Part shown: positions 1 through 64,000 of the stretch, one piece after another
How the letters are laid out: every line of letters begins with the position of its first letter
Position numbering within the stretch: the first letter of the stretch is position 1
Sequence record: PV730302.1
Strand: one strand, 5' to 3'
Source of the DNA: a phage
Length of the DNA: 64,000 nucleotides
Position numbers and translations under genes: made by a program
The notes under the pieces: generated by a model
What the model was told of the DNA's origin: nothing
Database searches by the model: none
The model's input: only the letters and a program-made list of their open reading frames with translations

Positions 1-2943
1 GATAAGTTATTTTGGAGAAATTTAGGTTACACCCCGAACAATAACTGGTTCGAAGAAAGATTTATTTCTCCTAATTCGTTTTATAAAATGCGTGTCGCTG
101 TAGCTGCTCAAGGATTTGAACAATCTGACTGGGTTTATACAGAAGAATTCGAGACATTTTCTACTAACGCGTATACCTTCGAGCATATGCGTGAATTCAC
201 TTTATCCAATAAATTCATTGAAGAAAAATTTACCAAAAATAACCAGAGTTACGTGGATTTTAATAGTGATGCCATTATGGCTTCTATGATGTCCGAAGAT
301 TTTACTTGGACTCCGGCGTATTCACATCTTTCTTCAATTTCCAATTATGTATTAAAGGCCGACCGCTTCCATGAGATTCAAGGAAGTATCCAGGCCGTTT
401 GTAAAGACCCTAATCGTTCTATTTTAATGGAGCTTGGTGGCGTACTTTACCTTTTAGAAAGATTCCAGAACACCGCTAAGGTATCTAACGATAAGGCCCA
501 GAACTGGCATTATATCCGTTTGTTTAATGATAGAGTAGGTAATCCGGTTTCACGTACGGCTCATTATCAAACAGATACAACAACTTATATTTTAGGATAC
601 GACCGCATATTTTACGGACGTAAATCAAGTGATATTCGTTGGTCTGCCGATGATGTACGTTTTAGCTCACAAGACGTGACATTTGCCAAAATTGGTAGTG
701 ATATCGACCTGGACTTCGAAATCGAAATTTTCGGTTCTTATGCCCGTTTACCATTAGCTATTTCTACTATCGCAGAAGCTATGTGTGCTTCGGATGATTT
801 TATTTACGTTGCGGCTCGTGACAGAGTTTATAAAGCAAAAACTACTGATGCCCCTATTGACACCGACCCGGGCTCTCCTACTTACGGTGAGAAAATATTT
901 GAAAGTGGCTATTCGACCATAACCGGTAACCCTAAAGCGGTTTGTTATAAGTTAGATTCTATCCAAGGAAATACCTTTGCCTTAATTACGGGTGAAGTTA
1001 AAGAAGAAAGAATGGACCCTACTAAAGAAGAAAACGTGGTTGATTCTGAATCTAAAGGTGTTTATTGGTTGGATGCCGAAACCGATACATGGACCAGAGT
1101 ATTTGGTAATACTGAAGAAGAGAGACGTCGTATTGAGCATGGCTATACTAGCATGTCTACCGATGGCGAAGAAATATTCTTTAGCTCAAGTAACTTCAAA
1201 TATGAAGTAGAAGTTGATAACGAATTACCTTTAGAATACCCTATTGTGGCCTCAGCGGTAAAATACGTTAAGGACGAACAGTGGATTCATGATAAACATT
1301 ATCTGATGATGAGCTTTAGAGCTAACAGTAAGTCAGATTTTAAAGAATTCAAACCGGGTCGAATGGCCTATTATGCTGAACCGTTCTTTAGTTGGTCTAG
1401 ACGCGACGGGACACGTTCTTGGATTACCACAAGTAACCATGCAATGGTTGTTTATAATGATGCCTTATACCAGAAAATTATTGATTTAAACAGTGGTTCT
1501 TCTCCTGAACGTATTATCCGTGAAATTTGGGATAAAGGCTTTTGTACCGTAACATGTCCTAATATCGAATTCAATGGATTTAAAAAATACTCTTCAGGTA
1601 TAATGATTCACAAATCATCAGGTGAATTGGTTGGATATTTCGAGTTCGACTACCGAGTTCGAGATGAAGTTAAAATAATTTGGAAGCCTAAAGAAATAAT
1701 GTTTACGGCTGAACTCCAAAACCAAGAGCATGAAATTCCATGGGCCCCTAAAGAGGAAACTGGTGAACAAGACCCTGATTTGCGTCCTTTATTGGTTAAA
1801 ATGGTTCCTGATAGTTATTTGCTTCAAGATTCTAACTTTGAAAAATTCTGCGAATATTATCTCCAGTTTATTAGTGATGGCTCCGGCACCCATTATAATA
1901 ATCTATTAAATCTTATTCGTAACCAATATCCTAGAGAAGAAGATGCATGGGAATACTTATGGTCTGAAATCTATAAACGCAATATCTATTTGTCTAAAGA
2001 AAAACGCGACGAAGTAGTTCGTTTCTTCCAAGCAAGACAATCGGATTTCTGGTCTACAAAAGGTACCGAAGCTTCATATAAATTCCTGTTTAAATTGCTT
2101 TATAACGAAGATGTTGAAATTGACATCGAGTCCAAGAACTCGATTGAATATGATATCATCGTAGAATCCGACAATATCAGTGAAGATATCGTAGGCCAAA
2201 CAATTTATACCCCTACAGGAAGAAGTAATGTTACTTATATAGAACGAAATTACAAAGATGGTAAATTGCAATGGCGTTTAACCATTCACAATCTTTTAGG
2301 CCGTTTTATAGTCGGACAAGAGATTAAATCTGAACGCACCTCATTTAAAGGTATGATAGTGCAGGGTGTACGCGGTAAAGAATTGTTAAGTAACAATATC
2401 GATTATATTAACCGCAACCGTTCTTATTATGTTATGACTATTAAATCCAACCTCCCTACTTCTCGATACCGTAATGACGTGTTGAGATTTGTCCATCCTG
2501 TAGGATTTGGTTTTATAGGGATTACGTTGCTTTCTATGTTTGTTAATGTCGGTTTGACATTAAAGCACACGGAAACCATTATTAATATACTTAAGAACTA
2601 TAAGTGGGACTCAGGTCTTCCATCCGAGTGGTACGATAGAGTTGCTGTAATCGGATTTGATGGTAATATAGAAAGAGACCCTAGAACAGGACTTCCGGTT
2701 TATAACGTTGGACCTAAAGCAGGCGAACCGTTCCCTATTCCTGTTGATTATGATGCAGAAAATGATTTCTCTGTATTCCAAGGTCAATTACCTCATGAAC
2801 GTATTAAAAAGCATAGTCCTTTATTTGACCAAAGTGCAGTAACATTTTCAAAATGGCGTGCTTTAGTTGATGACAGACTTAAAGCTGATATTGGAAACCC
2901 TAGAGACCCGCAAGACCCAACTCAGGTAAAAATTGATGATTAA
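1..2943 (+). CDS. gp7: Baseplate wedge initiator gp7, 5' end truncated by window edge
   Basis: Reading frame is open from nt 1 with no stop before the ATG at 88; large ORF immediately upstream of gp8-gp12 as in T4. Confidence 0.8.
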   Translation, partial: DKLFWRNLGYTPNNNWFEERFISPNSFYKMRVAVAAQGFEQSDWVYTEEFETFSTNAYTFEHMREFTLSNKFIEEKFTKNNQSYVDFNSDAIMASMMSEDFTWTPAYSHLSSISNYVLKADRFHEIQGSIQAVCKDPNRSILMELGGVLYLLERFQNTAKVSNDKAQNWHYIRLFNDRVGNPVSRTAHYQTDTTTYILGYDRIFYGRKSSDIRWSADDVRFSSQDVTFAKIGSDIDLDFEIEIFGSYARLPLAISTIAEAMCASDDFIYVAARDRVYKAKTTDAPIDTDPGSPTYGEKIFESGYSTITGNPKAVCYKLDSIQGNTFALITGEVKEERMDPTKEENVVDSESKGVYWLDAETDTWTRVFGNTEEERRRIEHGYTSMSTDGEEIFFSSSNFKYEVEVDNELPLEYPIVASAVKYVKDEQWIHDKHYLMMSFRANSKSDFKEFKPGRMAYYAEPFFSWSRRDGTRSWITTSNHAMVVYNDALYQKIIDLNSGSSPERIIREIWDKGFCTVTCPNIEFNGFKKYSSGIMIHKSSGELVGYFEFDYRVRDEVKIIWKPKEIMFTAELQNQEHEIPWAPKEETGEQDPDLRPLLVKMVPDSYLLQDSNFEKFCEYYLQFISDGSGTHYNNLLNLIRNQYPREEDAWEYLWSEIYKRNIYLSKEKRDEVVRFFQARQSDFWSTKGTEASYKFLFKLLYNEDVEIDIESKNSIEYDIIVESDNISEDIVGQTIYTPTGRSNVTYIERNYKDGKLQWRLTIHNLLGRFIVGQEIKSERTSFKGMIVQGVRGKELLSNNIDYINRNRSYYVMTIKSNLPTSRYRNDVLRFVHPVGFGFIGITLLSMFVNVGLTLKHTETIINILKNYKWDSGLPSEWYDRVAVIGFDGNIERDPRTGLPVYNVGPKAGEPFPIPVDYDAENDFSVFQGQLPHERIKKHSPLFDQSAVTFSKWRALVDDRLKADIGNPRDPQDPTQVKIDD

Positions 2944-3940
2944 TTCAACAGTAATATACCGTTCTATTGTTACTTCTAAATTTAGAACGGAAAAGATGTA
3001 CAACTTTTACAGAACAATTGGTGATGGTGAAGACCAGAACACGATGTATGTATCTTTCGGGAGAGCCCAACCATGGGCTCCTAACGAAAACGACCCAGGC
3101 TTTGCTCCACCTTATCCTGTAGATGATTCTGAGGGCGTAGAAGACGTCTGGACAAACATGATGGGTTGTGTTAAGGTTTATAAGAGCATGTTGGATTGTG
3201 TTGTTCCTCGCAAAGACTGGGGCGATACCTCTTATCCTAACCCTTTCACTTTCCAAATTGGCGAAATTGTAGTGGCGAATAGCCAACCTCAAAACCGTAC
3301 TGATGTGGGTGCAGGTTGGATGGTTTATCGTTGTGTAGACGTACCGGAATCTGGAGCATGTTCTATTTTATCTCTTGATAACAAAACCGAGTGTATTAAA
3401 CTTGGCGGTAAATGGACTGCTAACGTTCCTTCAGTTAAAGCTCCGGCAGGACAAGGCGATACGGAAGGCATGGTAGACACTGGTGATGGTTACCTTTGGG
3501 AATACCTTTATGAGATTCCACCTGATGTAAGTATCAACCGTTGTACTAACGAATATATTGTAGTGCCATGGCCAGAAGAAATTGCCGAAGACCCGGAACG
3601 TTGGGGATATGAAAACAACCTCACTTGGCAGCAAGATGATTATGGTTTAATTTATCGTATTAAAGCCAATACTATTCGTTTTAAAGCATTCTTAGATTCA
3701 GTTTACTTCCCTGAATTTAGTCTGCCTGGTAACAAAGGGTTTAGACAGCTTTCGATAATTTCTAACCCGTTAGAAGCTAAAGCTCACCCATCCGATCCAA
3801 TCATTAAAGCTGAAAAAGAGTACTATGATGTTATAGACCTCTCCCGCCATTCAGGTGAAATGATTTATATGGAAAACCGTCCTCCGGTTATTCGTTCCAT
3901 GGACCAAACAGAAGAAATTAACATTATCTTCGAATTCTAA
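2933..3940 (+). CDS. gp8: Baseplate wedge subunit gp8
   Basis: 335 aa, colinear with T4 gp8 as recalled; overlaps gp7 stop. Confidence 0.9.
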   Translation: MMINSTVIYRSIVTSKFRTEKMYNFYRTIGDGEDQNTMYVSFGRAQPWAPNENDPGFAPPYPVDDSEGVEDVWTNMMGCVKVYKSMLDCVVPRKDWGDTSYPNPFTFQIGEIVVANSQPQNRTDVGAGWMVYRCVDVPESGACSILSLDNKTECIKLGGKWTANVPSVKAPAGQGDTEGMVDTGDGYLWEYLYEIPPDVSINRCTNEYIVVPWPEEIAEDPERWGYENNLTWQQDDYGLIYRIKANTIRFKAFLDSVYFPEFSLPGNKGFRQLSIISNPLEAKAHPSDPIIKAEKEYYDVIDLSRHSGEMIYMENRPPVIRSMDQTEEINIIFEF

Positions 3941-3943
3941 TAA

Positions 3944-3962
3944 GGGCCGCAAGGCCCTTTCG
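3944..3962 (+). terminator. Short GC hairpin after gp8 (GGGCC-gcaa-GGCCC)
   Basis: 5-bp GC stem directly after gp8 stop; weak T-run. Confidence 0.3.
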
Positions 3963-3966
3963 GGGG

Positions 3967-3974
3967 TATAAATA
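3967..3974 (+). promoter_or_regulatory. T4-type late promoter TATAAATA (gp9)
   Basis: Exact TATAAATA about 27 nt upstream of gp9 ATG. Confidence 0.6.
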
Positions 3975-4000
3975 CATTATATCAATAATGAGGCATACCT

Positions 4001-4861
4001 ATGATTAAGCAAACTGGTAAGTTACTAATTGACGTCGGTGAGATTGGTAATGCCAGCACCGGCGACATCTTATATGACGGTGGTGTTAAACTGAACACCG
4101 ACTTAAACAACATCTATAATACTTTTGGTGACCAACGTAAAGCAGCCCTTACAGGCGAAACTACTGGTCAAAAATTACATGCCACCGGATACTATCAAAA
4201 ATTCGGTGATACCGACCAAGCAGGTTCTGTTGATTTAGGCTCTTTGGTGGATGTCGATGCTTCTACCGGTTCTATAGTTTTAACAACTGTAAAAGGAGCT
4301 GTGGGCGAAGGTATTGAAATAATTAACTCTAATGGAAGTATTTCAGCTACCAACTATCTTGAAATCCGTATATTGGATTCGTTTTTGAACCATCCTACAT
4401 CAGCCTTAAGAATAGTAACTCCTTATACACGGGTACTTTTATGGTGTGTAAGTGATATAAACGGTATAGCTGTATGGGATTATTCTATTGAGAGTATGTT
4501 TGGTGACAAACGAGTACCATTAAATAGAACATATAACATTTCTAACGTACCTAGAGATATCCCAGTGGTTTTTTCAGGTCAATATTCTTTAGTTAAGCTT
4601 TTAGTTACGGCAGTAAATGCCAATGAAACCATTTATAAAGCTTCTGAATATCTTTTGTTTATGGATAACCAAGCTAAAAAAATATATTCTACGGAATACG
4701 CTGTTATCCGTCGTGGACAAGCCACTGATGAAGACGAAATTTACAATCTCGATTTTAAATTTGATACATCCAACTATATAGTGGCTACGGCATCATCTGA
4801 AATCCCTATGAGATTGGCAATTAAAGTCGTAGATACCCAAACTATTGGAGTCCCAGTATAA
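4001..4861 (+). CDS. gp9: Baseplate wedge tail-fiber connector gp9
   Basis: 286 aa; N-terminus (GEIGNASTGDIL) matches T4 gp9 as recalled; TATAAATA late promoter upstream. Confidence 0.9.
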   Translation: MIKQTGKLLIDVGEIGNASTGDILYDGGVKLNTDLNNIYNTFGDQRKAALTGETTGQKLHATGYYQKFGDTDQAGSVDLGSLVDVDASTGSIVLTTVKGAVGEGIEIINSNGSISATNYLEIRILDSFLNHPTSALRIVTPYTRVLLWCVSDINGIAVWDYSIESMFGDKRVPLNRTYNISNVPRDIPVVFSGQYSLVKLLVTAVNANETIYKASEYLLFMDNQAKKIYSTEYAVIRRGQATDEDEIYNLDFKFDTSNYIVATASSEIPMRLAIKVVDTQTIGVPV

Positions 4862-6672
4862 TGAAACAAGAATTAAAAATCGGCCAGGCCGTTGACGATG
4901 GCTCCGGAGATTACCTGCGCGCAGGTGGTCTAAAAATCAATAATAACTTTAATGAGTTATATTATCAATTAGGTGATGGAGATAATCCACACGCTGCTGG
5001 TGCCTGGAAACAATATTCTACTGCAGATGGTCCTTTACTTAATGCTGTTATGGGTCATAGCTATACATTGAATACTCAAGGTGGAAGGATTAACGTTCAA
5101 CTTCCTAAAGGCACTCCATCAGAATATAACTTTGTAATTCGTTTACGTGACGTTTATTCTTCTTGGCAAGCTAACCCTGTGACTATTATACCGGCCCCAG
5201 GTGATACAATTAAAGGTTCCGCCGTACAGGTTGAAATAGCTCGTAATTTTGCCGACCTTGAACTTGTTTACTGTGCCCCGGGACGTTGGGAATATGTTGA
5301 GAACAAGCAAGTTAACCGTATTCCAAATAACGACCTCGCTACTGTAGCAACTAAACAGTTTATTGCTACTGAAGGCCAAACTGATTTCTTGGATATTTTC
5401 CCAGGTCTAACCTATAATATTTCAAGTCTTAGCGTTATCCAACGTGGTAACACCTTGTTCTACGGTGTGGATGATATATTTGATGAAGCTACTTCTGAAT
5501 TTGGTAGCCCAGGTACAAACCCAGGCGAATTGGTTGAATTGAACGGTAAAGATATCCGTTTGAAATATCCTTGTGAAGCTGGCGATACGGTAATTATTAA
5601 ATCGTATAACGATGGATTGGCTCAATGGCGCAGTTCTTATAATCGTCGCGATATTACTATTTTAGATACGACCCTTACCCATGAAACCACAGTTAACGGT
5701 TCTAAAGTAGTATTAGACCTTTCTACCGTACAGACTATCACATCGGCAGAATTAAATGTTTCTCCTACAAGCCCTATTAACCCTAATGCTTGTCAGGTAA
5801 TGCTTAATAGTACTTTATTGCATCAAGCTGGTACTGCCGGATTCCCTGCTTTCTATTGTGAAGGTGTTGATACAGATGATGCGGGCCTTTGTGCAGATTC
5901 GGGTGGCGTATGGACGCAATCCAAATCCGATTATATTTTGAATATAGCAGATGACGATAAAATCGAATCATTTGAATTTGGACGTAAACTGGAACATGGC
6001 GATATCCTTACTGTAATTTGGTATAATAATGATATCGGTACCACTATGACTATTGATGAGATTTTAGATACCACAAACGATATCTATATTTCTCAAGGTC
6101 CTTCGGTGTCTTTAACAGGTCAAGTTCGTATTACTGATGTGGATAATCCATTTTCTCCTAACTTTGAACCTGTAGCAGAATCTGAAGTTTCTATTAATAC
6201 GGCAGCAGTGATGTTTGATTTGCTCCACCCTATTGGAACGATTTATGAGAACACTGTGAACCCTAATAACCCTGCAACTTATATGGGTATGGGTAGTTGG
6301 AAACGTCTGTCTGATAGTTTCCTTGTAGGTTGGTCTCCGGATGCTGACTCGTTGTTCAATGCAAACAATAATGATTTAGACTCTGGTGGTGTTCCTAAAT
6401 CTACTGCCGGCGGGACGGGCGGTTCTCATAATATTTCCATTAAATATGAAAACGTTCCTGAACTTAATACAGACGACAAGGTATTAGTTGCCGATGATAA
6501 CGGCCCTATTGTTATTGGCGGATGTTTGGTAGACCCGGATGCCCAAGGCCCGGCTTATACAAAATATCGTGAAGATAAAGCTACGATAAACAAACAGCAA
6601 TCTACAACGCCTATTCCTATTGGCACTTTGCCTCCATATACAACCGTTTATCGCTGGGTGAGGATTGCGTAA
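4861..6672 (+). CDS. gp10: Baseplate wedge subunit and tail pin gp10
   Basis: 603 aa; position and size match T4 gp10; start overlaps gp9 stop. Confidence 0.88.
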   Translation: MKQELKIGQAVDDGSGDYLRAGGLKINNNFNELYYQLGDGDNPHAAGAWKQYSTADGPLLNAVMGHSYTLNTQGGRINVQLPKGTPSEYNFVIRLRDVYSSWQANPVTIIPAPGDTIKGSAVQVEIARNFADLELVYCAPGRWEYVENKQVNRIPNNDLATVATKQFIATEGQTDFLDIFPGLTYNISSLSVIQRGNTLFYGVDDIFDEATSEFGSPGTNPGELVELNGKDIRLKYPCEAGDTVIIKSYNDGLAQWRSSYNRRDITILDTTLTHETTVNGSKVVLDLSTVQTITSAELNVSPTSPINPNACQVMLNSTLLHQAGTAGFPAFYCEGVDTDDAGLCADSGGVWTQSKSDYILNIADDDKIESFEFGRKLEHGDILTVIWYNNDIGTTMTIDEILDTTNDIYISQGPSVSLTGQVRITDVDNPFSPNFEPVAESEVSINTAAVMFDLLHPIGTIYENTVNPNNPATYMGMGSWKRLSDSFLVGWSPDADSLFNANNNDLDSGGVPKSTAGGTGGSHNISIKYENVPELNTDDKVLVADDNGPIVIGGCLVDPDAQGPAYTKYREDKATINKQQSTTPIPIGTLPPYTTVYRWVRIA

Positions 6673-7337
6673 TGACTTTAACAGAAATGAAAAGCGGGTT
6701 AAAATCCCGCCTTGCCGACTTTTTAGAATTTTCTTTTACAACTAATCAACCTGCCGCAGTGGCAGGTCAACGCCCTATTGGTGGTCCATCGGCAAACCAA
6801 ACCCAAAAAGGTGTTTATTACCCTACGGTCCAAAGTGCTATTGATGATATTGCTTTCCGTGCAGAACTTCCTGTCAATGCAGTGGTAACTACTACTGAAA
6901 ACAGGGCACCCGGCTTTATTCAACAATCAGATAAATTAACTTTCTCCGGCTCCATTTCTTCTGGTGGCGAATTAGGCGATACGGTTATTATTAAGGTATT
7001 CGGTTTGCCTGTTGAAGTTATTGTGGGTGATTCTTCGGTCCTGGTTGCTTCTAAAGTTAACGATGCTTTTATAAGCGCTATTGCCGATAGTTATATTTTG
7101 GCAGAAACGTCTATCGACCCTCTAGACCAGTCTACTTTAAACATTAAATATAACGACTACCAAAACCATATTTTTGAGCCATTTAAACAAGCAGGATGCA
7201 CCATTTCTCAGACTATAGTTCAACAGCCTCGTGCAGGTTATGGATACTGGGAATATTTAGGTTCTACTACAGAATCTATGACAGGTGGAACCGTAAATGG
7301 AACAACAACCTTATATCACTATAAGCGAGTAAGTTAA
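6672..7337 (+). CDS. gp11: Baseplate wedge subunit and tail pin gp11
   Basis: 221 aa; synteny gp10-gp11-gp12; start overlaps gp10 stop. Confidence 0.88.
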   Translation: MTLTEMKSGLKSRLADFLEFSFTTNQPAAVAGQRPIGGPSANQTQKGVYYPTVQSAIDDIAFRAELPVNAVVTTTENRAPGFIQQSDKLTFSGSISSGGELGDTVIIKVFGLPVEVIVGDSSVLVASKVNDAFISAIADSYILAETSIDPLDQSTLNIKYNDYQNHIFEPFKQAGCTISQTIVQQPRAGYGYWEYLGSTTESMTGGTVNGTTTLYHYKRVS

Positions 7338-8869
7338 TGTCTACAAATACACTAAAACACATAAGTGATAAATCAGAATTTAAAACATTCGACCCTACTG
7401 GGTCGAATTTTGACCCCTCTATTACTAATGTCCAGGATGCATTGGCGTCTATTTCCGCTATAGGTGTTACAGGTAATATACCTTCAGCTTCTGAAACAGA
7501 ACAGGGTATTATTAGATTAGCGACCCAACAAGAAGTTATTGATGGCACCGATACTTTCTCTGCAGTAACTCCGGCCACTTTAAAAGGCCGTTTAGATATT
7601 CCTACTCAAGCAACAGAAACTTATGTAGGTATCACCCGTTACGCCACTAATGCTGAAGCCATTGCCGGAACAGAAACCCAGGCTGCAATCGTAGCATCGT
7701 CTTTGAAAGCTACTATAGATTATACATTCACCAATCGTTTAGCCACAGAGAACACTACAGGCGTACTCAAGATTTCAACCCTGCCTGCTGCTCTAGCCGG
7801 TACAGATGATACGACGGCAATGACACCGCTGAAAACCGCCCAGGCAATTGGCGCTGCTACATCGGCATTACCAACTTATTCAAGTGCTACTCAAACTACT
7901 GAAGGTATTGTTAGAATCGCAACAAACGCTGAAGTGGCAAATGGTACATTGACTAATGGTGTGGCAATTTCTCCTTCTGGGTTAAAATCTTTAACTTCTA
8001 CCCAAGGACGAGCAGGTATTATTAGATTAGCCACTCCACAAGAAGCTTCTGCTGGCAGTGATTCTAATATAGCTTTATCTCCTTCAACTCTTCTTTCTCG
8101 TACCGGTACTACCGGAAGGTTGGGTGTTGTTAAATTATCGACTACGGTTGGTTCTGGTGATGGGAATACTGCATTGGCATATAATGCTAACGTTATTTCT
8201 ACCACAGGCGGCACCATTAATGGTACTTTAAACGTTAACGGTACTTTACGTCGCAATGGGCGTGATGTTGTTACTATCGACCAATTAAAAGATTCTGTCC
8301 CTATCGGTACTATTGTTATGTGGGGAGGCCAGATTAATAATATCCCTGCAGGTTGGGCTGTTTGTGATGGTGGTAACTCTGGTGAACAAGGATTCCGAAA
8401 TGTAGTTGGTAGTAAATGGGGTTCAACCGGCGCTCGTCCTGATTTCCGTGGATTATATCCTCGCGGTGCAAACCAGACTAACGACGGTGGATTAAGAGAA
8501 TGGGATGCCAACGTTAGAATTAGAGATGCCAAAGGTAATGATGCCAAAGGTAAACCTAAATTAGGCGTGGGTTGCGGTTCATATGGCCATGGCACTGTAC
8601 AAGCCCAGCAGCTTCGTTTCCATAAACACGCTGGTGGTTTTGGCGAACACGACAACGCAGGTGCATTTGGTAATACCGTTCGTTCCAACTTTGCAGGTAC
8701 TCGTAAAGGGCTGGACTGGGATAACCGTTCTTACTTTACAAACGAAGGATATGAAATTGACGGTTCAGGTTCACGAGATTCAAGAACTACTCTAAACAGC
8801 GAAGGGTTAGTTGGTAACGAAAACCGTCCTTGGACTATGTCCATCCTATTCATTATTAAAGTTGCTTAA
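7337..8869 (+). CDS. gp12: Short tail fiber gp12
   Basis: 510 aa with repeated GxxRxAT-type motifs (GIIRLATQQE, GITRYATNAEA, GIVRIATNAEV, GIIRLATPQEA) typical of T4 gp12. Confidence 0.9.
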   Translation: MSTNTLKHISDKSEFKTFDPTGSNFDPSITNVQDALASISAIGVTGNIPSASETEQGIIRLATQQEVIDGTDTFSAVTPATLKGRLDIPTQATETYVGITRYATNAEAIAGTETQAAIVASSLKATIDYTFTNRLATENTTGVLKISTLPAALAGTDDTTAMTPLKTAQAIGAATSALPTYSSATQTTEGIVRIATNAEVANGTLTNGVAISPSGLKSLTSTQGRAGIIRLATPQEASAGSDSNIALSPSTLLSRTGTTGRLGVVKLSTTVGSGDGNTALAYNANVISTTGGTINGTLNVNGTLRRNGRDVVTIDQLKDSVPIGTIVMWGGQINNIPAGWAVCDGGNSGEQGFRNVVGSKWGSTGARPDFRGLYPRGANQTNDGGLREWDANVRIRDAKGNDAKGKPKLGVGCGSYGHGTVQAQQLRFHKHAGGFGEHDNAGAFGNTVRSNFAGTRKGLDWDNRSYFTNEGYEIDGSGSRDSRTTLNSEGLVGNENRPWTMSILFIIKVA

Positions 8870-8878
8870 GGAAATAAA

Positions 8879-10468
8879 ATGATTGACAAACTGAGTATTA
8901 AAGAACTTCCGTTTGTCGATGGTGTACCCGATGCATCCCAAGAGCGTATCCGTTGGATACGCAATGGAGAATGTATTGAAGGAGCCACGACTAAATACGG
9001 TCACGACGGTAATTTGAATGCCCCTGCTTTAGGAGTACAAACCAACGTAGTTAGATTAGAAGAAAACAGTATAGCTTCTAAAGACAAAATTAACGAGCTT
9101 GTGGATAACGTTAATTTGATTAATGAAGCCCTAGATATTTCTACTGATACGGCGGTTATTCAGCAAATTGAAAAGAACCGTGTCGATATACTGGCTGTGG
9201 ATGAAAAGGCTTCCGAAACTAAACAAGAATTAGGTGACTTAACCGTTAATTTTAATTTTTTAGAAGAAGATGTAGGTTATTATGACCCGGCTTTAGACGG
9301 GACTTATCTAACCGTCAGAGAAAATATAAATCTTCTTAAATCTGAAATTGGTCATTATGCGAACCAGGATATAAACAGCCAACCGCTTCCTCCAGGTGAA
9401 ACTTCTGAAGCCACCGGCATGAAACGTCGCATTATGGATAATACCAGTGCTATTGTCGACCATTCACAACGTATAGATACCCTTGAAAAGAATTACGAAG
9501 ATTCTGATGTAGGGCAACTTGGGCTTAAGATTAACGAAATTCGTGAAGAACTCGGCCCTCATATCGATACCATAGGTAAACAACCGGCGTATACCAGGAT
9601 TTCCACTCTTGAAACTGCTGCTGTAAGCTTTAACGAATCAATAGATTCTATCAAAACCAGTATAGGTTTTAATAAAGGCCCTATTGATACAAGAGTAACC
9701 ACTCTGGAAACTAAAACTTCAACTTTAGAAAACACCGTTAATACCGGTTTGGTTCCTAGAGTTACTGCAGTGGAAACCGCTATCGGTACGGCAGATGCCC
9801 CTACTTCTATTAATGGTAGATTAGGTGGCTTACGTACCGATGTTAATGAACTAAAAACTATAGTAGGTGCTAGTTCGTCTGAAGGGCTTCGTTTCCAGGT
9901 TTCCGATATAGACCGTAAAATTGGTGCCGATGTAAGTCCGGCTGCGGGAACAATTAATAAACGTTTGAATGACCTTACGACTCAAGGTAATACTTCAGCC
10001 TCAACTATTCAGGATTTACAGGCTGAAATTGGTAATAACCAAACAGGTATTAAAGGTTCTATTCTTAAAATTACCAACCAAATTGAAGGAACAAACCCTA
10101 ACGGTAGTACTGTAGAAGAACGAGGGCTAATAAACTCTGTTAAAGGCCTTGAAGCTCAAATGCCTACTAAATTGAGTGACGCCCCTGCTGATGGTAAATT
10201 GTACGGACGTAAAGATGCGGCATGGGCTGAAGTTGTTGATGCAGGTACAGAAATAGCTGCAGTAAAAGCTTCTTTAGTAGTTACTGATGGTGAGGTTGAT
10301 GATTTAGGAACTCGTTTAACTGCGGCTGAAGGTAAAATCACTGCACTAGAAACTGAGTTGGCTAAACGCCCTCCTGTTGCTCCTGTGGCTGACGGACTTC
10401 CGTATGTTCTGGTTGATAACGCATGGGTACTATTGTCAGATTTTGTGACTTTAAACCCAGCACCGTAA
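8879..10468 (+). CDS. wac: Fibritin (whisker/neck fibre) Wac
   Basis: 529 aa, heptad-rich coiled coil with foldon-like C-terminus (DGLPYVLVDNAWVLLSDF); followed by rho-independent terminator. Confidence 0.85.
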   Translation: MIDKLSIKELPFVDGVPDASQERIRWIRNGECIEGATTKYGHDGNLNAPALGVQTNVVRLEENSIASKDKINELVDNVNLINEALDISTDTAVIQQIEKNRVDILAVDEKASETKQELGDLTVNFNFLEEDVGYYDPALDGTYLTVRENINLLKSEIGHYANQDINSQPLPPGETSEATGMKRRIMDNTSAIVDHSQRIDTLEKNYEDSDVGQLGLKINEIREELGPHIDTIGKQPAYTRISTLETAAVSFNESIDSIKTSIGFNKGPIDTRVTTLETKTSTLENTVNTGLVPRVTAVETAIGTADAPTSINGRLGGLRTDVNELKTIVGASSSEGLRFQVSDIDRKIGADVSPAAGTINKRLNDLTTQGNTSASTIQDLQAEIGNNQTGIKGSILKITNQIEGTNPNGSTVEERGLINSVKGLEAQMPTKLSDAPADGKLYGRKDAAWAEVVDAGTEIAAVKASLVVTDGEVDDLGTRLTAAEGKITALETELAKRPPVAPVADGLPYVLVDNAWVLLSDFVTLNPAP

Positions 10469-10470
10469 TA

Positions 10471-10492
10471 AAAGGGCTTCGGCCCTTTTTTG
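10471..10492 (+). terminator. Rho-independent terminator after wac
   Basis: AGGGC-ttcg-GCCCT hairpin followed by TTTTTT. Confidence 0.6.
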
Positions 10493-10493
10493 C

Positions 10494-10501
10494 TATAAAT
10501 A
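10494..10501 (+). promoter_or_regulatory. T4-type late promoter TATAAATA (gp13)
   Basis: Exact TATAAATA immediately after the wac terminator and upstream of gp13. Confidence 0.6.
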
Positions 10502-10522
10502 CGGTTATTAGAGGAATAAAAC

Positions 10523-11455
10523 ATGGCAAGTGAATCATTTAACCCTAAGCAACTCAAGGACGCTATCCTGCGCCGCCTGGGTGCGCCGATTACAAATATT
10601 GAAGTAACTACAGACCAAGTATATGATTGCATCCAGCGAGCCCTAGAGCTCTACGGTGAGTACCATTATAACGGGTATAACAAAGGTTATCAGGCTTTTT
10701 ATATCGGCCATGACGATGAAGAAAAATTCCGTAATGGGGTATTTGACCTTAAAGGCCGTAATATATTTGCAGTGACACAAATTTTGAGAACCAATGTAGG
10801 TTCTTTAACATCTATGGATGGGCAAGCGACTTATCCGTGGTTTACTGATTTTGTATTAGGCTTAGCAGGTATTAATGGCGGGCTAGGGTCTTCGTGTAAC
10901 AGTTTTGGACCTAATGCCTTCGGCGCCGACCTTGGTTATTTTACCCAACTAATGCAATATCGTTCTATGATGCAGGACCTTTTGGTTCCACTACCTGATT
11001 ATTGGTATAACGATGCCACCGAACAGTTGAAGGTAATGGGTAACTTTGTTAAAGGCGATTTTATTGTAATTGAAGTTTATACTCGCTCTTTTAATGGGGT
11101 TGATTCTATGGTAGGAAATACCGTAGGATACGGTTATGCTTCAGCTTGTGGTGAAGATGCATGGAGCCCGGGTGCTATTTGGGATAATCCGGCGCGTCGT
11201 ATTTCTGGTATGCGTGTAGGTGAGGACCTTGGTCTTCAAGATGGTGCATATAATAACCGTTGGGTCAAAGATTATGCCACGGCATTGGTTAAAGAAGTCA
11301 ATGGTAATATTTTAGCCAAACACCAAGGCATGCAACTTGCAGGTGGAACCACCGTAGATGGCATTCGATTGATTGAAGAAGCTCGTTTAGAAAAAGAACG
11401 ACTTCGCGAGGAATTAGATTTACTCGACCCACCAACACCTATTTTAATTGGATAA
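10523..11455 (+). CDS. gp13: Neck protein gp13
   Basis: 310 aa; synteny; TATAAATA late promoter at 10494-10501. Confidence 0.88.
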
Positions 11456-11457
11456 TT

Positions 11458-12231
11458 ATGGCTACTTTCGATTCGAGTTTATTCGCTAAGCTAGAAGATA
11501 ATACTGGCTATGCTAACACGAACGAAACTGAAATAATGAACCCTTTCGTCAACTTTTACAAGCATGAGAATACCCAAACATTGGCTGATGCTTTAGTTGC
11601 TGAGTCTATTCAAATGCGTGGTATTGAGCTTTATTATATACCACGTGAATATGTTAAACCAGACCAGCTATTTGGCGAAGACCTTCAGAACAAATTTACT
11701 AAAGCCTGGAAGTTTGCAGGATATTTGGATTCCTTTGAAGGTTATTCCGGTGACAATACTTATTTCAGTAAGTTCGGTATGATGGTTAATGATGAAGTGA
11801 CAATCACAATTAACCCTAACCTTTTTAAACATCAATGCAATGGCACTGAACCTGTTTCAGGCGACTTGATTTATTTCCCAATGGACAATAGCCTATTCGA
11901 AATTAACTGGGTACAACCTTACGACCCATTCTATCAAGTAGGTGCTAACGTCCAGCGTCGAATCACTGCTACCAAGTTCATTTATAATGGTGAAGAACTT
12001 CGTCCTGAATTACAGAGAAATGAAGGTATTAATATTCCTGAATTTAGTGAGCTTGATTTAATGCCTGTTAAGAATATCGACGGATTGGCAGATATCTCAG
12101 ACATTCAATACGAAGAGGTCAACGAGATTAATGCTGAAGCGGCTGAATTCGTACATCCTTATGTTGTAATTAATGGTCGAGGAGAGGATGCTCCTCCTAC
12201 AGCATTTGATGATGCTTTTTTAGATGATTAA
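11458..12231 (+). CDS. gp14: Neck protein gp14
   Basis: 257 aa; synteny with T4 gene 14. Confidence 0.88.
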
Positions 12232-12245
12232 ATAATACATGGCGC

Positions 12246-13132
12246 ATGGTGCGCCATTTAGGAGGTTTGATGTTTGGACATTGGTATAATAGTTCGCTAC
12301 GTCGCTATATTGTTTTGATGGGTGATTTATTTTCCCATGTTCAAGTAGCACGTCAAAGAGAAGATACAGGACTTAAATTTATTAAAGTTCCTATTACGTA
12401 TGCTTCTAAAGAAAGATTTATGGCAAATTTAGGTAAATGGACTGCTGTTCAAAATATTCCAAACCCTAATATGTCTCCTAAAGAACGAGCTGAACAAAAA
12501 GCTAAAGTGGAAACAGTTCTTCCACGTATGAACCTTCAAATGGTTGATATGCTTTATAACTCACAATACAAAACGGCTCTTCAGAACAGAACACAAATTC
12601 AATTTGAGAATGGTGACCCGAGAAAACGAGTTAGCCAATATTCTCCTACTCCAGTAAAAATGATTTTCGAACTGGGTATTTACACTAGAACCCAAGATGA
12701 TATGTTCCAAATTGTGGAACAGATTATGCCTTATTTCCAACCTCATTTTAATACTACAATTACCGAACTCTATACAAACGAGATTAAATTTGACCGTGAT
12801 ATTCGTATTGTGTTCCAGTCTATTGCAATGGATGAACAATTAGAAGGTGATACCACTTCACGTCGTCGCTTAGAATGGTCTATGATGTTTGAGGTTAACG
12901 GGTGGTTATATCCTCCAGTTAAAGAAATGGAAGGCGAAATTAAAACCATTTATCTTGATTTCTTTGCTAACTCAAAGGAACTCGCTCCTGAAGGTAATTT
13001 CGAATCGGTTGATAGCGAAGTGGTTCCTAGAGGTATAGAAGAAAAAGAATGGGATGGAAGTTCCGTTCAAACATATTCACAAGATATTCCAGTGCCTGTC
13101 GAGCCAGCGCCTCCAGCACCAAGGAGAACCCC

Positions 13133-13136
<4 letters not shown>
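12246..13136 (+). CDS. gp15: Tail sheath stabilizer / tail terminator gp15
   Basis: 296 aa; synteny; ends with a Pro-rich tail [15 protein letters not shown] adjacent to the gp16 start. Confidence 0.88.
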
Positions 13137-15446
<2,310 letters not shown>

Positions 15447-15475
15447 ACAATAAAGCATAACCAAGAGGATTCAAA

Positions 15476-17458
15476 ATGTCTTTATTATCACCGGGCATTG
15501 AGCTCAAAGAAACGTCCGTACAGAGTACTGTCGTTCGTAACGCAACGGGTCGTGCAGCGCTGGTTGGTAAATTCCAGTGGGGCCCTGCTTTCCAGGTAAC
15601 TCAAATTACTAACGAAGTTGAACTGGTGGATTTGTTTGGAGGTCCTAACAACGAAGTGGCAGATTATTTTATGTCTGGTATGAACTTCCTCCAATATGGT
15701 AACGACCTTCGTACTGTTCGTGTTGTTAACCGTGAATTCGCTAAAAACGCATCTCCTGTTGCAGGCAATATCGAAACCACTATTACTACGGCTGGTTCTA
15801 ACTATGCAGTAGGCGATAAAATTAATATCAAGCACAACCAAACTGTTGTTGAATCTGAAGGTCGTGTGACTTCTGTAGATACGGATGGTAAAATTCTTTC
15901 CGTGTTTATCCCATCAGCAAAAATTATTGCTTATGCACGTTCTTTAAACCAGTATCCTGCCCTGGGCCCGGCTTGGACGGCTGAAGTTACTTCCGCTTCT
16001 TCTGGTGTTTCCGGTACTATTACCGTAGGTAAAATTGTTACGGATTCAGGTATTCTTTTAACTGAAGCAGAGAACAGTGAAGAAGCTATTACTTCCCTGG
16101 AATTCCAAGCATCTCTTAAGAAATTTGCTATGCCGGGCGTAGTTGCTCTTTATCCAGGCGAAATTGGTTCCACCTTAGAAGTAGAAATCGTTTCCAAAGC
16201 CGCTTATGATGTTGGTTCTTCTAAAATGCTGGATATTTATCCGGGCGGTGGTTCTCGTGCTTCTATTGCCAAGGCGGTATTTAATTACGGCCCACAAACA
16301 GATGACCAATACGCGATTATTGTTCGTCGTGACGGCGCTATCGTAGAATCTGTCGTACTTTCTACCAAAGAAGGTGAAAAAGACGTTTACGGTAATAACA
16401 TTTATCTTGACGACTATTTCGCTAAAGGTACTTCTAACTATATTTTTGCTACCTCTTTGAACTGGCCTAAAGGCTTCAGTGGTATCATTAATCTGATGGG
16501 TGGTGTATCTGCTAACGATCAGGTTACTGCAAGTGATTTGATGCAGGGTTGGGATTTGTTTGCCGACCGTGAAGCACTCCATATTAACCTTTTGATTGCT
16601 GGTGCTGTTGCTGGTGAAGGCGATGAAGTTGCTTCTACCGTTCAGAAACACGTGGTGAGCATTGCTGATGAACGTCAAGATTGCTTAGCCTTTATTTCTC
16701 CTCCTAAAGGACTGTTGGTTAACGTTCCATTGACTCGTGCAGTAGATAACCTTATTGACTGGCGTACAGGTGCAGGTACTTTCGATACCAACAACATGAA
16801 CATTAGCACCACTTATGCTGCTATTGATGGTAACTATAAATATCAGTATGACAAATATAATGACGTAAACCGTTGGGTGCCTCTGGCCGCTGATATGGCT
16901 GGTTTGTGTGCGCGTACAGATGATGTTTCTCAGCCTTGGATGTCTCCGGCTGGTTATAACCGTGGTCAGATTCTTAACGTTCTGAAATTGGCAATTGAAC
17001 CACGCCAAGCTCAACGTGACCGCATGTACCAAGAAGCTATTAACCCGGTTGTTGGTTTTGCTGGTGGCGATGGTTTCGTATTGTTTGGTGATAAGACTGC
17101 AACTAAAGTTCCATCTCCGATGGACCATATTAACGTTCGCCGTCTGTTCAACATGCTTAAGAAAAATATCGGTGATGCCTCTAAATATAAACTGTTTGAA
17201 TTGAACGACAACTTCACTCGTTCAAGCTTCCGTATGGAAGTTTCTCAGTACTTAGATGGTATTAAGGCACTTGGTGGGATTTATGAAGGACGTGTGGTTT
17301 GTGATACTACAGTGAACACCCCTGCGGTTATCGACCGTAATGAGTTTATTGCTAATATCTATGTTAAACCTTCTCGTTCTATTAACTACATCACGTTGAA
17401 CTTCGTTGCAACGAGCACTGGTGCTGATTTTGATGAATTGATTGGACCTTTAGTATAA
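15476..17458 (+). CDS. gp18: Tail sheath protein gp18
   Basis: 660 aa; high similarity to T4 gp18 as recalled; TATAAATA at 15439-15446. Confidence 0.95.
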   Translation: MSLLSPGIELKETSVQSTVVRNATGRAALVGKFQWGPAFQVTQITNEVELVDLFGGPNNEVADYFMSGMNFLQYGNDLRTVRVVNREFAKNASPVAGNIETTITTAGSNYAVGDKINIKHNQTVVESEGRVTSVDTDGKILSVFIPSAKIIAYARSLNQYPALGPAWTAEVTSASSGVSGTITVGKIVTDSGILLTEAENSEEAITSLEFQASLKKFAMPGVVALYPGEIGSTLEVEIVSKAAYDVGSSKMLDIYPGGGSRASIAKAVFNYGPQTDDQYAIIVRRDGAIVESVVLSTKEGEKDVYGNNIYLDDYFAKGTSNYIFATSLNWPKGFSGIINLMGGVSANDQVTASDLMQGWDLFADREALHINLLIAGAVAGEGDEVASTVQKHVVSIADERQDCLAFISPPKGLLVNVPLTRAVDNLIDWRTGAGTFDTNNMNISTTYAAIDGNYKYQYDKYNDVNRWVPLAADMAGLCARTDDVSQPWMSPAGYNRGQILNVLKLAIEPRQAQRDRMYQEAINPVVGFAGGDGFVLFGDKTATKVPSPMDHINVRRLFNMLKKNIGDASKYKLFELNDNFTRSSFRMEVSQYLDGIKALGGIYEGRVVCDTTVNTPAVIDRNEFIANIYVKPSRSINYITLNFVATSTGADFDELIGPLV

Positions 17459-17583
17459 TCTATTATCCCAGGCTGTAATATAAAGAACCTAAAACCATTA
17501 TACCATGAGTTTGGTTACAGCGTACATCACGTAGAATTGCGCCTGGGATTGATTAGCTATCAGGAATATGATTTATCAACTGT

Positions 17584-17591
17584 TATAAATA
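17584..17591 (+). promoter_or_regulatory. T4-type late promoter TATAAATA (gp19)
   Basis: Exact TATAAATA in gp18-gp19 intergenic region. Confidence 0.6.
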
Positions 17592-17643
17592 AATTAATCA
17601 GAACGTTCCTGGTGTGTCCAGGAACTGACTTATGAGGCATCCC

Positions 17644-18135
17644 ATGGAGTTGACAGATATCACTCGTGCATTTGAGTCAGGTGACTTTGCACGCCCTAAC
17701 CTTTTCGAAGTGGAAATTCCATTTCTTGGTAAAAACTTTAGCTTTAAATGTAAAGCAGCACCTATGCCAGCAGGCATTGTAGAAAAAGTACCGGTTGGCT
17801 ACATGAACCGTAAAATTAACGTAGCTGGTGACCGTACGTTTGATGATTGGACCATTACCATTTATAACGATGATGCACATGACACTCGTCAAGCAATTGT
17901 TGATTGGCAGAATCTCTGTCATGGTATGACCAATGAAATTACCGGTGCAGCACCTGCAGAATATAAGAAACAAGCAGTAGTTCGCCAGTTCCATCGTGAC
18001 GGCAAGACTGTGACCAAAGAAGTTACAATTTACGGCTTATGGCCTACTAACGTTGGTGAAGTCCAGATGGATTGGGACAGTAACAACGAAGTTGAAACGT
18101 TTGAAAGTACGTTCGCTATCGATTGGTGGGAATGA
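17644..18135 (+). CDS. gp19: Tail tube protein gp19
   Basis: Start at internal ATG (MELTDITRAF) preceded by GAGG; 163 aa matching T4 gp19. Confidence 0.9.
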   Translation: MELTDITRAFESGDFARPNLFEVEIPFLGKNFSFKCKAAPMPAGIVEKVPVGYMNRKINVAGDRTFDDWTITIYNDDAHDTRQAIVDWQNLCHGMTNEITGAAPAEYKKQAVVRQFHRDGKTVTKEVTIYGLWPTNVGEVQMDWDSNNEVETFESTFAIDWWE

Positions 18136-18136
18136 G

Positions 18137-18144
18137 TATAAATA
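18137..18144 (+). promoter_or_regulatory. T4-type late promoter TATAAATA (gp20)
   Basis: Exact TATAAATA just after gp19 stop. Confidence 0.6.
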
Positions 18145-18154
18145 GAATTATCAA

Positions 18155-18168
18155 GGAGCTTCGGCTCC
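18155..18168 (+). other. Stem-loop GGAGC-ttcg-GCTCC in gp20 leader / after gp19
   Basis: Hairpin lies between late promoter 18137-18144 and gp20 ATG; weak U-run. Confidence 0.35.
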
Positions 18169-18192
18169 TTATCCCATTCATCGGAGACTCTA

Positions 18193-19767
18193 ATGGCAAA
18201 CTTTAATACAATATTAAGTTTTCTTAAGCCATGGGCTAATGAAGACGAAAAAGAATATAAACAACAAATTAATAACAATTTAGAGTCTGTCACCGCACCT
18301 AAGCTTGATGATGGCGCTCGCGAAATTGAGACACAAGAGCAAAATATCCCTTATAATGCTCTTATGCAACAGATGTTTGGTAGTAATGAGCCTGAAGTTA
18401 AAAATACCAGGGAACTTATTGATACCTACCGTAATTTAATGAATAACTACGAAGTCGACAACGCCGTACAGGAAATTGTGTCTGACGCTATTGTCTATGA
18501 GGATGATAAAGAAGTAGTTGCATTGAATTTAGACGGGACGGAATTTAGTCAAGCAATTAAAGATAAAATCTTGGCCGAATTCAGTGAAGTTTTAAACCTT
18601 TTAAATTTCCAACGTAAAGGCACTGACCATTTCCAACGCTGGTATGTAGACTCAAGAATTTTCTTTCATAAAATTATAAACCCTAAAAAAATGAAAGATG
18701 GTGTACAAGAGCTTCGTCGCTTAGACCCACGCCAAGTCCAATATATTCGTGAAATCGTTACACGTATGGAAGATGGTGTTAAAGTTGTAGACGGATATCG
18801 CGAGTTTTTCGTTTATGACACAGGTCATGAAAGTTATTGCGCAGATGGACGCATTTATTCAGCCGGGACTAAAGTTAAAATTCCTCGTGCTGCTGTGGTT
18901 TATGCCCATTCAGGATTATTAGATTGTTGTGGTAAAAACATCATTGGCTATTTGCAACGTGCTATTAAGCCGGCAAACCAGCTTAAATTGATGGAAGACG
19001 CAATGGTCATCTACCGTATTACCCGTGCTCCTGACCGTCGTGTGTTTTATATAGATACAGGTAATATGCCTTCACGTAAGGCTGCAGCACAAATGCAACA
19101 TATCATGAACACGATGAAAAACCGTGTGGTGTATGATGCTTCGACAGGTAAAATTAAAAACCAACAACACAATATGTCCATGACTGAAGACTATTGGTTG
19201 CAACGTCGTGATGGTAAAGCGGTAACAGAAGTTGATACAATGCCAGGTGCTACTGGTATGAGTGATATGGATGACGTTCTTTATTTCCGCACAGCACTTT
19301 ACCGTGCGTTGCGTGTTCCTGAATCACGTATCCCTAGCGAGTCTAATTCTGGTGTTATGTTTGATGCCGGTACAGCAATCACTCGTGACGAATTAAAATT
19401 CTCTAAATGGATTCGTCAACTACAAAACAAATTTGAAGAAATTTTCCTAGACCCGTTAAAAACAAACCTCATTCTTAAAAAGATTATTACAGAAGATGAG
19501 TGGGAAAAGGAAATAAATAATATTAAAGTTACGTTTAACCGTGATAGCTATTTCAGTGAAATGAAAGATGCTGAAATCATGGAACGCAGAATCAATATGC
19601 TAACGATGGCTGAACCATTTATTGGTAAGTACATTTCACATCAAACGGCTATGAAAGATTTCCTCCAAATGACCGACGAAGAAATTAATCAAGAAGCTAA
19701 GCAAATTGAAGAAGAGTCTAAAGAGGCTCGTTTCCAAAACCCAGATGAAGAAGAAGAGGATTTCTAA
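18193..19767 (+). CDS. gp20: Portal vertex protein gp20
   Basis: 524 aa, same length as T4 gp20; synteny; TATAAATA at 18137-18144. Confidence 0.93.
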
Positions 19768-20012
19768 TGGAAGATTTAATCGAAGCTATTAAATCAAACG
19801 ACCTCGTAGCAGTTCGTAAAGCAGCAGCCCCGCTTATCGAATCTCGAGTAACCGCTTTGATTGAAGCCCGTAAAGCAGAAATTGCTCGCTCCGTTATGAT
19901 TGAAGGCGAAGAAGCTGACGAAGATGACGAAGACGACGAAAAATCCGATAAAGCAGATAAGAAAGACAAAAAAGAATCTGACGATGCGGATGACGACGAG
20001 GACGACGAATAA
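19767..20012 (+). CDS. gp67: Prohead core protein gp67
   Basis: 81 aa with poly-acidic C-terminal tail; position between portal and gp68. Confidence 0.8.
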
Positions 20013-20440
20013 TGTTCCTTATCCCTGATGATTACGAATTAACTCTAGAAAGCGTAGAGGCCAAAATTCCAGAAGCACAGGGACGTTTTGCTGCTCTTTC
20101 TGAAGCGCTCGAGAAAAGCGATATAAATAATCTTGTAGAGAACATGATTGCTGAAGGCAATATCGAATGTGCTATCGCTCTTGGTTCTTTAAATGAATCA
20201 ATGGCTCTTAACGAATTTATAGTTAAACACGTTTCCTCTAAAGGTGAGCTTACTCGTACTAAAGATATTAAAACCCGTCAGCGTAATGCGTTCCAAACGA
20301 CAGGTTTATCTAAAGCAAAACGCCGTCAGATTGCTCGTAAAGCATCTAAAACCAAACGTGCTAATCCGTCTACTCAAGTACGTGCCGAACGTAAGCGTAA
20401 GAAAGCCCGTTCTAAACGTAAAGCTTTTGGACTTAACTAA
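20012..20440 (+). CDS. gp68: Prohead core protein gp68
   Basis: 142 aa, basic C-terminus; synteny. Confidence 0.8.
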
Positions 20441-21075
20441 TGAAACCTGAATTGCTCATCGAACATTGGGGACAACCAGGTGAAATTATCGATGGGGTTC
20501 CTATGTTGGAATCTCATGATGGAAAAAATTCTGGGCTTGCTCCCGGCCTTTATATAGAAGGCATTTTCATGCAAGCAGAGGTAGTTAACCGTAATAAACG
20601 CCTTTACCCAAAACCTATTTTGGAAAAAGCCGTTGCTGATTATATGGCAGAACAGGTTGCTACTAAACAAGCTTTAGGAGAATTAAACCATCCACCTCGT
20701 GCTAACGTTGACCCTATGCAAGCTGCTATCATTATTGAAGATATGTGGTGGAAAGGTAATGATGTTTATGGACGTGCACGTATCATCGAAGGTGACCATG
20801 GCCCTGGTGATAAACTAGCTGCTAATATTAGAGCTGGCTGGGTTCCTGGTGTTAGTTCTCGTGGTCTTGGTTCTTTAACCGAAACCAACAAAGGATATAA
20901 GCGTGTAAACGAAGGTTATAAATTAACTGTCGGTGTTGATGCAGTATGGGGACCATCTGCTCCTGATGCTTATGTAACTCCGAAGCAAATTACAGAATCA
21001 CAAACGGTAGAAACCGATACCAGTGCCGATGACGCCTTTATGGCTCTCGCAGAGGCCATGAAAAAAGCGTTATAA
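20440..21075 (+). CDS. gp21: Prohead core protease gp21
   Basis: 211 aa; position and size match T4 gp21. Confidence 0.88.
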   Translation: MKPELLIEHWGQPGEIIDGVPMLESHDGKNSGLAPGLYIEGIFMQAEVVNRNKRLYPKPILEKAVADYMAEQVATKQALGELNHPPRANVDPMQAAIIIEDMWWKGNDVYGRARIIEGDHGPGDKLAANIRAGWVPGVSSRGLGSLTETNKGYKRVNEGYKLTVGVDAVWGPSAPDAYVTPKQITESQTVETDTSADDAFMALAEAMKKAL

Positions 21076-21078
21076 ATA
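21071..21078 (+). promoter_or_regulatory. T4-type late promoter TATAAATA (gp22)
   Basis: Exact TATAAATA at gp21 stop, about 28 nt upstream of gp22. Confidence 0.6.
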
Positions 21079-21105
21079 TTATTATCTAAACAACAGGACT
21101 ACAAA

Positions 21106-21921
21106 ATGCTTAAAGAACAACTGATCGCTGAAGCACAGAATATTGATGCTTCCGTTGCTCTTGACAGTATTTTCGAATCAGTTAATATTTCTCCGGAAGC
21201 AAAAGAAACTTTCGGCACTGTATTCGAAGCTACCGTCAAGCAACACGCCGTGAAACTGGCTGAATCTCACATCGCTAAAATCGCTGAAAAAGCGGAAGAA
21301 GAAGTCGAGAAAAATAAAGAAGAAGCTGAAGAAAAAGCCGATAAGAAAATCCAAGAAGCTGCCGGTCGTTTCCTTGACCACGTTGCTAAAGAATGGATGG
21401 CTGAAAACCAGCTGGCTGTTGATAAAGGTATTAAAGCCGAACTGTTCGAATCCATGTTGATGGGTATGAAAGAACTGTTTGTTGAACACAATGTGGTTGT
21501 TCCAGAAGAAGCAGTAGATGTTGTTGCTGAAATGGAAGAAGAGCTCCAAGAGCAGAAAGATGAAACCGCTCGTCTGTTCGAAGAAGTTGGTAAGCGCGAT
21601 GCGTATATTAATTACGTACAGCGTGAAGTTGCTGTTACAGAAGCAACTAAAGACCTGACTGAATCCCAAAAAGAAAAAGTTAGTTCTCTGGTAGAAGGCA
21701 TGGATTATTCCGATGCATTCGGTAAAAAAATTGGCGCTATTGTTGAAATGGTTAAAGGTCAGTCTGACGTTGAAAACCCAATCACCGAAGCCGCTATAAA
21801 TAAAAATGTAGACGATGCTGCGGCCCTGAATTACATTTCAGAAGCAGTTGAAGAAAAAGGCTCTAAGCCTACCCTGTCCTTCGCGGACCTGTCTGCAATC
21901 GCAGCATCACGAATTTCTTAA
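21106..21921 (+). CDS. gp22: Prohead core scaffold protein gp22
   Basis: 271 aa, highly acidic helical protein; TATAAATA at 21071-21078. Confidence 0.88.
   Translation: MLKEQLIAEAQNIDASVALDSIFESVNISPEAKETFGTVFEATVKQHAVKLAESHIAKIAEKAEEEVEKNKEEAEEKADKKIQEAAGRFLDHVAKEWMAENQLAVDKGIKAELFESMLMGMKELFVEHNVVVPEEAVDVVAEMEEELQEQKDETARLFEEVGKRDAYINYVQREVAVTEATKDLTESQKEKVSSLVEGMDYSDAFGKKIGAIVEMVKGQSDVENPITEAAINKNVDDAAALNYISEAVEEKGSKPTLSFADLSAIAASRIS
21795..21802 (+). promoter_or_regulatory. Candidate late promoter TATAAATA for gp23, inside gp22 3' end
   Basis: Exact TATAAATA about 140 nt upstream of gp23 ATG. Confidence 0.4.
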
Positions 21922-21942
21922 TTTAATAAGGTTATACAACAC

Positions 21943-23502
21943 ATGAAAAAGAATGCATTAGTTCAAAAATGGTCCGCTCTGCTGGAAAACGAAGCCCTTC
22001 CTGAAATCGTGGGTGCTTCTAAACAAGCTATCATCGCTAAAATTTTCGAAAACCAGGAACAAGACATCCTGACTGCTCCGGAATACCGTGATGAAAAAAT
22101 CTCTGAAGCATTTGGTTCTTTCCTGACCGAAGCTGAAATTGGTGGTGACCACGGTTATGATGCTACCAATATCGCAGCTGGCCAGACTTCTGGTGCTGTA
22201 ACTCAGATTGGGCCGGCAGTAATGGGTATGGTTCGTCGTGCTATTCCTCATCTGATTGCTTTTGATATTTGCGGTGTTCAGCCTCTGAATAACCCTACCG
22301 GCCAGGTATTTGCCCTTCGTGCAGTTTATGGTAAAGACCCTATCGCTGCTGGCGCTAAAGAAGCTTTCCATCCGATGTATTCTCCGGACGCTATGTTCTC
22401 TGGTCAGGGTGCTGCTAAATCTTTCGAAGCACTGGCTGCAAGCAAAGTTCTGGAAGTTGGTAAAATTTATTCCCACTTCTTCGAAGCTACCGGTGCTGCA
22501 CACTTCCAGGCTGTTGAAGCTGTAACCGTTGATGCTGCTGCTACCGATGCCGCTAAACTGGATGCTGCTGTTACCGCTTTGATTGAAGCAGGTAAGTTGG
22601 CTGAATTGGCTGAAGGTATGGCTACTTCTATCGCTGAACTTCAGGAAGGCTTTAACGGTTCTACCGATAACCCGTGGAACGAAATGGGCTTCCGCATCGA
22701 CAAACAAGTTATCGAAGCTAAATCCCGTCAGCTGAAAGCAAGCTACTCTATCGAACTGGCACAGGACCTTCGTGCAGTACACGGTATGGATGCAGATGCT
22801 GAACTGTCCGGTATCCTTGCTACCGAAATTATGCTCGAAATCAACCGTGAAGTTATCGATTGGATTAACTACTCTGCACAGGTTGGTAAATCTGGTATGA
22901 CCAACACCGTTGGCGCTAAAGCTGGTGTGTTTGACTTCCAGGACCCGATTGATATCCGTGGTGCTCGTTGGGCCGGTGAGAGCTTTAAAGCCCTTCTGTT
23001 CCAGATTGATAAAGAAGCAGCCGAAATCGCTCGTCAGACCGGTCGTGGTGCTGGTAACTTCATCATCGCTTCCCGTAACGTAGTTAACGTACTGGCTGCA
23101 GTTGATACTTCTGTAAGTTATGCAGCTCAAGGTCTGGGTCAAGGTTTCAACGTTGACACAACCAAAGCAGTATTTGCCGGTGTTCTTGGTGGTAAATATC
23201 GCGTTTACATCGACCAGTATGCACGTTCCGATTACTTCACCATCGGTTATAAAGGCGCTAACGAAATGGACGCAGGTATCTACTATGCTCCGTACGTTGC
23301 ACTGACCCCGCTGCGTGGTTCCGATCCGAAGAACTTCCAACCGGTAATGGGCTTCAAAACTCGTTACGGTATCGGTATCAACCCGTTCGCTGACCCGTCT
23401 GCACAGGCTCCTACCAAACGTATTCAGAGCGGTATGCCTGACATCGTTAACAGCCTTGGTCTGAATGGTTACTTCCGTCGCGTATATGTTAAAGGTATCT
23501 AA
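21943..23502 (+). CDS. gp23: Major capsid protein gp23
   Basis: 519 aa; very high similarity to T4 gp23 as recalled; candidate late promoter TATAAATA at 21795-21802 inside the gp22 3' end. Confidence 0.97.
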   Translation: MKKNALVQKWSALLENEALPEIVGASKQAIIAKIFENQEQDILTAPEYRDEKISEAFGSFLTEAEIGGDHGYDATNIAAGQTSGAVTQIGPAVMGMVRRAIPHLIAFDICGVQPLNNPTGQVFALRAVYGKDPIAAGAKEAFHPMYSPDAMFSGQGAAKSFEALAASKVLEVGKIYSHFFEATGAAHFQAVEAVTVDAAATDAAKLDAAVTALIEAGKLAELAEGMATSIAELQEGFNGSTDNPWNEMGFRIDKQVIEAKSRQLKASYSIELAQDLRAVHGMDADAELSGILATEIMLEINREVIDWINYSAQVGKSGMTNTVGAKAGVFDFQDPIDIRGARWAGESFKALLFQIDKEAAEIARQTGRGAGNFIIASRNVVNVLAAVDTSVSYAAQGLGQGFNVDTTKAVFAGVLGGKYRVYIDQYARSDYFTIGYKGANEMDAGIYYAPYVALTPLRGSDPKNFQPVMGFKTRYGIGINPFADPSAQAPTKRIQSGMPDIVNSLGLNGYFRRVYVKGI

Positions 23503-23518
23503 GATATAACCTTATTAT

Positions 23519-23545
23519 GGGAGACTTCGGTCTCCCATTCTTGTT
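23519..23545 (+). terminator. Terminator hairpin after gp23 (GGGAGAC-ttcg-GTCTCCC)
   Basis: 7-bp stem with tetraloop; T-rich tail; also 3' of minus-strand ORF 23552..23818. Confidence 0.55.
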
Positions 23546-23551
23546 TCTGTA

Positions 23552-23818
23552 CTATGCAATCTTAACTCGACGGTTGATGATATCACGGAAGTCAATACGA
23601 TTTTCTTGGATTTTCAGCCAGTTACCAGATTTGTCTTTGGTATGGGTAGAGTATTCACCGTTCCACCAGAAATCAGTTTCATAAGCCAGAGCTTCGTATT
23701 TCTTAACCAATGCATTAACTGCATTACCATTAGGATTGGTACCAAATTTTTCTACCAGAGCTTTGATGTCTTTGTCAAGGTTAGAAAGAGTGGTACGGAT
23801 AAAGTTTAATTTGTTCAT
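23552..23818 (-). CDS. Hypothetical early protein (about 88 aa) between gp23 and gp24
   Basis: Minus-strand ORF; start taken as second ATG preceded by AGGAG; GTTTAC-N17-TAnTAT promoter upstream at 23845-23880. Confidence 0.55.
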   Translation of the reverse strand: MNKLNFIRTTLSNLDKDIKALVEKFGTNPNGNAVNALVKKYEALAYETDFWWNGEYSTHTKDKSGNWLKIQENRIDFRDIINRRVKIA

Positions 23819-23844
23819 TTTTAATCTCCTCATGTTTTGATAGG

Positions 23845-23880
23845 TCTATAGTAACACGACGCTTTTTGTGTGTAAACCAC
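23845..23880 (-). promoter_or_regulatory. T4 early-type promoter (GTTTAC, about 17-18 nt spacer, TACTAT)
   Basis: Minus strand reads GTTTAC..N17-18..TACTATAGACC upstream of ORF 23552..23818. Confidence 0.5.
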
Positions 23881-23883
23881 TTT

Positions 23884-23891
23884 TATAAATA
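23884..23891 (+). promoter_or_regulatory. T4-type late promoter TATAAATA (gp24)
   Basis: Exact TATAAATA about 30 nt upstream of gp24 ATG. Confidence 0.6.
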
Positions 23892-23920
23892 AAATTATAT
23901 TCTCAATAAGGAAAATAGCA

Positions 23921-25201
23921 ATGGCTAAAATTAACGACCTTTTAAAAGAGTCGACCATTACTTCGAGTTCTTCGATTGGTCGTCCAAATTTAGTAGCTTT
24001 AACCAGAGCTACGACCAAACTTGTTTATACCGACCTTGTAGCTCAGCAGCGTACTAACCAACCTTTGGCTGCTCTATATGGTATCAAATATCTTACAGAA
24101 AAAGATGAATTATCTTTCCAGACGGGTGCTACTTATTCCGGTGCAGTATCCGCTAAAGACCGTGCCACTATCCCAGTTTTCACTGCAGGTGCTGTTTACG
24201 CTAAAGATGATTTGTTCCAATTTGAAAACGTAGTTTATAAAGCTTTGGTAGCAACACCATTTGCAGGTGCTACTGGTGATGAATACGAACAACTTCAAGA
24301 AGCTATTGTTAAGTTGACTATTCGTATTATGTCTGACGCCGCACTGACTGAGCGTTTTGAAGGTCCTCAAGAAGTAGATATTTCTGAAGCTAAATTCGTC
24401 GTTAATAAATGGAACGCTCCAGTTAAATCCCGTAAGTTGAAGAGCACTGTTACTGTAGAACTGGCTCAAGACCTCGAAGCAAATGGTTTCGATGCCCCTA
24501 ATTTCTTGGAAGACCTCCTGGCTACTGAAATGGCTGATGAAATCAACAAAGATATTCTTCAGTCCCTGGTTACGGTTTCCAAGCGTTATAAAGTTGAAGG
24601 TTTGTGTGATGATGGCTTAATTGACCTGAGTTATGCTAACTCACCAGAAGCTTCTCGCAAGCTTTATGAGATAGTTTGTGAAATGGTTTCTCATATCCAG
24701 CGCGCAACCTCTTATACGGCAACTTATGTGGTAGCGAGTACTCGTGTAGCTGCTGTTCTGGCTGGTTCCGGATGGTTAAGACACACCCCACAGAACGACA
24801 AATATCTTTCTGCAAATGCATACGGATTCCTGGAAAACGGTTTGCCGGTGTATTGTGATACCAACACGCCAATTGATTATGTTACTGTAGGTGTTAAAGA
24901 GGAATTTGGTGGGAAAGAAGCAGTAGGTTCTTTGTTCTATGCGCCGTATACAGAAGGCCTTGATTTGGCTGACCCTGAACATGTGGGTACATTTAAAGTG
25001 GTTGTTGACCCTGAAAGCCTGCAACCATCTATTGCATTAATGGTTCGTTATGCACTGGCTGCTAACCCTTATACGGTTACTGCTGATGATAAACAAGCCC
25101 GTATTATTGATGCGACTAATATGGATTTGATGGCGGGACGTTCTGATATGTCTGTATTGCTTGGTGTGAAACTTCCTAAAGTTTTGACTGAATTAAACTA
25201 A
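23921..25201 (+). CDS. gp24: Capsid vertex protein gp24
   Basis: 426 aa; paralog-like to gp23; TATAAATA at 23884-23891. Confidence 0.9.
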   Translation: MAKINDLLKESTITSSSSIGRPNLVALTRATTKLVYTDLVAQQRTNQPLAALYGIKYLTEKDELSFQTGATYSGAVSAKDRATIPVFTAGAVYAKDDLFQFENVVYKALVATPFAGATGDEYEQLQEAIVKLTIRIMSDAALTERFEGPQEVDISEAKFVVNKWNAPVKSRKLKSTVTVELAQDLEANGFDAPNFLEDLLATEMADEINKDILQSLVTVSKRYKVEGLCDDGLIDLSYANSPEASRKLYEIVCEMVSHIQRATSYTATYVVASTRVAAVLAGSGWLRHTPQNDKYLSANAYGFLENGLPVYCDTNTPIDYVTVGVKEEFGGKEAVGSLFYAPYTEGLDLADPEHVGTFKVVVDPESLQPSIALMVRYALAANPYTVTADDKQARIIDATNMDLMAGRSDMSVLLGVKLPKVLTELN

Positions 25202-25202
25202 C

Positions 25203-25233
25203 AAAAAAGGGACCTCACGGTCCCTTTATCATT
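25203..25233. terminator. Bidirectional terminator between convergent gp24 and rnlB
   Basis: AGGGACC-tcac-GGTCCCT flanked by A-run on one side and T-run on the other. Confidence 0.65.
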
Positions 25234-26240
25234 TATTTGGATACTAGGTCAATCCATACATGTCTTAATGTTTCTTTTACAGACTCGATGAGTTGCTTTT
25301 TAACTTCAACAGGATTTTCAGCATCAGTTAATTCTAATTCTTCACGGGCAGCTTCTTCTAAGATATCTTGGACTGTCAAGCCCATTACCTTTCCAAAATC
25401 CTTCGGCGATACTTCACCAATCTTACTGATGACGTTGTTAATGCGGTTAACAGTCACATAATCAGTGAATTGCCACATCAAGTCCATATCGTCTTGGGAT
25501 AAAACCACTGCAACTTTAATAGGCTTATCAGACTTTTTCTTCTCGCTGAATTTAGAGTTCTTACATTTAATCGCTACACGATTTCCATTAGGAAGCCAGA
25601 GTGGGTAGCAAGGTTTTAATACATACCCTTCAGCCGTAAATACTTCGCCTTTTGCTTCAGCATTCCACACATGGGTATTAGCTTCAATTAGCCCGACGTT
25701 ATCTACCATAAAATTATAATCAGGAAGGACGGAATCTAAATCATTTGGCAATTTAATAAGGTCTTCAAATTTACCACGTCCTAAAAGTGGAGCCAGTTTA
25801 AATCCAAAGGTCTTACAAAATGATTCCATCATATAATCATCGACATAGGTCACATCACCGCTTTCGGTGGTAACAATAATGTCAAATACATAAAAATCTT
25901 TAGCACCGTAATCAACATTCTTCTGAATGCCCGTTCCAGCGAATTCACCGAAAACTTGATAAGATACAGCTGCCGAAGTTTCCATAATATCTTGTACGGC
26001 TTTAATAGAATCAGCATAGTTCTTAAGTACAATTTCATAACCATAGAAATCTTCAGCAGGGAGGATAGGGCCAGTGCGCTTGGCGCATGTGACTGCGTCA
26101 CGTTCTATGATTAAACTAAAGTTGGTCCCATGAATCTTCTCACGTGCTGCCCATTCACCACCAGTCAAACCGTTAGTACGGAGTTTTTCGATAAACTTAT
26201 TGTTGTAGTGGTTTTCGAGACTGCTATATTTCTTGAACAT
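25233..26240 (-). CDS. rnlB: RNA ligase 2 (Rnl2)
   Basis: 335 aa; strong similarity to T4 Rnl2 incl. KIHGTNFS adenylation motif. Confidence 0.9.
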
Positions 26241-26324
26241 AAATCACCATAATAAATATAATTAAATAGAAGAGCTAGTAGTCTTCTGTCACCAAGCCAA
26301 ATGGTTTAACGGAAGGACCTAGAC

Positions 26325-26354
26325 CCATTATATCACACCTAAATTTAAAGCATA
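26325..26354 (-). promoter_or_regulatory. Candidate T4 middle promoter (MotA box TGCTTTA + TATAAT) for rnlB
   Basis: Minus strand: aTGCTTTAa, 13-nt spacer, TATAAT, about 90 nt upstream of rnlB ATG. Confidence 0.45.
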
Positions 26355-26564
26355 TTACTTTGAACCAGAACGCGCTTTACGCCGAACCTTATTGTTCAAT
26401 CTTTTACGATAAACAACCTTTTCTTTCGCTTTAAATTTGGCCTTGGCTTGTTCTACATCAACCCATGCTTTGGCCATATCCTTAGCGGTCCCGCCCATTT
26501 TTTTAGCAATTTCTATAAAATTCAACCCAGATTCGTGTAAAAAATGTACTTTAACCTTGTCCAT
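26355..26564 (-). CDS. Hypothetical small basic protein with helix-turn-helix-like segment
   Basis: ORF 26355..26603; start revised to internal ATG (MDKVKVHF...); GLNFIEIAKKMGGTAKDMAKAW resembles HTH; Lys/Arg-rich C-terminus. Confidence 0.45.
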   Translation of the reverse strand: MDKVKVHFLHESGLNFIEIAKKMGGTAKDMAKAWVDVEQAKAKFKAKEKVVYRKRLNNKVRRKARSGSK

Positions 26565-26649
26565 AACAATTCTCTCGTTGAGTTGGTAAACCCATCTTAA
26601 CATAGGATTTTTAACTTGTAAACAGGAATTTTGTACTTTAATGCAAAAT

Positions 26650-26663
26650 GGGCCGAAAGGCCC
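26650..26663 (-). terminator. Hairpin downstream of hoc (GGGCC-gaaa-GGCCC)
   Basis: GC hairpin immediately 3' of hoc on minus strand with short T-run. Confidence 0.45.
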
Positions 26664-26667
26664 ATAA

Positions 26668-27516
26668 TTAGTAAACGTAATCGTATATAATACCAGCTTC
26701 TAAAGCGGTGCGATGAATAATTCGACCATTACGAGATTCTTGTACATCAACCTCTGGATAGTCGGTAATCATTTTTTGAAGTGTGTATCGGTGCAAATAA
26801 TACGGGCTATCTGGGTTATCTGTTTTCCAGTCTTGACCAGCAAGAGTCATTTTCTGAATTTCGTCCATAACCCACCAACCGCACCAAATATAAGCTGAAT
26901 TACGTACCGGCAGCGGATGAACGTAAGGTAGTTCACCATCCGGAACTGGTGCGACTTCAGCCGTGACTGTTACATTACCGGTTTTTGTGACAGTCGCCGG
27001 GTCATAATCAGTCGCCGAAACCACAACAGAAACTTCAATAACCTGTGAACCTTCAGTGCTTGTGTCGATTGCTAGAGTATCCGTGGTGCCAACTACAGGA
27101 GAACCGTCTTTCTTCCAAGAATAGGCAAAAGTAGCGCCAGCAGGCGCGCCGACTACATCCGCTTTAAAAGAAGCTGGAGTGCCTTCCGGAACATTAATTG
27201 ATTCTGGGGTTAATGTCACAGAAACATCTGACATAGTTTTGTTCTGGATAGTTAAAGTCGTCTCAGCTTCAGCAGTTTCCGGTTCGCCGTCCGCTGGTGT
27301 AGTTGTTGCAACAACTTTAATAGTCTTGCTGCCTGCTGGACCAACAGCAACATAATCCATTGCAGCAGTCACAGAAGATTGAGGAACGCCATCAACAGTC
27401 CAGACAAATGATTCGGTACCTTCAGCTGCAGCACCGGAACCGGTCGCAGTGAAATTGGTTGTTGCTCCAATAACGGCCGTAGCCGCCAAAGGAGCAATAT
27501 CTACGGTATAAGCCAT
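26668..27516 (-). CDS. hoc: Highly immunogenic outer capsid protein Hoc (short form)
   Basis: 282 aa; C-terminal region (ELPYVHPLP...SAYIWCGWWVMDEIQKMT...YYLHRYTLQKM) matches T4 Hoc as recalled; fewer N-terminal Ig-like repeats than T4. Confidence 0.85.
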   Translation of the reverse strand: MAYTVDIAPLAATAVIGATTNFTATGSGAAAEGTESFVWTVDGVPQSSVTAAMDYVAVGPAGSKTIKVVATTTPADGEPETAEAETTLTIQNKTMSDVSVTLTPESINVPEGTPASFKADVVGAPAGATFAYSWKKDGSPVVGTTDTLAIDTSTEGSQVIEVSVVVSATDYDPATVTKTGNVTVTAEVAPVPDGELPYVHPLPVRNSAYIWCGWWVMDEIQKMTLAGQDWKTDNPDSPYYLHRYTLQKMITDYPEVDVQESRNGRIIHRTALEAGIIYDYVY

Positions 27517-27526
27517 AATAAAACCC

Positions 27527-28198
27527 TTATTTTAAAGTGACAAAAGATGAGTTACGAGTTTCTCGTACTAGAACAGACCCATTACGATTGATGTAATAAA
27601 TCAAGCTGAATAGTGTTTGGTGTGCGGTAGGATGTTGGAAACTGGTTGGACGTTCTTTCCAATCCGGAGTCTCAGAAATCCATTGGTAAATCCACCAAGG
27701 AACGGTGCAATAACCAGGGTTCTTACCGATAAGCAAAAGATTAGGACTGAAGTTTTCAGGTAAAGAGAATACAGGTTTTTCAGATTCAACCACCTTGGCT
27801 ACAGCCTCTTTGAATTTCTCTTCGTCAAATGGAACATCCTCTTCGATAATCTCTACCTTAGGAAGTTCGGCCACCTCTATTACTTCAACAACCGCCTCAG
27901 GAGCATCGAACAACAGGGTTGCTTCTTCTTTAGCTGGTTCTACACCTTCGATAAAATCATTATCACCAGTGAGTTCGTCAGCAGCATCAATCAAATCAGA
28001 AATAGACAACCCGTCTGTTTCCGGAAGTGGTTCGTCAGCCAAGGCTTTAAGGCCTTCAGAGATATCGATAATCAAATTATCAAACGAACGGGTTTTCTTA
28101 AGTTTTAAACCGAACTGTTCGCCGTATTCGATTAACTTAGCTTTAGCTTCTTTTTTATCTTTGAGTGCACGAAGCTCTTCAATATATTGAGTATCCAT
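27527..28198 (-). CDS. inh: Putative Inh (inhibitor of prohead protease)
   Basis: 223 aa acidic protein in the T4 inh position between hoc and uvsW; called by synteny and size only. Confidence 0.55.
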   Translation of the reverse strand: MDTQYIEELRALKDKKEAKAKLIEYGEQFGLKLKKTRSFDNLIIDISEGLKALADEPLPETDGLSISDLIDAADELTGDNDFIEGVEPAKEEATLLFDAPEAVVEVIEVAELPKVEIIEEDVPFDEEKFKEAVAKVVESEKPVFSLPENFSPNLLLIGKNPGYCTVPWWIYQWISETPDWKERPTSFQHPTAHQTLFSLIYYINRNGSVLVRETRNSSFVTLK

Positions 28199-28217
28199 AA
28201 TTAGTCTCTTGTTGGTG

Positions 28218-28239
28218 TATAAATATAACTATATTTATA
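28218..28239. promoter_or_regulatory. Divergent late promoters: TATAAATA (+, uvsW) and TATAAATA on minus strand (inh)
   Basis: TATAAATA at 28218-28225 on + strand; TATTTATA at 28232-28239 reads TATAAATA on - strand. Confidence 0.5.
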
Positions 28240-28253
28240 ACTGAGAATTACTT

Positions 28254-29750
28254 ATGCAAATTCAAGTACATTTTGATAATTTTAGTCATGTCCGTATCGA
28301 GTGTGATGAATCCACATTCTACGAACTCAGAGACTATTTTAGCTTTGAAGCTGATGGATATAAATTCAACCCTAAATTTCGTTATGGGCAATGGGATGGG
28401 CGTATTCGTCTTCTAGATTATAACCGTAAACTGCCTTATGGACTTGTCCCTCAAATTAAAAAGTTCGCCGAACAATTTGAATATTCTCTGTGGATTGACC
28501 CACGTATTCTTGAACAGGAAGATATTTCTCGTGAAGATTTTGACTCATGGGTTGCTTCTCAAGAAATTTATTCAGGGTCTACCAAGATTGAGCCTCATTG
28601 GTATCAGAATGAAGCCGTATACAACGGCCTGACAAAACGACGCGCAATTCTGAATTTACCTACATCCGCAGGTAAATCATTGATTCAGGCGCTCCTGAGT
28701 CGATATTACGTTGAGAACTACGAAGGTAAAATCCTTATTCTGGTTCCTACTACTGCACTTGTCGACCAGATGATTAATGACTTCATCGATTATCGATTGT
28801 TCCCTAAAGCAGCAATGCTTGGTATTCGTTCAGGTACTGCTCGTGATTCTGATGCAATGATTTACGTTTCAACTTATCAAACTGCTATCAAGCAACCTAA
28901 AGAATGGTTTGCTCAGTTTGGTATGTTTATGAACGACGAATGCCATTTGGCTACAGGTAAATCTATTTCTACTATCATCGAAGGCCTAACCAACTGTATG
29001 TTTAAATTCGGTTTGTCTGGTTCTTTAAAAGATGGTAAAGCTAATTTAATGCAATATATGGGTTTGTTTGGTGATGTGTTTAAGCCGGTATCCACTTCCC
29101 AATTAATGGAAGAAGGACAGGTTACTGACCTTAAAATCAACAGTATTTTCCTTCGATACCCAGACGAATTCACTGTTAAGATGAAAGGTAAAGATTACCA
29201 ATCAGAAATTAAAGTCATTACTAAGGCTACTCGTCGTAATAAATGGGTTGCTAATTTAGCTGTTAAACTCGCTAAGAAAGAAGAGAACGTATTCCTGATG
29301 TTTAAAAACATCGAACACGGTAAAACTCTTTTTGAAATGGTTAAAGAGCAACATAAAGAAGTTTATTACGTATCAGGTGAAGTTAATACCGAAACGCGTA
29401 ATGCTCTGAAAGTAATGGCGGAAAATGGTAAGGGTATTATTGTTGTGGCAAGTTATGGTGTGTTCTCTACTGGTATTTCCGTTAAGAACCTTCACCACGT
29501 TGTATTTGCCCATCCAGTAAAATCTAAAATCATTGTACTCCAGACAATTGGTCGTGTACTCCGTAAACATGCCTCTAAATCAACAGCACAGGTGTGGGAT
29601 ATCATCGACGACATGGGTGTTAAGCCTAAATCAGCTACGGCTAAAAAGAAATATGTTCATTTGAACTACGCCCTCAAACACGCTTTAGAACGTATTCAAC
29701 GTTATGCTGATGAGAAATTTAATTACGTAATGAAACAGGTGGATTTATGA
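28254..29750 (+). CDS. uvsW: UvsW DNA/RNA helicase
   Basis: 498 aa; helicase motifs (LPTSAGKS Walker A, DECH box); strong similarity to T4 UvsW; TATAAATA at 28218-28225. Confidence 0.95.
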   Translation: MQIQVHFDNFSHVRIECDESTFYELRDYFSFEADGYKFNPKFRYGQWDGRIRLLDYNRKLPYGLVPQIKKFAEQFEYSLWIDPRILEQEDISREDFDSWVASQEIYSGSTKIEPHWYQNEAVYNGLTKRRAILNLPTSAGKSLIQALLSRYYVENYEGKILILVPTTALVDQMINDFIDYRLFPKAAMLGIRSGTARDSDAMIYVSTYQTAIKQPKEWFAQFGMFMNDECHLATGKSISTIIEGLTNCMFKFGLSGSLKDGKANLMQYMGLFGDVFKPVSTSQLMEEGQVTDLKINSIFLRYPDEFTVKMKGKDYQSEIKVITKATRRNKWVANLAVKLAKKEENVFLMFKNIEHGKTLFEMVKEQHKEVYYVSGEVNTETRNALKVMAENGKGIIVVASYGVFSTGISVKNLHHVVFAHPVKSKIIVLQTIGRVLRKHASKSTAQVWDIIDDMGVKPKSATAKKKYVHLNYALKHALERIQRYADEKFNYVMKQVDL

Positions 29751-29974
29751 AAACCTTTAAAGAAGTTATTCAAGAAGCATCTATTGAAAGCTTCATGGCT
29801 AAAATTGGTTCTTGTCAGACTATGGATGGTCTGAAGGAATTGGAAAAGTATTACAAAACTCGTAGTAAGGAAGCTGAACTTCGTGATTCGGATGATATTA
29901 GCGTGCGCGATGCATTGGCTGGTAAGAGAGCTGAATTGGAGTCGATGGACGACGAGGAAGAGGAAGATTTCTAA
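29747..29974 (+). CDS. uvsW.1: UvsW.1 small acidic protein
   Basis: 75 aa; overlaps uvsW stop; matches T4 UvsW.1 position and size. Confidence 0.8.
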   Translation: MKTFKEVIQEASIESFMAKIGSCQTMDGLKELEKYYKTRSKEAELRDSDDISVRDALAGKRAELESMDDEEEEDF

Positions 29975-29977
29975 ACA

Positions 29978-30010
29978 AAAAAGGCCCAACCTTTCGGAAG
30001 GGCCAATAAC
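29978..30010. terminator. Hairpin between convergent uvsW.1 and uvsY.-2-like gene
   Basis: GGCCcaaCCTT-tcgg-AAGGGCC bulged stem with A-run upstream. Confidence 0.4.
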
Positions 30011-30033
30011 CATAAATGGCTATACACACTAGA

Positions 30034-30201
30034 CTAAAGTAGTAATTGGGTTTCGTTCAGCTGTTCTTCAGTGTTTTCCGTAACCGGCAAGCTTTGAACG
30101 TAATTATAACATGAGCCCGGATGAACCGGACCTTTTTCTGTTTCAACAACCAATGCAGCATCGATTGGAGTTTTACAGACAACGCAAATCTTATCTGACA
30201 T
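30034..30201 (-). CDS. Small CxxC protein, uvsY.-2-like
   Basis: 55-aa ORF not in supplied track (MSDKICVVCKTPIDAAL...); CxxC plus HxxxC suggests zinc ribbon; position matches T4 uvsY.-2. Confidence 0.5.
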   Translation of the reverse strand: MSDKICVVCKTPIDAALVVETEKGPVHPGSCYNYVQSLPVTENTEEQLNETQLLL

Positions 30202-30229
30202 GATTGTCTCCTTAGTTTAACTTACATAT

Positions 30230-30328
30230 CTATTTATTACTTGATAAAGCGGTATTAATGAATTCTTGAAGAAGTTTCATTTTATCGGCATCTACTTTAA
30301 TGGGTTTGGTATTTTTAGTACGTCTCAT
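30230..30328 (-). CDS. Very small ORF (32 aa) translationally coupled to uvsY stop
   Basis: ATG overlaps uvsY TAA (TAATG); MRRTKNTKPIKVDADKMKLLQEFINTALSSNK; below track threshold. Confidence 0.3.
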   Translation of the reverse strand: MRRTKNTKPIKVDADKMKLLQEFINTALSSNK

Positions 30329-30762
30329 TATTTACCTGCCTCAAATTGTCTCATCTCATGCATGGTCTTAAGGTTAAAACCACGCGCCTTAATAGCATCA
30401 AGTGCTGAACTACAAAAGTCCTGTAATAAAGCCCAATACTGGATTGATGTATCGATTTTAATTACACTCGAATCTGCAGCCATAACGGTCTTTAATTCAG
30501 ACTTCTCATACTGGTCCATACAAACCTCATCACCAGGCTCTCCACGTCCCGTGTAGAAATCTAATCGCTTCTTAAGTGAGGTCTTTTTCTGGATTTCTAA
30601 TCTCATTATTTCTTTCTTACAATTCGTATACAGCCTTAGCCATTTGCTGTGCAGCAAAACGTTGTTCTGTACTTCATATTGTAAACGAGTTCCATCAATC
30701 TTTAAATCCTCGTCTAATGCGTCCTGAAATGATTCTAATTTATATTCAATCTCTTTACTCAT
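30328..30762 (-). CDS. uvsY: UvsY recombination mediator
   Basis: Start at internal ATG (MSKEIEYKLE...); strong similarity to T4 UvsY (KSELKTVMAADSSVIKIDTSIQYWALLQDFCSSALDAIKARGF). Confidence 0.88.
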   Translation of the reverse strand: MSKEIEYKLESFQDALDEDLKIDGTRLQYEVQNNVLLHSKWLRLYTNCKKEIMRLEIQKKTSLKKRLDFYTGRGEPGDEVCMDQYEKSELKTVMAADSSVIKIDTSIQYWALLQDFCSSALDAIKARGFNLKTMHEMRQFEAGK

Positions 30763-30791
30763 CGCATGTTTCCTGTGTAATAACCATAGGA

Positions 30792-30821
30792 CCATTATAC
30801 ACTATTCATTTGAACAGCAAT
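30792..30821 (-). promoter_or_regulatory. Candidate promoter for uvsY (TATAAT with partial MotA-like box TTGCTGTT)
   Basis: Minus strand TATAAT at 30794-30799 with TGCTGTT about 13 nt upstream; imperfect MotA box. Confidence 0.35.
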
Positions 30822-31210
30822 TAACCACTCTGTGAGAGCTGGATTCTAATTTGCTCTAATGTATCCGGGTCATCAACTATACTAAACTGAACGGTCACTA
30901 TAATCGAGTTATCATCGTACACAGGTGTCACACCTACAGCCAGGGTAGAAATTCTGGGTTCGAAGTTCCGCACAGCGGAAACTATATTACGCTTAATGGT
31001 ATCCGTGATTAGTGGAGTAATATTCTCAAACAATTGGTTACTGATGTCACAACCAAATTCAGGCATAAAAGGGCGTGAACCTTTGCGAGTAGTAATAATG
31101 CCTAACAAACTATTTTTTACTGCACGAGCACCTGTGGCTTTAGCGACGTCTCTATTCCAAGACGTCCTCATTTCAGGGTCTAAATCTGAATACATTTTAT
31201 TGATATTCAT
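30821..31210 (-). CDS. gp25: Baseplate wedge protein gp25
   Basis: 129 aa; strong similarity to T4 gp25 (LLGIITTRKGSRPF...EFGCD). Confidence 0.9.
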   Translation of the reverse strand: MNINKMYSDLDPEMRTSWNRDVAKATGARAVKNSLLGIITTRKGSRPFMPEFGCDISNQLFENITPLITDTIKRNIVSAVRNFEPRISTLAVGVTPVYDDNSIIVTVQFSIVDDPDTLEQIRIQLSQSG

Positions 31211-31833
31211 TACATCACCTTAAAGAACTCTTTAAGTCCCTCAATAACGTGGACGGTATGTTCACCGCATTCGCAAGAAATAGGTATAGCCAAAATAGGC
31301 TTAGGGGCAACTAGTGCATCATAAACTTCTTTTATGTCTTTTTCTGATATCACAGAATAAAGGTCATCAAGTTCCGCATCGCTTAAATCGGAAAGAAAAA
31401 GCTTTTCGCCTGCAGAAGTTAAAATATAATCGATACACCCTGCGACCATCATAGCTCTATTTTTATCTTCAAAGAGTTTAGGATATCTGAAAACAATTTT
31501 AAAGTTGCCAAAGTCTTTAATAACATCAGGCTCTTTACCTAATGTTGCGCGAGTTAGTGTCATAGGGACAACCTGTGAACGACCACAACTACAAACCCAC
31601 TCACGTTCTATATTCACTTCAGCTAATGAATGGGCCCACAGGTTTATCACCAGGAGCTCAGATTCTTGCTTGTTTAAATCACGAGCATCTGTGCAATTCG
31701 AAATGAGTTCATTGATAAAGGACTCTATTCTGCCTTCTAATTTAGCTTGGAGCAAGTCCTTATACTCTCTGAGGGTAAATGCTCTGCATTTTATGGTTTT
31801 GTTTTTAATTTTTACGTCAAAAGTATAATTCAT
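31210..31833 (-). CDS. gp26: Baseplate hub subunit gp26
   Basis: 207 aa; synteny upstream of gp25; AGGAG RBS; minus-strand TATAAATA at 31852-31859. Confidence 0.8.
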   Translation of the reverse strand: MNYTFDVKIKNKTIKCRAFTLREYKDLLQAKLEGRIESFINELISNCTDARDLNKQESELLVINLWAHSLAEVNIEREWVCSCGRSQVVPMTLTRATLGKEPDVIKDFGNFKIVFRYPKLFEDKNRAMMVAGCIDYILTSAGEKLFLSDLSDAELDDLYSVISEKDIKEVYDALVAPKPILAIPISCECGEHTVHVIEGLKEFFKVM

Positions 31834-31851
31834 TGTCTTCTCCTTTAAGCT

Positions 31852-31863
31852 TATTTATAAATA
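31852..31863. promoter_or_regulatory. Palindromic divergent late promoter TATTTATAAATA (gp26 on -, gp51 on +)
   Basis: 12-nt palindrome reads TATAAATA on both strands between divergently oriented gp26 and gp51. Confidence 0.55.
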
Positions 31864-31883
31864 CATCAATAAGAGGACACCCT

Positions 31884-32636
31884 ATGGCTAATATAGTACG
31901 TTGTGAAATGCCTGATGGAGTCCACCGATTTAAACCTTTTACAGTAGCTGATTATCGTGATTTTATTTTGATTCGAAATGACATGAATAATAAATCACCT
32001 GAAGAGCAAAAACAAATTTTAGATGAGTTACTGGAAGAATACTTCGGTGGATATCCTATGTCATGGCGCCCGTATATGTTCATTGAACTTTACACATCAT
32101 CACTCGGCAAGACCAAAATTCCTATCCGATACACTTGCAGTAAGTGTGAAAAGGATAGACAAGTCTTATTCAATTTGAAACAGGCCAAGTTAGATAACCC
32201 TACAATTGAAGTGGCAGGCTTGAAGCTAACATTCAAATTTCCGGAAATAGAATATCACGATAAATCTGAATTGATTTTGAACACCCTCCAAACCGTAGAA
32301 GATGAAAATGGAAAATATAATTGGTCAGACCTTTCTGAAGAGGACCAATTAGCCGTAATAGATGCTATAGACTTATCCACTTTAGAGGATATAGTTAAAC
32401 AAACTAGCCCTATTCATTTCGAACTCAAATACGGATGCTGTAATCGTAGAACAATTACGTATACCGATATTTTAGAGGTGTTTAAGCTTATAGTCAATCC
32501 GGATGAGATATTTTTATTTTACCAAATAAACCATTTATTGGTAAAGAACAATTATTCATTAGAAAGCATTATGCAGATGATTCCAATCGAACGCGGTATT
32601 GCTTTGTCTTTGGTTGAAAAGGACCTTAAGAAATGA
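31884..32636 (+). CDS. gp51: Baseplate hub assembly catalyst gp51
   Basis: Start revised to internal ATG ([12 protein letters not shown]) downstream of TATAAATA at 31856-31863; about 250 aa. Confidence 0.78.
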
Positions 32637-33802
32637 GTTCAAAAACTATGCAACGTGAAGGCTTTCCTAATATTAGTATACGCCTTTACGAAGATTATGA
32701 CGCCTGGTTAGAGCATCGTTTTGTTGAACTAGGCGCGACATTTACTACTCTAACAATGCGAGATGGACTTTACGGTAGTAATGAAGGATTGCTCCAGTTT
32801 TATGATGCAAAGAACCTTCATACTAAAATGGACGGCGAACAGATTATTCAAGTTTCCGTTAAGAACGCCAACTCTGAGCGTACCCAATCAAGAATTTATG
32901 GAAGTAAGCACTTTGCTGTAGGAGTGGATTCGAAGGGTGATAATATCATAACAATACAACTCGCCCCAATCCACTTTTTAGAAAATCTTAAATTCGGACG
33001 TATGTTCTTCCCAAGTGTTCAAGAAACATTAACCGAAATGATTGGTGTTATTTATCAAGACCGCCCACTTCTTGCACCTCCATTGAACGGGATAAACGTT
33101 TACGTTCCTAATGTTCCTTGGTGTGATTCAATGGACCGTTATATGGAATTTGTACGAGAAGTAGGTATGGCTGTTGAATCTGATAAATTTGTATTTGTCT
33201 GGGAAGATATAGATGGTATTTCTATTATGGACTACGAATTTATGGTTAATCAAGAGCCAATTAATTTTGTGGTAGGTGAGCCGCGTTTAATAGGCCAATA
33301 CGTTCAAGATATGGATACTCCTATCGCATTTGATTTTGAATGGTTAACTAAAGCCAACCAGCATTCCAGAAAGCCATATGAAAACGCTACTATATACGCC
33401 CACTCTTTCTTAGACAAAAACGCCACACGAATTACTTTTGGCGATGGGCAAAACAGTATATTGGTTTCTCGCTCTGGCGGATATTCCGATTATACCTATC
33501 GAAATGGATATGAAGAAGCTGATAGATTAGTTACAATGGCCCAATACGACGGCTACGCGCATTGTAAGGTATACGGTAACTTTGAACTAACTCCAGGTGA
33601 TAAGATTAATTTCTACGACCCTAAAAACCAATTCCAATACGATTTTTATGTAGACGAAGTTATTCATGAAGTGAGTAACAATACATCAATTACAAACCTT
33701 TATATGTTTACTAATGGTAAGCCTATTAAGATTGAAGAACCACCGAAGGTTAAAAATGAACTTAAAACTGATACTCCCGATCAAGAAAATAACGCTGGGT
33801 GA
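32633..33802 (+). CDS. gp27: Baseplate hub subunit gp27
   Basis: 389 aa; synteny and size match T4 gp27. Confidence 0.88.
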
Positions 33803-34283
33803 TAAAGAGATTTCTATTCCTAAATTGGGTCTTAAACACCAGAAATTGGTTAAAGATGAAAAAGACCCTTACAAGGCTCTTCACATATTAATGAATTCCA
33901 TTTATAAAGATTTATCCGCGGCAGAGACTGATTTTGCCGCTCTTCACCTTTTAGAATTCAATGGAAGATTAAAAAGTAAAGTAACCAAAGACGGGTTTAC
34001 TTATAACTTAAATGACCTTTATATTTGCCAACGACTTGAATTCCAATTCCAAGGTAAAACATTTAAATTTAAATCACATGAACCATTTCAAACATTTGGG
34101 CCTGTTGATAGTGTATTACAGTCCCTTTACCTTGGTGATGATGTACCAGATTTTCTGGATATGCCTGCCTTTGTTGCTACATGGGCCGACGATATAACTT
34201 CTACTATAGCTATCCCTGGTCCTAATGGTCCTATCAAAGGATTGCTTAAAATCATGGATATCTTAAATGAAGAACGAATCTAA
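33756..34283 (+). CDS. gp28: Baseplate hub distal subunit gp28
   Basis: Start at internal ATG ([28 protein letters not shown]); about 175 aa; overlaps gp27 3' end. Confidence 0.75.
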
Positions 34284-36003
34284 TCAGAATAGTTTTCGTC
34301 GCAATAAACTGATTGAAGAAATGGCTCCTCAGCGTCGTGCTGAGGCGCTAGCCCAAACTCAGAACGACGAATTAGGAAATATATCAGATGTTTTATCCGA
34401 TTCCCAGGCGGCGTCTGAATTGCTCTCTGAAGTGGTTGAGACAAAGTCTAATCAGATTATTAGTTCTGTAGACCGAGTAGATAAAAGCGTCCAAGATGTT
34501 GTTGCCGGGACAGAATTAACGGCTGAAGCTATATCAGAACAAACTCAACAATCTAAAGCTCTTTCGGATGCACTAAACGAAAAGATTAATAAGCTTTCTA
34601 ATATGTTAGAGGCTAAATTTTCTGGTATTTCTATTCCACCGGAAGGGAGCTCATTAAAGGTTATTGAAGACTCTATTCCGGAAGAACCTAAGGCCGAAAC
34701 TCCTAAAGTTCCTGCTGTTGTTGAAGATATTCTTCCACCTGAAGATAATAAACCTGACGCTGAATTTATGCCTGAGCCTCCTAAAAATTCAGATGAAGGT
34801 AAAGAAGGTGATAAGACTTCTCTTTCCGAGAAAATAGAAGCCCTTACTAAAATAACTGAAAAGGGATTTAAAGCTTCTATAGGCGTCGCTGATAGAATTT
34901 CAGGCATGCTTTTTAAGTATACCATTACCGCTGCCGCTGAAGCTGCTAAACTCGCCGCAGGTTTAGTCCTTTTAATATTTGGTATAGATGCCATTCGTGT
35001 GTACTTCCAATATTTCATGGACCAATTTGAGGCAGGATGGAAAGAATTTAACGATAAGTTTAAAGAGTGGGGACCATTACTTGAAGGGCTAATGACATGG
35101 GCCAAGAATGCTGAAGCCATGTTTAGTGAAGGGAACTGGTTAGGTCTGGCTGAAGCCATTATTCGTGGTATGGTTAATCTTACTAAAAATATGGCCCAGC
35201 TTTTAATGCTCGGTATTTCTAAGTTGATTTCTGCCATTTTAAGCAAAATACCTGGTATGGGTGAGTTAGCTGAAAACGTGGAGGCTTCCGCTTTAATGTC
35301 GTATCAGCAAAATACAGGAGCCACTTTGGATGATGAAGACCAAACTAAAGTAGCCAAGTACCACGATAGACGTTCTGCCGAGGCTTTAGAAACAGCCGAG
35401 AAAATGAATAAGAAGTATAAGGATAAACCCGAGCTTATAAACCAAGCAGAGAAATACGGTAATCTTACTAAAGAACAAGCTGACCAATTACGTGCAGGTG
35501 GAATTGACACAAGCTTCCGTGACCTCCCTGAAGAAGAACGATTAGAGTATTTCAAGAAGCGGGATAAAGCCCAAGCCGATATTATTCGTTTGACTCAAAC
35601 TGCTGATAATATAATGAAGCCTGATTCTAAAGATATCGAAAATGCTAAAGCATTTAAAGCTGATATCGAGAAACAATTGGCCGACCCTATTATGGCTAAA
35701 GGCGGAGCACCGAAGGACCTTAATATCCAGCAATTACTTGATAAGATGAATAAATCTTTAGAGAAATTTAATGAAGCTGAAAAGCCTAAACCTGCTTCTG
35801 TAGCGGAATCTCCTGAAAATACCCAGGTTAAAAAGGTGGATGAGCAAATGAGAGCAAAGGAAAATGCTAAATATAGTCAGCAGGCTCCAACTCAAATAAA
35901 TCAGCAAACGAATATCAAGAAAACGAGTAAGACTAGTTATAATTTACCTCCACAGTCCTCTACTCCTGCTCCTGGTATGCGTCAAGCTACTAAAGTTAAT
36001 TAG
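34267..36003 (+). CDS. gp29: Baseplate hub / tail length determinator gp29
   Basis: 578 aa, extended helical protein; synteny. Confidence 0.85.
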   Translation: MKNESNQNSFRRNKLIEEMAPQRRAEALAQTQNDELGNISDVLSDSQAASELLSEVVETKSNQIISSVDRVDKSVQDVVAGTELTAEAISEQTQQSKALSDALNEKINKLSNMLEAKFSGISIPPEGSSLKVIEDSIPEEPKAETPKVPAVVEDILPPEDNKPDAEFMPEPPKNSDEGKEGDKTSLSEKIEALTKITEKGFKASIGVADRISGMLFKYTITAAAEAAKLAAGLVLLIFGIDAIRVYFQYFMDQFEAGWKEFNDKFKEWGPLLEGLMTWAKNAEAMFSEGNWLGLAEAIIRGMVNLTKNMAQLLMLGISKLISAILSKIPGMGELAENVEASALMSYQQNTGATLDDEDQTKVAKYHDRRSAEALETAEKMNKKYKDKPELINQAEKYGNLTKEQADQLRAGGIDTSFRDLPEEERLEYFKKRDKAQADIIRLTQTADNIMKPDSKDIENAKAFKADIEKQLADPIMAKGGAPKDLNIQQLLDKMNKSLEKFNEAEKPKPASVAESPENTQVKKVDEQMRAKENAKYSQQAPTQINQQTNIKKTSKTSYNLPPQSSTPAPGMRQATKVN

Positions 36004-36011
36004 GATTAATA

Positions 36012-37100
36012 ATGAAAGCAAAAGAAATTGACATTAATGTAGCCTCCTTGTTTAAAGGAGGCTCAAAGACCTCCGCCGGCCAGTCTAAAGCTAAACCGGC
36101 CCAAACTACAGTAATGGCCCAATACCCGGCAGAAAGGGTCTCCGGTAATGATACCTCCACAGATATGGTGTTAAGCGATTTATATAAAAACGGCTTACTT
36201 TTTACAGCGTATAATTTTAGCTCTCGTGTATCACCTGATTTGCGTAATGACCGATCAAGTCAAATGTCTAAAAAGTTTTCAAAAGCTGCTAGTAAGCTTA
36301 CCGGCAATACCGGAGGATTCAGCGCGGTTAAAAACTTGTTCAGTAATAACTCTAAGGGAGTTAAATTTGACAACCAAGCTTTGGCGAATATTTTACTCCC
36401 ACGTTCTAAATCTGACGTAGATTCGGTGTCGCATAAATTTAATGATGTCGGTGAATCATTAATTACTAAAGGCGGAGGTACTGCTACAGGTATTTTAAGT
36501 AACGTTGCAAGTACTGCAGTATTTGGTGCGTTGGAATCTGTGACTAATGGCGTAATGGCCGATTCAGGCGAGCAGATATACACCACAGCCCGTAGTATGT
36601 ATGCAGGGCCTGATAACCGTACTAAGGTATTCACTTGGGAAATGACTCCACGAAACGCCCAAGACCTTATCCAGATTATTAAAATATACGAAATCTTTAA
36701 TTACTATTCTTATGGTGAAACCGGCAACTCAGCCTTCGCTGGTGAATTAAAAGAGAAGATTGATACCTGGTATCGTTCTACGTTTAAAAAAGAAGCTATT
36801 GACAAGTTTGACGGTAAGCTATTAGGGGAAAGTATTACAAGCTTCCTTTCTAATGTTATTGTGGTAAGTAATCCGACCATTTGGTATATCCGAAACTTTG
36901 GTGATAGCAGTTCATATGATGGTCGTGAAGATATTTTTGGTCCATGCCAAATCCAGAGTATCCGTTTTGATAAAACTCCGGACGGCCATTTTAACGGATT
37001 GGCTATTGCTCCTAACTTACCATCTACGTTTAGTTTAGAAGTTACTTTCCGTGAAATCATTACTTTGAACCGTGGCTCACTTTATACGGAAGGATTCTAA
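36012..37100 (+). CDS. gp48: Baseplate-tail tube junction protein gp48
   Basis: 362 aa; synteny and size. Confidence 0.88.
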   Translation: MKAKEIDINVASLFKGGSKTSAGQSKAKPAQTTVMAQYPAERVSGNDTSTDMVLSDLYKNGLLFTAYNFSSRVSPDLRNDRSSQMSKKFSKAASKLTGNTGGFSAVKNLFSNNSKGVKFDNQALANILLPRSKSDVDSVSHKFNDVGESLITKGGGTATGILSNVASTAVFGALESVTNGVMADSGEQIYTTARSMYAGPDNRTKVFTWEMTPRNAQDLIQIIKIYEIFNYYSYGETGNSAFAGELKEKIDTWYRSTFKKEAIDKFDGKLLGESITSFLSNVIVVSNPTIWYIRNFGDSSSYDGREDIFGPCQIQSIRFDKTPDGHFNGLAIAPNLPSTFSLEVTFREIITLNRGSLYTEGF

Positions 37101-38029
37101 TGTATACTTTACAAGAATTTCAGAACCAGGCAATTAATATTGACCTACAGAGGAATAACCTGTTTAGTGTAGTATTTGCAACGGTTCCTTCTTCTAAATC
37201 TCAAGCGCTCCTCGACCAGTTCGGTGGAGCTTTATTTAACAATATCCCATTGAATAGCGATTTGTTTGGTATTACACAAGGAGAGTTGACCCAAGGTGTT
37301 ACGACATTAGTGACAGCGGGCACTCAGAAGTTGATTCGTAAGTCAGGCATAAGTAAATATTTGATTGGAGCTATGTCATCCAGGGTTGTGCAGAGCTTAC
37401 TAGGAGAGTTTGAAGTAGGTACATATCTGATGGATTTTTTCAATATGGCCTATCCTACGGCAGGTCTTTTAGTCCACGCCGTTAAAATCCCGGATAATAC
37501 TTTGAACTATGAAATGGATTTGAACCACAACTCACCTAACATCAAAATTACCGGAAGAGAATATTCTCCATTAGTATTAAGCTTCCGTATGGATTCTGAA
37601 GCTGCTAACTACCGTGCTTTTAATGATTGGGTCAATAGTGTTCAAGACCCTATTACACAATTAAGAGCATTACCGGAGGATGTTGAAGCTGACATTCAAG
37701 TCAACCTTCATTCCCGTAATGGATTACCACATACGGTAGTAATGCTTAATGGTTGCGTTCCAATGAGCGTATCTTCCCCGGAATTATCTTACGACGGTGA
37801 TAACCAAATTGCTTCATTTGATGTTACATTTGCTTATAGAAGTGTACAGACTGGTGCAGTTGGCAAACAAGCTGCTTATGAATGGTTAGAAGATAAAGTC
37901 CTTAAAGGCGTGGCGGGTATAAGTGAGAGCAATTCCCTGAGTTCTTCAGTAGCTAAATTAAGCCGACTTTCAGGAGCTTCTAGTGGATTAACAGGATTGG
38001 TTAATAGTGGAATATCGAGGTTGTTATAA
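37100..38029 (+). CDS. gp54: Baseplate-tail tube initiator gp54
   Basis: 309 aa; synteny; followed by palindromic bidirectional terminator. Confidence 0.88.
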   Translation: MYTLQEFQNQAINIDLQRNNLFSVVFATVPSSKSQALLDQFGGALFNNIPLNSDLFGITQGELTQGVTTLVTAGTQKLIRKSGISKYLIGAMSSRVVQSLLGEFEVGTYLMDFFNMAYPTAGLLVHAVKIPDNTLNYEMDLNHNSPNIKITGREYSPLVLSFRMDSEAANYRAFNDWVNSVQDPITQLRALPEDVEADIQVNLHSRNGLPHTVVMLNGCVPMSVSSPELSYDGDNQIASFDVTFAYRSVQTGAVGKQAAYEWLEDKVLKGVAGISESNSLSSSVAKLSRLSGASSGLTGLVNSGISRLL

Positions 38030-38050
38030 CAAAAAAGGAGAGCATATGCT
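38021..38050. terminator. Bidirectional terminator between convergent gp54 and ORF 38064..38354
   Basis: Perfect 18-nt palindrome GGAGAGCATATGCTCTCC flanked by A6 and T-rich sequence. Confidence 0.65.
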
Positions 38051-38063
38051 CTCCTTTAGGGGT

Positions 38064-38354
38064 TTATTTACGGAACGAAATGAAACCTGCTGTGGTCATT
38101 AGTGGTTGCTTTTTAACAAACACCGTAACCGAAATAGGAGCTTCGGATTCGAGTTGTCCTGTCACTACACCGTTAAAAATGTTTTCGGTTTGTTCTGGAT
38201 AAGAAAAATTCTCAACAGGTCGGATATCAAACTGTTTGTCTTCACCGAAAACTCGACGTAATTCATTACCCACTGCACTGTCAAACTCTTCAGAAGCAGG
38301 GATAACGTTTTCAACTACCAGTTCTTGACCATTAAAACGGAATGTAGATTTCAT
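38064..38354 (-). CDS. Hypothetical early protein (96 aa)
   Basis: AGGAG RBS 7 nt upstream of ATG; GTTTAC-N17-TACTAT promoter at 38380-38412; terminator downstream. Confidence 0.6.
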   Translation of the reverse strand: MKSTFRFNGQELVVENVIPASEEFDSAVGNELRRVFGEDKQFDIRPVENFSYPEQTENIFNGVVTGQLESEAPISVTVFVKKQPLMTTAGFISFRK

Positions 38355-38379
38355 AATGTTCTCCTCATGTTTGTGTAAG

Positions 38380-38412
38380 GTAATAGTACCACATCCTTGT
38401 GGTAATGTAAAC
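38380..38412 (-). promoter_or_regulatory. T4 early-type promoter GTTTAC-N17-TACTAT
   Basis: Upstream of ORF 38064..38354; -35 element overlaps alt paralog 1 stop codon. Confidence 0.5.
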
Positions 38413-40538
38413 TACATTTTGAATTTATTTGATAAAGAAGAGATATCCAAAGATGCAGCAAGGATTTCCATAGCCTCGTTACTTTCAGAAATGGATTCAC
38501 TAACCAAGAACTGTTTAAAGCCGTCCATCAGGCGAACTTCACCAGTTTCCATCAAATGGTCACCATCGTAAACAGATTCACTGAGCTCTGAAGGAGGTGT
38601 TACGGTAGCTTCCATAAGGTATTTGTGAGATACTCTATCATTCATGGCAAAAGCCGCTACTTTATCAACCTTCAACAATAATCCACGCGGAAGGATAATT
38701 TCTGCTTCTTCGGCATATTCTGTAAGGTCACCAGGAGCGATAACTTTAACTGCTTCAGCACCTCGAATAACCATACCAATTTCAGCAATTCTATCCGCAG
38801 GACCTTCAGGTGCAATTGGATTACCGAACTCGTCTTCTTCCCATTCTACCTCTTCGTCATCGACTTCACCCACATCAGATGAACTACCGCTAGCCAATTT
38901 AAACAACTCATCAGCGGAGGATAAAGAACCTTCGCCGCCAACAAAAACGGCTTGGTTGTCGAGGGCCATATAATTTTTACCAAATTCACCAAAGATGTTA
39001 GGCTTTAATGAGGCTGACACAAAGTTCTTAAAGTAAAATGTTTTGTTATCGATATTATGGCGCAGAATTTTGTATGGCAAATCCTGACCACGATACAAAA
39101 TAGTACCCTTAGGAAGTTTAATACCCTTAGTAAATGCTGAGTCTAAATCCTTAATCAATTTAATAGCCGTTGTATTGTTTTCGGATTCAGGTTTACCTAA
39201 AAGGAATAAGTTCATAGGAGCATATTCAGCTGCGCAATATTCAATAATAGCATTGCTTTCGTCTTTGGTTAGGTCCTTAGGTTTAATGAGCTCGCCTGAA
39301 TAAGCATATGCATCACTAATAGAATCGTTAACCAGTTTATAAACGGCTTCCATAGCGAAAGCAATTCGAGAGGCCTTTTCTGAAGGAGAACCCTTAAAAC
39401 GAGCACTCAAGTTATTAACAATTTTCTTAATAATATCCAGACTATTGGTTGTATTGATTTGCGAAAGACCACTTAAAAGTCTATCGACTTCTGTATTAAA
39501 AAATGCCATATTATTAGAGTAAATTTCAAACCCTTGTTTATCTCTATTAGCATAATTTAGTTTAAATTTACTATCAGTCATTAAAGCGTGCGTGAGGGCA
39601 ATAGTGTATCTAAAGTTGGCAAGGTCCTCGCTCTTAGATTTAAACTGAGAAGCCTGGCGCATTTTAGTAATAGCACCTTTTTTAAAGTTCTGACTAATCT
39701 GTTCAATACCTTCATTCTCAGGGCCTTCAGCCGTGTGAACCGGTACAGAAGCTTCAAACTCGTTATAAACCTGCAATTCTTTAGGGGACAAAGTTTCAGG
39801 CTCAGCAGTAGAATACTGTGCGGCTGCTGCCATACGACGGGAAATCTTAGTACGGGTAATGACAGCCTTATCAGTACGTTTCTCTTCAACTTGTGCAATA
39901 GATGCCGCTACTGCTTCGACCTTACTTACGGCCTGGCCGGTTTTCTTAGAAACATACACTTCGCCAACTTTAGACTCAACTTTAGTATAAAGATCGGCAT
40001 TAATTTCAGGCATACCCTTGATATCTTCAATATTAGCACCGCGACGTACTAAAAGAACGTAGGTATGTTTTCCGCTGAATTGGAACATGTCGTCAACAAC
40101 TTTAAACTTACCACCGGTACGGGCCATAGCCAAACGAGCTAATACGCGCTGAACGGTAGGGCCTTTACCTTTCATTTTCTTAGTAGGGAAACGGAATAAA
40201 ACCGCGTCCATTTTAAGTTTGTTTATTTGTTCGTATATGGTATCGAAAATGGTGTTCAGTGTACCGAGTGGATCGGTACCCAACCCACCCTTGAGTTCTG
40301 CCGGAGCGCCTTTAGCAGACAAACTCATCAAAATAACATGAACATATTTGTCGCCCGGCTTAACCATTTTAATAGCGTCTCCTTGAGACGCATAAGATAC
40401 CATACGAGCAACCAGATTATCGTTACCTGGGGCTTGGATAGAGAAAATCTGTGGAATACCGGAACCTGGTTTAAGATTTGTTACTGGATAGTTTTTAGCG
40501 GAATCACTATCAAAAACCTCATTTAAATTTTCCATCAT
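38412..40538 (-). CDS. alt: Alt-like ADP-ribosyltransferase, paralog 1 (predicted capsid-packaged)
   Basis: 708 aa; conserved N-terminal half shared with paralog 2; C-terminal R (LYRGQ) / S-x-S (FVSASL) / E (EAEIILPRG) motifs. Confidence 0.85.
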   Translation of the reverse strand: MMENLNEVFDSDSAKNYPVTNLKPGSGIPQIFSIQAPGNDNLVARMVSYASQGDAIKMVKPGDKYVHVILMSLSAKGAPAELKGGLGTDPLGTLNTIFDTIYEQINKLKMDAVLFRFPTKKMKGKGPTVQRVLARLAMARTGGKFKVVDDMFQFSGKHTYVLLVRRGANIEDIKGMPEINADLYTKVESKVGEVYVSKKTGQAVSKVEAVAASIAQVEEKRTDKAVITRTKISRRMAAAAQYSTAEPETLSPKELQVYNEFEASVPVHTAEGPENEGIEQISQNFKKGAITKMRQASQFKSKSEDLANFRYTIALTHALMTDSKFKLNYANRDKQGFEIYSNNMAFFNTEVDRLLSGLSQINTTNSLDIIKKIVNNLSARFKGSPSEKASRIAFAMEAVYKLVNDSISDAYAYSGELIKPKDLTKDESNAIIEYCAAEYAPMNLFLLGKPESENNTTAIKLIKDLDSAFTKGIKLPKGTILYRGQDLPYKILRHNIDNKTFYFKNFVSASLKPNIFGEFGKNYMALDNQAVFVGGEGSLSSADELFKLASGSSSDVGEVDDEEVEWEEDEFGNPIAPEGPADRIAEIGMVIRGAEAVKVIAPGDLTEYAEEAEIILPRGLLLKVDKVAAFAMNDRVSHKYLMEATVTPPSELSESVYDGDHLMETGEVRLMDGFKQFLVSESISESNEAMEILAASLDISSLSNKFKM

Positions 40539-42623
40539 TTACCCTTGGATGAATTTTTCTGGGATGTCATAGAGGTCTATGCATGAAGCCAAAAGAGGCA
40601 ATACATCAAACCGTGTAGATTTAACAAATGAATCAAAAGATACAGGGCTTTCGGAAGTATCGAAGTCATCTTGATATACGACCAACTCGCCGGTTTCCAT
40701 TAGTACGTCACCATCATATACCACAGATTCTTGAAGCTCATCTGTTGTCATAACTTCAGCTTGGATGAGTTTTGTATTACTAGATGTTGTTCCATCATTA
40801 TTAGAAGCATCTGTTATTTTATTAACTTTGACCATTAATCCACGCGGTAGAATAACTTCAGCTTCAGTTGCTATTCCGAGATTTCCTGGATATACGACAT
40901 TAACTTTATGAGCTCCATCAATCGCCCATCCTATTTGAACTTTAACATAATCAGGATTTTCTTTATATGCTCTTATTTCATTAGGATTAATAGTTATTCC
41001 TTCTTCATTTTTATCGACTGTCAATTCATTACGAACTTCCGGTTCTAAAAGACCAATACCTGCGTGCGTAACACCAAAACGTCCAAAAATGATAGGAGTT
41101 AAAGAAGTAGATACAAAATTTCTGAAATAGAACACTTTATTTTTAACTAGTGCTTCGTATATAGGAGCAGTCATACTCTGGGCACGATAAACTGTAATGC
41201 CTTCTGGTATACGGTCACCATTTTCAAAAGCAGAATCCAAATTATTAACTGCGGATTCGATATCTTTTTCGCTCATAACCTCATAGTTCTGAGGATTATA
41301 ACGTCCTAAAAGAAGATTATTTATGTCTGTATATCCTGAACCACAATATTCTCTGATGCCGCGCTTTTGTGATGGGGTATATTTAGAGCCCTCACGAGCA
41401 ATAGTAATATCGACCATAATACCGCCACCCACACCAGCAAAACTATATACACGTTTTTTAATGAACTTGGTCTTGGTGGCTTTCCACTTCGCATCGGTCA
41501 ATTCATTCCAGAGGTCGTCAGGTTGGCCTTTACGAGTTTTGTTATGCCGGGCCAGCCATTCACCTTTGTATTCTTCGAAAACGGTATTAATAGCAGAGGC
41601 ATATTTTTCTAGAGCTTTAACAGATGTCAAAGGTTCGTTTTTGATGGCCGTAAGAATTTTATCTTTAATTTTCTCTTGGATTTCGCCAATACCGTGAAGT
41701 GGGAACAATTTATAGTCGTAATGCAATTCTTCAGCAGTGCCTTCAGCTACTATATTAGCAACCCTATTTTTAGCCGCAGGAGAATTGTTATTAATGACCA
41801 TTTCCTGGGCCTCAGGGATTAATGGAACTGTTGCCGGTTTATTAAAATCCGCTGCAGTAGCTTCATATTTCTTAAACAATTCACTTTCATTACGATAAGA
41901 TTCCAATGATTGGCTTGCTGCAATGGCGCGCCTAGAAATCTTAGTCTTGGTTATAACCATTTTATCAGTGCGACGTTCTTCAACCTTAGCAATACTGCCG
42001 GCAATAGCAGTTTCTTTAGTAACCTGCACACCTTCTTTTTTGGAAATATAAACTTCACCGACATCAGAATCTACCTTAGTATACAATTCAGCATTAATTC
42101 CAGGCATACCTTTGATATCTTCGATATCAGCTTGTTTACGAACTACTAAGATGTAAGTATGTTTACCGGTAAATTGGTACATAGCCGGAACCACTTTAAA
42201 ACGTCCACCGGTTTTCTGTGCTACCAAACGTTGGATAATACGTTGAACGATAGGGCCTTGACCTTTCATTTTCTTGGTAGGAAAACGGAACATCACGGCA
42301 TCCATACGAAGCTTTTTAACTTGGTCATAAACCACATCAAAAATAGTATTAATCGCATCTACAGGAGTAGGGCCAAGGCCACCTTTAAGTTCGGCTGGAG
42401 TACCTTTAGCTGAAAGGCTCATAAGGATAACGTGGGCATATTTATCACCCATTTTAACTTGTTTAATAGCATCACCTTCAGAAGCGTAGGATACCATACG
42501 AGCAACTAATTGGGATTCTGCGTCGCCGATCTTCCAAATCTGGGGTACTTTAAGTTTAGGGTTCAAGTTTACTGTAGGCAGTGTGCCTTCGGACTCAAAC
42601 ACTTCATTTAATTGTTCGGTCAT
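40539..42623 (-). CDS. Alt-like ADP-ribosyltransferase, paralog 2
   Basis: 694 aa; N-terminal region near-identical in places to paralog 1 (MVSYASEGDAIKQVKMGDKYAHVILMSLSAKG); C-terminal YRAQ / FVSTSL / EAEVILPRG motifs. Confidence 0.85.
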   Translation of the reverse strand: MTEQLNEVFESEGTLPTVNLNPKLKVPQIWKIGDAESQLVARMVSYASEGDAIKQVKMGDKYAHVILMSLSAKGTPAELKGGLGPTPVDAINTIFDVVYDQVKKLRMDAVMFRFPTKKMKGQGPIVQRIIQRLVAQKTGGRFKVVPAMYQFTGKHTYILVVRKQADIEDIKGMPGINAELYTKVDSDVGEVYISKKEGVQVTKETAIAGSIAKVEERRTDKMVITKTKISRRAIAASQSLESYRNESELFKKYEATAADFNKPATVPLIPEAQEMVINNNSPAAKNRVANIVAEGTAEELHYDYKLFPLHGIGEIQEKIKDKILTAIKNEPLTSVKALEKYASAINTVFEEYKGEWLARHNKTRKGQPDDLWNELTDAKWKATKTKFIKKRVYSFAGVGGGIMVDITIAREGSKYTPSQKRGIREYCGSGYTDINNLLLGRYNPQNYEVMSEKDIESAVNNLDSAFENGDRIPEGITVYRAQSMTAPIYEALVKNKVFYFRNFVSTSLTPIIFGRFGVTHAGIGLLEPEVRNELTVDKNEEGITINPNEIRAYKENPDYVKVQIGWAIDGAHKVNVVYPGNLGIATEAEVILPRGLMVKVNKITDASNNDGTTSSNTKLIQAEVMTTDELQESVVYDGDVLMETGELVVYQDDFDTSESPVSFDSFVKSTRFDVLPLLASCIDLYDIPEKFIQG

Positions 42624-42658
42624 AATAATTCCTCTTTAATAACCTTATTTATGCCAGA

Positions 42659-42674
42659 AAAGGCCCTAAGGCCT
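42659..42674 (-). terminator. Hairpin AAGGCC-ctaa-GGCCTT downstream of ORF 42678..42860
   Basis: GC hairpin followed on minus strand by TTTTCT. Confidence 0.45.
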
Positions 42675-42677
42675 TTA

Positions 42678-42860
42678 TTAAAGTACTAACAGCGTACGGT
42701 ACACTTCAAATTTAGGACCCTTTTCATAGCGGTCGAAATTATCTTTAAAATCGGCGAACGCGATTTCATTTTCAAATTCAAGGACAATTTGGGACACTGC
42801 AGTGGAGACATCCCCACCTTCTTTATATCCAATAACCACGGTTTCTAAATAAGCTTTCAT
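42678..42860 (-). CDS. Hypothetical small protein
   Basis: ORF 42678..42902 with start moved to internal ATG next to the gp30 stop; terminator hairpin downstream at 42659-42674. Confidence 0.4.
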   Translation of the reverse strand: MKAYLETVVIGYKEGGDVSTAVSQIVLEFENEIAFADFKDNFDRYEKGPKFEVYRTLLVL

Positions 42861-42861
42861 A

Positions 42862-44385
42862 TTATAGTCCAGTTTGAGACCAATCACCAAATACATCTTC
42901 AAATGTATCAGCTTCTGTTTTATCGAAACGCCAACCTTTAATAATTGGAAGGAAAATACCTACGGTATCAGTACGTCCTTTAGAGTGAACCCAACCATTA
43001 CATTCACAGTCGGCAATACGGCCAATCAATTTACCTTCACGAGCTTGTTTCATAAGAAGTTCACGGTCTAAATCAGGACGGTCTTCCAGTGGAATCAATA
43101 CCTTTTTACCTGATTTATCTTTCTTATGGGTAGTATCTTTAAAGCCTGAGCCACAGTCACTTGTAATTCGACGGCAATGTGATACTAATTCAACACCACC
43201 AAGTTTGTTAGGGTCCTTCGAGTGTTCATAATAACCTACCACTTCTAAAGCGATATCTATTACTTCTTTGAACTTGATAAGATTCTTAGAACGGCGATTT
43301 TCCCAGTAGGAGTCCATGTTCTTAAGGATAATACCTTCCAGACCTTGGTCGACATATTTTTTATAAACGACTTTAGCTTCTTCAAGATTATTAACCCACT
43401 GGTTTTCGATAGCTTCAACACGCGTTGTGCCATGCAATACGACATTATGAGCAACCATAAGTTCTAAGGCTGTAAAGCGTACATCATACTTATCGCCTTT
43501 AATTTTACCTTCGGAATATACGACATCCAATGGGACATAATCCCATGCCTGTAATACCATACCAGCGGCTTCAGTAGCCGAAATAGTTCCTTGAAGAGCT
43601 TTGTTAGCCAAGCCATTTGACGTAGAACGATCGGCGACAGTTTGGAATTCCTTAGCCTTACTTAATTCAGGAAGTTCCTCGTCAAACATACTAAACAAAT
43701 CATTAGATGCTTTAGGTTCTACCTTAGGAGTATGGTAAACTAATTCGCCATCAATCATAACGCCATTAGGATGGCGTTGTCGAGCTTCTTCGGTCATGGC
43801 CATTAATTCAGCAGCCAAAAGATTAAGCCCTTGATATTCATTACCACCACGAGTAAGGAATGTCACACCATCGTTACGAACTTCGGCAAAACAACGAGCA
43901 CCATCAGCTTTTAATTGAGCAAACGCTGGCCATTTAATATTTTTCTTAATCAAAGCTTCATCATAAGAACTCGCCAACATCTGCGGTTGTTCAGGGATTA
44001 AACCTTTCCAAACCTTGTTAGCAATAGAAATCGATGCACCACATTCAAGGTCGCGCATCATTACACGACGTAATACCTCGGCATCCGGGGCCTTAGCATC
44101 AGCAATGATTTGAGCCAGTTCTTCAATAGCCGCATTACCCGTAATCTTACGTGTGGCTAATGTGAATTCAGCGAAATCAAGAAGGTCTTCAAGAGTAATC
44201 ATACCAAAGGATTGAGATGTAAATCCAGGTTCTGGCCACTTTTTAATACCGTAGTTCAGACGACGGGTATAAGCCATACGATAAACACGTTTCAGAAGCT
44301 CATTGTCCTTTTCACGAGCAATAATGGCTTCTTTAGCTTTAGTAGAATCAATAGCAGCAATTTCGTTTAAAATATCTAAAATCAT
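42862..44385 (-). CDS. gp30: ATP-dependent DNA ligase gp30
   Basis: Start at internal ATG (MILDILNEIAAID); KADGARCF adenylation motif; strong similarity to T4 DNA ligase as recalled. Confidence 0.92.
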   Translation of the reverse strand: MILDILNEIAAIDSTKAKEAIIAREKDNELLKRVYRMAYTRRLNYGIKKWPEPGFTSQSFGMITLEDLLDFAEFTLATRKITGNAAIEELAQIIADAKAPDAEVLRRVMMRDLECGASISIANKVWKGLIPEQPQMLASSYDEALIKKNIKWPAFAQLKADGARCFAEVRNDGVTFLTRGGNEYQGLNLLAAELMAMTEEARQRHPNGVMIDGELVYHTPKVEPKASNDLFSMFDEELPELSKAKEFQTVADRSTSNGLANKALQGTISATEAAGMVLQAWDYVPLDVVYSEGKIKGDKYDVRFTALELMVAHNVVLHGTTRVEAIENQWVNNLEEAKVVYKKYVDQGLEGIILKNMDSYWENRRSKNLIKFKEVIDIALEVVGYYEHSKDPNKLGGVELVSHCRRITSDCGSGFKDTTHKKDKSGKKVLIPLEDRPDLDRELLMKQAREGKLIGRIADCECNGWVHSKGRTDTVGIFLPIIKGWRFDKTEADTFEDVFGDWSQTGL

Positions 44386-44395
44386 AATCACCTCA

Positions 44396-44674
44396 TTAGT
44401 CATGGATTCTATTATAAGCCACATCAGCCAAAAGCAAGTCTAATCGCTTATGATAAGAGAACACAAATCTCATTCGCCCATCAGATTTGAACTTGGACAT
44501 AAAGTGGACATAAATGAATCCCTGTTCGACGCATTCGCGCCAAACAGGATGGTCTTTAGCCGGATTTACATCAAATGAGTAATCATGATTCACATGACGA
44601 ATAAACTGGTTTACATGACCATAATCCATTGTAGTGGTAGGACCATAGTCTGAAATTGTATGAACTACAAACAT
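44396..44674 (-). CDS. Hypothetical protein (30.1 position)
   Basis: ORF 44396..44707; start set to internal ATG (MFVVHTISDYG) adjacent to upstream gene stop. Confidence 0.45.
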   Translation of the reverse strand: MFVVHTISDYGPTTTMDYGHVNQFIRHVNHDYSFDVNPAKDHPVWRECVEQGFIYVHFMSKFKSDGRMRFVFSYHKRLDLLLADVAYNRIHD

Positions 44675-44675
44675 A

Positions 44676-45314
44676 TTAACCTCGAGCAATCCATTCAACT
44701 GCGGCATTATTACGAAGGGATTCGATGGCTGCGATATCGTCCCATGAATTAACCTTTACGGCTAAATTAGGTTTAAAGTCACGTTCACCACGAGCTAACC
44801 AATAAACTTGGATATCCATGAGAACATTAGATGCAGCATCACAGTGGTGAGCCAAATCATCAACATAAAACTTAATACGTTTACCGTACGTATTTTTAGC
44901 TCTTATGAAGAGGTCTTCTTTTGATTCTGAATGACCACACATCAGAATCTCCTTGAATGCGCCAGGGAACAAAGCATTCAAATTGAATTGTCTATTCAGC
45001 AGGGCATCAATTGAGTCGCCTAGCGCAGTCACGGCTACAAAATCGAAGTCTTTTTTGAGCTTGTTGATATGTTTTAATGCGTCCATGTAAGGAGACAGAT
45101 AACGAATAAAATCTGACTGATTGTACTTCTCGATTAAACGAGCGCCTAATTCATTATCACAATTAAACAGCTCGCCTGGAGATAAGAAACGTTCGTCCTG
45201 AATCATATTCAAAATATGTTCTAAAGGCAAATTATATTTCTGTGCGAAATAAGGCAAGCCGGACTGCCAACTTAAACATACTCCATCGATATCTGTTAAG
45301 ATAACTGGTTTCAT
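44676..45314 (-). CDS. HAD-superfamily hydrolase-like protein (30.2 position)
   Basis: 212 aa; N-terminal DxDGV motif (LTDIDGV) and C-terminal DD motif (FYVDDLAHHCD) typical of HAD phosphatases. Confidence 0.65.
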   Translation of the reverse strand: MKPVILTDIDGVCLSWQSGLPYFAQKYNLPLEHILNMIQDERFLSPGELFNCDNELGARLIEKYNQSDFIRYLSPYMDALKHINKLKKDFDFVAVTALGDSIDALLNRQFNLNALFPGAFKEILMCGHSESKEDLFIRAKNTYGKRIKFYVDDLAHHCDAASNVLMDIQVYWLARGERDFKPNLAVKVNSWDDIAAIESLRNNAAVEWIARG

Positions 45315-45778
45315 AATAAATCTCTCAATTTGTTTAGGATGTCGATAAACTCTTTTTCAGTTAGTATTGTATCACATTCTGTAAGGTGGCTTGCCATAGA
45401 ATGCTTTAAAACTTTGCCCTTTGTAGCTTGTAACGCATCGCGAAATCCTGGGTTTTGGATCGCTGCTTCAAAATAAGCATTTTCGTACAACTCTTTCCAT
45501 GCTGTAGAGTATCTTGAAATGGGAGTTCCAAGCCAGAACAGCGTCCCGCGGTCCGCAGCTCTAGCATAAGCTCTTCCAGTTTGTTGTGCGGCCAGACCGG
45601 ACATCCCAAATATACGTTTTTGTTGTTCAACATTTTTCACCTTACACCCTTGGAGGAATCCTTCGAGTCCTCCAAATTGGATACCATCCATAACGAAAGG
45701 CCATTTAGCAAAGTTACTTAATGCGCATGATGGCCATGGGAAGTTGCTTCTAATTTCTAATTCAGACATCTTTGACAC
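45311..45778 (-). CDS. NADAR / YbiA-like (DUF1768) protein (30.3 position)
   Basis: 155 aa; SNFAKWP...DG segment resembles the YbiA/NADAR signature; assignment from recall only. Confidence 0.55.
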   Translation of the reverse strand: MSKMSELEIRSNFPWPSCALSNFAKWPFVMDGIQFGGLEGFLQGCKVKNVEQQKRIFGMSGLAAQQTGRAYARAADRGTLFWLGTPISRYSTAWKELYENAYFEAAIQNPGFRDALQATKGKVLKHSMASHLTECDTILTEKEFIDILNKLRDLL

Positions 45779-45977
45779 TTATAATTTCAACATCAGCCCA
45801 ATGCCCATAACCCGGCAGACGGTCTTCAATAGATAATCCGCCATCAGATTTCAGCATTTTAATTGTCATGATATAAGGGTCTAAATGGTCTGCCGTATGA
45901 GGAGAAACATCAGTCACACGATAAGTCACTTCGACCATTTCCGTACCTAATAATTTCTGAATCAATTTCTTAAACAT
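45762..45977 (-). CDS. Hypothetical protein
   Basis: 71-aa ORF in compact co-directional gene array. Confidence 0.45.
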   Translation of the reverse strand: MFKKLIQKLLGTEMVEVTYRVTDVSPHTADHLDPYIMTIKMLKSDGGLSIEDRLPGYGHWADVEIISVKDV

Positions 45978-45978
45978 A

Positions 45979-46173
45979 TTATCCTCGCTTTAAACATTTG
46001 ATTACAGACAGTTCACCACCCATGCGAACGTCTTCAGTTCCATCGACCCATAAGACGGTGTAGGCTTCTTTAATAGTATCATTACCTAATTTAAAAGCAG
46101 GTAGAACCTTGGAAATCATTCCGGGAATACCTACACCTTTTAACTGAACCGTTTGCGATAAGAATAATTTCAT
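45979..46173 (-). CDS. Hypothetical protein
   Basis: 64-aa ORF tightly packed between neighbours. Confidence 0.45.
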   Translation of the reverse strand: MKLFLSQTVQLKGVGIPGMISKVLPAFKLGNDTIKEAYTVLWVDGTEDVRMGGELSVIKCLKRG

Positions 46174-46174
46174 G

Positions 46175-46483
46175 TTAGCCTCGGTATTTCATTTGGAAGC
46201 AATGCTGCTCGTTACATTCAATAAAGAACTTGCGGTCTGCAGCAGAAATAATAATTCGTTCGTCTTGACGGGCGTCCGTTTTGATAGATTTCATATCATA
46301 AGACACTTTATCATACGGTATATAGATTTTATACACGTCGCCATTCTGGGCGAAATCAACACGGAATAGCTCTAGACCTATTAAATCAGTTACAAGACTG
46401 TTTATAGCATAGAACCCGTCAAGCTGACTAGTAGGCAAACAGTACCATTTACCTTCAATAAACTCTAACATAATTAACCTCAA
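46175..46483 (-). CDS. Hypothetical protein
   Basis: 102-aa ORF; C-terminus HCFQMKYRG. Confidence 0.5.
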   Translation of the reverse strand: MRLIMLEFIEGKWYCLPTSQLDGFYAINSLVTDLIGLELFRVDFAQNGDVYKIYIPYDKVSYDMKSIKTDARQDERIIISAADRKFFIECNEQHCFQMKYRG

Positions 46484-46767
46484 TATCTCATCTGAAAGCC
46501 GTGTGATTTAACATTACCACCATAGATGTCAGAGGTATTGACTTCACGGGCGACACTTGGGTCGATATTGATATCATGGTTGAGCTTAGTGATTGCTAGG
46601 GTATCACGACCATTAACAGTACGGAATTCTACAGGGCATACAACATCGGCATAAGCCTTAATAGATTCACGAGTAGGTTGTTTGTCGGCAGGAACGTCTT
46701 TACCTGCTTTAGAGAAAACAACTTCACAGAAATTTTTACGAGTATCAAAATAAGTGGTCATAAACAT
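46480..46767 (-). CDS. Hypothetical protein
   Basis: ORF 46480..46800; start at internal ATG (MFMTTYF) preceded by GAGG; hairpin 46783-46798 upstream; C-terminus HGFQMRY. Confidence 0.5.
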   Translation of the reverse strand: MFMTTYFDTRKNFCEVVFSKAGKDVPADKQPTRESIKAYADVVCPVEFRTVNGRDTLAITKLNHDINIDPSVAREVNTSDIYGGNVKSHGFQMRY

Positions 46768-46808
46768 AATATTTTCCTCAAAGGAGGCCGAAGCCTCCAT
46801 TTTTAAGA

Positions 46809-47174
46809 TTAGATATCGAATTCGTTCAGAACTACATCAAAGATTGCTTCCAGGTGTTCAGGTTTAGCTCGGTTGCTCAGGATGTGACGAATCCAAGTTT
46901 TAACCAGAAGCTTACGATTAACACCGTTCCAGCAAGGATGGGTACCTAAATCACGTTGACGGAAATCGTCATCTAAAGCGATTTTAAAAGTAGAACCTTC
47001 CATTGTGATTGAAACCGTAATACCATTTTCAAAGCGCATATAAACGTAGTTAGGAGTCATGCACTGTTCGATTTCGCACACGGTGCCGTTGTTGTGTTTC
47101 CACAGGCAAATAACTTCAGAAGAACCAGCGATACCGTTAGAAACATATTTACGTTCGAAGTTGATGTAGTTCAT
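46809..47174 (-). CDS. Hypothetical early protein
   Basis: 121 aa; GGAG RBS and GTTTAC-N16/17-TATTAT promoter (47212-47244) upstream. Confidence 0.55.
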   Translation of the reverse strand: MNYINFERKYVSNGIAGSSEVICLWKHNNGTVCEIEQCMTPNYVYMRFENGITVSITMEGSTFKIALDDDFRQRDLGTHPCWNGVNRKLLVKTWIRHILSNRAKPEHLEAIFDVVLNEFDI

Positions 47175-47211
47175 TTTATTCTCCAGTTTGTTTTCGTATT
47201 ATTTGGTACAG

Positions 47212-47244
47212 GTCTATAATAACACAACCTGTACCAAAGTAAAC
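47212..47244 (-). promoter_or_regulatory. T4 early-type promoter GTTTAC-N16/17-TATTAT
   Basis: Upstream of gene 46809..47174; part of repeated leader cassette. Confidence 0.5.
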
Positions 47245-47248
47245 TGTT

Positions 47249-47617
47249 TTATGCAACTTTAATCCAATTATCTAAATTTAATTCACCTTTAGCTTTCATT
47301 TTTTCAATCAACTCATCAGCAGTAGTGCGACCATTTTGATACCATGTAACATCTTCAGAATAACCAGTTTCTTCATCTTCATAAGTCTTACAACGAATCT
47401 TACCAAGAATCAAAGTTTTCAGTTCGTAGGTATCACCGGTAAAAAAGTTTGTTACTATAATTTTCCAAGAGAAGTCATCAGAAGGACCTTCCGGAGTCAT
47501 GCAACCTACAAATTCAAATTGTTCTTTGTACAAGTGCCATTGCATTTCTTTGGTTTCGATAGCTTTATAACCGTCGTGGTCTTTACCTTTGATGTATGAG
47601 TTAAGATTGATTTTCAT
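47249..47617 (-). CDS. Hypothetical early protein
   Basis: 122 aa; 5' leader identical to that of the 46809..47174 gene. Confidence 0.55.
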   Translation of the reverse strand: MKINLNSYIKGKDHDGYKAIETKEMQWHLYKEQFEFVGCMTPEGPSDDFSWKIIVTNFFTGDTYELKTLILGKIRCKTYEDEETGYSEDVTWYQNGRTTADELIEKMKAKGELNLDNWIKVA

Positions 47618-47654
47618 TTTATTCTCCAGTTTGTTTTCGTATTATTTGGTACAT

Positions 47655-47690
47655 GTCTATAGTATCATGCCTACCGGAGATGTACACCCT
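47655..47690 (-). promoter_or_regulatory. Early-type promoter variant (TGTACA / TACTAT)
   Basis: Second copy of the leader cassette upstream of gene 47249..47617; -35 diverged. Confidence 0.35.
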
Positions 47691-47704
47691 TTTTTTAAAG
47701 ATTT

Positions 47705-47735
47705 AGAAACAAAAATGGGACTCCGAAGAGTCCCA
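47705..47735 (-). terminator. Rho-independent terminator after small basic ORF
   Basis: GGGACTC-ttcg-GAGTCCC hairpin followed on minus strand by ATTTTTGTTT. Confidence 0.6.
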
Positions 47736-47739
47736 TAAC

Positions 47740-47901
47740 TTATGCCTGAGGCTTACCAAAGCAAGCAGCATCTGCACGCAATACTGCACGAGCACGAGCT
47801 TGAAGCTTATCAACTACCTGATTGATACGCTTGTTGGACGCACGCTTGTAACCAGCGCGTTTAGAGGTACCGTCAACTACTTTAACTTCTTTCTTAGCCA
47901 T
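47740..47901 (-). CDS. Hypothetical small highly basic protein (53 aa)
   Basis: Not in track; MAKKEVKVVDGTSKRAGYKRASNKRINQVVDKLQARARAVLRADAACFGKPQA; followed by terminator hairpin plus T-run. Confidence 0.5.
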   Translation of the reverse strand: MAKKEVKVVDGTSKRAGYKRASNKRINQVVDKLQARARAVLRADAACFGKPQA

Positions 47902-48109
47902 TTTTAAATCTCTTAAATTAGGATGCAGGACTTATTGGCGTTGCCTGCGCAAGCCCTCAAGGGGAACATAGGTTTCGGATATTTAACGACAGGATAACCA
48001 TAAACCTCGTCATCATACCAACCACGACTTAGACAGATAACCTTTTTCTGACGCGTGATAGTACAAAATACATTCAAGAGGTACACCGTAAAACTGTTGG
48101 GGTCTTAAA

Positions 48110-48138
48110 ACTATAATGATTCGCAAATCATTAATCAA
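48110..48138 (-). promoter_or_regulatory. Sigma70-like promoter TTGATT-N17-TATAGT with palindromic spacer (AATGATT-cgca-AATCATT)
   Basis: Minus strand; inverted repeat occupies the 17-nt spacer; lies downstream of rIII and about 200 nt upstream of the small basic ORF. Confidence 0.4.
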
Positions 48139-48164
48139 ACAGTTCGACGGCTCCTCGATTTAAC

Positions 48165-48413
48165 TTACTTCAGGGTAATAATAAAATGACGTACTGCTTT
48201 ACGAGCTGCTGAAGCCAAAGGCTTAGCAAATTTCAGTTCATCTTTAGCTTCCAGTTCAGCAGCCAGAGTAGCCTGAGCTGGGTTCAGATGTTTGAAATAA
48301 CGCAGGATTTCCAGTGCTTCGGCTTCAACATCAATAGATGCGCCGTAGTTTTCGTGACCGTTGTTCCAAGCGTTGCGTTGCAGTTCAAGAGCGTGATTCA
48401 GATGTTTGTTCAT
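48165..48413 (-). CDS. rIII: rIII lysis-inhibition accessory protein
   Basis: 82 aa, same length as T4 rIII; position between the 30.x cluster and gene 31. Confidence 0.8.
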   Translation of the reverse strand: MNKHLNHALELQRNAWNNGHENYGASIDVEAEALEILRYFKHLNPAQATLAAELEAKDELKFAKPLASAARKAVRHFIITLK

Positions 48414-48559
48414 TTTAAATTCTCAATTCGAGATAAAGATTGGTGGACACGTTCTTCTGAATTTCACTTCCTTTCGGCAAGTCTCTCAGTTGTAGTCCAC
48501 CGCTTAGGATTCTCCGGTTAACTAACTAGTCCGGCAGCCAATCCATATTATTATTTATA

Positions 48560-48883
48560 TCACTTATAAAGACACGGAATAGCTTTATAGTGACAGGTAA
48601 CGAATTTTTGTTTAATTTCTTTAGGTTGTTTAATACCTAATGCAACCAACGGATGAGGCACGTTAGCAATCTTACCAACAGGAAGTGGAGTCAAATCACC
48701 TACTTCACAAAAATCTTCAGGGACATCAGGTCCTACAGAATAAATTTCACAAAGTTCAGGGATTTCACCTTGATGAAGTTTGCCAATAACGATACCAGAT
48801 GCAGTAGTTTCTTCATCACCAGCTTGTTTTGGTTCGGAAACGAGAATAACATATTCTCCGACCGCTTTAATAGGAAGTTCCAT
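48560..48883 (-). CDS. gp31: Co-chaperonin gp31 (GroES analogue)
   Basis: 107 aa; C-terminus [23 protein letters not shown] matches T4 gp31 as recalled. Confidence 0.9.
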
Positions 48884-48941
48884 ATTTAATCCATATTGTT
48901 TTGTTGATAGATTAATAATAACACGCTATTCTTAAAGCATA

Positions 48942-49241
48942 TTACAGGACAAGCAGAGTTTCAGTCTGAAGGCCGTTAATGGAAATCAGCTTATCGAAAC
49001 GGAATGAGCGCCAATCACTGGCCTTAGTATCAAATACTCTGATATAATTAACAGGTTCTTTATTGGCTTCTGGTCCAGGGGCCTGGACTTCTTTATACGG
49101 AAGCAGGTCTAAGTCACGTGTACAAGTCATACGACGGGCACTACCATCAGCCTTTTCAAACAGGACTTCATGAGTACCGACAGACAAAATAGTCTTGACT
49201 TTTTCACGGAGACGAATTGTTTCTTGTTCAGTTAAAATCAT
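48942..49241 (-). CDS. Hypothetical protein (31.1 position)
   Basis: 99-aa ORF; synteny. Confidence 0.5.
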   Translation of the reverse strand: MILTEQETIRLREKVKTILSVGTHEVLFEKADGSARRMTCTRDLDLLPYKEVQAPGPEANKEPVNYIRVFDTKASDWRSFRFDKLISINGLQTETLLVL

Positions 49242-49243
49242 AA

Positions 49244-49477
49244 TTACCCCAGAATAGTTTTTATAGTGGTTGCATTACGCTCTTTTAGAGCATTTAAGAG
49301 CCTATGGCAATTATCAAGAATAGGTACTGTTTTGTAATTCATGTTGGCATAAACCCACTCAGATTTATAGTACGATTTCCATCGAGAGAAAAAGTACTTT
49401 TTGTATTCTACTGAATAGGCTACTAAGCTTTCGCCTTTTGAGTTCAGACCTGAAAACTTAACTAGACGAAATTTCAT
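49244..49477 (-). CDS. Hypothetical protein (31.2 position)
   Basis: 77-aa ORF; synteny. Confidence 0.5.
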   Translation of the reverse strand: MKFRLVKFSGLNSKGESLVAYSVEYKKYFFSRWKSYYKSEWVYANMNYKTVPILDNCHRLLNALKERNATTIKTILG

Positions 49478-50022
49478 TATTCACCACAATAGTTTTGAAT
49501 TGATTCCCAGTTCAAAGAACGGAGACCTGTACGGTTATACTGGATAACTTCGATGCCTGATTCACGGAGGATATCGTCCCACCCTTCAGGATTTCGGTCA
49601 TAGAGCTCAGCATAAACCAATGTTTTAATTCCAGACTGCGCAATAGACTTAGCACAATCCGCGCAAGGAGATAACGTCACGTACATCGTAGCGCCATCAA
49701 TAGAACTTCCGGTACGAGCTGCAAACAAAATAGCATTCAGTTCAGCATGGATTTCATTTTTGGATGACCATGCAGCGTGAGCCATACGGTGTTCTTTAAG
49801 AAGAACAGATTTATGCGACATCCGCGTCGGGTCGTACACGACACGAGTCCAGTCCTGTTCCACTGCGTGGTCACAACAGTTCACACCACCGGACGGTGAA
49901 CCGTTATACCCTGTAGAAATAATGCGGCCATTCTTTTCAATAACCGCACCCACTTTCCATGAACAACATTTTGATTCCTGAGAAATCAGATAGGCAATCT
50001 GAAGATATGTACTTGCTTTCAT
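49477..50022 (-). CDS. cd: dCMP deaminase
   Basis: 181 aa; zinc-binding deaminase motifs (HAELNAI...SPCADCA). Confidence 0.9.
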   Translation of the reverse strand: MKASTYLQIAYLISQESKCCSWKVGAVIEKNGRIISTGYNGSPSGGVNCCDHAVEQDWTRVVYDPTRMSHKSVLLKEHRMAHAAWSSKNEIHAELNAILFAARTGSSIDGATMYVTLSPCADCAKSIAQSGIKTLVYAELYDRNPEGWDDILRESGIEVIQYNRTGLRSLNWESIQNYCGE

Positions 50023-50360
50023 TACATCACCATGATATAGGCAGATTTAGCAGTTTCAACACGATATAATTCATGTCGCAATTTCGTGATTGATTTTACA
50101 CGTGAGGTTAATATACCATAACCATCTTTAAAGCGTTTTTTCTTATCGAAAAATACTACACCCGCTAATGAACTACCAATTTCAACTGGTAACATAGTCA
50201 GCAGCACACCATCATAATCAGCTGGGTTAATGCTTTTGAACAGGGTATCATTCATCAACAAAGATCGGATAAATTGTATAGCGCCATCAGAGAGACCGCG
50301 ATGGTCTCCATCCTTATCTTCTTGTAATGCGGTGGTAATAGCTTCTACTAAACTAATCAT
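50022..50360 (-). CDS. Hypothetical protein (cd.1 position)
   Basis: ORF 50022..50393 with start at internal ATG (MISLVEAI). Confidence 0.45.
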   Translation of the reverse strand: MISLVEAITTALQEDKDGDHRGLSDGAIQFIRSLLMNDTLFKSINPADYDGVLLTMLPVEIGSSLAGVVFFDKKKRFKDGYGILTSRVKSITKLRHELYRVETAKSAYIMVM

Positions 50361-50589
50361 TAATATACACCCTCTGCGCTTCGACCAAACCATCTGAACC
50401 GAGTTTCAACTGGGTAATTTGGTCGCCATTTTTAGGATTAACGATAACCAATACCGCGCGCGGTGATTCCTGGATTACTCGCAGAGTTGCGTCAGGAAAA
50501 CGTACAGAAACCTTATTAATCAGGGCTTGAGCAAATTCTTTAACTTTAACGTGGAACTGCTCTACAGTAATAGGTTGTTCGCTCAGCAT
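50353..50589 (-). CDS. Hypothetical protein
   Basis: 78-aa ORF in cd-pseT small-gene array. Confidence 0.45.
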   Translation of the reverse strand: MLSEQPITVEQFHVKVKEFAQALINKVSVRFPDATLRVIQESPRAVLVIVNPKNGDQITQLKLGSDGLVEAQRVYIND

Positions 50590-51143
50590 TAGATGGTCTC
50601 CAACTTAAGTTGTTTGGTAGTGGTAGCTTGGGTAACATCGCCTTTAACAATATAACACACTTGTTGGAACGAGCTGGTCAAAAGCTCTTCGGCCTGACGA
50701 TCGGCTTGTTCCTTTGTGTTATGGCGAGAATGAACTTCAATCTTACCATTTTTAACAATAAGCACTTTCCAATCGGCTGTAGCTTTTACTGGCTTAGGTT
50801 CCGGCTTTACAGCAATACTCGTAGTAGCCAGTGGACGTACTACTTCAATAAAGTATTCGAATTCATGGGCAAAGGCGCCTACTGAATTAAAAAGAACACT
50901 AGTTGCATCGTCGGGATTACCTGTGATTTTGCTCAGGTCAACAAACATCAACTCATCGTATACACGAATTCGGCTTACACGTGGCTTCCCGTTATGGTAA
51001 TCAATTTCAACTTCAAACGGGTTCATACCTACATACTTGGCAAAAGCTGTATTGAGGCCGTAAGCACCGTTATTAGTGAATTTGTTTTTAGTGTATTCAC
51101 CGACGAACTTATAAAACTTACGCTCTTCAAAGAACTGGCTCAT
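50589..51143 (-). CDS. Hypothetical protein
   Basis: 184-aa ORF; candidate GTTTAC promoter upstream (about 51150-51205). Confidence 0.5.
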   Translation of the reverse strand: MSQFFEERKFYKFVGEYTKNKFTNNGAYGLNTAFAKYVGMNPFEVEIDYHNGKPRVSRIRVYDELMFVDLSKITGNPDDATSVLFNSVGAFAHEFEYFIEVVRPLATTSIAVKPEPKPVKATADWKVLIVKNGKIEVHSRHNTKEQADRQAEELLTSSFQQVCYIVKGDVTQATTTKQLKLETI

Positions 51144-51205
51144 TTCGATTTCCTCATTTGTTTCGGTAGGGTCATCATATCACCGTCCTTGGTGAAAGTA
51201 AACAC

Positions 51206-51484
51206 TTAAATTGCTTCGACAACTACCGTTTGTTTCTGGAAGTCCATTTTGCATGAAATAGCCAAAATGTGATTATCAATTTTAAATGGAACAATTGCAA
51301 ATGCTGCCCCAGGCGTGAGTTGAACAGTGATTGCATCAACCGCATCCGGGAACATGATTTCCAGAATAGCAGACAAACGACCGTGCACTTTTAGTTCAGT
51401 CGACGTGTCGACGGGTTCGTATAGGTAATCAGATACAATCTGACTAAAAACGGTTTTAACAATTTCAGAATAAGTAGGGAACAT
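51206..51484 (-). CDS. Hypothetical protein
   Basis: 92-aa ORF. Confidence 0.45.
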   Translation of the reverse strand: MFPTYSEIVKTVFSQIVSDYLYEPVDTSTELKVHGRLSAILEIMFPDAVDAITVQLTPGAAFAIVPFKIDNHILAISCKMDFQKQTVVVEAI

Positions 51485-51491
51485 AATAACC

Positions 51492-51707
51492 TCAGTGTAC
51501 TGTATGGACCTTCACGTTAACAATAAACCTGTCAACGACTTCAGTCAGAGGAACGAACTCAACATAGTACTCGCCTTTGTAACGTTCATTGAGGTCATTA
51601 CGAAGGGCTGCTAGTGAGTTAATGAGGGCAGGAGACATATTCAGACCTACCAGTTTCTGAAGCTCTTTATAAGCTTCTTCTTCAACTTCATGGTGTTTGT
51701 TATACAT
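51492..51707 (-). CDS. Hypothetical protein
   Basis: ORF 51492..51812 trimmed to internal ATG (MYNKHHEVEEE) so it does not overlap the upstream gene. Confidence 0.4.
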   Translation of the reverse strand: MYNKHHEVEEEAYKELQKLVGLNMSPALINSLAALRNDLNERYKGEYYVEFVPLTEVVDRFIVNVKVHTVH

Positions 51708-51896
51708 AATGTTCTTCCAAGAAGGCAAGGAGTTCAGGAGCGGATTTAAAAATACCACCATCGACCTTGTCTTCATCTTTATAGTCCATAACATCCAGGC
51801 CAATGCGTCCATCAGTTAAAGGCCACACGCCGAAGAAAAAGCATTTACGTTTTTCAATTTCTTCGATTGTACGAAAAATCTTTTCGATATTATTCA

Positions 51897-51897
<1 letters not shown>
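51700..51897 (-). CDS. Hypothetical protein
   Basis: ORF 51700..51927 trimmed to internal ATG (MNNIEKIF) abutting the pseT stop. Confidence 0.4.
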
Positions 51898-53098
<1,201 letters not shown>

Positions 53099-53129
53099 AA
53101 TAATTTCCTCAATTTTTATAATCCGTAGG

Positions 53130-53162
53130 AGCATTATACTCTGCTCCCAAGAGTTTGTAAAC
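53130..53162 (-). promoter_or_regulatory. T4 early-type promoter GTTTAC-N18-TATAAT
   Basis: Minus strand consensus-like -35 and perfect TATAAT upstream of the pseT.1-position gene. Confidence 0.5.
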
Positions 53163-53265
53163 TACTTTCCAAAAAGACCATGCATACACATGCTGAACAC
53201 AATCCCAAAACAAAAGAATGCAGCGCCAAATCTAACGGCATCCCAACCACAAACACATGTCTCAA

Positions 53266-53556
53266 TCATTTGCACTTCTCCTCTTTTAGTCCGGAACGAT
53301 AATAACATAACATAGATTTCTGGTCTTGTACATATCTTTTTACGTCATTCAACCAAATACGATGTTCTTGAGAATCTTCAAATGGCATTCCAACCCAAGC
53401 TTTACCATCGATTACCTTAACCTGCCATTTAACATTATGTTCGGCGATAGGTTGTGGCCATGAAGGATGCAGTTGTTGCTTAGGCACTACAGGGATGTCC
53501 TGGGCACATCCAACTAACAAGCCAATAGATAATACTACCACAGATAATTTAATCAT
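53266..53556 (-). CDS. Outer-membrane spanin lipoprotein (o-spanin)
   Basis: 96 aa; signal peptide with lipobox LVGC (MIKLSVVVLSIGLLVGCAQ); adjacent to i-spanin as in T4 PseT.2/PseT.3. Confidence 0.7.
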   Translation of the reverse strand: MIKLSVVVLSIGLLVGCAQDIPVVPKQQLHPSWPQPIAEHNVKWQVKVIDGKAWVGMPFEDSQEHRIWLNDVKRYVQDQKSMLCYYRSGLKEEKCK

Positions 53557-53906
53557 TCTGTAATGCTCCTGAAGTCTTCTGTAAAGGAATCGAAGGACTT
53601 GTTGATTTGTTTTTCGACCAGTCCTGGCTTACTTGCCACCACGTGCGCCTTCTTCGAATCTTTACGGAGCTTTTCATTTTCTACCTTAATTTTATCCATT
53701 CGGGCATTCATTTCAGTAGTACGGAATTCAATATCCGAGTATTGGCCACGAAGGTCATCCACTGCTTCGGCATTCTGTTTGGCCGTTTGCTGGGTTGTTT
53801 TCAGTTCTTCGGTAAGGGTATCAATACGGCTTGATTGATACGAAATAAAACCGTAAGCCCCTACTGCAATGGCCCCAGCTAAAAGGTAAATACTTAATTT
53901 AGACAT
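53553..53906 (-). CDS. Inner-membrane spanin (i-spanin)
   Basis: 117 aa; N-terminal TM segment then coiled-coil periplasmic domain; start overlaps alc 3' end. Confidence 0.7.
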   Translation of the reverse strand: MSKLSIYLLAGAIAVGAYGFISYQSSRIDTLTEELKTTQQTAKQNAEAVDDLRGQYSDIEFRTTEMNARMDKIKVENEKLRKDSKKAHVVASKPGLVEKQINKSFDSFTEDFRSITE

Positions 53907-54394
53907 TTGGTAATAATCTCGATGATGTCATCACGTGACAGGGAATTGATAAGAACCGTTTTAGGGTTTTCACACTGGATTTTATACGTTTCGAACATAA
54001 AACATAATTCTTCAGCGGTGTGGTAAGGACTTGAAATGCCAAGGCGATTAAACTTGTCGCTTAATGGGTCGCAAATCAAATAGAACGTGATGCCTGAGAT
54101 TTTAACATTAGGCTGGCTGATGTTAATGAATACCTCGGCATCGTACTTGGAAAGGTTGTTTTGGAGAAACTCAACCATAGAGTTGACAGCTTCAGGCATG
54201 GCTTCACGCTTTTCTTCAGCATAACGGGTAGAGTATTCTTTTTGCTTGATTTTCTTTTTAGCATTTTTGGCTAAAGTAACACGAAGATCGGTCAGGTAAC
54301 CTACTGCACGAGAACCTTTAAAAACTTGGATACCGTCAGTAGAGTCACCAAAAGCCTTAACAACCATTTCGTTAGTAATCATTTGCATATTCAT
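53894..54394 (-). CDS. alc: Putative Alc (blocks host transcription of cytosine DNA)
   Basis: Start at internal ATG (MNMQMITNEMV) after AGGAG; about 166 aa; T4 alc position between pseT region and rnlA. Confidence 0.55.
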   Translation of the reverse strand: MNMQMITNEMVVKAFGDSTDGIQVFKGSRAVGYLTDLRVTLAKNAKKKIKQKEYSTRYAEEKREAMPEAVNSMVEFLQNNLSKYDAEVFINISQPNVKISGITFYLICDPLSDKFNRLGISSPYHTAEELCFMFETYKIQCENPKTVLINSLSRDDIIEIITKCLN

Positions 54395-54419
54395 TTGTTT
54401 TCTCCTCATTAGTTGGTAA

Positions 54420-54452
54420 GTCTATACTAACACAACATGAGGAGATGTAAAC
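54420..54452 (-). promoter_or_regulatory. T4 early-type promoter GTTTAC-N17-TAGTAT (alc)
   Basis: Minus strand; -35 overlaps rnlA stop; AGGAG RBS follows. Confidence 0.5.
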
Positions 54453-55600
54453 TACTCTACCATAATTTCTTTCAAATATTTTTCAGGGATTTGGGCTTTA
54501 TGGTTTTTCAAGAACACAGAGTTAATCTGGTCTACAACCGTATCATAATTAATGCCACCTACGTACGCCTGCATAAGAATAGAGAACAACCCTGGGAAGT
54601 CCTTAAGGATTAATTGACCTGTAACAGCGTAGTCCTTACGGTCGCGGCCCTTAAGTTGGGAGTACGCTGCTTCTAACAAGGCCAATGATTGTTCTAAGTA
54701 ATCTAAATGGATGCGTTCAAAGGCATCGATTTTCTCGATAGCAAACGAATCCGTACTGAACAGGCCACGAAGGTCGTCGGTTCCGCCAGCCACTACAACT
54801 TCAAACAAACGTTCGTTATTGTTAATGGAATCTTTGGTATGATGCAGTGCACTGTACCAGGCAGTTTTGAGTTTAAAGAACGTACCATCTTTAAGTACAA
54901 AGATGAAACCTTCAATACCCTCTTGTTTACGGATGTTTTCTACGAAATCACCTTCAGTGAGGTCATAGCTTTCAACCAAATGCTTACGCAGGGCCCCATC
55001 TTTAAACAATTCGGCATACGGAATATATTCACCTGTTTCATTATTACGAACGTTCAACAGGATGAGATTTGTTTCTTGGTAAGCCAGCACGATACGGTTG
55101 GTAGGTGCAACATATTCAAGGTTGCAGGTATACCCAGCTTTGGTGATTTCTTCCAGACGGGCAGCAAAAGCCTCGTTCTCAGGGAGACGAAGGAACCGTA
55201 AAGAATCATGCACCATTGATGAATGGATAGAGCCTTTAGATTTAACAGAAAGATACTGCCGGTCCATGAATGTAGAAATCAGAGAACCATCTTCCTTAGC
55301 CATTACGAGGTCAATATTTTCTGGTGACAAATCCAGACCGATAGTCAGTGGGTTTTCGTCGAGGTTAAAGAACTTTTGCATAGGACGAGCAGCAATACGT
55401 ACAGGACCGTTCTCGTCCATTTCAAACATAATGCCTCGGCACTCTAGTGCGCCGTCTTCCAACCAATCACTGTACGATGCATAGTTATAACTAAAGATGC
55501 GATAGTTGACTCCTAGCGCACTCTGAAAGTCTTTAAAGAAGAACTTAGATTTAGTCGAGTTTTTAACCAGGGCCATCAAGTTATCATATAATTCAATCAT
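54452..55600 (-). CDS. rnlA: RNA ligase 1 (Rnl1)
   Basis: 382 aa; strong similarity to T4 Rnl1 (YRIFSYNYASYSDWL...ALECRGIMFEMD). Confidence 0.9.
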   Translation of the reverse strand: MIELYDNLMALVKNSTKSKFFFKDFQSALGVNYRIFSYNYASYSDWLEDGALECRGIMFEMDENGPVRIAARPMQKFFNLDENPLTIGLDLSPENIDLVMAKEDGSLISTFMDRQYLSVKSKGSIHSSMVHDSLRFLRLPENEAFAARLEEITKAGYTCNLEYVAPTNRIVLAYQETNLILLNVRNNETGEYIPYAELFKDGALRKHLVESYDLTEGDFVENIRKQEGIEGFIFVLKDGTFFKLKTAWYSALHHTKDSINNNERLFEVVVAGGTDDLRGLFSTDSFAIEKIDAFERIHLDYLEQSLALLEAAYSQLKGRDRKDYAVTGQLILKDFPGLFSILMQAYVGGINYDTVVDQINSVFLKNHKAQIPEKYLKEIMVE

Positions 55601-56010
55601 TGCTTTATCCTATGTTGGGTATTCCAAGGTGGATTAAATTTTTTTATGAACATTGGCTCTTCAAGAGACATGGTCTCAACTGACATAGTTCCAAGTTCGT
55701 TAGTCATCGACAGATTAAAGCACTGCCGTGCATAGAACTCTACCTTTTTACCTGCCATTAATGCTTCATGAATCAGAATGGACTTAGTCGAATCTGACGT
55801 TTGGTCCTTACGATTAATGGCTGTTCGGTAGTAGTTGATGCGCTTACGAAGATTTTTAGTCTTCCCGATGTAGACTAGTATATCATCAACCGCTATAGCA
55901 TATATGACATTTTGTTTATTTGGTACCGTAAGTGGAGCTATGGTGGCGTCATCTTGGAGTTCTAGGGTGACGTACTTGATAAAGCTAAATTCGTCTGCGA
56001 TTTCTTTCAT
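55597..56010 (-). CDS. denA: Endonuclease II (GIY-YIG family)
   Basis: Start at internal ATG (MKEIADEFSF); VIYAIAVDDILVYIGKTKNLRKRINYY matches T4 EndoII GIY-YIG motif. Confidence 0.85.
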   Translation of the reverse strand: MKEIADEFSFIKYVTLELQDDATIAPLTVPNKQNVIYAIAVDDILVYIGKTKNLRKRINYYRTAINRKDQTSDSTKSILIHEALMAGKKVEFYARQCFNLSMTNELGTMSVETMSLEEPMFIKKFNPPWNTQHRIKQ

Positions 56011-56018
56011 AGCAATAA

Positions 56019-56032
56019 GGGGCCGAAGCCCC
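56019..56032 (-). terminator. Hairpin GGGGC-cgaa-GCCCC between nrdB and denA
   Basis: GC hairpin in the 27-nt gap after nrdB stop; poor T-run. Confidence 0.35.
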
Positions 56033-56037
56033 ATTCC

Positions 56038-57177
56038 TTAAAAATATTTCTTATACGATGCCATTACTTTTTCATCAACATCGTTATCAATTTGTGCTAC
56101 AAGGTAAGAACTGATTTCCACTTCCTGAGGAGCAGCCTGTACAGCATCAGAGTTCAGGTATTCGCGAATCCAAGGATATGGATGGCGGGCAGGGGCATCA
56201 GTAATAGGACATGGTAAGCCACATTGCTTCATACGAGAAACTGTCAGGTAATCGACAAAAGCACCCATGTTCTGAGTATTTAATCCAGGGCAAGTACCAT
56301 CTTTGAACAGGTGAGCGGCCCATTCTTTTTCTTGACGGTTAACTTCCATGAAAATATCAACTGCTTCTTGTTCACACTCTTGAGCAATTTTAACCCATTC
56401 AGCACCATCAGTACCAAGTTGGAGTTGACGAATAATGTACTGGGTACCTTTAAGGTGAAGCTGTTCATCACGTGCAATGAACTTCATAATCTTAGCATTA
56501 CCTTCCATGATTTCCATGTTTTTATGGAAGTTAAAGGTGCATGCGAAAGATACGTAAAAACGAATAGCTTCCAGGGCGTTGATTACGTGCAGACAGAGGT
56601 AAAGAGAACGCATTAGTTCGTATTTAGCCTGTTTTACGCCTTCGCTAAACTCATGATATTCTTCTAAAGCATTCTGATAAAGGCGAGTTTTCTCGATAAC
56701 GTCATCATAATAACGACCAATGGATTCGGCACGTTTCATGATAGCATCATCTAACAGAATTTCATCAAATACCTTAGATGGGTCTGTATAGAGGTTACGC
56801 ATGATATGGGTATATGAACGAGAGTGAATGGTCTCACTAAAGGTCCATGTAGCCACCCAAGTATCAAGGCTAGGGTCGGAAATCAAGGCTTGGAGTGCTG
56901 CAGAAGGAGCACGACCTTGGATACTATCCAGAAGTGATTGATACTTCAGGTTATTGGTAAAAATATTTTGTTGGAATTGTGGAAGCTTATTAAATTGAGC
57001 AGCATCCATCATCAAGTTGACTTCTTCTGGACGCCAGAAAAAACTCAACTGCTTTTCACAAAGCTCTTCGAATACTTTATGACGTTGGATATCATAACGG
57101 GCAATACCCAATCCTGAACCAAAGAACATCGGCTCGACTAAAACATCAACTGGGGTAGTATTAAAAACTGTAGACAT
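56038..57177 (-). CDS. nrdB: Ribonucleotide reductase small (beta) subunit, uninterrupted
   Basis: 379 aa continuous ORF; di-iron/tyrosyl radical protein; no intron-sized interruption visible. Confidence 0.93.
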   Translation of the reverse strand: MSTVFNTTPVDVLVEPMFFGSGLGIARYDIQRHKVFEELCEKQLSFFWRPEEVNLMMDAAQFNKLPQFQQNIFTNNLKYQSLLDSIQGRAPSAALQALISDPSLDTWVATWTFSETIHSRSYTHIMRNLYTDPSKVFDEILLDDAIMKRAESIGRYYDDVIEKTRLYQNALEEYHEFSEGVKQAKYELMRSLYLCLHVINALEAIRFYVSFACTFNFHKNMEIMEGNAKIMKFIARDEQLHLKGTQYIIRQLQLGTDGAEWVKIAQECEQEAVDIFMEVNRQEKEWAAHLFKDGTCPGLNTQNMGAFVDYLTVSRMKQCGLPCPITDAPARHPYPWIREYLNSDAVQAAPQEVEISSYLVAQIDNDVDEKVMASYKKYF

Positions 57178-57212
57178 ATTATTCTCATTTATTATGGGTT
57201 TAAATTATTTTA

Positions 57213-58016
57213 TCACATATTATGTATAAGCACTTCAGTCTGGAATGACACACCTTTTGATACTTTTTGATATCTAGTTTCAAAATATTCAATTTTGAAA
57301 TTGTTGGATAGGGCCCAATCTTTTAGAATGTTGTTATTAGTAACATCTGATAAATTATTAGTTATAATAAATTTAGACTTTGACTGTTTAATTTTATCTA
57401 ACAATTCTAATTCATCCTTTTCTTCCCATCCTGAATATTTAAATTTGGTAGAAAGATATGGTGGGTCGATGAATAAGTTCTTGTTTTCAAAATCTAAATC
57501 TCTGAATGATTTATTTGAAAAACTTAACAGATGTTGTCTATTTTTAAAAGCGGCGAATTTATCCTGTTGCGATTTATTAAAAGAAGTTCTAGAGTATTTG
57601 GCTCTATCCGCAAAAGAAGCTATATACTTATCATCTTTAGAAAATTTTAACATTGAACTGAATGCAAATAAATGTAGAACATACAAATACAGTCCGTTTT
57701 TAGTTTTATCGTATTCCTTTGCCAGAGAGTAAAACGGTTTAGGGTCCACATCATTTAAGCCGAAATCATCAATGATTTGGACAACATCGTTCATTGATGA
57801 AGTTTTCATCGCGTTGTACATATTGATGACATGATAATTAATATCATTACACTCAACTCGTCGCCCACAATTCATAGAAAATCCGAGGCCACCACAAAAG
57901 GCATCTAAAACTGTATTATCATCAAAGCCCAATACAAATCTATTAATAAAATCCATGTATTTGTGTTTTGAACCCGGGTAAGTTATTGCCGAACAGTATT
58001 TCATATTACTCCTCAT
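57213..58016 (-). CDS. Dam-family DNA N6-adenine methyltransferase (orphan)
   Basis: 267 aa; FCGGLG (motif I) N-terminal and DPPY (motif IV) C-terminal; AT-rich relative to flanks. Confidence 0.78.
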   Translation of the reverse strand: MRSNMKYCSAITYPGSKHKYMDFINRFVLGFDDNTVLDAFCGGLGFSMNCGRRVECNDINYHVINMYNAMKTSSMNDVVQIIDDFGLNDVDPKPFYSLAKEYDKTKNGLYLYVLHLFAFSSMLKFSKDDKYIASFADRAKYSRTSFNKSQQDKFAAFKNRQHLLSFSNKSFRDLDFENKNLFIDPPYLSTKFKYSGWEEKDELELLDKIKQSKSKFIITNNLSDVTNNNILKDWALSNNFKIEYFETRYQKVSKGVSFQTEVLIHNM

Positions 58017-58058
58017 TTGTTAGTGACTCGTCCGTGAGTCAATTATAATCAGATTTTA

Positions 58059-60314
58059 TTAAAGCTTACATGCTGCACAATCGTCGGCTTTAGGAGTTTC
58101 GATTTCATAGTCATCAGTACCAGAGCCATCACGGGTATTATGGTAATAAAGGTTCTTACCACCGTAGTACCAGAAATACAACAGGTCATCAAGCATTACT
58201 GACATCGGAACTTTTCCTTTTGGGAAAATCTGCGGGTCATAATATGTATTAGCTGATGCCGATTGACACACCCATTTCAACGCTATTGCCACTTGGGTAA
58301 GATAAGGTTTATTACCTTTCTTAGCAAGGGTCCAAGCGTAATCGTAGAGTCCTTGGTTATGTTCTACATTAGGAACTACCTGACGGAAGTTACCTTCTTT
58401 AGATTCTTTAATACTTACCGGACCGCGTGGAGGTTCGATACCGTTTGTAGAGTTGGAAACCTGGCTGCTTGATTCACACGGCATAAGTGCTGATAATGTG
58501 CTATTACGGATGCCATGTTTAGCCAAGTCTTCCCGCAACGACGTCCAGTCACAAACATAGTTAGGGGCTGCGATTTGGTCAATCTTTTTATTGTACCAGT
58601 CGATAGGTAATTCGCCTCGAGACCATTTAGTGTCTGAATAATACTCGCAAGGTCCTTTTTCTTCGGCCAACTTGATTGATGCTCGGATAAGTCCATATTG
58701 TAATCTCTCAAACAGTTCATGAGTTAAATCATTAGCGTCTTCATAAGAAGCAAAGTTGCTTGCCAACCAAGCGGCGTAGTTAGTAACACCAACACCCAGA
58801 TTACGACGTTTCTTGGCCTTCAGAGCTTCAGGAACAGGATAATCTTGGTAGTCCAATAGGTTATCAAGTGCACGTACCTGGACTTCAGCGAGCTCGTTGA
58901 TTTTGTCTTGGTCCTGCCAATCGAAGTTATCCAATACGAATGCAGACAACGTACACAAACCAATTTCAGCGTCCGGACTATTCACGTCAGTAGTAGGGAT
59001 AGCAATTTCACAACACAAGTTGCTCTGTCGAATAGGAGCTTTTTCACGAATAAATGGTGTGAAGTTGTTAGTGTTATCAACGAACTGAGGATAAATTCGT
59101 GCAGTGCCTGAGCGTTCGGTCATGAACAATTCGAAAAGGTCGCGTGCTTTAATACGTTTCTTACGAATACTAGGGTCTTTTTCTGCGGCTTCATACAATT
59201 CACGGAAACGGTCTTGGTCTTCGAAATAAGAATAATAAAGCTCACCACCCATTTCGTGAGGACTAAACAACGTGATGTAATCATTTTTACCGAAACGTTC
59301 CATCATAAGGTCGTTCATCTGGATTCCGTAGTCCATATGGCGAATACGGTTCTCATCGACACCTTTGTTGTTTTTCAGAACGAGCAGATTTTCAACTTCC
59401 AAATGCCAAATAGGATAATAAGCAGTAGCAGCGCCGCCACGGATTCCACCTTGTGAACATGATTTAACAGCAGTCTGGAAATGTTTCCAGAATGGAATAA
59501 CGCCAGTATGTTTGACTTCACCCATGCCAATACGAGAACCTTCAGCACGAATCATACCAACGTTGATACCAATACCTGCACGTTTAGAAATGTATTCAAT
59601 TATTGAGTTAGCAGTTTTGTTAATAGATTTCAGCGAGTCGCCTGCTTCAATAACCACACAAGAACTAAATTGACGAGTCGGTGTACGTGCTCCAGCCATA
59701 ATAGGAGTTGGTAATGAAACCTGACGGGTACTTACAGCATCATAAAAACGAATAATATGTGCCAAACGATTACCTGGCTCTTCTTGGTGTAAGGCCATGC
59801 CAATACACATGATAGCGAACTGAGGGGTTTCGTAGATTTTACCCGTGGTCTTATCTTTAACCAGATATTTCTCTTTCAGCTGCATCGCACCTGCATAGGT
59901 CAATTCAAAGTCACGTTCATGCTTGATATGAGATTCTAAGAAAGTAATTTCTTCTGCAGAATATCGAGACAGCAATTCAGGGTCATATTTACCTTCGTTA
60001 ACACAATAGGAAATATGGTCGATAAAGCTACGTGGTTCGAACTGGCCATAAACTTCTTTACGCAGTGCAAACATCAATTGCTTTGCAGCAACATATTGGT
60101 AATCAGGTTCCTCAACCGAAATAAGGTTGGCTGCGACCTTAACAGTCAGATTCTGGATATCTTTGGTAGTCATACCATCACGAAGATGAGATTTGATTTC
60201 TTCGTATAATTCATAGGGGTCGATTTGGGTTCCTTCACAGCCCCAAGTCAGAACTTTAATAATTTTTTGTGCGTCAAAATCTTGGGATACACCACTACTT
60301 TTTTGTACTTGCAT
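58059..60314 (-). CDS. nrdA: Ribonucleotide reductase large (alpha) subunit
   Basis: 751 aa; class Ia RNR with C-terminal CxxC tail; synteny with T4 nrdA. Confidence 0.95.
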   Translation of the reverse strand: MQVQKSSGVSQDFDAQKIIKVLTWGCEGTQIDPYELYEEIKSHLRDGMTTKDIQNLTVKVAANLISVEEPDYQYVAAKQLMFALRKEVYGQFEPRSFIDHISYCVNEGKYDPELLSRYSAEEITFLESHIKHERDFELTYAGAMQLKEKYLVKDKTTGKIYETPQFAIMCIGMALHQEEPGNRLAHIIRFYDAVSTRQVSLPTPIMAGARTPTRQFSSCVVIEAGDSLKSINKTANSIIEYISKRAGIGINVGMIRAEGSRIGMGEVKHTGVIPFWKHFQTAVKSCSQGGIRGGAATAYYPIWHLEVENLLVLKNNKGVDENRIRHMDYGIQMNDLMMERFGKNDYITLFSPHEMGGELYYSYFEDQDRFRELYEAAEKDPSIRKKRIKARDLFELFMTERSGTARIYPQFVDNTNNFTPFIREKAPIRQSNLCCEIAIPTTDVNSPDAEIGLCTLSAFVLDNFDWQDQDKINELAEVQVRALDNLLDYQDYPVPEALKAKKRRNLGVGVTNYAAWLASNFASYEDANDLTHELFERLQYGLIRASIKLAEEKGPCEYYSDTKWSRGELPIDWYNKKIDQIAAPNYVCDWTSLREDLAKHGIRNSTLSALMPCESSSQVSNSTNGIEPPRGPVSIKESKEGNFRQVVPNVEHNQGLYDYAWTLAKKGNKPYLTQVAIALKWVCQSASANTYYDPQIFPKGKVPMSVMLDDLLYFWYYGGKNLYYHNTRDGSGTDDYEIETPKADDCAACKL

Positions 60315-60344
60315 AATTTCCTCAATATGTTAGGTTCTACAATT

Positions 60345-60369
60345 ATTCTATCATAGAACCTGTTAAGCA
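60345..60369 (-). promoter_or_regulatory. Candidate middle promoter for nrdA (MotA-like box TGCTTAA + TAGAAT)
   Basis: Minus strand TGCTTAA then 12 nt then TAGAAT, about 30 nt upstream of nrdA ATG; overlaps inverted repeat GGTTCTA...TAGAACC. Confidence 0.35.
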
Positions 60370-60380
60370 TGGACTGATAT

Positions 60381-60674
60381 TTATAGGTCTTCTAATGAGA
60401 ACGTGTCTTTGAAAAGTTTGTTAACAATCAAGGCTATCACATCCCCATGACAGTCCTTAGGTTTACAGGTACACGCTATTCGCATACCTCTAAGGGTTTC
60501 AAGATGTTCTCTTTTAATTTCACCTGATTTTATTTTAGCAATAAAGTATTCTTTAAAGTTCTTGATGTTTTCCTCACGGGTCCCATCTTTAAATGGATTA
60601 CCCCACATGGTTCCACGTTGGATGTTGACATCAAAATCTTCTTTATACTTGTTAACAACTCTACAGACTCTCAT
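60381..60674 (-). CDS. Hypothetical small Cys/His-containing protein
   Basis: 97 aa; WGNPF ... CTCKPKDCHGD; between td and nrdA. Confidence 0.5.
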   Translation of the reverse strand: MRVCRVVNKYKEDFDVNIQRGTMWGNPFKDGTREENIKNFKEYFIAKIKSGEIKREHLETLRGMRIACTCKPKDCHGDVIALIVNKLFKDTFSLEDL

Positions 60675-60735
60675 TATAGCACCAAATTAAGTCCGACCAT
60701 AATAACCAAAAACAGAGTACAGATTATTTGAATTT

Positions 60736-62512
<1,777 letters not shown>

Positions 62513-62522
62513 TATATTTTCC

Positions 62523-62762
62523 TCACGCTTTCTTAGCGATTTTCCAGTCAGCTTTAAATTGGTCAACGTCTGAGTGGTGAATCCAGAAACCCGATGAGCT
62601 ACCGTCTTCGTAAAGAGGACAACCATCACACTCATCTTTCCACCCCATTGCACACAAAGCTTGTTCAGCTTTTTCCAGAGCTTCCGGGTTATTACCTTGG
62701 ATTGTGAAGTACCATTTGCCTTTAACTTCAGAATCGTTGATTGATTCACGTTGTAATTTCAT
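62523..62762 (-). CDS. Hypothetical protein
   Basis: 79-aa ORF with Cys cluster (CDGCP). Confidence 0.45.
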   Translation of the reverse strand: MKLQRESINDSEVKGKWYFTIQGNNPEALEKAEQALCAMGWKDECDGCPLYEDGSSSGFWIHHSDVDQFKADWKIAKKA

Positions 62763-62838
62763 TTTATTCTCCGGTGTTTAGTTGTTATCTCAGTATGGGG
62801 CCATTATATCATAGCCCCATTTGGCTGTACACCACTTT

Positions 62839-63216
62839 TTACTGAATATCAAAAGTCGCTTTAATCAGGGCAATGACTTCAGCGGCATTTTTGTGATTGA
62901 CTTGTACATGAATGGTTTGGGTATCAATATCAGGGGCATCGCTATCAACTTCTAGGAAGTGACAGAATTCCCATTCACCGAGTTCAAAGTACTCATCAGG
63001 CCCACCCATACTATTCAGGATGGTGCCATCTTTCATTTCAACTTTTTCAACAAAATAATCACCTTCAATATAACTCATATCCAGGACTTTGAAGGAATTG
63101 CCATGTCGTTCCATCAACCTGACCATGCACGAATTATAATTATCATCAGGACTACCAGCGATGAATTGTTTTTTAGCAGCAGGGTCTAATACGTAAAATT
63201 TACCAGTTTCCATCAT
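62839..63216 (-). CDS. Hypothetical protein
   Basis: Track ORF begins at a non-ATG codon; start set to ATGATG (MMETGKFYV) preceded by GAGGAA; hairpin 63239-63262 upstream. Confidence 0.5.
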   Translation of the reverse strand: MMETGKFYVLDPAAKKQFIAGSPDDNYNSCMVRLMERHGNSFKVLDMSYIEGDYFVEKVEMKDGTILNSMGGPDEYFELGEWEFCHFLEVDSDAPDIDTQTIHVQVNHKNAAEVIALIKATFDIQ

Positions 63217-63274
63217 TTTAATTTCCTCATTTTTGTTGAGGGAACATATTATCATGTTCCCGTCGGTTTGTATA

Positions 63275-63502
63275 CTAAGCTTCAATCAAATTCATATAAA
63301 ATTCAGCGTCTTCCGGGTGCATCCCTTCGCAATATTCATTTTGCATAAAGCGGGTAAGGTCTTCAAGAGGACCTTGGACTTCAATTTGAATACTAAAGAA
63401 TTGGGTATCTTTAATGTAAGTCATACACAAAGAAGGATAACGATTACGGATAACTTCGTAAGTGTATTCAAAATCAACGATATCAATATTAACCTTAGCC
63501 AT
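63275..63502 (-). CDS. Hypothetical early protein
   Basis: Start at second ATG ([13 protein letters not shown]) after GAGG; GTTTAC-N17-TACTAT promoter at 63532-63563. Confidence 0.5.
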
Positions 63503-63531
63503 TTTATTTTCCTCACTCATTAGTTGATAGG

Positions 63532-63563
63532 TCTATAGTATCATGTTTAAAGCAGATGTAAAC
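63532..63563 (-). promoter_or_regulatory. T4 early-type promoter GTTTAC-N17-TACTAT
   Basis: Upstream of ORF 63275..63502. Confidence 0.5.
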
Positions 63564-63565
63564 AC

Positions 63566-63826
63566 TTATTTTTGAATTTTATCGAGCCATTTACCAAGTT
63601 TAATCATTTCTTTGGTAGCTTTTTCCATACTTCTGAATTTAACCAGTAAAGGTTGAGCATCAACACCCATAACTAAAGTGGTTACAAGACTATGTTCACC
63701 TACAAGCCATAACGAATACGTTTGGATATCGAGCCCATAATTTCGGTCTTTATGAACTCGTACACCCATCACTTCAAACTGTTCGCTGGCTTTTTCTACT
63801 GCATCCAGGAAATCATCTTTAGTCAT
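63566..63826 (-). CDS. Hypothetical protein
   Basis: Start at internal ATG (MTKDDFLDAVEK) overlapping upstream stop (TAACATG). Confidence 0.45.
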   Translation of the reverse strand: MTKDDFLDAVEKASEQFEVMGVRVHKDRNYGLDIQTYSLWLVGEHSLVTTLVMGVDAQPLLVKFRSMEKATKEMIKLGKWLDKIQK

Positions 63827-63827
63827 G

Positions 63828-64000
63828 TTAGGCCTTAAAAGTTTTTTGCAAAAGTTCAATGATTTGGTCAACGTTCTGTTCGGTAACAATGCAATGGATT
63901 TGAGTCACACCTGCTTTAGTAACAGGTCCGTCAACTTCATCTTGTTCGGCATATTCACGGAAGCAATAGAACTCGTCTTCATGCAATTCAAAATATTCCT
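63828..64000 (-). CDS. 3' end of hypothetical gene extending beyond window
   Basis: Open minus-strand frame from window edge ending ...IIELLQKTFKA with stop at 63828-63830. Confidence 0.4.
   Translation of the reverse strand, partial: EYFELHEDEFYCFREYAEQDEVDGPVTKAGVTQIHCIVTEQNVDQIIELLQKTFKA

Follow-up and report, generated by a model that had tools for sequence, protein, structure and literature searches.

The 30.9-30.8-30.7 locus and its repeat

The locus lies on the minus strand of the 64-kb stretch of phage DNA analysed here, which we call the window. It is nearest to Dhakavirus genomes (97-98%), genes 30.6-30.9, rIII and 31 are present, and by its sequence the window belongs to a T4-like phage of the Dhakavirus group. 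Gene 30.9 (47740..47901, minus strand, 53 aa; phrog_1427 and the IME08 annotation) is the upstream neighbour and the left flank of a variable module. This module is gene 30.8 (47249..47617, minus strand, 122 aa), which was assigned to Pfam PF06019 (Phage_30_8, E=2e-43) and phrog_1507. The downstream gene 30.7 (46809..47174, minus strand, 121 aa) belongs to PF06919 (Phage_T4_Gp30_7, E=1.7e-51) and phrog_1582, and the IME08 annotation gives 30.7 at the homologous position. Genes 30.7 and 30.8 are each single-copy in about 1000 genomes. By tblastn, 30.7 was found in 995 phage records, 708 of them at >=90% identity, and is the conserved gene of the pair; 30.8 was found in 1036 records, just 79 at >=90% and 639 at <60% identity, and its alleles, lying between the repeat copies, are 37-98% identical inside near-identical flanks. 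A literature search on gp30.7 and gp30.8 returned nothing relevant.

The open reading frames of 30.7 and 30.8 are started by two copies of the same repeat. A repeat search returned one direct-repeat family, copy 1 at 47170..47224 and copy 2 at 47613..47667 (both minus strand, 55 nt), identical at 52 of 55 nt and spaced by 443 nt, with an exact core of 41 nt (47170-47210 and 47613-47653). On the coding minus strand the repeat reads TGTTAT/cTATAGACc/aTGTACCAAATAATACGAAAACAAACTGGAGAATAAAATGAA. Each copy runs from the -10 box to the ATG of its gene and contains the -10 hexamer (TATTAT for 30.7 versus TACTAT for 30.8), the transcription-start region, the entire 5' leader, the SD sequence GGAG, and the ATG plus two bases. 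Upstream, from the -35 box on, the predicted promoters P30.7 and P30.8 are unlike each other (58% identity). The first-pass annotation had described an identical stretch at two consecutive minus-strand gene starts, spanning start codon, RBS and -10 region and continuing in diverged form. The sequence bears this out, except that the ends given for the stretch (47171-47215 and 47614-47658) were slightly too long, the copies being mismatched at 47211/47654 (G versus T on the plus strand). The 39-mer given there has two exact matches in the window (47172-47210 and 47615-47653) by pattern search, whereas 100 shuffles gave an expectation of 0, even with three mismatches allowed.

Neither blastn-short nor pattern searches detected a third copy of the leader in the window, and a scan of IMG/VR found the exact leader ahead of no gene other than 30.7 and 30.8. 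This makes the leader a pair specific to the locus rather than a mobile element dispersed through genomes. Two copies are present in about 45 genome records, of Dhakavirus type wherever checked, including JS98, IME08, Bp7, QL01, MX01, WG01 and VR5. The suspicion that an assembly or sequencing artefact had made a false repeat can be dismissed with near certainty, because these independently sequenced records carry both copies in the same layout, as do IMG/VR contigs.

Predicted promoters, hairpin and terminator of the two cassettes

The predicted early promoter P30.7 (47216..47243, minus strand) was found by a promoter scan with a threshold of 9/12. It consists of a -35 box TTTACT (47238-47243), a 16-nt spacer with TGn, and a -10 box TATTAT (47216-47221); the spacer is 16 nt by the scan convention and 17 nt if the hexamer is taken as GTTTAC. 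P30.7 fits the promoter consensus of the T-even promoter-early stem-loop (PeSL) elements, TTTACW and TAYWAT separated by about 17 nt (Comeau et al. 2014, PMC4122927). It begins 4 nt past the 30.8 stop codon TAA and is kept in T4, RB69, VR20 and others. The predicted early promoter P30.8 (47659..47699, minus strand) comprises an A-tract (47690-47699), a -35 box TGTACA (47681-47686), a 16-nt spacer with TGn, and a -10 box TACTAT (47659-47664), with TTTAAAAAAAGGG upstream of the -35 box. Its score of 8/12 is under the threshold, and the scan made no call; the -35 box is one base off TTTACW, and the -10 box fits the consensus. We read P30.8 from the sequence, where it lines up with P30.7 at an offset of +443 and with its Mosigvirus orthologue TTTACT...TACTAT. 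The annotation of phage Lutter has promoters at the places equivalent to P30.7 and P30.8. Both cassettes terminate in GGAGAATAAAATG.

P30.7 overlaps a 12-bp hairpin (47202..47238, minus strand; arms 47227-47238 and 47202-47213), a 100% complementary inverted repeat with the -10 box in its loop. The RNA fold has -19 kcal/mol and z=-5.08, and the orthologous hairpins of T4, RB69, Klebsiella phage K65_evo2, Erwinia phage Gravdalen and Moon have z-scores from -3.0 to -6.9. In Gravdalen, both arms are altered with the pairing preserved (GGTACAGG/CCTGTACC to GGTGAGAGTCT/AGACTCTCACC), which indicates that the hairpin is maintained by compensatory changes across genera. The pairs were listed sequence by sequence, as the MAFFT alignment misregistered Gravdalen and K65_evo2 via one-base indels. 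In the corresponding stem of Moon and Ent31, it is the SD that is paired. The window contains seven T4-type early promoters (TTTACW/TAYWAT), all on the minus strand, and three of the seven have the -10 box in a hairpin loop. RNA started at P30.7 lacks the 5' arm, which is encoded upstream of the predicted start site, so that the P30.7 hairpin requires either read-through transcripts or single-stranded DNA. Lacking a U-tract, it is not a canonical intrinsic terminator; in transcripts that read through from 30.8, it would serve as 3' end or insulator for the 30.8 unit.

Upstream of P30.8 lies an intrinsic terminator after 30.9 (47705..47736, minus strand), ATGGGACTCTTCGGAGTCCCAT followed by TTTTTGTTTCT, with a UUCG loop. 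The terminator scan gave 9 pairs, 5 of them G-C, a loop of 4 and a T-run; this is the dominant hairpin in the fold of 47613-47745 and is kept in relatives. Within the P30.8 promoter itself, the local fold is not significant (z=-0.57), and copy 2 of the repeat retains the 3' hairpin arm (ACATGTACCAAA) without a matching 5' arm. Because this arm is copied to the 5' end of the 30.8 mRNA in Dhakavirus, that end (47645-47656) is complementary at 11 of 12 nt to the 3' UTR of the same message (47227-47238), and the two could pair the message ends or compete with the local hairpin. It is conceivable, albeit improbable, that the P30.7 hairpin tells the transcripts apart, with read-through RNA being folded and P30.7-started RNA having a free leader, and that pairing of the 30.8 mRNA ends would link the stability and translation of both genes.

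The leader alone has no RNA structure (MFE 0). The SD region of 30.7, GGAGAATAAAA (47174..47184, minus strand), agrees at 11 of 11 positions with the strong RegB/S1 cleavage consensus GG*AGRAYARAA (Uzan and Miller 2010, PMC3014915), and the same sequence at the SD of 30.8 (47617..47627, minus strand) is a second full match. A pattern search found three such sites in the window versus 0.39 expected. RegB sites must lie in unstructured RNA (PMC3014915), and RegB would be predicted to cleave at both GGAGAATAAAA sites. Given this match, the 30.7 and 30.8 mRNAs should turn on and be inactivated together.

Variation of the 30.8 module among relatives

Comparing the last 55 nt of the P30.7 and P30.8 cassettes within one genome gives an identity of 0.91 for the window versus 0.57 for T4. 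Klebsiella phage K65_evo2 and Moon have their own shared runs, of 28 nt and 22 nt, respectively, which differ in sequence, and the two cassettes of Moon are mutual nearest neighbours. As far as these genomes show, homogenisation of the cassettes is lineage-specific. Within Dhakavirus the identical tract varies, measuring 41 nt in the window but 49 nt in an IME341-like genome; the reciprocal junction in the latter was considered as a circle junction and rejected, as it proved to be a longer conversion tract. Point differences occur in IME08 and LQ5, and in VR5 and PSD9 one copy has a different SD/3' end. Regarding the direction of conversion, the nearest-neighbour identities are nearly equal either way; the orphan 3' hairpin arm at P30.8 hints at conversion from 30.7 to 30.8.

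The first-pass annotation had suspected conversion of the 5' region and a possible site for recombination or deletion, and had proposed looking for deletion variants in related genomes. Such variants exist. At least seven records of Mosigvirus type lack gene 30.8, and their junctions fall inside the cassette. In AV115 and PTE-Eco05, the full P30.8 leader is joined to 30.7 within the shared GGAGAATAAAATGAAC, and the junction of JM10 lies inside the -10 box (TGTGTTA|TTATAGAC). AV116, AV118, AV109 and AV114 align in a single piece with the arrangement of the 30.8-deleted records. Every 30.8 deletion seen belongs to a Mosigvirus-type genome, a group with shorter shared tracts. No Dhakavirus without 30.8 was found, each listed Dhakavirus record having two copies, and the deletion junction predicted for Dhakavirus (P30.8-type -10 box and leader followed by the 30.7 start) was absent from IMG/VR and metagenome contigs.

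Recombination of the 5' region is also evident from exchange of 30.8 alleles bounded by the cassettes. In the pairs window versus LQ5, T4 versus teqdroes, and RB69 versus LF82-9, the flanks are about 93-100% identical, whereas the 30.8 ORF is about 30-83% identical per 30-nt bin; the breakpoints are the ATG on one side and the -35 box of P30.7 on the other. Strongly diverged 30.8 alleles (about 38% identity) have been swapped exactly between the two cassettes, and within Dhakavirus the same repeats are spaced by either 443 nt or 406 nt, the latter with a T4-type allele. The 30.8/30.7 junction has also taken up extra ORFs in four other genera: K65_evo2, Moon and Ent31 have an extra ORF between 30.8 and 30.7, and in Gravdalen this junction holds additional ORFs, upstream of 30.7.

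Origin of the shared leader and comparison with known systems

Identical gene starts could stem from tandem duplication of an ancestral gene, with 30.7 and 30.8 being diverged paralogues whose 5' ends were kept alike by conversion, as the first-pass annotation suggested. The ORFs are neighbours on the same strand with similar lengths (121 and 122 aa), both proteins do contain a CMTP motif near the same position (residues 38-41 and 39-42), BLASTP gives a marginal local match around it (9/28 identities, E=0.033), and both AlphaFold models have a beta-rich N-terminal part followed by a C-terminal helix. However, the similarity of the genes ends two bases past the ATG, and no relationship between the proteins was detected by sequence, profile or predicted fold. 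Pfam and PHROG assign them to separate families, hhalign of the family alignments (16 and 31 sequences) gave a probability of 0.07%, and hhalign with local profiles gave nothing. The topologies of the two models differ, the 30.7 model being only moderately confident (pLDDT 72), which leaves a slight chance of a very remote relationship, and with Foldseek against BFVD each model matched its own family alone. In the sequences compared, CMTP is conserved in neither family: YMTP, WVSP, YWED or YWTD takes its position in 30.7 relatives, and CTTP or ETTE in 30.8 alleles. Because of the separate families, the hhalign probability, the different predicted folds and the unconserved motif, gene duplication is not supported. 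While homogenisation of the 5' regions stands, we regard the duplication part of that proposal as largely refuted and a paralogous origin as very unlikely. Identical 5' ends are no ground for annotating neighbouring genes as paralogues.

Selection without recombination might instead have brought both leaders separately to one optimum of -10 box, A-rich unstructured leader and RegB-type SD. The 3' end of the repeat (GGAGAATAAAATGAA) is common to 30.7 and 30.8 in almost every genus and is found once more in the window, at a third gene (62758-62772), so this part is functionally constrained, and other early promoters likewise have TAYTATAGAC-type -10 regions. The central 23 nt (ACCAAATAATACGAAAACAAACT), however, vary between genera at both genes and are identical solely within Dhakavirus, and the cassette pairs of K65_evo2 and Moon each share a different sequence. 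Such genus-specific pairwise sharing points to concerted evolution and not to convergence on a single optimum. There is also no obvious selective reason for the partnerless 3' hairpin arm of copy 2, and we give convergence little credence. We consider it unlikely, if slightly less so, that the leader is a cis-regulatory operator recognised by an RNA- or DNA-binding factor of the phage or its host, kept identical by selection on the site. Both copies are exactly conserved across many Dhakavirus isolates, and the leader is restricted to two adjacent genes that may act together. On the other hand, other genera keep both genes with unrelated leaders, as in T4, the leader has neither structure nor a motif beyond the SD/RegB site, and the differences in VR5, PSD9, IME08 and LQ5 noted above include the 3' part of one copy.

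We consider it probable that two early PeSL-like cassettes drive 30.8 and 30.7, and that recombination between them homogenised the leader and made 30.8 exchangeable, without the genes themselves being duplicates. Each repeat copy would then form the downstream half (-10 box to ATG) of a separate sigma-70-type early promoter cassette. The P30.8 cassette would be ordered as UUCG-loop terminator, A-tract, -35, TGn, -10, unstructured leader, and SD with ATG, and the P30.7 cassette as -35, 12-bp hairpin with the -10 box in its loop, and the same leader, SD and ATG. Each gene would thereby have a strong immediate-early promoter to itself, and translation of both would start from the same unstructured sequence. 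In Dhakavirus, either gene conversion may have homogenised the leader, or a 30.8 circle may have re-inserted, Campbell-fashion, into a genome with one cassette. Recombination between the cassettes would make 30.8 a 443-bp exchangeable module; the outcomes seen in relatives are loss of 30.8 by in-cassette crossover, allele swaps, or gain of an extra ORF.

The locus illustrates cleanly, at the level of sequence, the shuffling of small accessory genes in T4-like phages, in which one regulatory cassette both expresses a gene and supplies the homology to delete, replace or re-insert it. With two independent deletion junctions, allele swaps in four genera and a conversion tract that varies within a genus, 30.9-30.8-30.7 offers a convenient natural system in which to measure recombination between short repeats (16-49 nt) and to test the PeSL mini-circle model beyond RB49 and phi1.

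No new kind of system is revealed here: both cassettes fit the published PeSL layout, and the locus is a solid new example of a known mechanism. As in PeSLs, each is an intergenic composite of an AT-rich stretch, a sigma-70-like early promoter, a stem-loop, and an SD and start codon at the 3' end. The stem-loop either overlaps the -10 box (P30.7) or sits just upstream of the promoter (P30.8). The element adjoins a variable gene, the recombination junctions lie inside it, in the -10 box or the SD-ATG segment for the 30.8 deletions, and relatives show one chimeric element versus element-ORF-element, the excision/insertion topology described by Arbiol et al. 2010 (PMC2839356), where mini-circles arise by recombination between flanking elements. 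Published PeSLs form a dispersed family with conservation over about 100 bp (PMC2839356, PMC4122927). The long identity here, in contrast, is a strictly local pair confined to the -10-to-ATG half, the -35 and upstream halves being unrelated, and likeness of the repeat to other early-promoter sites in the window is <=17 nt, in the -10 box or SD only. The promoter, terminator and mini-circle activities of 30.7/30.8 are sequence-based predictions. The main texts of these two papers mention neither 30.7, 30.8 nor the locus, and JS98 appears there for the gene 43 region only.

The cassettes also resemble T4 early ('uber' UP/-35/TGn/-10) promoters (Hinton 2010, PMC2988021) in lying on the early-gene strand before small genes of the T4 early region; they differ in the TGTACA -35 box of P30.8 and in that the start sites here are predicted. 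Like the RegB/S1 targets of T4 early mRNAs, they carry GGAGAATAAAA at an early-gene SD that is free of RNA structure, but this consensus accounts for the last 11-13 nt of the repeat only. The T4 internal-protein locus, at another place, is shuffled between conserved flanks according to Repoila et al. 1994 as cited in PMC4122927. Going by that citation, unrelated or highly divergent small ORFs are swapped there, as here, among T-even relatives via conserved regulatory flanks.

A promoter-leader repeat before two unrelated genes

A repeat search of the region revealed a direct repeat of 55 nt at 47170-47224 and 47613-47667, in which 52 of the 55 positions are identical at a spacing of 443 nt, with an exact run of 41 nt (47170-47210 = 47613-47653). 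Read on the minus strand, each copy extends from the -10 hexamer across the start region and the entire leader as far as ATGAA of one of two consecutive ORFs, 47249-47617 and 46809-47174. Pfam and the annotation of phage IME08 identify these ORFs as 30.8 (PF06019) and 30.7 (PF06919), respectively; 30.6 is the neighbour to one side, and 30.9, rIII, and gene 31 lie to the other. The upstream halves of their predicted early promoter cassettes, P30.8 and P30.7, are unrelated. The 39-mer quoted in the first-pass annotation has just two occurrences in the 64-kb window, both exact, with up to three mismatches permitted (0 expected), and together with the repeat search this confirmed the promoter-leader repeat at consecutive genes, although the originally proposed coordinates were a few bases too long and included one mismatch. 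The repeat is not an assembly artefact, because ~45 independent genome records also contain both copies. The genomes nearest to this T4-like phage are those of Dhakavirus ABTNLsp5, IME341, and IME08 (97-98%).

The same annotation had interpreted the repeat as the converted 5' regions of a tandem gene duplication, both proteins containing CMTP. BLASTP aligned 30.7 and 30.8 merely over 9/28 identities around this motif (E=0.033), and no relationship was detected beyond that match: a profile comparison of 14 versus 12 locus-derived sequences found none, and hhalign of the two family alignments (16 and 31 sequences, from a large protein database) gave a probability of 0.07%. The AlphaFold models have unlike topologies, with six strands and two helices for 30.7 (pLDDT 72) and long hairpin strands and one helix for 30.8 (pLDDT 91), and a BFVD fold search matched each model to its own family alone, without a cross-match. 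CMTP is unconserved in both families; the site reads YMTP, WVSP, YWED, or YWTD in 30.7 relatives and CTTP or ETTE among the 30.8 alleles. Neither gene occurs in more than one copy in the ~1000 phage records that carry it. With BLASTP, profiles, folds, and CMTP variation all against it, we rejected gene duplication. Searches of solved structures and fold matches returned nothing informative on the function of either protein.

Cassette anatomy and the P30.7 hairpin

On the minus strand, the stop codon of 30.9 is followed by the terminator ATGGGACTCTTCGGAGTCCCAT with its T-run and then by an A-tract; TGTACA and TACTAT of P30.8 come next, separated by a 16-nt spacer that ends in TGn, and the leader and GGAGAATAAAATG complete the cassette. 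For P30.7, TTTACT stands four bases past TAA, the stop codon of 30.8, and is separated from TATTAT by another 16-nt spacer with TGn; the same leader follows. These elements fit the UP/-35/TGn/-10 description of T4 early promoters (PMC2988021), and in the independently made annotation of phage Lutter, 30.7 and 30.8 are each preceded by a promoter and 30.9 is followed by a terminator. At the SD, the segment GGAGAATAAAA agrees at 11/11 positions with the consensus for strong target sites of the RegB/S1 endoribonuclease in T4 early mRNAs (GG*AGRAYARAA; PMC3014915), of which the window holds three full matches versus 0.39 expected. P30.7 and P30.8 are presumably both active immediate-early promoters, and their identical leader, which is unstructured and carries a RegB-type SD, would give 30.7 and 30.8 equal translation start and equal early shut-off.

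In P30.7, 47227-47238 in the spacer forms a perfect 12-bp stem with 47202-47213 in the start region, placing the -10 box in the loop. Folded as RNA, this stem reaches -19 kcal/mol (z=-5.08) and lacks a U-tract. The equivalent stretch of P30.8 gave no significant RNA fold (z=-0.57), and the common leader folded alone has no structure whatever. The segment 47227-47238 is also complementary over 11/12 nt to 47645-47656, that is, the 30.8 3' UTR to the predicted 5' end of the 30.8 mRNA. This complementarity is a by-product of the 3' hairpin arm copied into the 30.8 leader; the two mRNA ends could pair, or rival the local hairpin.

The orthologous P30.7 folds are significant in five relatives: T4 (z=-5.9), RB69 (-5.05), Klebsiella phage K65_evo2 (-3.0), Erwinia phage Gravdalen (-3.6), and Moon (-6.9). 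Gravdalen has the arms GGTGAGAGTCT/AGACTCTCACC in place of GGTACAGG/CCTGTACC, with both sides changed and pairing kept, and K65_evo2 has TTGGGTGGT/ACCACCCAA; the hairpin is conserved through covariation. In Moon (L014 ~951-1020) and Ent31 (L020 ~864-934), locus extracts of Moonvirus and Karamvirus phages, a longer stem (CTCCGTTGTAT / ATACAACGGAG) has the 30.7 SD as its 3' arm, so that read-through RNA would mask the SD and P30.7-started RNA would not. The P30.7 hairpin, formable solely in read-through RNA or single-stranded DNA, may terminate or insulate the 30.8 unit.

Seven TTTACW/TAYWAT promoters were found in the window, all on the minus strand; P30.7 belongs to a recurring class, since in three of the seven a hairpin loop holds the -10 box. 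An early cassette of like design at 62758-62831 (minus strand; TGTACA-17-TATAAT) has its -10 box within a 10-bp hairpin, ATGGGGCTAT/ATGGCCCCAT (-20.7 kcal/mol, z ~-5.3), with arm sequences unlike those of P30.7, and carries the third full RegB-type SD, GGAGAATAAAATGAA, before a 79-aa ORF (62523-62762). A predicted early promoter at 53133-53161 (minus strand; TTTACA-17-TATAAT; -10 in the loop of GGGAGCAG.../...GCTCC, z ~-2.8) lies upstream of a 111-aa ORF (52799-53134), directly followed downstream by a 301-aa ORF (51897-52802), a putative polynucleotide kinase (pseT) judged by its length and its P-loop start. Between 30.7 and 30.6 (46767-46800) lies a UUCG-loop hairpin, GGAGGCTTCGGCCTCC on the minus strand at 46783-46798. 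Although 46800, inside this hairpin, opens the longest 30.6 ORF, the PHROG match covers the protein only from residue 12 and the length annotated in relatives is 95 aa, so translation probably starts at ATG 46767 (MFMTTYF...).

Deletion, exchange, and conversion at the cassettes

The suggestion that the repeat is a site of deletion was borne out by junctions inside the cassette in relatives. AV115 and PTE-Eco05 (Mosigvirus type) carry the 30.9 terminator and the full P30.8 with its leader followed by 30.7, joined inside the 16-nt GGAGAATAAAATGAAC that is present at both genes in RB69. In JM10, a P30.8 -35 box with spacer of Mosigvirus passes into a leader of Dhakavirus type and 30.7 within TGTGTTA/TTATAGAC; four further AV phages have the same arrangement in single-piece alignments. 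Past its junction (L015 1956-2243, locus extract) JM10 is mosaic: 30.9 is 100% of Mosigvirus type, and 30.6 has 92% identity to the window versus just 75% to RB69. In the deletions observed, which are in Mosigvirus-type genomes, the homologies used were shorter. A Dhakavirus without 30.8 was sought in the phage records, in IMG/VR, and in the metagenome collection and not found, so that deletion by way of the 41-nt repeat itself is predicted and unobserved.

Beside a near-invariant 30.7, 30.8 occurs as at least three very unlike alleles: the window type (122 aa), the Mosigvirus type (~55% identical), and the T4 type (110 aa, ~38% identical). Among database matches, 708/995 for 30.7 are >=90% identical versus 79/1036 for 30.8. 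In the pairs window/LQ5, T4/teqdroes, and RB69/LF82-9, the flanks are ~93-100% identical and the ORF just ~30-83% per 30-nt bin, with breakpoints at the ATG and the P30.7 -35 box. Dhakavirus has both the window-type and the T4-type allele between the same repeats, giving spacings of 443 and 406 nt, respectively. The best 30.8 protein matches (98.4%) include Gaprivervirus-type ECML-359 and pEC-M719-6WT.2 (resembling VR20 and RZ); those of the flank-nearest Dhakavirus genomes are further off (IME08 95%, ABTNLsp5 97%), which suggests a recent intergeneric ORF exchange. K65_evo2 (L013 984-1493), Moon (L014 1021-1509), and Ent31 (L020 935-1456) each have an additional ORF of ~160-180 aa inserted between 30.8 and P30.7. 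It has no promoter cassette of its own; the intergenic spacer is short and in Ent31 includes a small hairpin. At this junction upstream of 30.7, Gravdalen carries two ORFs (L021 1625-2158 and 2166-2636).

Recombination or conversion of the 5' regions was also supported. Within-genome identity of P30.7 and P30.8 over the last 55 nt is 0.91 in the window versus 0.57 in T4, and the tracts are variable: the exact repeat reaches 49 nt in an IME341-like genome, IME08 and LQ5 have single differences, and the SD end of the 30.7 copy is unlike in VR5 and PSD9. K65_evo2 and Moon have their own runs common to their two cassettes (28 and 22 nt), unlike in sequence, and the two Moon cassettes are mutual nearest neighbours, a pattern of concerted evolution. 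Functional constraint does not account for the Dhakavirus leader identity, because the central 23 nt of the leader differ among genera and the SD-ATG end alone is kept almost everywhere. The identity would rather stem from gene conversion or from Campbell-type re-insertion of a 30.8 circle into a single JM10-type cassette, each of which would leave two identical leaders. Nearest-neighbour identities did not settle the direction of conversion; the 3' hairpin arm that lacks a partner at P30.8 is a hint of sequence flow from P30.7 to P30.8.

Comparison with PeSL elements

Promoter-early stem-loop (PeSL) cassettes of T4-type phages have the T-even consensus TTTACW...TAYWAT, a stem-loop that overlaps the -10 box or immediately precedes the promoter, and SD and ATG at the 3' end; where one phage has an ORF with an element on each side, a relative has one chimeric element (Arbiol et al. 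2010, PMC2839356; Comeau et al. 2014, PMC4122927). The text of these two papers does not mention the 30.7/30.8 locus. An IMG/VR scan found the leader before no gene other than 30.7 and 30.8. The locus has both the layout of promoter, stem-loop, SD, and ATG and the one-versus-two-element topology, and judged by its sequence and relatives it appears to be a case of the PeSL mechanism. Unlike in published PeSLs, the long identity is confined to a local pair and to the -10-to-ATG half. Gene duplication apart, the recombinational reading of the repeat thus stands, and the 30.7/30.8 cassettes add a new, well-documented case to a kind of element already known.

Follow-up and report, generated by a model that had tools for sequence, protein, structure and literature searches.

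What lies between rIII and gene 30.9 in T4-like phages, and how would gene 30.9 be expressed from behind it? T4 and its relatives are a reference system for phage gene expression, and yet this gap, present in hundreds of sequenced phages and often better conserved than the genes that flank it, is unannotated; our literature search found no description of the rIII-30.9 intergenic region. The window analyzed here, a stretch of 64,000 nt from sequence record PV730302.1, comes from a T4-like (Dhakavirus) phage. An earlier note on this DNA had read the locus as a self-contained unit, in which a promoter gated by a palindrome would drive a long leader, a small basic protein and a terminator. All features discussed below lie on the minus strand, and coordinates are those of the window.

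Gene 30.9 and its surroundings

The upstream cistron, rIII (48165-48413), is an 82-aa open reading frame (ORF) that bears this name in related phages, and its product shares 88% amino-acid identity with T4 RIII. A T4-type late promoter, TATAAATA, was identified by exact match and sequence context at 48552-48559, directly past the stop codon of gene 31 and 139 nt ahead of the rIII ATG; judged by its sequence, it is a likely source of late transcripts running through rIII, the gap and 30.9. In T4, rIII is described as having early, middle and late promoters (PMC9409239, after the T4 genome review). The gap begins immediately past the rIII stop codon (48165) and extends to the 30.9 ATG (47901), measuring 263 nt (47902-48164), which agrees with the approximately 265 bp reported previously. 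It is matched by 776 phage records, its length ranges from 120 to 416 nt wherever rIII is also found (47 of the 49 loci anchored on 30.9, plus the window), and terminator prediction returned none between rIII and 30.9.

The gap had also been described as free of ORFs, which does not hold: a 57-aa ORF opening with GTG (47913-48086) and a 41-aa ORF opening with TTG lie inside it, and a 19-aa ORF opens with ATGATG at 48016. That any of these encodes a small protein is barely conceivable to us. The ORFs exist, ATGATG is kept in most lineages, and some records do annotate a “hypothetical protein” here (for example, the T2 CDS 736-942 in locus L005). However, the window and T4 differ by three 1-nt indels, which break every reading frame, the 57-aa product has no PHROG match, ACTTGG replaces ATGATG in three loci (L032, L041, L044), and the substitutions are helix-compensatory, not synonymous. 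We hence rejected hidden ORFs, because of the frame-breaking indels and the missing family match, and annotators should drop the spurious calls. Public records label the locus “hypothetical protein” or even “glycogen branching enzyme”.

Downstream of the gap, the 53-aa basic ORF is present as described, at 47740-47901 (MAKKEVKVVDGTSKRAGYKR...; 5.8 kDa, pI 10.8, 14 K+R vs. 4 D+E). It is not, as had been stated, untracked. The annotation of relatives already knows it as the widely conserved T4 gene 30.9, so named in IME08, Bp7, VR5 and T4, and it occupies the same position after rIII in T4, IME08, Bp7, VR5 and PM2. A homology search with the peptide identified a conserved gene with 41 homologues and 11 invariant residues; the product is assigned to phrog_1427 (E 4.3e-27 over residues 1-53) and is 64% identical to T4 gp30.9. 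Its Lys/Arg-rich N-terminal part has little predicted secondary structure and is accompanied by one long predicted helix, which AlphaFold2 places at residues 28-48 (mean pLDDT 69). As to function, there was no match in Pfam, NCBIfam or PADLOC, the sole match of a PDB profile search was a 25-residue SlmA helix at a chance-level E of 0.18, and our literature search found no paper.

The strong terminator noted after 30.9 is real, and its stem is conserved across genera through compensatory changes. This intrinsic terminator ends the unit at 47706-47736 (called by a terminator scan and as an inverted repeat, with UUUUUGUUU next). Its perfect 9-bp stem (47715-47723 with 47728-47736) has five G-C pairs, encloses a TTCG loop and leads into TTTTTGTTT. 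A hairpin of -14 to -20 kcal/mol and a U-run follow 30.9 in nearly all lineages, with compensatory stems such as GGGACUC, GGGAGAC, GGGAACC and GGGGCUCC. Beyond the terminator lies the T4-early-type promoter of the next gene (47659-47687; GTGTAC, 17 bp, TGaTACTAT), and in relatives, too, the terminator is followed by -35 elements of the GTTTAC type. By sequence, terminator and early promoter together form a PeSL-type terminator/promoter cassette (as defined in PMC4122927), which is context rather than part of the leader; a 55-nt copy of it lies one gene further on, at 47170-47224.

The promoter-like site and module A

The hexamers of the proposed sigma70-like promoter, TTGATT (48138-48133) and TATAGT (48115-48110), do exist with their 17-bp spacer (48110-48138; 9/12 consensus matches), but as a promoter match they are unremarkable. 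A 3-kb stretch contains 10 matches of this grade where shuffled sequence gives 7.8 +/- 3.0, which is not above chance. T4 early promoters combine an A/T-rich UP element, a GTTTAC-type -35, TGn and TAtAAT (PMC2988021). The site in the gap lies outside this class, with neither TGn nor an A/T-rich upstream element, a G+C-rich upstream sequence (cgaggagccgtcgaactg) and a -35 of T/CTGATT rather than of the GTTTAC type, whereas all three features are found in the genuine early promoter, which lies 440 nt further down. T4 middle promoters carry a MotA box, (a/t)(a/t)(a/t)TGCTT(t/c)A, around -30; neither this box nor the late motif TATAAATA is present in 47902-48164, and the T4 middle promoters listed in Table 1 of PMC2988021 include none between P30.2 and P31 and none in this intergenic region.

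The palindrome that was proposed to gate this promoter, TAATGATT-tgcg-AATCATTA (48126-48133 and 48114-48121), is present and 100% complementary, with arms of 8 nt and not 7. A 13-nt inverted repeat absent from the earlier note (48086-48098 and 48138-48150) surrounds it, and the palindrome is most likely the apex of a long four-helix RNA hairpin, here termed module A (48078-48156), which was delineated by covariation and RNAalifold. Helix a1 pairs GAGG (48156-48153) with CCTC (48081-48078), a2 pairs CCGT (48150-48147) with ACGG (48089-48086), a3 pairs AACTGTT (48144-48138) with AACAGTT (48098-48092), and a4 is the palindrome itself; GGAG at 48154-48151 is invariant. Across the 16 distinct sequences of alignment A2, the share of paired cells is 99.2%, compared with 95.1% after shuffling (0/500), in a covariation test that, like those reported below, uses related sequences and structures derived from those same sequences. 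Seven pairs show changes on both sides, and slid controls pair at 25-61%. RNAalifold independently gives helices a1-a4, and all 23 pairs of the module are present in the unconstrained minimum-energy fold. Helix a4 with its U-run was also considered as a terminator of rIII and rejected, having a single G-C pair in its stem and going uncalled in the terminator scan.

Promoter-like site and hairpin share their nucleotides. The first T of the -35 hexamer belongs to the innermost pair of helix a3, and the TAT of TATAGT overlaps the 3' arm of a4, with TA alone paired. The T/C position of the -35 (column 24) pairs with column 69, 45 columns away (CG 12, UA 1, UG 1); 14 of the 16 distinct relatives, T4 among them, read CTGATT. 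The palindrome arms vary by compensatory and G.U substitutions (AU to UG or UA, UA to CG), as an RNA helix would. With a match at chance level and a -35 base that covaries as a pairing partner, the palindrome-gated sigma70 promoter is not upheld. Nor does the locus appear self-contained: helices a1-a3 have their 5' strands ahead of the proposed start at about 48103, where they covary with strands located downstream of this start, and hence the RNA under selection would be a transcript arriving from rIII.

An autonomous unit would require a sigma-70 start near 48103 and a repressor acting on the spacer palindrome, and its only products would be a leader of some 200 nt (the -10 hexamer ends 209 nt before the 30.9 ATG) and 30.9. 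We regard this as quite improbable. It can draw on the perfection of the palindrome and on a -10 hexamer, TATAGT or TATGTT, that is kept in 16/16 distinct relatives, and T4 abounds in weak internal promoters; however, to the observations above is added that many phages have the core of the leader without module A (L009, L008, L041). We suggest that the region most likely represents, to judge from its sequence, the downstream portion of a 31/rIII-30.9 transcription unit and not an autonomous promoter-operator.

The core element, the optional modules and their distribution

The earlier note had also raised the possibility that the long leader is a structured RNA, and this has gained strong support: the leader is a mosaic of conserved RNA modules, of which modules A, B and P1/pseudoknot covary beyond shuffled controls and module A also beyond slid controls. 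Folding energies are less telling. The leader is not thermodynamically unusual (minimum-energy z = 0.29 vs. shuffles), and neither this z-score nor that of a 136-nt module found in relatives (-0.64) is informative, so that the structural evidence is comparative. The unconstrained minimum-energy fold gives modules A and B but does not recover hairpins P1-P3, and the fold proposed here is 2.4 kcal/mol costlier.

The core element (47965-48016), defined by alignment A3 and a covariance model, comprises P1, a linker and a pseudoknot, and includes the conserved single strand CGUUAAAUAUCC. P1 pairs GACGAGG (48011-48005) with CCTGTC (47993-47988) beneath the conserved loop GUUNNNGGUUAUC, and loop nucleotides GGUU (47999-47996) pair with AACC (47974-47971) to form an H-type pseudoknot. 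In alignment A3, P1 and pseudoknot are 83.3% paired against 68.1% after shuffling (0/500), with a covariation score of 0.392 against 0.154. Pairs of P1 occur as UA13/AU8/GC1 and CG15/GC7, a core pair of the pseudoknot as GC17/AU5 with zero mismatches, and pseudoknot pair 6:c3 as UA, AU and UG. An anchored permutation test of the pseudoknot gave 10/5000, with the qualification that the window type has 4 bp only, which makes the pseudoknot less well supported in the window than in the family at large. The P1 covariance model scores 72 bits at the leader and at most 21 bits in the rest of the 64 kb; with no second copy there, the idea of a regulon was discarded.

This core is present in almost all loci with both rIII and full-length 30.9, and P1 often surpasses the genes on either side in conservation. 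P1 and linker are 90% identical to T4, compared with 83% for rIII and 68% for 30.9, and 80-90% identical to more distant phages, against 66-72%. In IMG/VR, P1 was confirmed only in T-even-type contigs, other pattern matches being random; all but two of these contigs have it at the rIII-30.9 junction, and those two carry a rearranged copy of the leader among tRNA genes.

Downstream of the core, 47925-47964 holds a short G+C hairpin, P2 (CCCCTTGAGGG, 47964-47954), a conserved CUUGCG and a third hairpin, P3 (GCAGG 47948-47944 with CCTGC 47929-47925). P3 is fixed in position while its sequence and size differ between lineages: in 12 of them it starts one base past CUUGCG/CUUGAG, with stems as different as GCAGG/CCUGC, GGGAGC/GCUCCC, GAACUGG/CCAGUUC, GGUGGAG/CUCCAC and GGCGA/UCGCC. 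A GGGCUUG/UAAGUCC pairing given by RNAalifold for the T4-type subset showed no covariation and is missing in other lineages, and P2/P3 were preferred. The ribosome-binding region (47902-47924) has a Shine-Dalgarno-like AAGAG at 47914-47910, with which an upstream pyrimidine stretch can pair; the corresponding pairs in other lineages include UCUCC...GGAAGA and CCUC...GAGG. Shine-Dalgarno bases are partly paired in every lineage, their mean unpaired probability being 0.2-0.3 in most other lineages and approximately 0.5 in the window/T4 type, which is thus only about half occluded.

Between module A and the core lies module B (48019-48061, alignment A7), a nested hairpin with an outer helix of CTATCACG (48061-48054) and CGTGGTTG (48026-48019), an inner helix of CAGA (48050-48047) and TCTG (48037-48034), and a loop, AAAAGGUUA, similar to that of P1. 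Pairing in A7 (9 sequences) reaches 92.6% against 84.2% after shuffling (0/500), and 5 pairs are changed on both sides (0/500). The module is optional: T4 is without it, and some relatives have in its place the 136-nt module, a five-helix double pseudoknot in which 15 of the 29 pairs are compensatory and which over 400 relatives carry. U.G is the commonest pair at several positions, among them columns 8:44 of A7 (8/9) and columns 23:70 of A2 (9/16), which points to a structure of the sense-strand RNA, since the other strand would present A.C.

These observations also bear on the idea that the locus acts at the DNA level only, its hairpin repeats serving as recombination or shuffling sites in the manner of PeSL cassettes, or as binding sites in dsDNA, with an RNA fold devoid of function. 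Conserved terminator/promoter motifs are indeed places where T4-like genomes shuffle their genes (PMC4122927). The boundaries of the modules coincide with indel breakpoints, and a true PeSL follows 30.9; however, G.U is tolerated on one strand only, the pseudoknot pairing covaries, and P3 stays in place and stays paired even where its sequence has been exchanged. Homologous recombination sites pure and simple need sequence identity and not compensatory change, and we consider a DNA-only element very unlikely.

The modules are arranged as A+B+core in the window and T2, A+core in T4, B+core in L008, core only in L009, A+136-nt+core in L010 and core+136-nt+P2-P3 in Klebsiella phages. Modules A, B and the 136-nt module have a patchy, cassette-like spread across genera at >90% identity, and P1 lies anywhere from 77 to 353 nt ahead of the AUG, depending on which modules are inserted in between. 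Such variable spacing does not sit easily with a simple steric operator. Leader and protein can also occur separately. In L076, the leader and the first 16 codons are kept and the body of 30.9 is replaced, and in L092 and L094 a 44-aa homologue of 30.9 lies 9 nt past rIII without any leader, which indicates that the leader is dispensable for 30.9 expression as such.

In another reading, somewhat unlikely in our estimation, each module would be a non-coding RNA or aptamer in its own right, housed in a constantly transcribed non-coding slot and passed as a cassette between T-even phages during co-infection. They would be processed, for instance at the invariant GGAG or in A/U-rich single strands, and would then act in trans as decoys, sponges or regulators of factors from host or phage. 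Modules that come and go separately, in differing orders and each with >90% identity across genera, speak for this, as do the unconserved distance from P1 to the AUG, a double pseudoknot more elaborate than a translational operator requires, and the copy of the leader relocated into the tRNA cluster in L100/L101. Against it, individual modules have no promoters or terminators of their own at their flanks, and, apart from the tRNA-cluster copies, they were found only in this gap, immediately ahead of 30.9 or its start codon. A search of the window for the complement of the conserved linker was not above chance, and E. coli DNA has no similarity to the leader. We note that a cassette-like spread fits independently functioning RNAs as well as it fits a leader. 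Should the modules act on their own, they would be new phage non-coding RNAs.

A putative control leader and its parallels

We suggest, with a probability of roughly 0.6, that the conserved rIII-30.9 RNA is a cis-acting leader that exerts post-transcriptional control on a read-through transcript. Polymerase that has started further upstream, among other places at the late promoter (48552-48559), would transcribe rIII and run on through the 263-nt leader and 30.9, terminating at the hairpin at 47715-47736; read-through is suggested by the absence of a predicted terminator, by the a1-a3 strands upstream of the proposed start, and by the late promoter before rIII. The sense-strand leader would fold into separate modules A and B and the P1/pseudoknot core, as covariation indicates, followed by P2, P3 and a pyrimidine stretch that would partly mask the ribosome-binding site. 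In so doing, the leader may set the level of gp30.9 in cis, through translation initiation and/or the processing and stability of the mRNA, with the P1 pseudoknot as the presumptive recognition site of a factor. By analogy with T4 gene 32 and with ribosomal-protein leaders, a candidate for this factor is the small, helical and arginine/lysine-rich gp30.9 itself, although L076, in which leader and protein have parted, counts against an obligatory autoregulation by gp30.9.

A more speculative variant, which we deem unlikely, would make of the rIII-30.9 slot a cassette site for riboswitch-like or decoy aptamers. The P1 pseudoknot, modules A and B and the 136-nt double pseudoknot would then sense or sequester a small molecule, perhaps nucleotide-derived, or a host factor, and thereby tune gp30.9. 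If true, it would reveal an overlooked layer of RNA-based sensing or counter-defence in the best-studied phage family. Rfam 15 contains no matching family, the best leader matches scoring 14-17 bits against thresholds of 40-100, and searches at a permissive E-value, with this region and with 10 related loci, yielded only chance-level matches to miRNA, sRNA and S15-leader families. Whichever way the modules act, annotation as promoter and operator is here replaced with testable RNA models, specified at the level of base pairs and tied to the conserved gene 30.9.

Several known systems invite comparison with the putative control leader. The tRNA cluster of T4 encodes two stable non-coding RNAs, rnaC and rnaD (species 1 and 2), which are of comparable size and come from the same type of phage but lie at a different genomic location; kinship was rejected because their sequences are not similar to the leader (the best E values, 0.16-0.19, concern 12 nt). 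The terminator after 30.9 and its GTGTAC...TGaTACTAT promoter make up a typical promoter-early stem-loop (PeSL) cassette (PMC2839356, PMC4122927), and the leader modules, like PeSLs, mark indel boundaries. In contrast to PeSLs, however, the modules are not terminator/promoter composites, have no early-promoter consensus, occur once per genome and show RNA covariation that includes a pseudoknot. The core also resembles the preQ1-I, SAM-II, fluoride and guanidine-III riboswitches in its size of about 50 nt, its H-type topology, its conserved loop and linker, and its 5' UTR location with a maskable Shine-Dalgarno downstream. It differs from them in matching none of the covariance models and in lying at a variable distance (77-353 nt) from any expression platform.

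The closer parallels concern leaders bound by the protein that they control. The S15, L20 and S4 operon leaders are structured, some with pseudoknots, and are bound by the small basic protein encoded downstream; here, too, a very basic small protein follows directly on a structured leader that touches the ribosome-binding site. Unlike in those systems, gp30.9 has no ribosomal-protein homology, and the leader matches no Rfam leader, the only match being a sub-threshold one to the S15 leader (E 0.87) in a single distant locus. The operator of T4 gene 32 consists of a 5' leader with an H-type pseudoknot and an A/U-rich single strand, through which gp32 represses its own synthesis. The rIII-30.9 leader differs from it in its extra modules A, B, P2 and P3 and in the protein downstream, gp30.9 being a 53-aa basic helix and gp32 an OB-fold ssDNA-binding protein. 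What the two share, within the same phage family, is a long leader, an H-type pseudoknot at some distance ahead of the start codon, an A/U-rich single strand with UUAAA after the pseudoknot, and a downstream gene whose protein looks nucleic-acid-binding. If the leader does control 30.9, it would add to T4 a further post-transcriptional circuit of the gene 32-leader kind.

Genomic setting of the leader

The real finding in this region is a structured-RNA leader, which an earlier note had raised as an aside to its account of a promoter gated by a palindrome. The window is DNA of a T4-like phage in the genus Dhakavirus, and by sequence comparison the region is 99% identical to Shigella phage PSD9, Bp7, IME281 and QL01. 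On the minus strand the genes run cd, 31.2, 31.1, 31 and rIII (48165-48413), then a 263-nt gap (47902-48164), a 53-aa ORF (47740-47901), a hairpin terminator and further genes. The T4 layout is the same, with rIII, a 244-nt gap and gene 30.9. The leader region is matched in 776 phage records, and the spacing between rIII and 30.9, at 120-416 nt, is never short (window, plus the 47 of 49 30.9-anchored loci in which rIII was found). A late promoter, TATAAATA, lies just 5' of rIII (48552-48559, minus strand) and terminator prediction gave nothing between rIII and 30.9; co-transcription of rIII, leader and 30.9 is the simplest reading. The gap had been called ORF-free. ORFs of 57 and 41 aa are mechanically present, but their frames are broken by three single-base indels between the window and T4, and PHROG gives no match to the 57-aa product.

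The spacer between gene 31 and rIII is also long (146 nt, 48414-48559, minus strand); it begins with the late promoter and holds an inverted repeat, GTGGAC...GTCCAC. In Gaprivervirus-type relatives this stretch is open and annotated as part of a 129-aa rIII with an N-terminal extension, and in the window a stop codon after 6 codons closes the reading frame upstream of rIII.

Module A and the putative promoter

The features from which a promoter and operator had been read are real, and the interpretation placed on them is not supported. The hexamers TTGATT-17-TATAGT are present at 48138-48110, and the palindrome stands, with arms of 8 rather than 7 nt (48114-48121 / 48126-48133). The site matches consensus at 9 of 12 positions; 10 such sites occur in 3 kb, against 7.8 +/- 3.0 in shuffled sequence, and since this count is near the shuffle level the match is no evidence in itself. 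The site lacks the features that mark T4 early promoters (UP element, GTTTAC, TGn), it has neither a MotA box nor TATAAATA, and none of the listed T4 middle promoters falls here.

Both hexamers and the palindrome are contained in module A (48078-48156, minus strand), which by covariation is one long hairpin of four helices, a1 to a4, the palindrome being a4. The T that yields TTGATT is the innermost pair of a3 and covaries with its partner (C-G 12, U-A 1, U.G 1), so that T4 and most relatives read CTGATT instead. Changes in the palindrome arms, from A-U to U.G or U-A and from U-A to C-G, follow the pattern of an RNA helix in these alignments. Any start near 48103 would fall between the 5' strands of a1-a3 and their partner strands further downstream; as predicted from the fold, the transcript that carries it has to originate 5' of the putative promoter. 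These three details, added to a hexamer match at chance level, leave the palindrome-gated promoter without support.

Across 16 distinct sequences, standard pairs fill 99.2% of the module A pair cells, compared with 95.1% in shuffles (0/500 reach this), and seven pairs have changed on both sides. Slid-partner controls drop pairing to 25-61%, RNAalifold, run independently, reproduces the helices, and all 23 pairs recur when the window sequence is folded to minimum energy without constraints. At one a3 position U.G is the commonest pair (9/16 sequences); because it would be A.C on the opposite strand, the fold belongs to the sense transcript. The suggestion that the leader might be a structured RNA is thereby borne out: as judged from covariation across relatives, a sense-strand fold is shown to be maintained by selection.

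All 16 module A sequences retain, without variation, a GGAG motif (48151-48154 in the window, minus strand), the target sequence of the endoribonuclease RegB. It lies within helix a1, a few bases past the stop codon of rIII; in T4, whose spacer is longer, another GGAG occurs further upstream. The RIII protein has been reported as an inhibitor of RegB activation (PMC9409239).

Module B, the core and their distribution

Module B (48019-48061, minus strand) is a nested hairpin, with 92.6% of cells paired against 84.2% in shuffles (0/500) and compensatory changes at five pairs, in an alignment of only nine sequences. Its loop and 3' stem, GGUUAUCUGUC, are similar to those of P1, the hairpin that begins the core (47902-48018, minus strand). 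P1 has a conserved loop, GUUNNNGGUUAUC, followed by a conserved single strand, CGUUAAAUAUCC, and its stem covaries with zero mismatches (UA13/AU8/GC1 at one pair, CG15/GC7 at the next). The loop pairs with the strand just 3' of the A-run to form an H-type pseudoknot, at whose central pair 17 sequences have GC and 5 have AU without a mismatch, and whose neighbouring pairs alternate among U-A, A-U and U.G; the window type has four pairs only, GGUU/AACC. Taken together, P1 and the pseudoknot have 83.3% paired cells, compared with 68.1% in shuffles (0/500), and a covariation score of 0.392 against 0.154. Pairing falls to 31-51% in slid controls, and the outcome of an anchored permutation test is 10/5000. 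Further 3' come a short G+C hairpin, P2, a conserved CUUGCG and the hairpin P3, which keeps its position while its sequence and size are replaced between lineages. Just upstream of the P1 stem a conserved ATGATG starts a 19-codon ORF, MMTRFMVILSLNIRNLCSP (48016-47957, minus strand); its frame is not kept in T4, the ATG is absent from three lineages, and it is probably not a leader peptide.

In several comparisons the core, over about 50 nt, is better conserved than the flanking coding sequence: 90% identity to T4 against 83% for rIII and 68% for 30.9, and 80-90% to more distant phages against 66-72%. Read side by side, the leaders turn out to be assembled from discrete modules, a mosaic whose content and order differ by lineage. 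The window and T2 have A + B + core, T4 has A + core, some Mosigvirus phages have B + core, and Tequatrovirus sf22 has the core alone. Other Dhakaviruses have A, a module of about 136 nt and the core, and Klebsiella phages have the core, the 136-nt module and P2/P3. This additional module (GCGGCAAGTGCATGC...GCAACAGATAAGAG), not in the window, occupies the rIII-30.9 region in 404 phage records, in single copy in nearly all, with identity above 90% among phages of Escherichia, Klebsiella, Enterobacter and Yersinia. Examples are L010 (945-1085), L006 and L016 among the related loci, and L019-L027, where it lies between P1 and P2; in some Dhakaviruses it sits exactly at the position of the window's module B. 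Its fold has five covarying helices, two crossings that make it a double pseudoknot, and a hairpin with a GNRA cap. Pairing is 97.9% against 87.4% in shuffles, 15 of 29 pairs show compensatory changes, and Rfam has no match to it.

A covariance model of P1 and its linker scores 72 bits at 47965-48016 and at most 21 bits anywhere else in the 64 kb. Pattern scans of IMG/VR recovered P1 in T-even-type contigs only, all matches elsewhere failing the model. We also considered loci anchored on rIII instead of 30.9, where phages with another gene after rIII have neither 30.9 nor P1. Loci L092 and L094 (1725-1869) carry a divergent 44-aa 30.9 homologue, MSARKGYKRKTNKRINQ..., 9 nt past rIII and with no leader, and L076 (1763-2533) keeps the P1 leader with only 16 N-terminal 30.9 codons, fused to a 208-aa ORF. 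In IMG/VR contigs 3300045988_074297 (L100, 1240-1585) and 2974717474 (L101), the last 27 rIII codons continue in frame into a leader copy (module A, P1, P2/P3 and the 30.9 ATG), and the fusion lies between tRNA genes; in this copy the element has been rearranged or translocated. From these rIII-anchored patterns, the leader travels with the 30.9 translation start, and leader and gp30.9 protein are not strictly interdependent.

Gene 30.9, proposed leader action and known systems

The 53-aa ORF and its translation are present as described, and it is a homologue of T4 gene 30.9, so named in annotated relatives. Its product matches phrog_1427, of unknown function (E 4e-27), and a homology search established its conservation, with 41 cluster-level homologues from phages of Escherichia, Klebsiella, Edwardsiella, Pectobacterium, Yersinia and Serratia that share an invariant core, S-x-R-A-x-Y-K-R-x-S-N ... 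A-R-x-V. The protein is strongly basic (pI 10.8), and from this composition a nucleic-acid binder would be a reasonable guess. AlphaFold2 gives a low-confidence N-terminal part without regular secondary structure and a single long helix (residues 28-48) at modest confidence (pLDDT 69); Pfam, NCBIfam, PADLOC and PDB returned no usable match. Several deposited genomes (including OR352943 AV113, OR525701 KMB38, MZ170040 and PQ030847) and one UniRef name label the homologue "1,4-alpha-glucan (glycogen) branching enzyme, GH-13-type", a mistaken annotation now passing from record to record.

The terminator is likewise present, with a perfect 9-bp stem (47715-47723 / 47728-47736) and a T-run. Nearly all lineages examined have a strong hairpin and U-run 3' of 30.9, with stems that vary through compensatory changes, and a GTTTAC-type early promoter follows (in the window GTGTAC-17-TGaTACTAT, 47687-47659, minus strand). 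Terminator and promoter together make up a cassette of the PeSL type, the composite terminator/promoter cassette of T4-like phages (PMC4122927), and 30.9 is therefore the last cistron of its transcription unit. A 55-nt repeat, 94.5% identical between 47613-47667 and 47170-47224 (minus strand), spans the promoter and 5' UTR of the two genes after 30.9 (ORFs 47249-47617 and 46809-47174) and looks like duplicated PeSL-type early promoter/ribosome-binding cassettes.

The structure of the leader is read from alignments; its function we infer. We posit that it would influence 30.9 expression in cis, at the level of translation initiation, of mRNA processing and stability, or of both; the P1 pseudoknot would serve as recognition element, and gp30.9 is one candidate binder. 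A pyrimidine stretch 5' of the 30.9 AUG is predicted to pair with Shine-Dalgarno bases; the probability that these bases are unpaired is about 0.5 for the window/T4 type and 0.2-0.3 for most other lineages. Several observations argue against a simple operator: P1 lies 77 to 353 nt from the AUG, the Shine-Dalgarno is weakly masked in the window phage, the fold is not exceptional thermodynamically, and 30.9 homologues without the leader exist. The very high conservation of modules distributed like cassettes, and the elaborate double pseudoknot of the 136-nt module, keep alive the alternative that the modules act in trans or as aptamers.

Rfam 15, permissive mode included, gave no family match to the window region or ten related loci, and comparison of the leader with E. 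coli genomes and with the T4 stable RNAs rnaC and rnaD likewise showed no similarity. The literature searched gave no account of the rIII-30.9 region and described no gp30.9 function. Structured leaders are known from the pseudoknot operator of T4 gene 32 and from ribosomal-protein genes; these are the closest in kind, and we claim membership in neither. The rIII-30.9 leader is apparently a new, undescribed family of structured leader RNA in T-even phages, for which comparative sequence analysis provides solid evidence of structure in a classic model system.

Follow-up and report, generated by a model that had tools for sequence, protein, structure and literature searches.

A Dam-family methyltransferase gene in the nrdA–nrdB slot of T-even phages, probably carried by recombination and usually the only Dam of its hosts

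T4 Dam, an orphan GATC methylase of 259 aa (PDB 1Q0S, 1YFJ, 1YFL, and 1YF3), stands for the canonical dam genes of T-even phages, taken here as those that lie between gene 56 (dCTPase) and primase (58-61) and whose products are at least ~75% identical to T4 Dam. E. coli Dam (EcoDam) and DpnM (M.DpnIIA; PDB 2G1P and 2DPM) share its D12-class fold. At the fourth base pair of GATC, the guanine, which is on the non-target strand, is read by R124 in EcoDam and by R116 in T4 Dam, and an EcoDam R124A mutant no longer discriminates C:G at position 4 (PMC4417163); the roles of the base-reading residues discussed below are taken from that work. The nrdA–nrdB spacer of T4 is occupied by the free-standing HNH homing endonuclease gene mobE (PMC2790892, PMC2988022), which is promoterless and co-transcribed with nrdA. 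MobE nicks nrdB, and the immobile I-TevIII intron is carried along by co-conversion (PMC2790892). Here, we describe a Dam-family gene at this same address in a 64,000-nt stretch (below, the window) of the phage genome PV730302.1.

The phage is a T4-like (JS98-type) coliphage of the genus Dhakavirus with a 04086-like backbone. Its nrdA–nrdB gap is filled by one ORF, 57213..58016, which the ORF listing confirmed as read in the initial annotation and placed on the minus strand. The product, hereafter the nrd-slot MTase, matched Pfam PF02086 (D12 class) over profile positions 1-251 of 253 (E 1.4e-19; score 71.3 bits, cut-off 22), and T4 Dam was both its best PDB match by sequence (E 9e-30) and its top match by profile search (E 1.7e-106). 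PHROG labels it "DNA methyltransferase", and the best PADLOC model was "orphan methyltransferase" (E 7.5e-32). An AlphaFold2 model (pLDDT 86.8, pTM 0.85) predicts a confident, complete Dam fold, with a Rossmann-like catalytic domain and a helical DNA-binding domain carrying a beta-hairpin; Foldseek placed T4 Dam at the top (TM 0.84-0.85), followed by EcoDam (0.72-0.75) and DpnM (0.73). HMM search, the T4 Dam sequence match and fold thus bear out the original assignment to the alpha-class N6-adenine methyltransferases of the Dam family. The proposed motif order also held: motif I, FCGGLG (aa 36-41), and motif IV, DPPY (aa 180-183), are 140 aa apart and invariant across all aligned relatives, D180, P182, and Y183 being kept in 143-146 of 147. 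Between them lies the target-recognition region, with the DNA-reading hairpin at about aa 115-142, giving the order motif I, recognition hairpin, DPPY that is also found in T4 Dam.

The likeness to T4 Dam extends to size (263 against 259 aa), to the status of orphan enzyme of a T-even phage, and to several of the DNA contacts. FxGxG, DPPY, and the cofactor-pocket residues are conserved, as are the counterparts of T4 K11, F111, S112, M114, and R130: K13, F115, S116, M118, and R134, of which the first four correspond to EcoDam K9, Y119, N120, and L122. In contrast, the nrd-slot MTase is only 31-33% identical to T4 Dam and to the canonical Dams of phages MX01 and BGP, and it differs at R116 (Lys), N118 (Ser), and P126 (Ser) and by an insertion of 6-7 aa after the R130 equivalent. 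By both identity and location, it stands outside the canonical T-even dam genes. It shares the fold, catalytic motifs, and cofactor motifs of EcoDam and DpnM, but identity in the structural alignments is 14-17%, and these enzymes were reached by profile search only, not by single-sequence search at E 0.01. The score under NCBIfam TIGR00571 ("dam") was 68.7 bits, below the cut-off of 114.85, and that under the E. coli Dam equivalog NF008152 was 19 bits against a cut-off of 441. At 50% identity, the lineage clusters apart from all others, the next relative being 32% identical. A word-indexed protein search had returned only nine relatives, and exhaustive HMMER searching confirmed that the lone cluster is not an artefact of sensitivity. 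The MTase is plausibly an active AdoMet-dependent adenine-N6 DNA methylase, as predicted from its sequence; in the literature on the carrier phages, methylation reports cover cytosine modifications only, and we found none of adenine methylation.

The lineage is rare, occurring in ~9 of ~850 T-even records and in some metagenome contigs, and consists of three alleles (types A, B, and C) that are 72–99% identical. The closest copy is that of Salmonella phage CF-SP2 (99.6% aa identity), followed by Escherichia phages fDHCT2 (95%) and vB_Eco_BGP (94%), Escherichia phages 236Ecol005PP, ECO07P2, T4_ev240, EP02SG, and NR1 (~79%), and Klebsiella phage PhiKpNIH-6 (72%). The window phage is a further carrier, its type A allele being nearly identical to that of CF-SP2. 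The GenBank copies represent one and the same gene as ours, identically placed and with no functional difference, and most of the records already annotate them as "DNA adenine methylase" or "dam". A scan of IMG/VR for extra copies gave five pattern matches, none confirmed by tblastn, and added no loci. The MTase lies between nrdA and nrdB in nine of nine phage records and in two metagenome contigs (type C), a slot shared across Dhakavirus, Tequatrovirus, Klebsiella T4-like contigs, and CF-SP2. Among the nearest relatives of the window phage, on the other hand, the site is empty: the closest, phage 04086, is 98–100% identical on both sides and lacks exactly the 829 bp of the insert, and JS98 (with a 52-bp spacer) and IME281 have empty sites too. 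In LHE83, another Dhakavirus, the slot holds a mobE-like HNH gene matching homing-endonuclease and HNH PHROGs, which, together with the published T4 data (PMC2790892, PMC2988022), supports the earlier identification of the slot with the mobE position of T4.

It had been implied that the MTase is an extra enzyme beside the phage's own dam, and this proved mostly wrong. Reading the canonical slot between gene 56 and primase, we found it empty in fDHCT2, CF-SP2, and 236Ecol005PP, that is, in three of the four carriers inspected; the fourth, BGP, has both a canonical dam and the type A gene in the nrd slot. The canonical slot is empty also in 04086 and JS98, the nearest relatives of the window phage, from which we infer that it is empty in the window phage itself, where it falls outside the 64 kb. 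By tblastn, six of nine carriers have a single Dam-like place, and NR1 has been described as lacking a T4-type Dam (PMC13390438). A second dam added to a resident one is thus rejected for most carriers.

The reading frame is longer than the likely coding sequence. The longest ORF begins with four codons (MRSN, 58005..58016, minus strand) that overlap a Shine–Dalgarno sequence, GAGGAG, at 58014-58009 and are probably an untranslated leader. Types B and C lack the upstream ATG, and fDHCT2 has other codons following it, whereas all alleles keep the next ATG in frame, at 58004, downstream of the GAGGAG, and all alignments start with M-K. We therefore place the most likely true start at 58004, giving a CDS of 263 aa at 57213..58004 on the minus strand with its TGA stop at 57215-57213.

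The distance between the nrdA and nrdB coding sequences is 881 nt in the window against 52 nt in JS98, defining an 829-bp insert. Alignment with the empty junctions of JS98 and IME281 and with the Tequatrovirus junctions showed that two copies of the translation-initiation string of nrdB bracket it, both on the minus strand: the left copy, AAATGAGGAGTAATATG (58002..58018), now serves the MTase as ribosome-binding site and start, and the right copy, AAATGAGAATAATATG (57175..57190), does so for nrdB. Recombination between the copies would restore the exact empty site. On the nrdA side, the spacer contains the hairpin TGACTC-ACGGAC-GAGTCA (58024..58041, minus strand), directly 3' of the nrdA stop and outside the insert. 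The inverted repeat pointed out at first is therefore real, but its 6-bp stem, which closes a loop of 6 nt, is perfect rather than imperfect, and it has no tie to the insert: it belongs to the native nrdA–nrdB spacer, since JS98 and IME281 have it, with a 7-8 bp stem, and have no MTase. This also rejects the repeat as an insertion scar or MTase operator. The hairpin is kept in the Tequatrovirus carriers and shows a compensatory A:T to G:C change in the type C contigs; folding is predicted at -9 to -10.7 kcal/mol, with z-scores from -1.5 to -2.8, and a search for a terminator-type U-tract beside it found none.

A self-contained transcription unit was considered and rejected. A consensus scan of 56900-58400, which did not include T4 middle and late promoter motifs, gave no minus-strand promoter or terminator, and plus-strand matches did not exceed shuffle expectation. 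Like T4 mobE, with which it shares the slot, the MTase would depend on upstream transcription, presumably as part of the nrdA–nrdB mRNA, and be translated from the duplicated nrdB ribosome-binding site. It differs from mobE in being a methylase and not a nuclease and in that no internal terminator was found, and from both mobE and the LHE83 endonuclease, which use UAAUGA coupling, in having its own strong Shine–Dalgarno sequence. The initial description of an orphan without an adjacent nuclease partner stands: the neighbors are nrdA (58059..60314) and nrdB (56038..57177), both on the minus strand and identified by Pfam, and there is no adjacent cognate endonuclease of the kind that defines a type II restriction–modification system, in agreement with the PADLOC call. 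A GIY-YIG ORF at 55597-56034, considered as a partner and rejected, is denA/EndoII, a core T4 gene that occurs beyond nrdB in every relative, whether or not the MTase is there.

In base composition, the gene is foreign to its surroundings. Its GC is 0.307 (GC3 0.284), compared with 0.417 for nrdA, 0.405 for nrdB, and a window mean of 0.401 (sd 0.034), and it is the lowest among real ORFs of at least 120 aa in the window; only 0.4% of 792-bp windows reach such a low GC, every one of them overlapping the gene. The GC profile thus agrees with the AT-richness relative to nrdA and nrdB that had been judged by eye. Neighbor-like composition combined with conserved presence in close relatives, against which the initial annotation had set its claim, is not what we found, because the gene is absent from close relatives and its GC is lower. 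The protein is under selection: the frame is unbroken at 263-264 aa in 11 of 11 copies, and dN/dS values of 0.06-0.18, that is, purifying selection, indicate a functional gene.

Sequence comparison makes a clear case for lateral transfers of the gene into CF-SP2 and BGP. Sliding identity against CF-SP2 revealed a tract of ~3 kb (window ~59700-56700) that is 95-100% identical within a backbone of 55-70% identity, and that includes the 3' ~1.7 kb of nrdA and the 5' ~0.5-0.9 kb of nrdB along with the MTase. Correspondingly, dS between the window and CF-SP2 is 0.027 for the MTase but 0.37 for nrdA and 0.57 for nrdB; for BGP, the values are 0.44 for the MTase against 1.23 for nrdA. The gene thus combines a sporadic presence among close relatives with flank co-conversion, the pattern of homing elements, although PF02086 is its only domain and it has no nuclease domain. 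Missing from 04086 despite 98-100% identical flanks and transferred with its flanks in CF-SP2, it therefore behaves like a passenger of a homing-type element without being one. As with the defunct I-TevIII intron, the MTase itself brings no means of movement, and still co-conversion tracts run through its nrd flanks. The precedent of MobE and I-TevIII and the homing endonuclease genes that lie within 1-2 kb of the MTase in 236Ecol005PP and BGP raise the idea that the MTase may be mobilized in trans; no homing endonuclease is found near it in this window, so trans-mobilization is not demonstrable there.

The gene was initially viewed as cargo in an insertion hot spot. Accessory, foreign, and patchily distributed it is, but a simply recent insertion does not fit the divergence between types A and B, whose dS of 1.2 for the MTase is close to that of the flanking nrdA (1.28) and nrdB (1.12) of the two genera. 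The match between allele and flank divergence makes the lineage look like an old resident of the nrd slot, often lost and occasionally transferred. Taken further, the same values could mean that the T-even common ancestor already had the MTase between nrdA and nrdB and that ~99% of the sequenced descendants have lost it, so that its patchiness would stem from deletion and not from insertion, a history to which we give some tentative weight but hold to be unlikely as stated. That the carriers in Dhakavirus and Tequatrovirus, CF-SP2, and the Klebsiella T4-like contigs share one slot agrees with such an origin, and the flanking direct repeats permit scarless deletion. However, the gene retains a GC of 28-31% whether the backbone is at 35% or 40%, with no amelioration seen, lateral transfers are evident, and co-conversion of the flanks with each transfer would alone mimic matched divergence of gene and flanks; the extreme rarity (~9 of ~850 records) weighs against it as well. 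As long residence with gene flow is part of both accounts, ancestry is compatible with our preferred explanation and the difference is mainly one of emphasis. That explanation, which we consider well supported and probable, is that the MTase is a functional orphan T4-Dam-like accessory cassette at the nrdA–nrdB slot, borne by homologous recombination and usually the sole Dam of its carrier.

Whether the type A enzyme acts on GATC is a separate matter. At the position of T4 R116 and EcoDam R124, the type A allele of the window has K120, whereas types B and C keep the Arg found in 123 of 147 relatives (Lys in 7). With this guanine-reading Arg replaced by Lys, the proline contact (P134 in EcoDam, P126 in T4) replaced by Ser, or by Ala in other nrd-slot alleles, and the 6-7 residue insertion, GATC specificity is not assured. 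These features open the possibility that type A has shifted off GATC and that phages exchange the nrd-slot gene as a "specificity cassette" directed against a different restriction system. K120 affects the first and most important base contact of Dam, and the hairpin is the fastest-evolving segment of the protein (omega 0.34 against 0.06-0.15 elsewhere), with 10 of 20 residues identical between alleles against 79% overall. BGP, in holding both genes, suggests that canonical dam and type A are not redundant. GATC itself is scarce, with 14 sites in the 64-kb window (~14-fold depletion), and a GATC methylase would find few substrates and be of doubtful benefit here. The depletion is equally strong in Dhakaviruses without any Dam-family gene, and we reject it as a result of, or as tied to, the MTase. 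Yet guanine O6/N7 can accept hydrogen bonds from Lys as well, the remaining contacts (K13, F115, S116, M118, and R134) are Dam-like, and the Pro134 position varies naturally across the family (P 69, S 27, A 21, T 18); that most carriers have no canonical dam fits a simple functional replacement. We accordingly regard a shift in specificity as possible but not probable. Rather doubtful in our view is its fuller form, in which non-GATC methylation would protect a Dam-less, GATC-purged phage while the recombination-borne gene hitch-hikes on homing-endonuclease traffic at nrdA–nrdB. The hairpin substitutions and the score below the NCBIfam dam cut-off could also be taken to mean that the methylase role has been lost, leaving, in a hot spot of homing endonucleases, either a passenger in decay or a protein that binds DNA or SAM for some new purpose; with the frame intact in all 11 copies, low dN/dS, invariant DPPY, FxGxG, and cofactor-pocket residues, and a confidently predicted complete Dam fold, this seems highly improbable. 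An immunity function against homing appears just as improbable. The MTase has its slot in common with mobE-type genes, and the counterpart of the MobE nick site (nt 122-126 of nrdB in PMC2790892, window 57056-57052) lies beside the insert, ~120 nt into nrdB, so that adenine methylation at or near MobE-like targets in nrdB or nrdA, or mere occupancy of the slot, might protect a carrier from invasion and favor the gene at precisely this position. The support is purely circumstantial, though: window 54287-64000 contains no GATC, hence none is near the nick site, MobE resistance has been explained by nucleotide polymorphisms in nrdB and not by methylation (PMC2790892), and 236Ecol005PP carries a mobile endonuclease inside nrdA alongside its nrd-slot MTase.

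Under the preferred reading of a functional, recombination-borne accessory Dam, homology predicts that the enzyme would use AdoMet to methylate the N6 of adenine on replicating phage DNA, within a short target that is either GATC itself or closely related to it. Being the only Dam-family enzyme in most carriers, it would act as a positional alternative to canonical dam and not as an addition. The likely payoff would be to shield residual target sites from restriction sensitive to adenine methylation, as for the classic phage Dam, and the anti-restriction or epigenetic role suggested at the outset is plausible. The gene has no mobility machinery; as the sequence comparisons show, phages gain and lose it when co-infecting genomes recombine through the highly conserved, homologous nrd flanks, possibly boosted in trans by homing endonucleases cutting nearby, and clean deletion can take place between the duplicated ribosome-binding strings.

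The MTase is an ordinary but well-resolved accessory gene, and its practical weight is small, as it is a recognizable Dam-family methylase and is labeled so in several GenBank records. It is informative in other respects. The mobE slot can hold non-nuclease cargo with homing-like co-conversion tracts that cross genus boundaries, and the gene may serve as a natural example of the trans-mobilization idea of Wilson and Edgell. With its uncommon Lys where Dam makes its main base contact, and in a genome nearly without GATC, the type A allele is a well-defined case for the evolution of Dam specificity; if the specificity cassette were true, it would provide protection against a restriction system not blocked by glucosyl-hmC. 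Finally, two dam genes that are not orthologous occur among T-even phages, each at its own address, and because carriers of the nrd-slot gene usually have no other, calls of "has dam" or "lacks dam" made from the canonical slot can mislead.

The gap between nrdA and nrdB on the minus strand of the window (57178-58058) fits exactly between the nrdA stop at 58059 and the nrdB start at 57177, and it is filled by a single open reading frame (ORF), in its longest form 57213..58016, as the initial annotation had proposed. Since the ATG at 58004, the second in frame, is the conserved start and has GAGGAG before it, and the upstream ATG is missing from two of the three alleles (types B and C; the window carries type A), we place the methyltransferase (MTase) gene at 57213..58004 on the minus strand, coding for 263 aa; all MTase alignments begin at M-K. 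The protein matched the PF02086 profile (D12-class N6-adenine DNA methyltransferase) from end to end, scoring 71 bits where the cut-off is 22, and the claimed motifs, FCGGLG followed by DPPY, were found at residues 36-41 and 180-183. The AT-richness noted earlier was also recovered: the GC content is 30.7% (GC3 28.4%) in comparison with 41.7% for nrdA, 40.5% for nrdB and a window mean of 40.1% (sd 3.4). No real ORF of 120 aa or more has a lower GC content, and the whole-window GC minimum falls on the gene. It had further been described as an orphan without a nuclease partner, consistent with its best PADLOC model ("orphan methyltransferase") and with its flanks, nrdA and nrdB; the GIY-YIG ORF past nrdB is denA, which belongs to the T4 core genes. 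The finding is real, and the central identification correct. With dN/dS at 0.06-0.18 in every comparison, the MTase is under purifying selection, and we take these comparisons to establish a full-length, selected gene of Dam fold at a fixed address.

The AlphaFold2 model of the protein was confident (pLDDT 86.8, pTM 0.85) and fitted T4 Dam (TM 0.84-0.85) better than EcoDam and DpnM. T4 Dam was also the best match by sequence and by profile search (E 1.7e-106 for the profile), and the score was below the NCBIfam "dam" cut-off. In T4 numbering, K11, F111, S112, M114 and R130 are conserved, whereas N118 is replaced by Ser and P126 by Ser or Ala, and 6-7 residues are inserted after R130. The Arg of T4 position 116 is retained in types B and C, but every type A copy has a Lys there (K120). 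The EcoDam counterpart of this Arg, R124, is the first residue to contact the site specifically, at the guanine of the fourth base pair in GATC, and R124A loses the discrimination for C:G at that position (PMC4417163). Among 147 detectable relatives, the K120 position is Arg in 123 and Lys in 7. The hairpin segment of the protein is its fastest-evolving part between alleles, with omega of 0.34 versus 0.06 in the C-terminal half and identity of 10/20 residues versus 79% overall. From sequence and model, we conclude that the MTase is a Dam-family adenine methylase, probably with a site of GATC or close to GATC; that type A recognises a different site is speculative.

GATC is the most under-represented tetranucleotide of the window, with 14 sites (3794, 16517, 21123, 23323, 33779, 36253, 39992, 40271, 42528, 43629, 45458, 50263, 50699 and 54286) against 200-230 expected, a ratio of 0.07; the second most depleted, CTAG, has a ratio of 0.47, and 54287-64000 contains no GATC at all. 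That the depletion is a consequence of the MTase is ruled out, as it is equally strong in Dhakaviruses without a Dam-family gene (1 of 39 in JS98 and 2 of 61 in 04086). As it is also weaker in Tequatrovirus fragments (ratio ~0.3), we regard it as a trait of the backbone. To an enzyme specific for GATC, a whole genome would offer only some 35-40 targets, making a large selective benefit less likely and leaving room for a shifted specificity.

Record comparison places the window among the JS98-type Dhakaviruses. Phage 04086, its closest relative by backbone, matches it at 98-100% identity on either side of the MTase but lacks exactly this gene, and the spacer is empty in JS98 and IME281 (52 bp). 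Subtracting the 52-nt JS98 spacer from the 881-nt gap gives an insert of 829 bp, positioned 3' of a spacer hairpin and flanked on each side by a copy of the nrdB translation-initiation string, the left one at 58018-58002 (AAATGAGGAGTAATATG) and the right one at 57190-57175 (AAATGAGAATAATATG), both on the minus strand. Empty sites have one copy, and recombination between the copies would therefore remove the MTase scarlessly. The same slot (window 57178-58058) holds in LHE83 (L004, 2214-2855) a 213-aa HNH/mobE-like homing endonuclease, the start of which overlaps the nrdA stop as TAATGA; the same overlap has been described for T4 mobE (PMC2988022). A single genus thus shows the slot in at least three conditions: empty, with an endonuclease or with a methylase.

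The inverted repeat upstream of the gene does exist, at 58041-58024 (minus strand), where a 6-bp stem pairs perfectly around a 6-nt loop, but it is not the MTase's own: empty sites have it too, with a longer stem, and it is native spacer sequence. It directly follows the nrdA stop codon and is conserved in Dhakavirus, Tequatrovirus and Klebsiella T4-like contigs (L002, L003, L007-L009, L018, L019). In the window, two T-to-C changes leave a stem of 6 bp in place of 7-8 bp, and type C contigs carry a compensatory A:T to G:C change of one pair (GACTCAT/ATGAGTC to GGCTCAT/ATGAGCC). No U-tract follows the hairpin. In mobE-less phages the nrdA-nrdB spacer has no terminator (PMC2790892), and the hairpin may be an mRNA 3' stabiliser, a processing site or an operator.

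A tblastn search of 50,697 phage records found the MTase lineage in nine: type A in CF-SP2 (99.6%), fDHCT2 (95%) and BGP (94%), type B (~79%) in the Tequatroviruses T4_ev240, EP02SG, 236Ecol005PP, ECO07P2 and NR1, and type C in Klebsiella phage PhiKpNIH-6 (72%). Every copy whose context was read lies between nrdA and nrdB, as do those of two metagenomic type C contigs. The nrd region is matched by ~850 records, giving an MTase frequency of roughly 1%. When HMMER was run exhaustively against 1.84 billion cluster representatives, only the MTase's own cluster reached E ≤ 1e-30, and the next match outside it was 32% identical.

Other junctions of this gene block vary as well. Between rnlA and denA (~55600 in the window), a hypothetical ORF of 216 aa is added in IME281 (L003, 598-1248) and probably also in 04086 (L005, gap 601-1683); the window has none, its rnlA and denA overlapping by 4 nt, and this is another variable junction. 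The td-nrdA gap, at the position of nrdA.1, encodes a 97-aa DUF4326 protein in the window (60381-60674, minus strand; Pfam E 8e-22). JS98 has there a 131-aa nrdA.1 and identity to JS98 falls to 75% at this end, indicating that this junction is also variable.

The proposal of a cargo gene in an insertion hot spot stands for the fixed slot and the mobE-like gene in LHE83, but the MTase looks like an old resident exchanged laterally. Between the window and ECO07P2 (type B), its dS of 1.2 equals that of the flanks (nrdA 1.28, nrdB 1.12), as would a lineage long settled in the slot in both Dhakavirus and Tequatrovirus. On this background, lateral transfers into CF-SP2 and BGP seem clear. The CF-SP2 backbone is just 55-70% identical to the window, whereas a tract of ~3 kb (window ~59700-56700) with the MTase at its centre is 95-100% identical, and dS is 0.027 for the MTase versus 0.37 for nrdA and 0.57 for nrdB; BGP, a Tequatrovirus with a type A allele, has an MTase dS of 0.44 versus 1.23 for nrdA. 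The tracts are of the co-conversion type, as from recombination between co-infecting T-even phages. Salmonella phage CF-SP2 (OM912978.1) is labelled Gelderlandvirus despite its Dhakavirus-like nrdA-MTase-nrdB tract, and the record would reflect either recombination between genera or a chimeric assembly of a mixed lysate. As read from the aligned genomes, we consider presence and absence in near-identical phages, co-conversion tracts and a duplicated ribosome-binding-site string to be demonstrated. By nicking nrdB at nt 122-126, MobE makes the otherwise immobile I-TevIII intron move in trans (PMC2790892), and two Tequatrovirus carriers have homing endonuclease genes 1-2 kb or less from the MTase, a plausible co-conversion distance; the window has no endonuclease gene near it. 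The endonuclease gene splits nrdA in 236Ecol005PP (L007, 2268-2978) and lies inside an nrdB intron in BGP (L008, 5648-6457). Mobilisation of the MTase in trans by such neighbours is speculative.

The initial annotation implied a dam additional to a resident one, and for most carriers this did not hold. In MX01 and BGP, the canonical T-even dam has gene 56 (dCTPase) on one side and the primase gene on the other; the BGP protein is identical at 253/259 positions to what we take to be the T4 Dam sequence. Read directly, this slot is empty in the carriers fDHCT2, CF-SP2 and 236Ecol005PP and in the non-carriers JS98 and 04086, and tblastn with canonical Dam gave no match in these five gene 56-primase loci. 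Six of the nine carriers have a single Dam-like place genome-wide (tblastn). The T4-type Dam-like gene is confined to Geo, EL and BGP among Durham Tequatroviruses (PMC13390438), and NR1 therefore lacks it; both genes are demonstrable only in BGP. By these comparisons, canonical dam is absent from most carriers. No other Dam-family gene was found within the 64-kb window, and the canonical slot of this phage, outside the 64 kb, is probably empty, judging from 04086. A metagenome contig of another T4-like phage (SRR14300940_4461; L020, 4001-4834) encodes between gene 32 and frd a T4 Dam homologue of the canonical type, with 57-59% identity to the Dam of MX01 and BGP; Dam-family genes thus occupy at least three slots of T4-like genomes.

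A consensus scan around the gene found no promoter or terminator of its own, and this, with the published behaviour of mobE, suggests that the MTase is co-transcribed with nrdA-nrdB. From family knowledge, the enzyme would use AdoMet to methylate adenine at N6 in phage DNA and may protect it from methylation-sensitive restriction. The MTase is of a known kind, and sibling genomes already carry its annotation. What the analysis adds is a corrected context, in which the gene is no additional dam, the inverted repeat does not belong to it, and the gene would be an old resident exchanged laterally; the K120 allele makes specificity one well-defined question.
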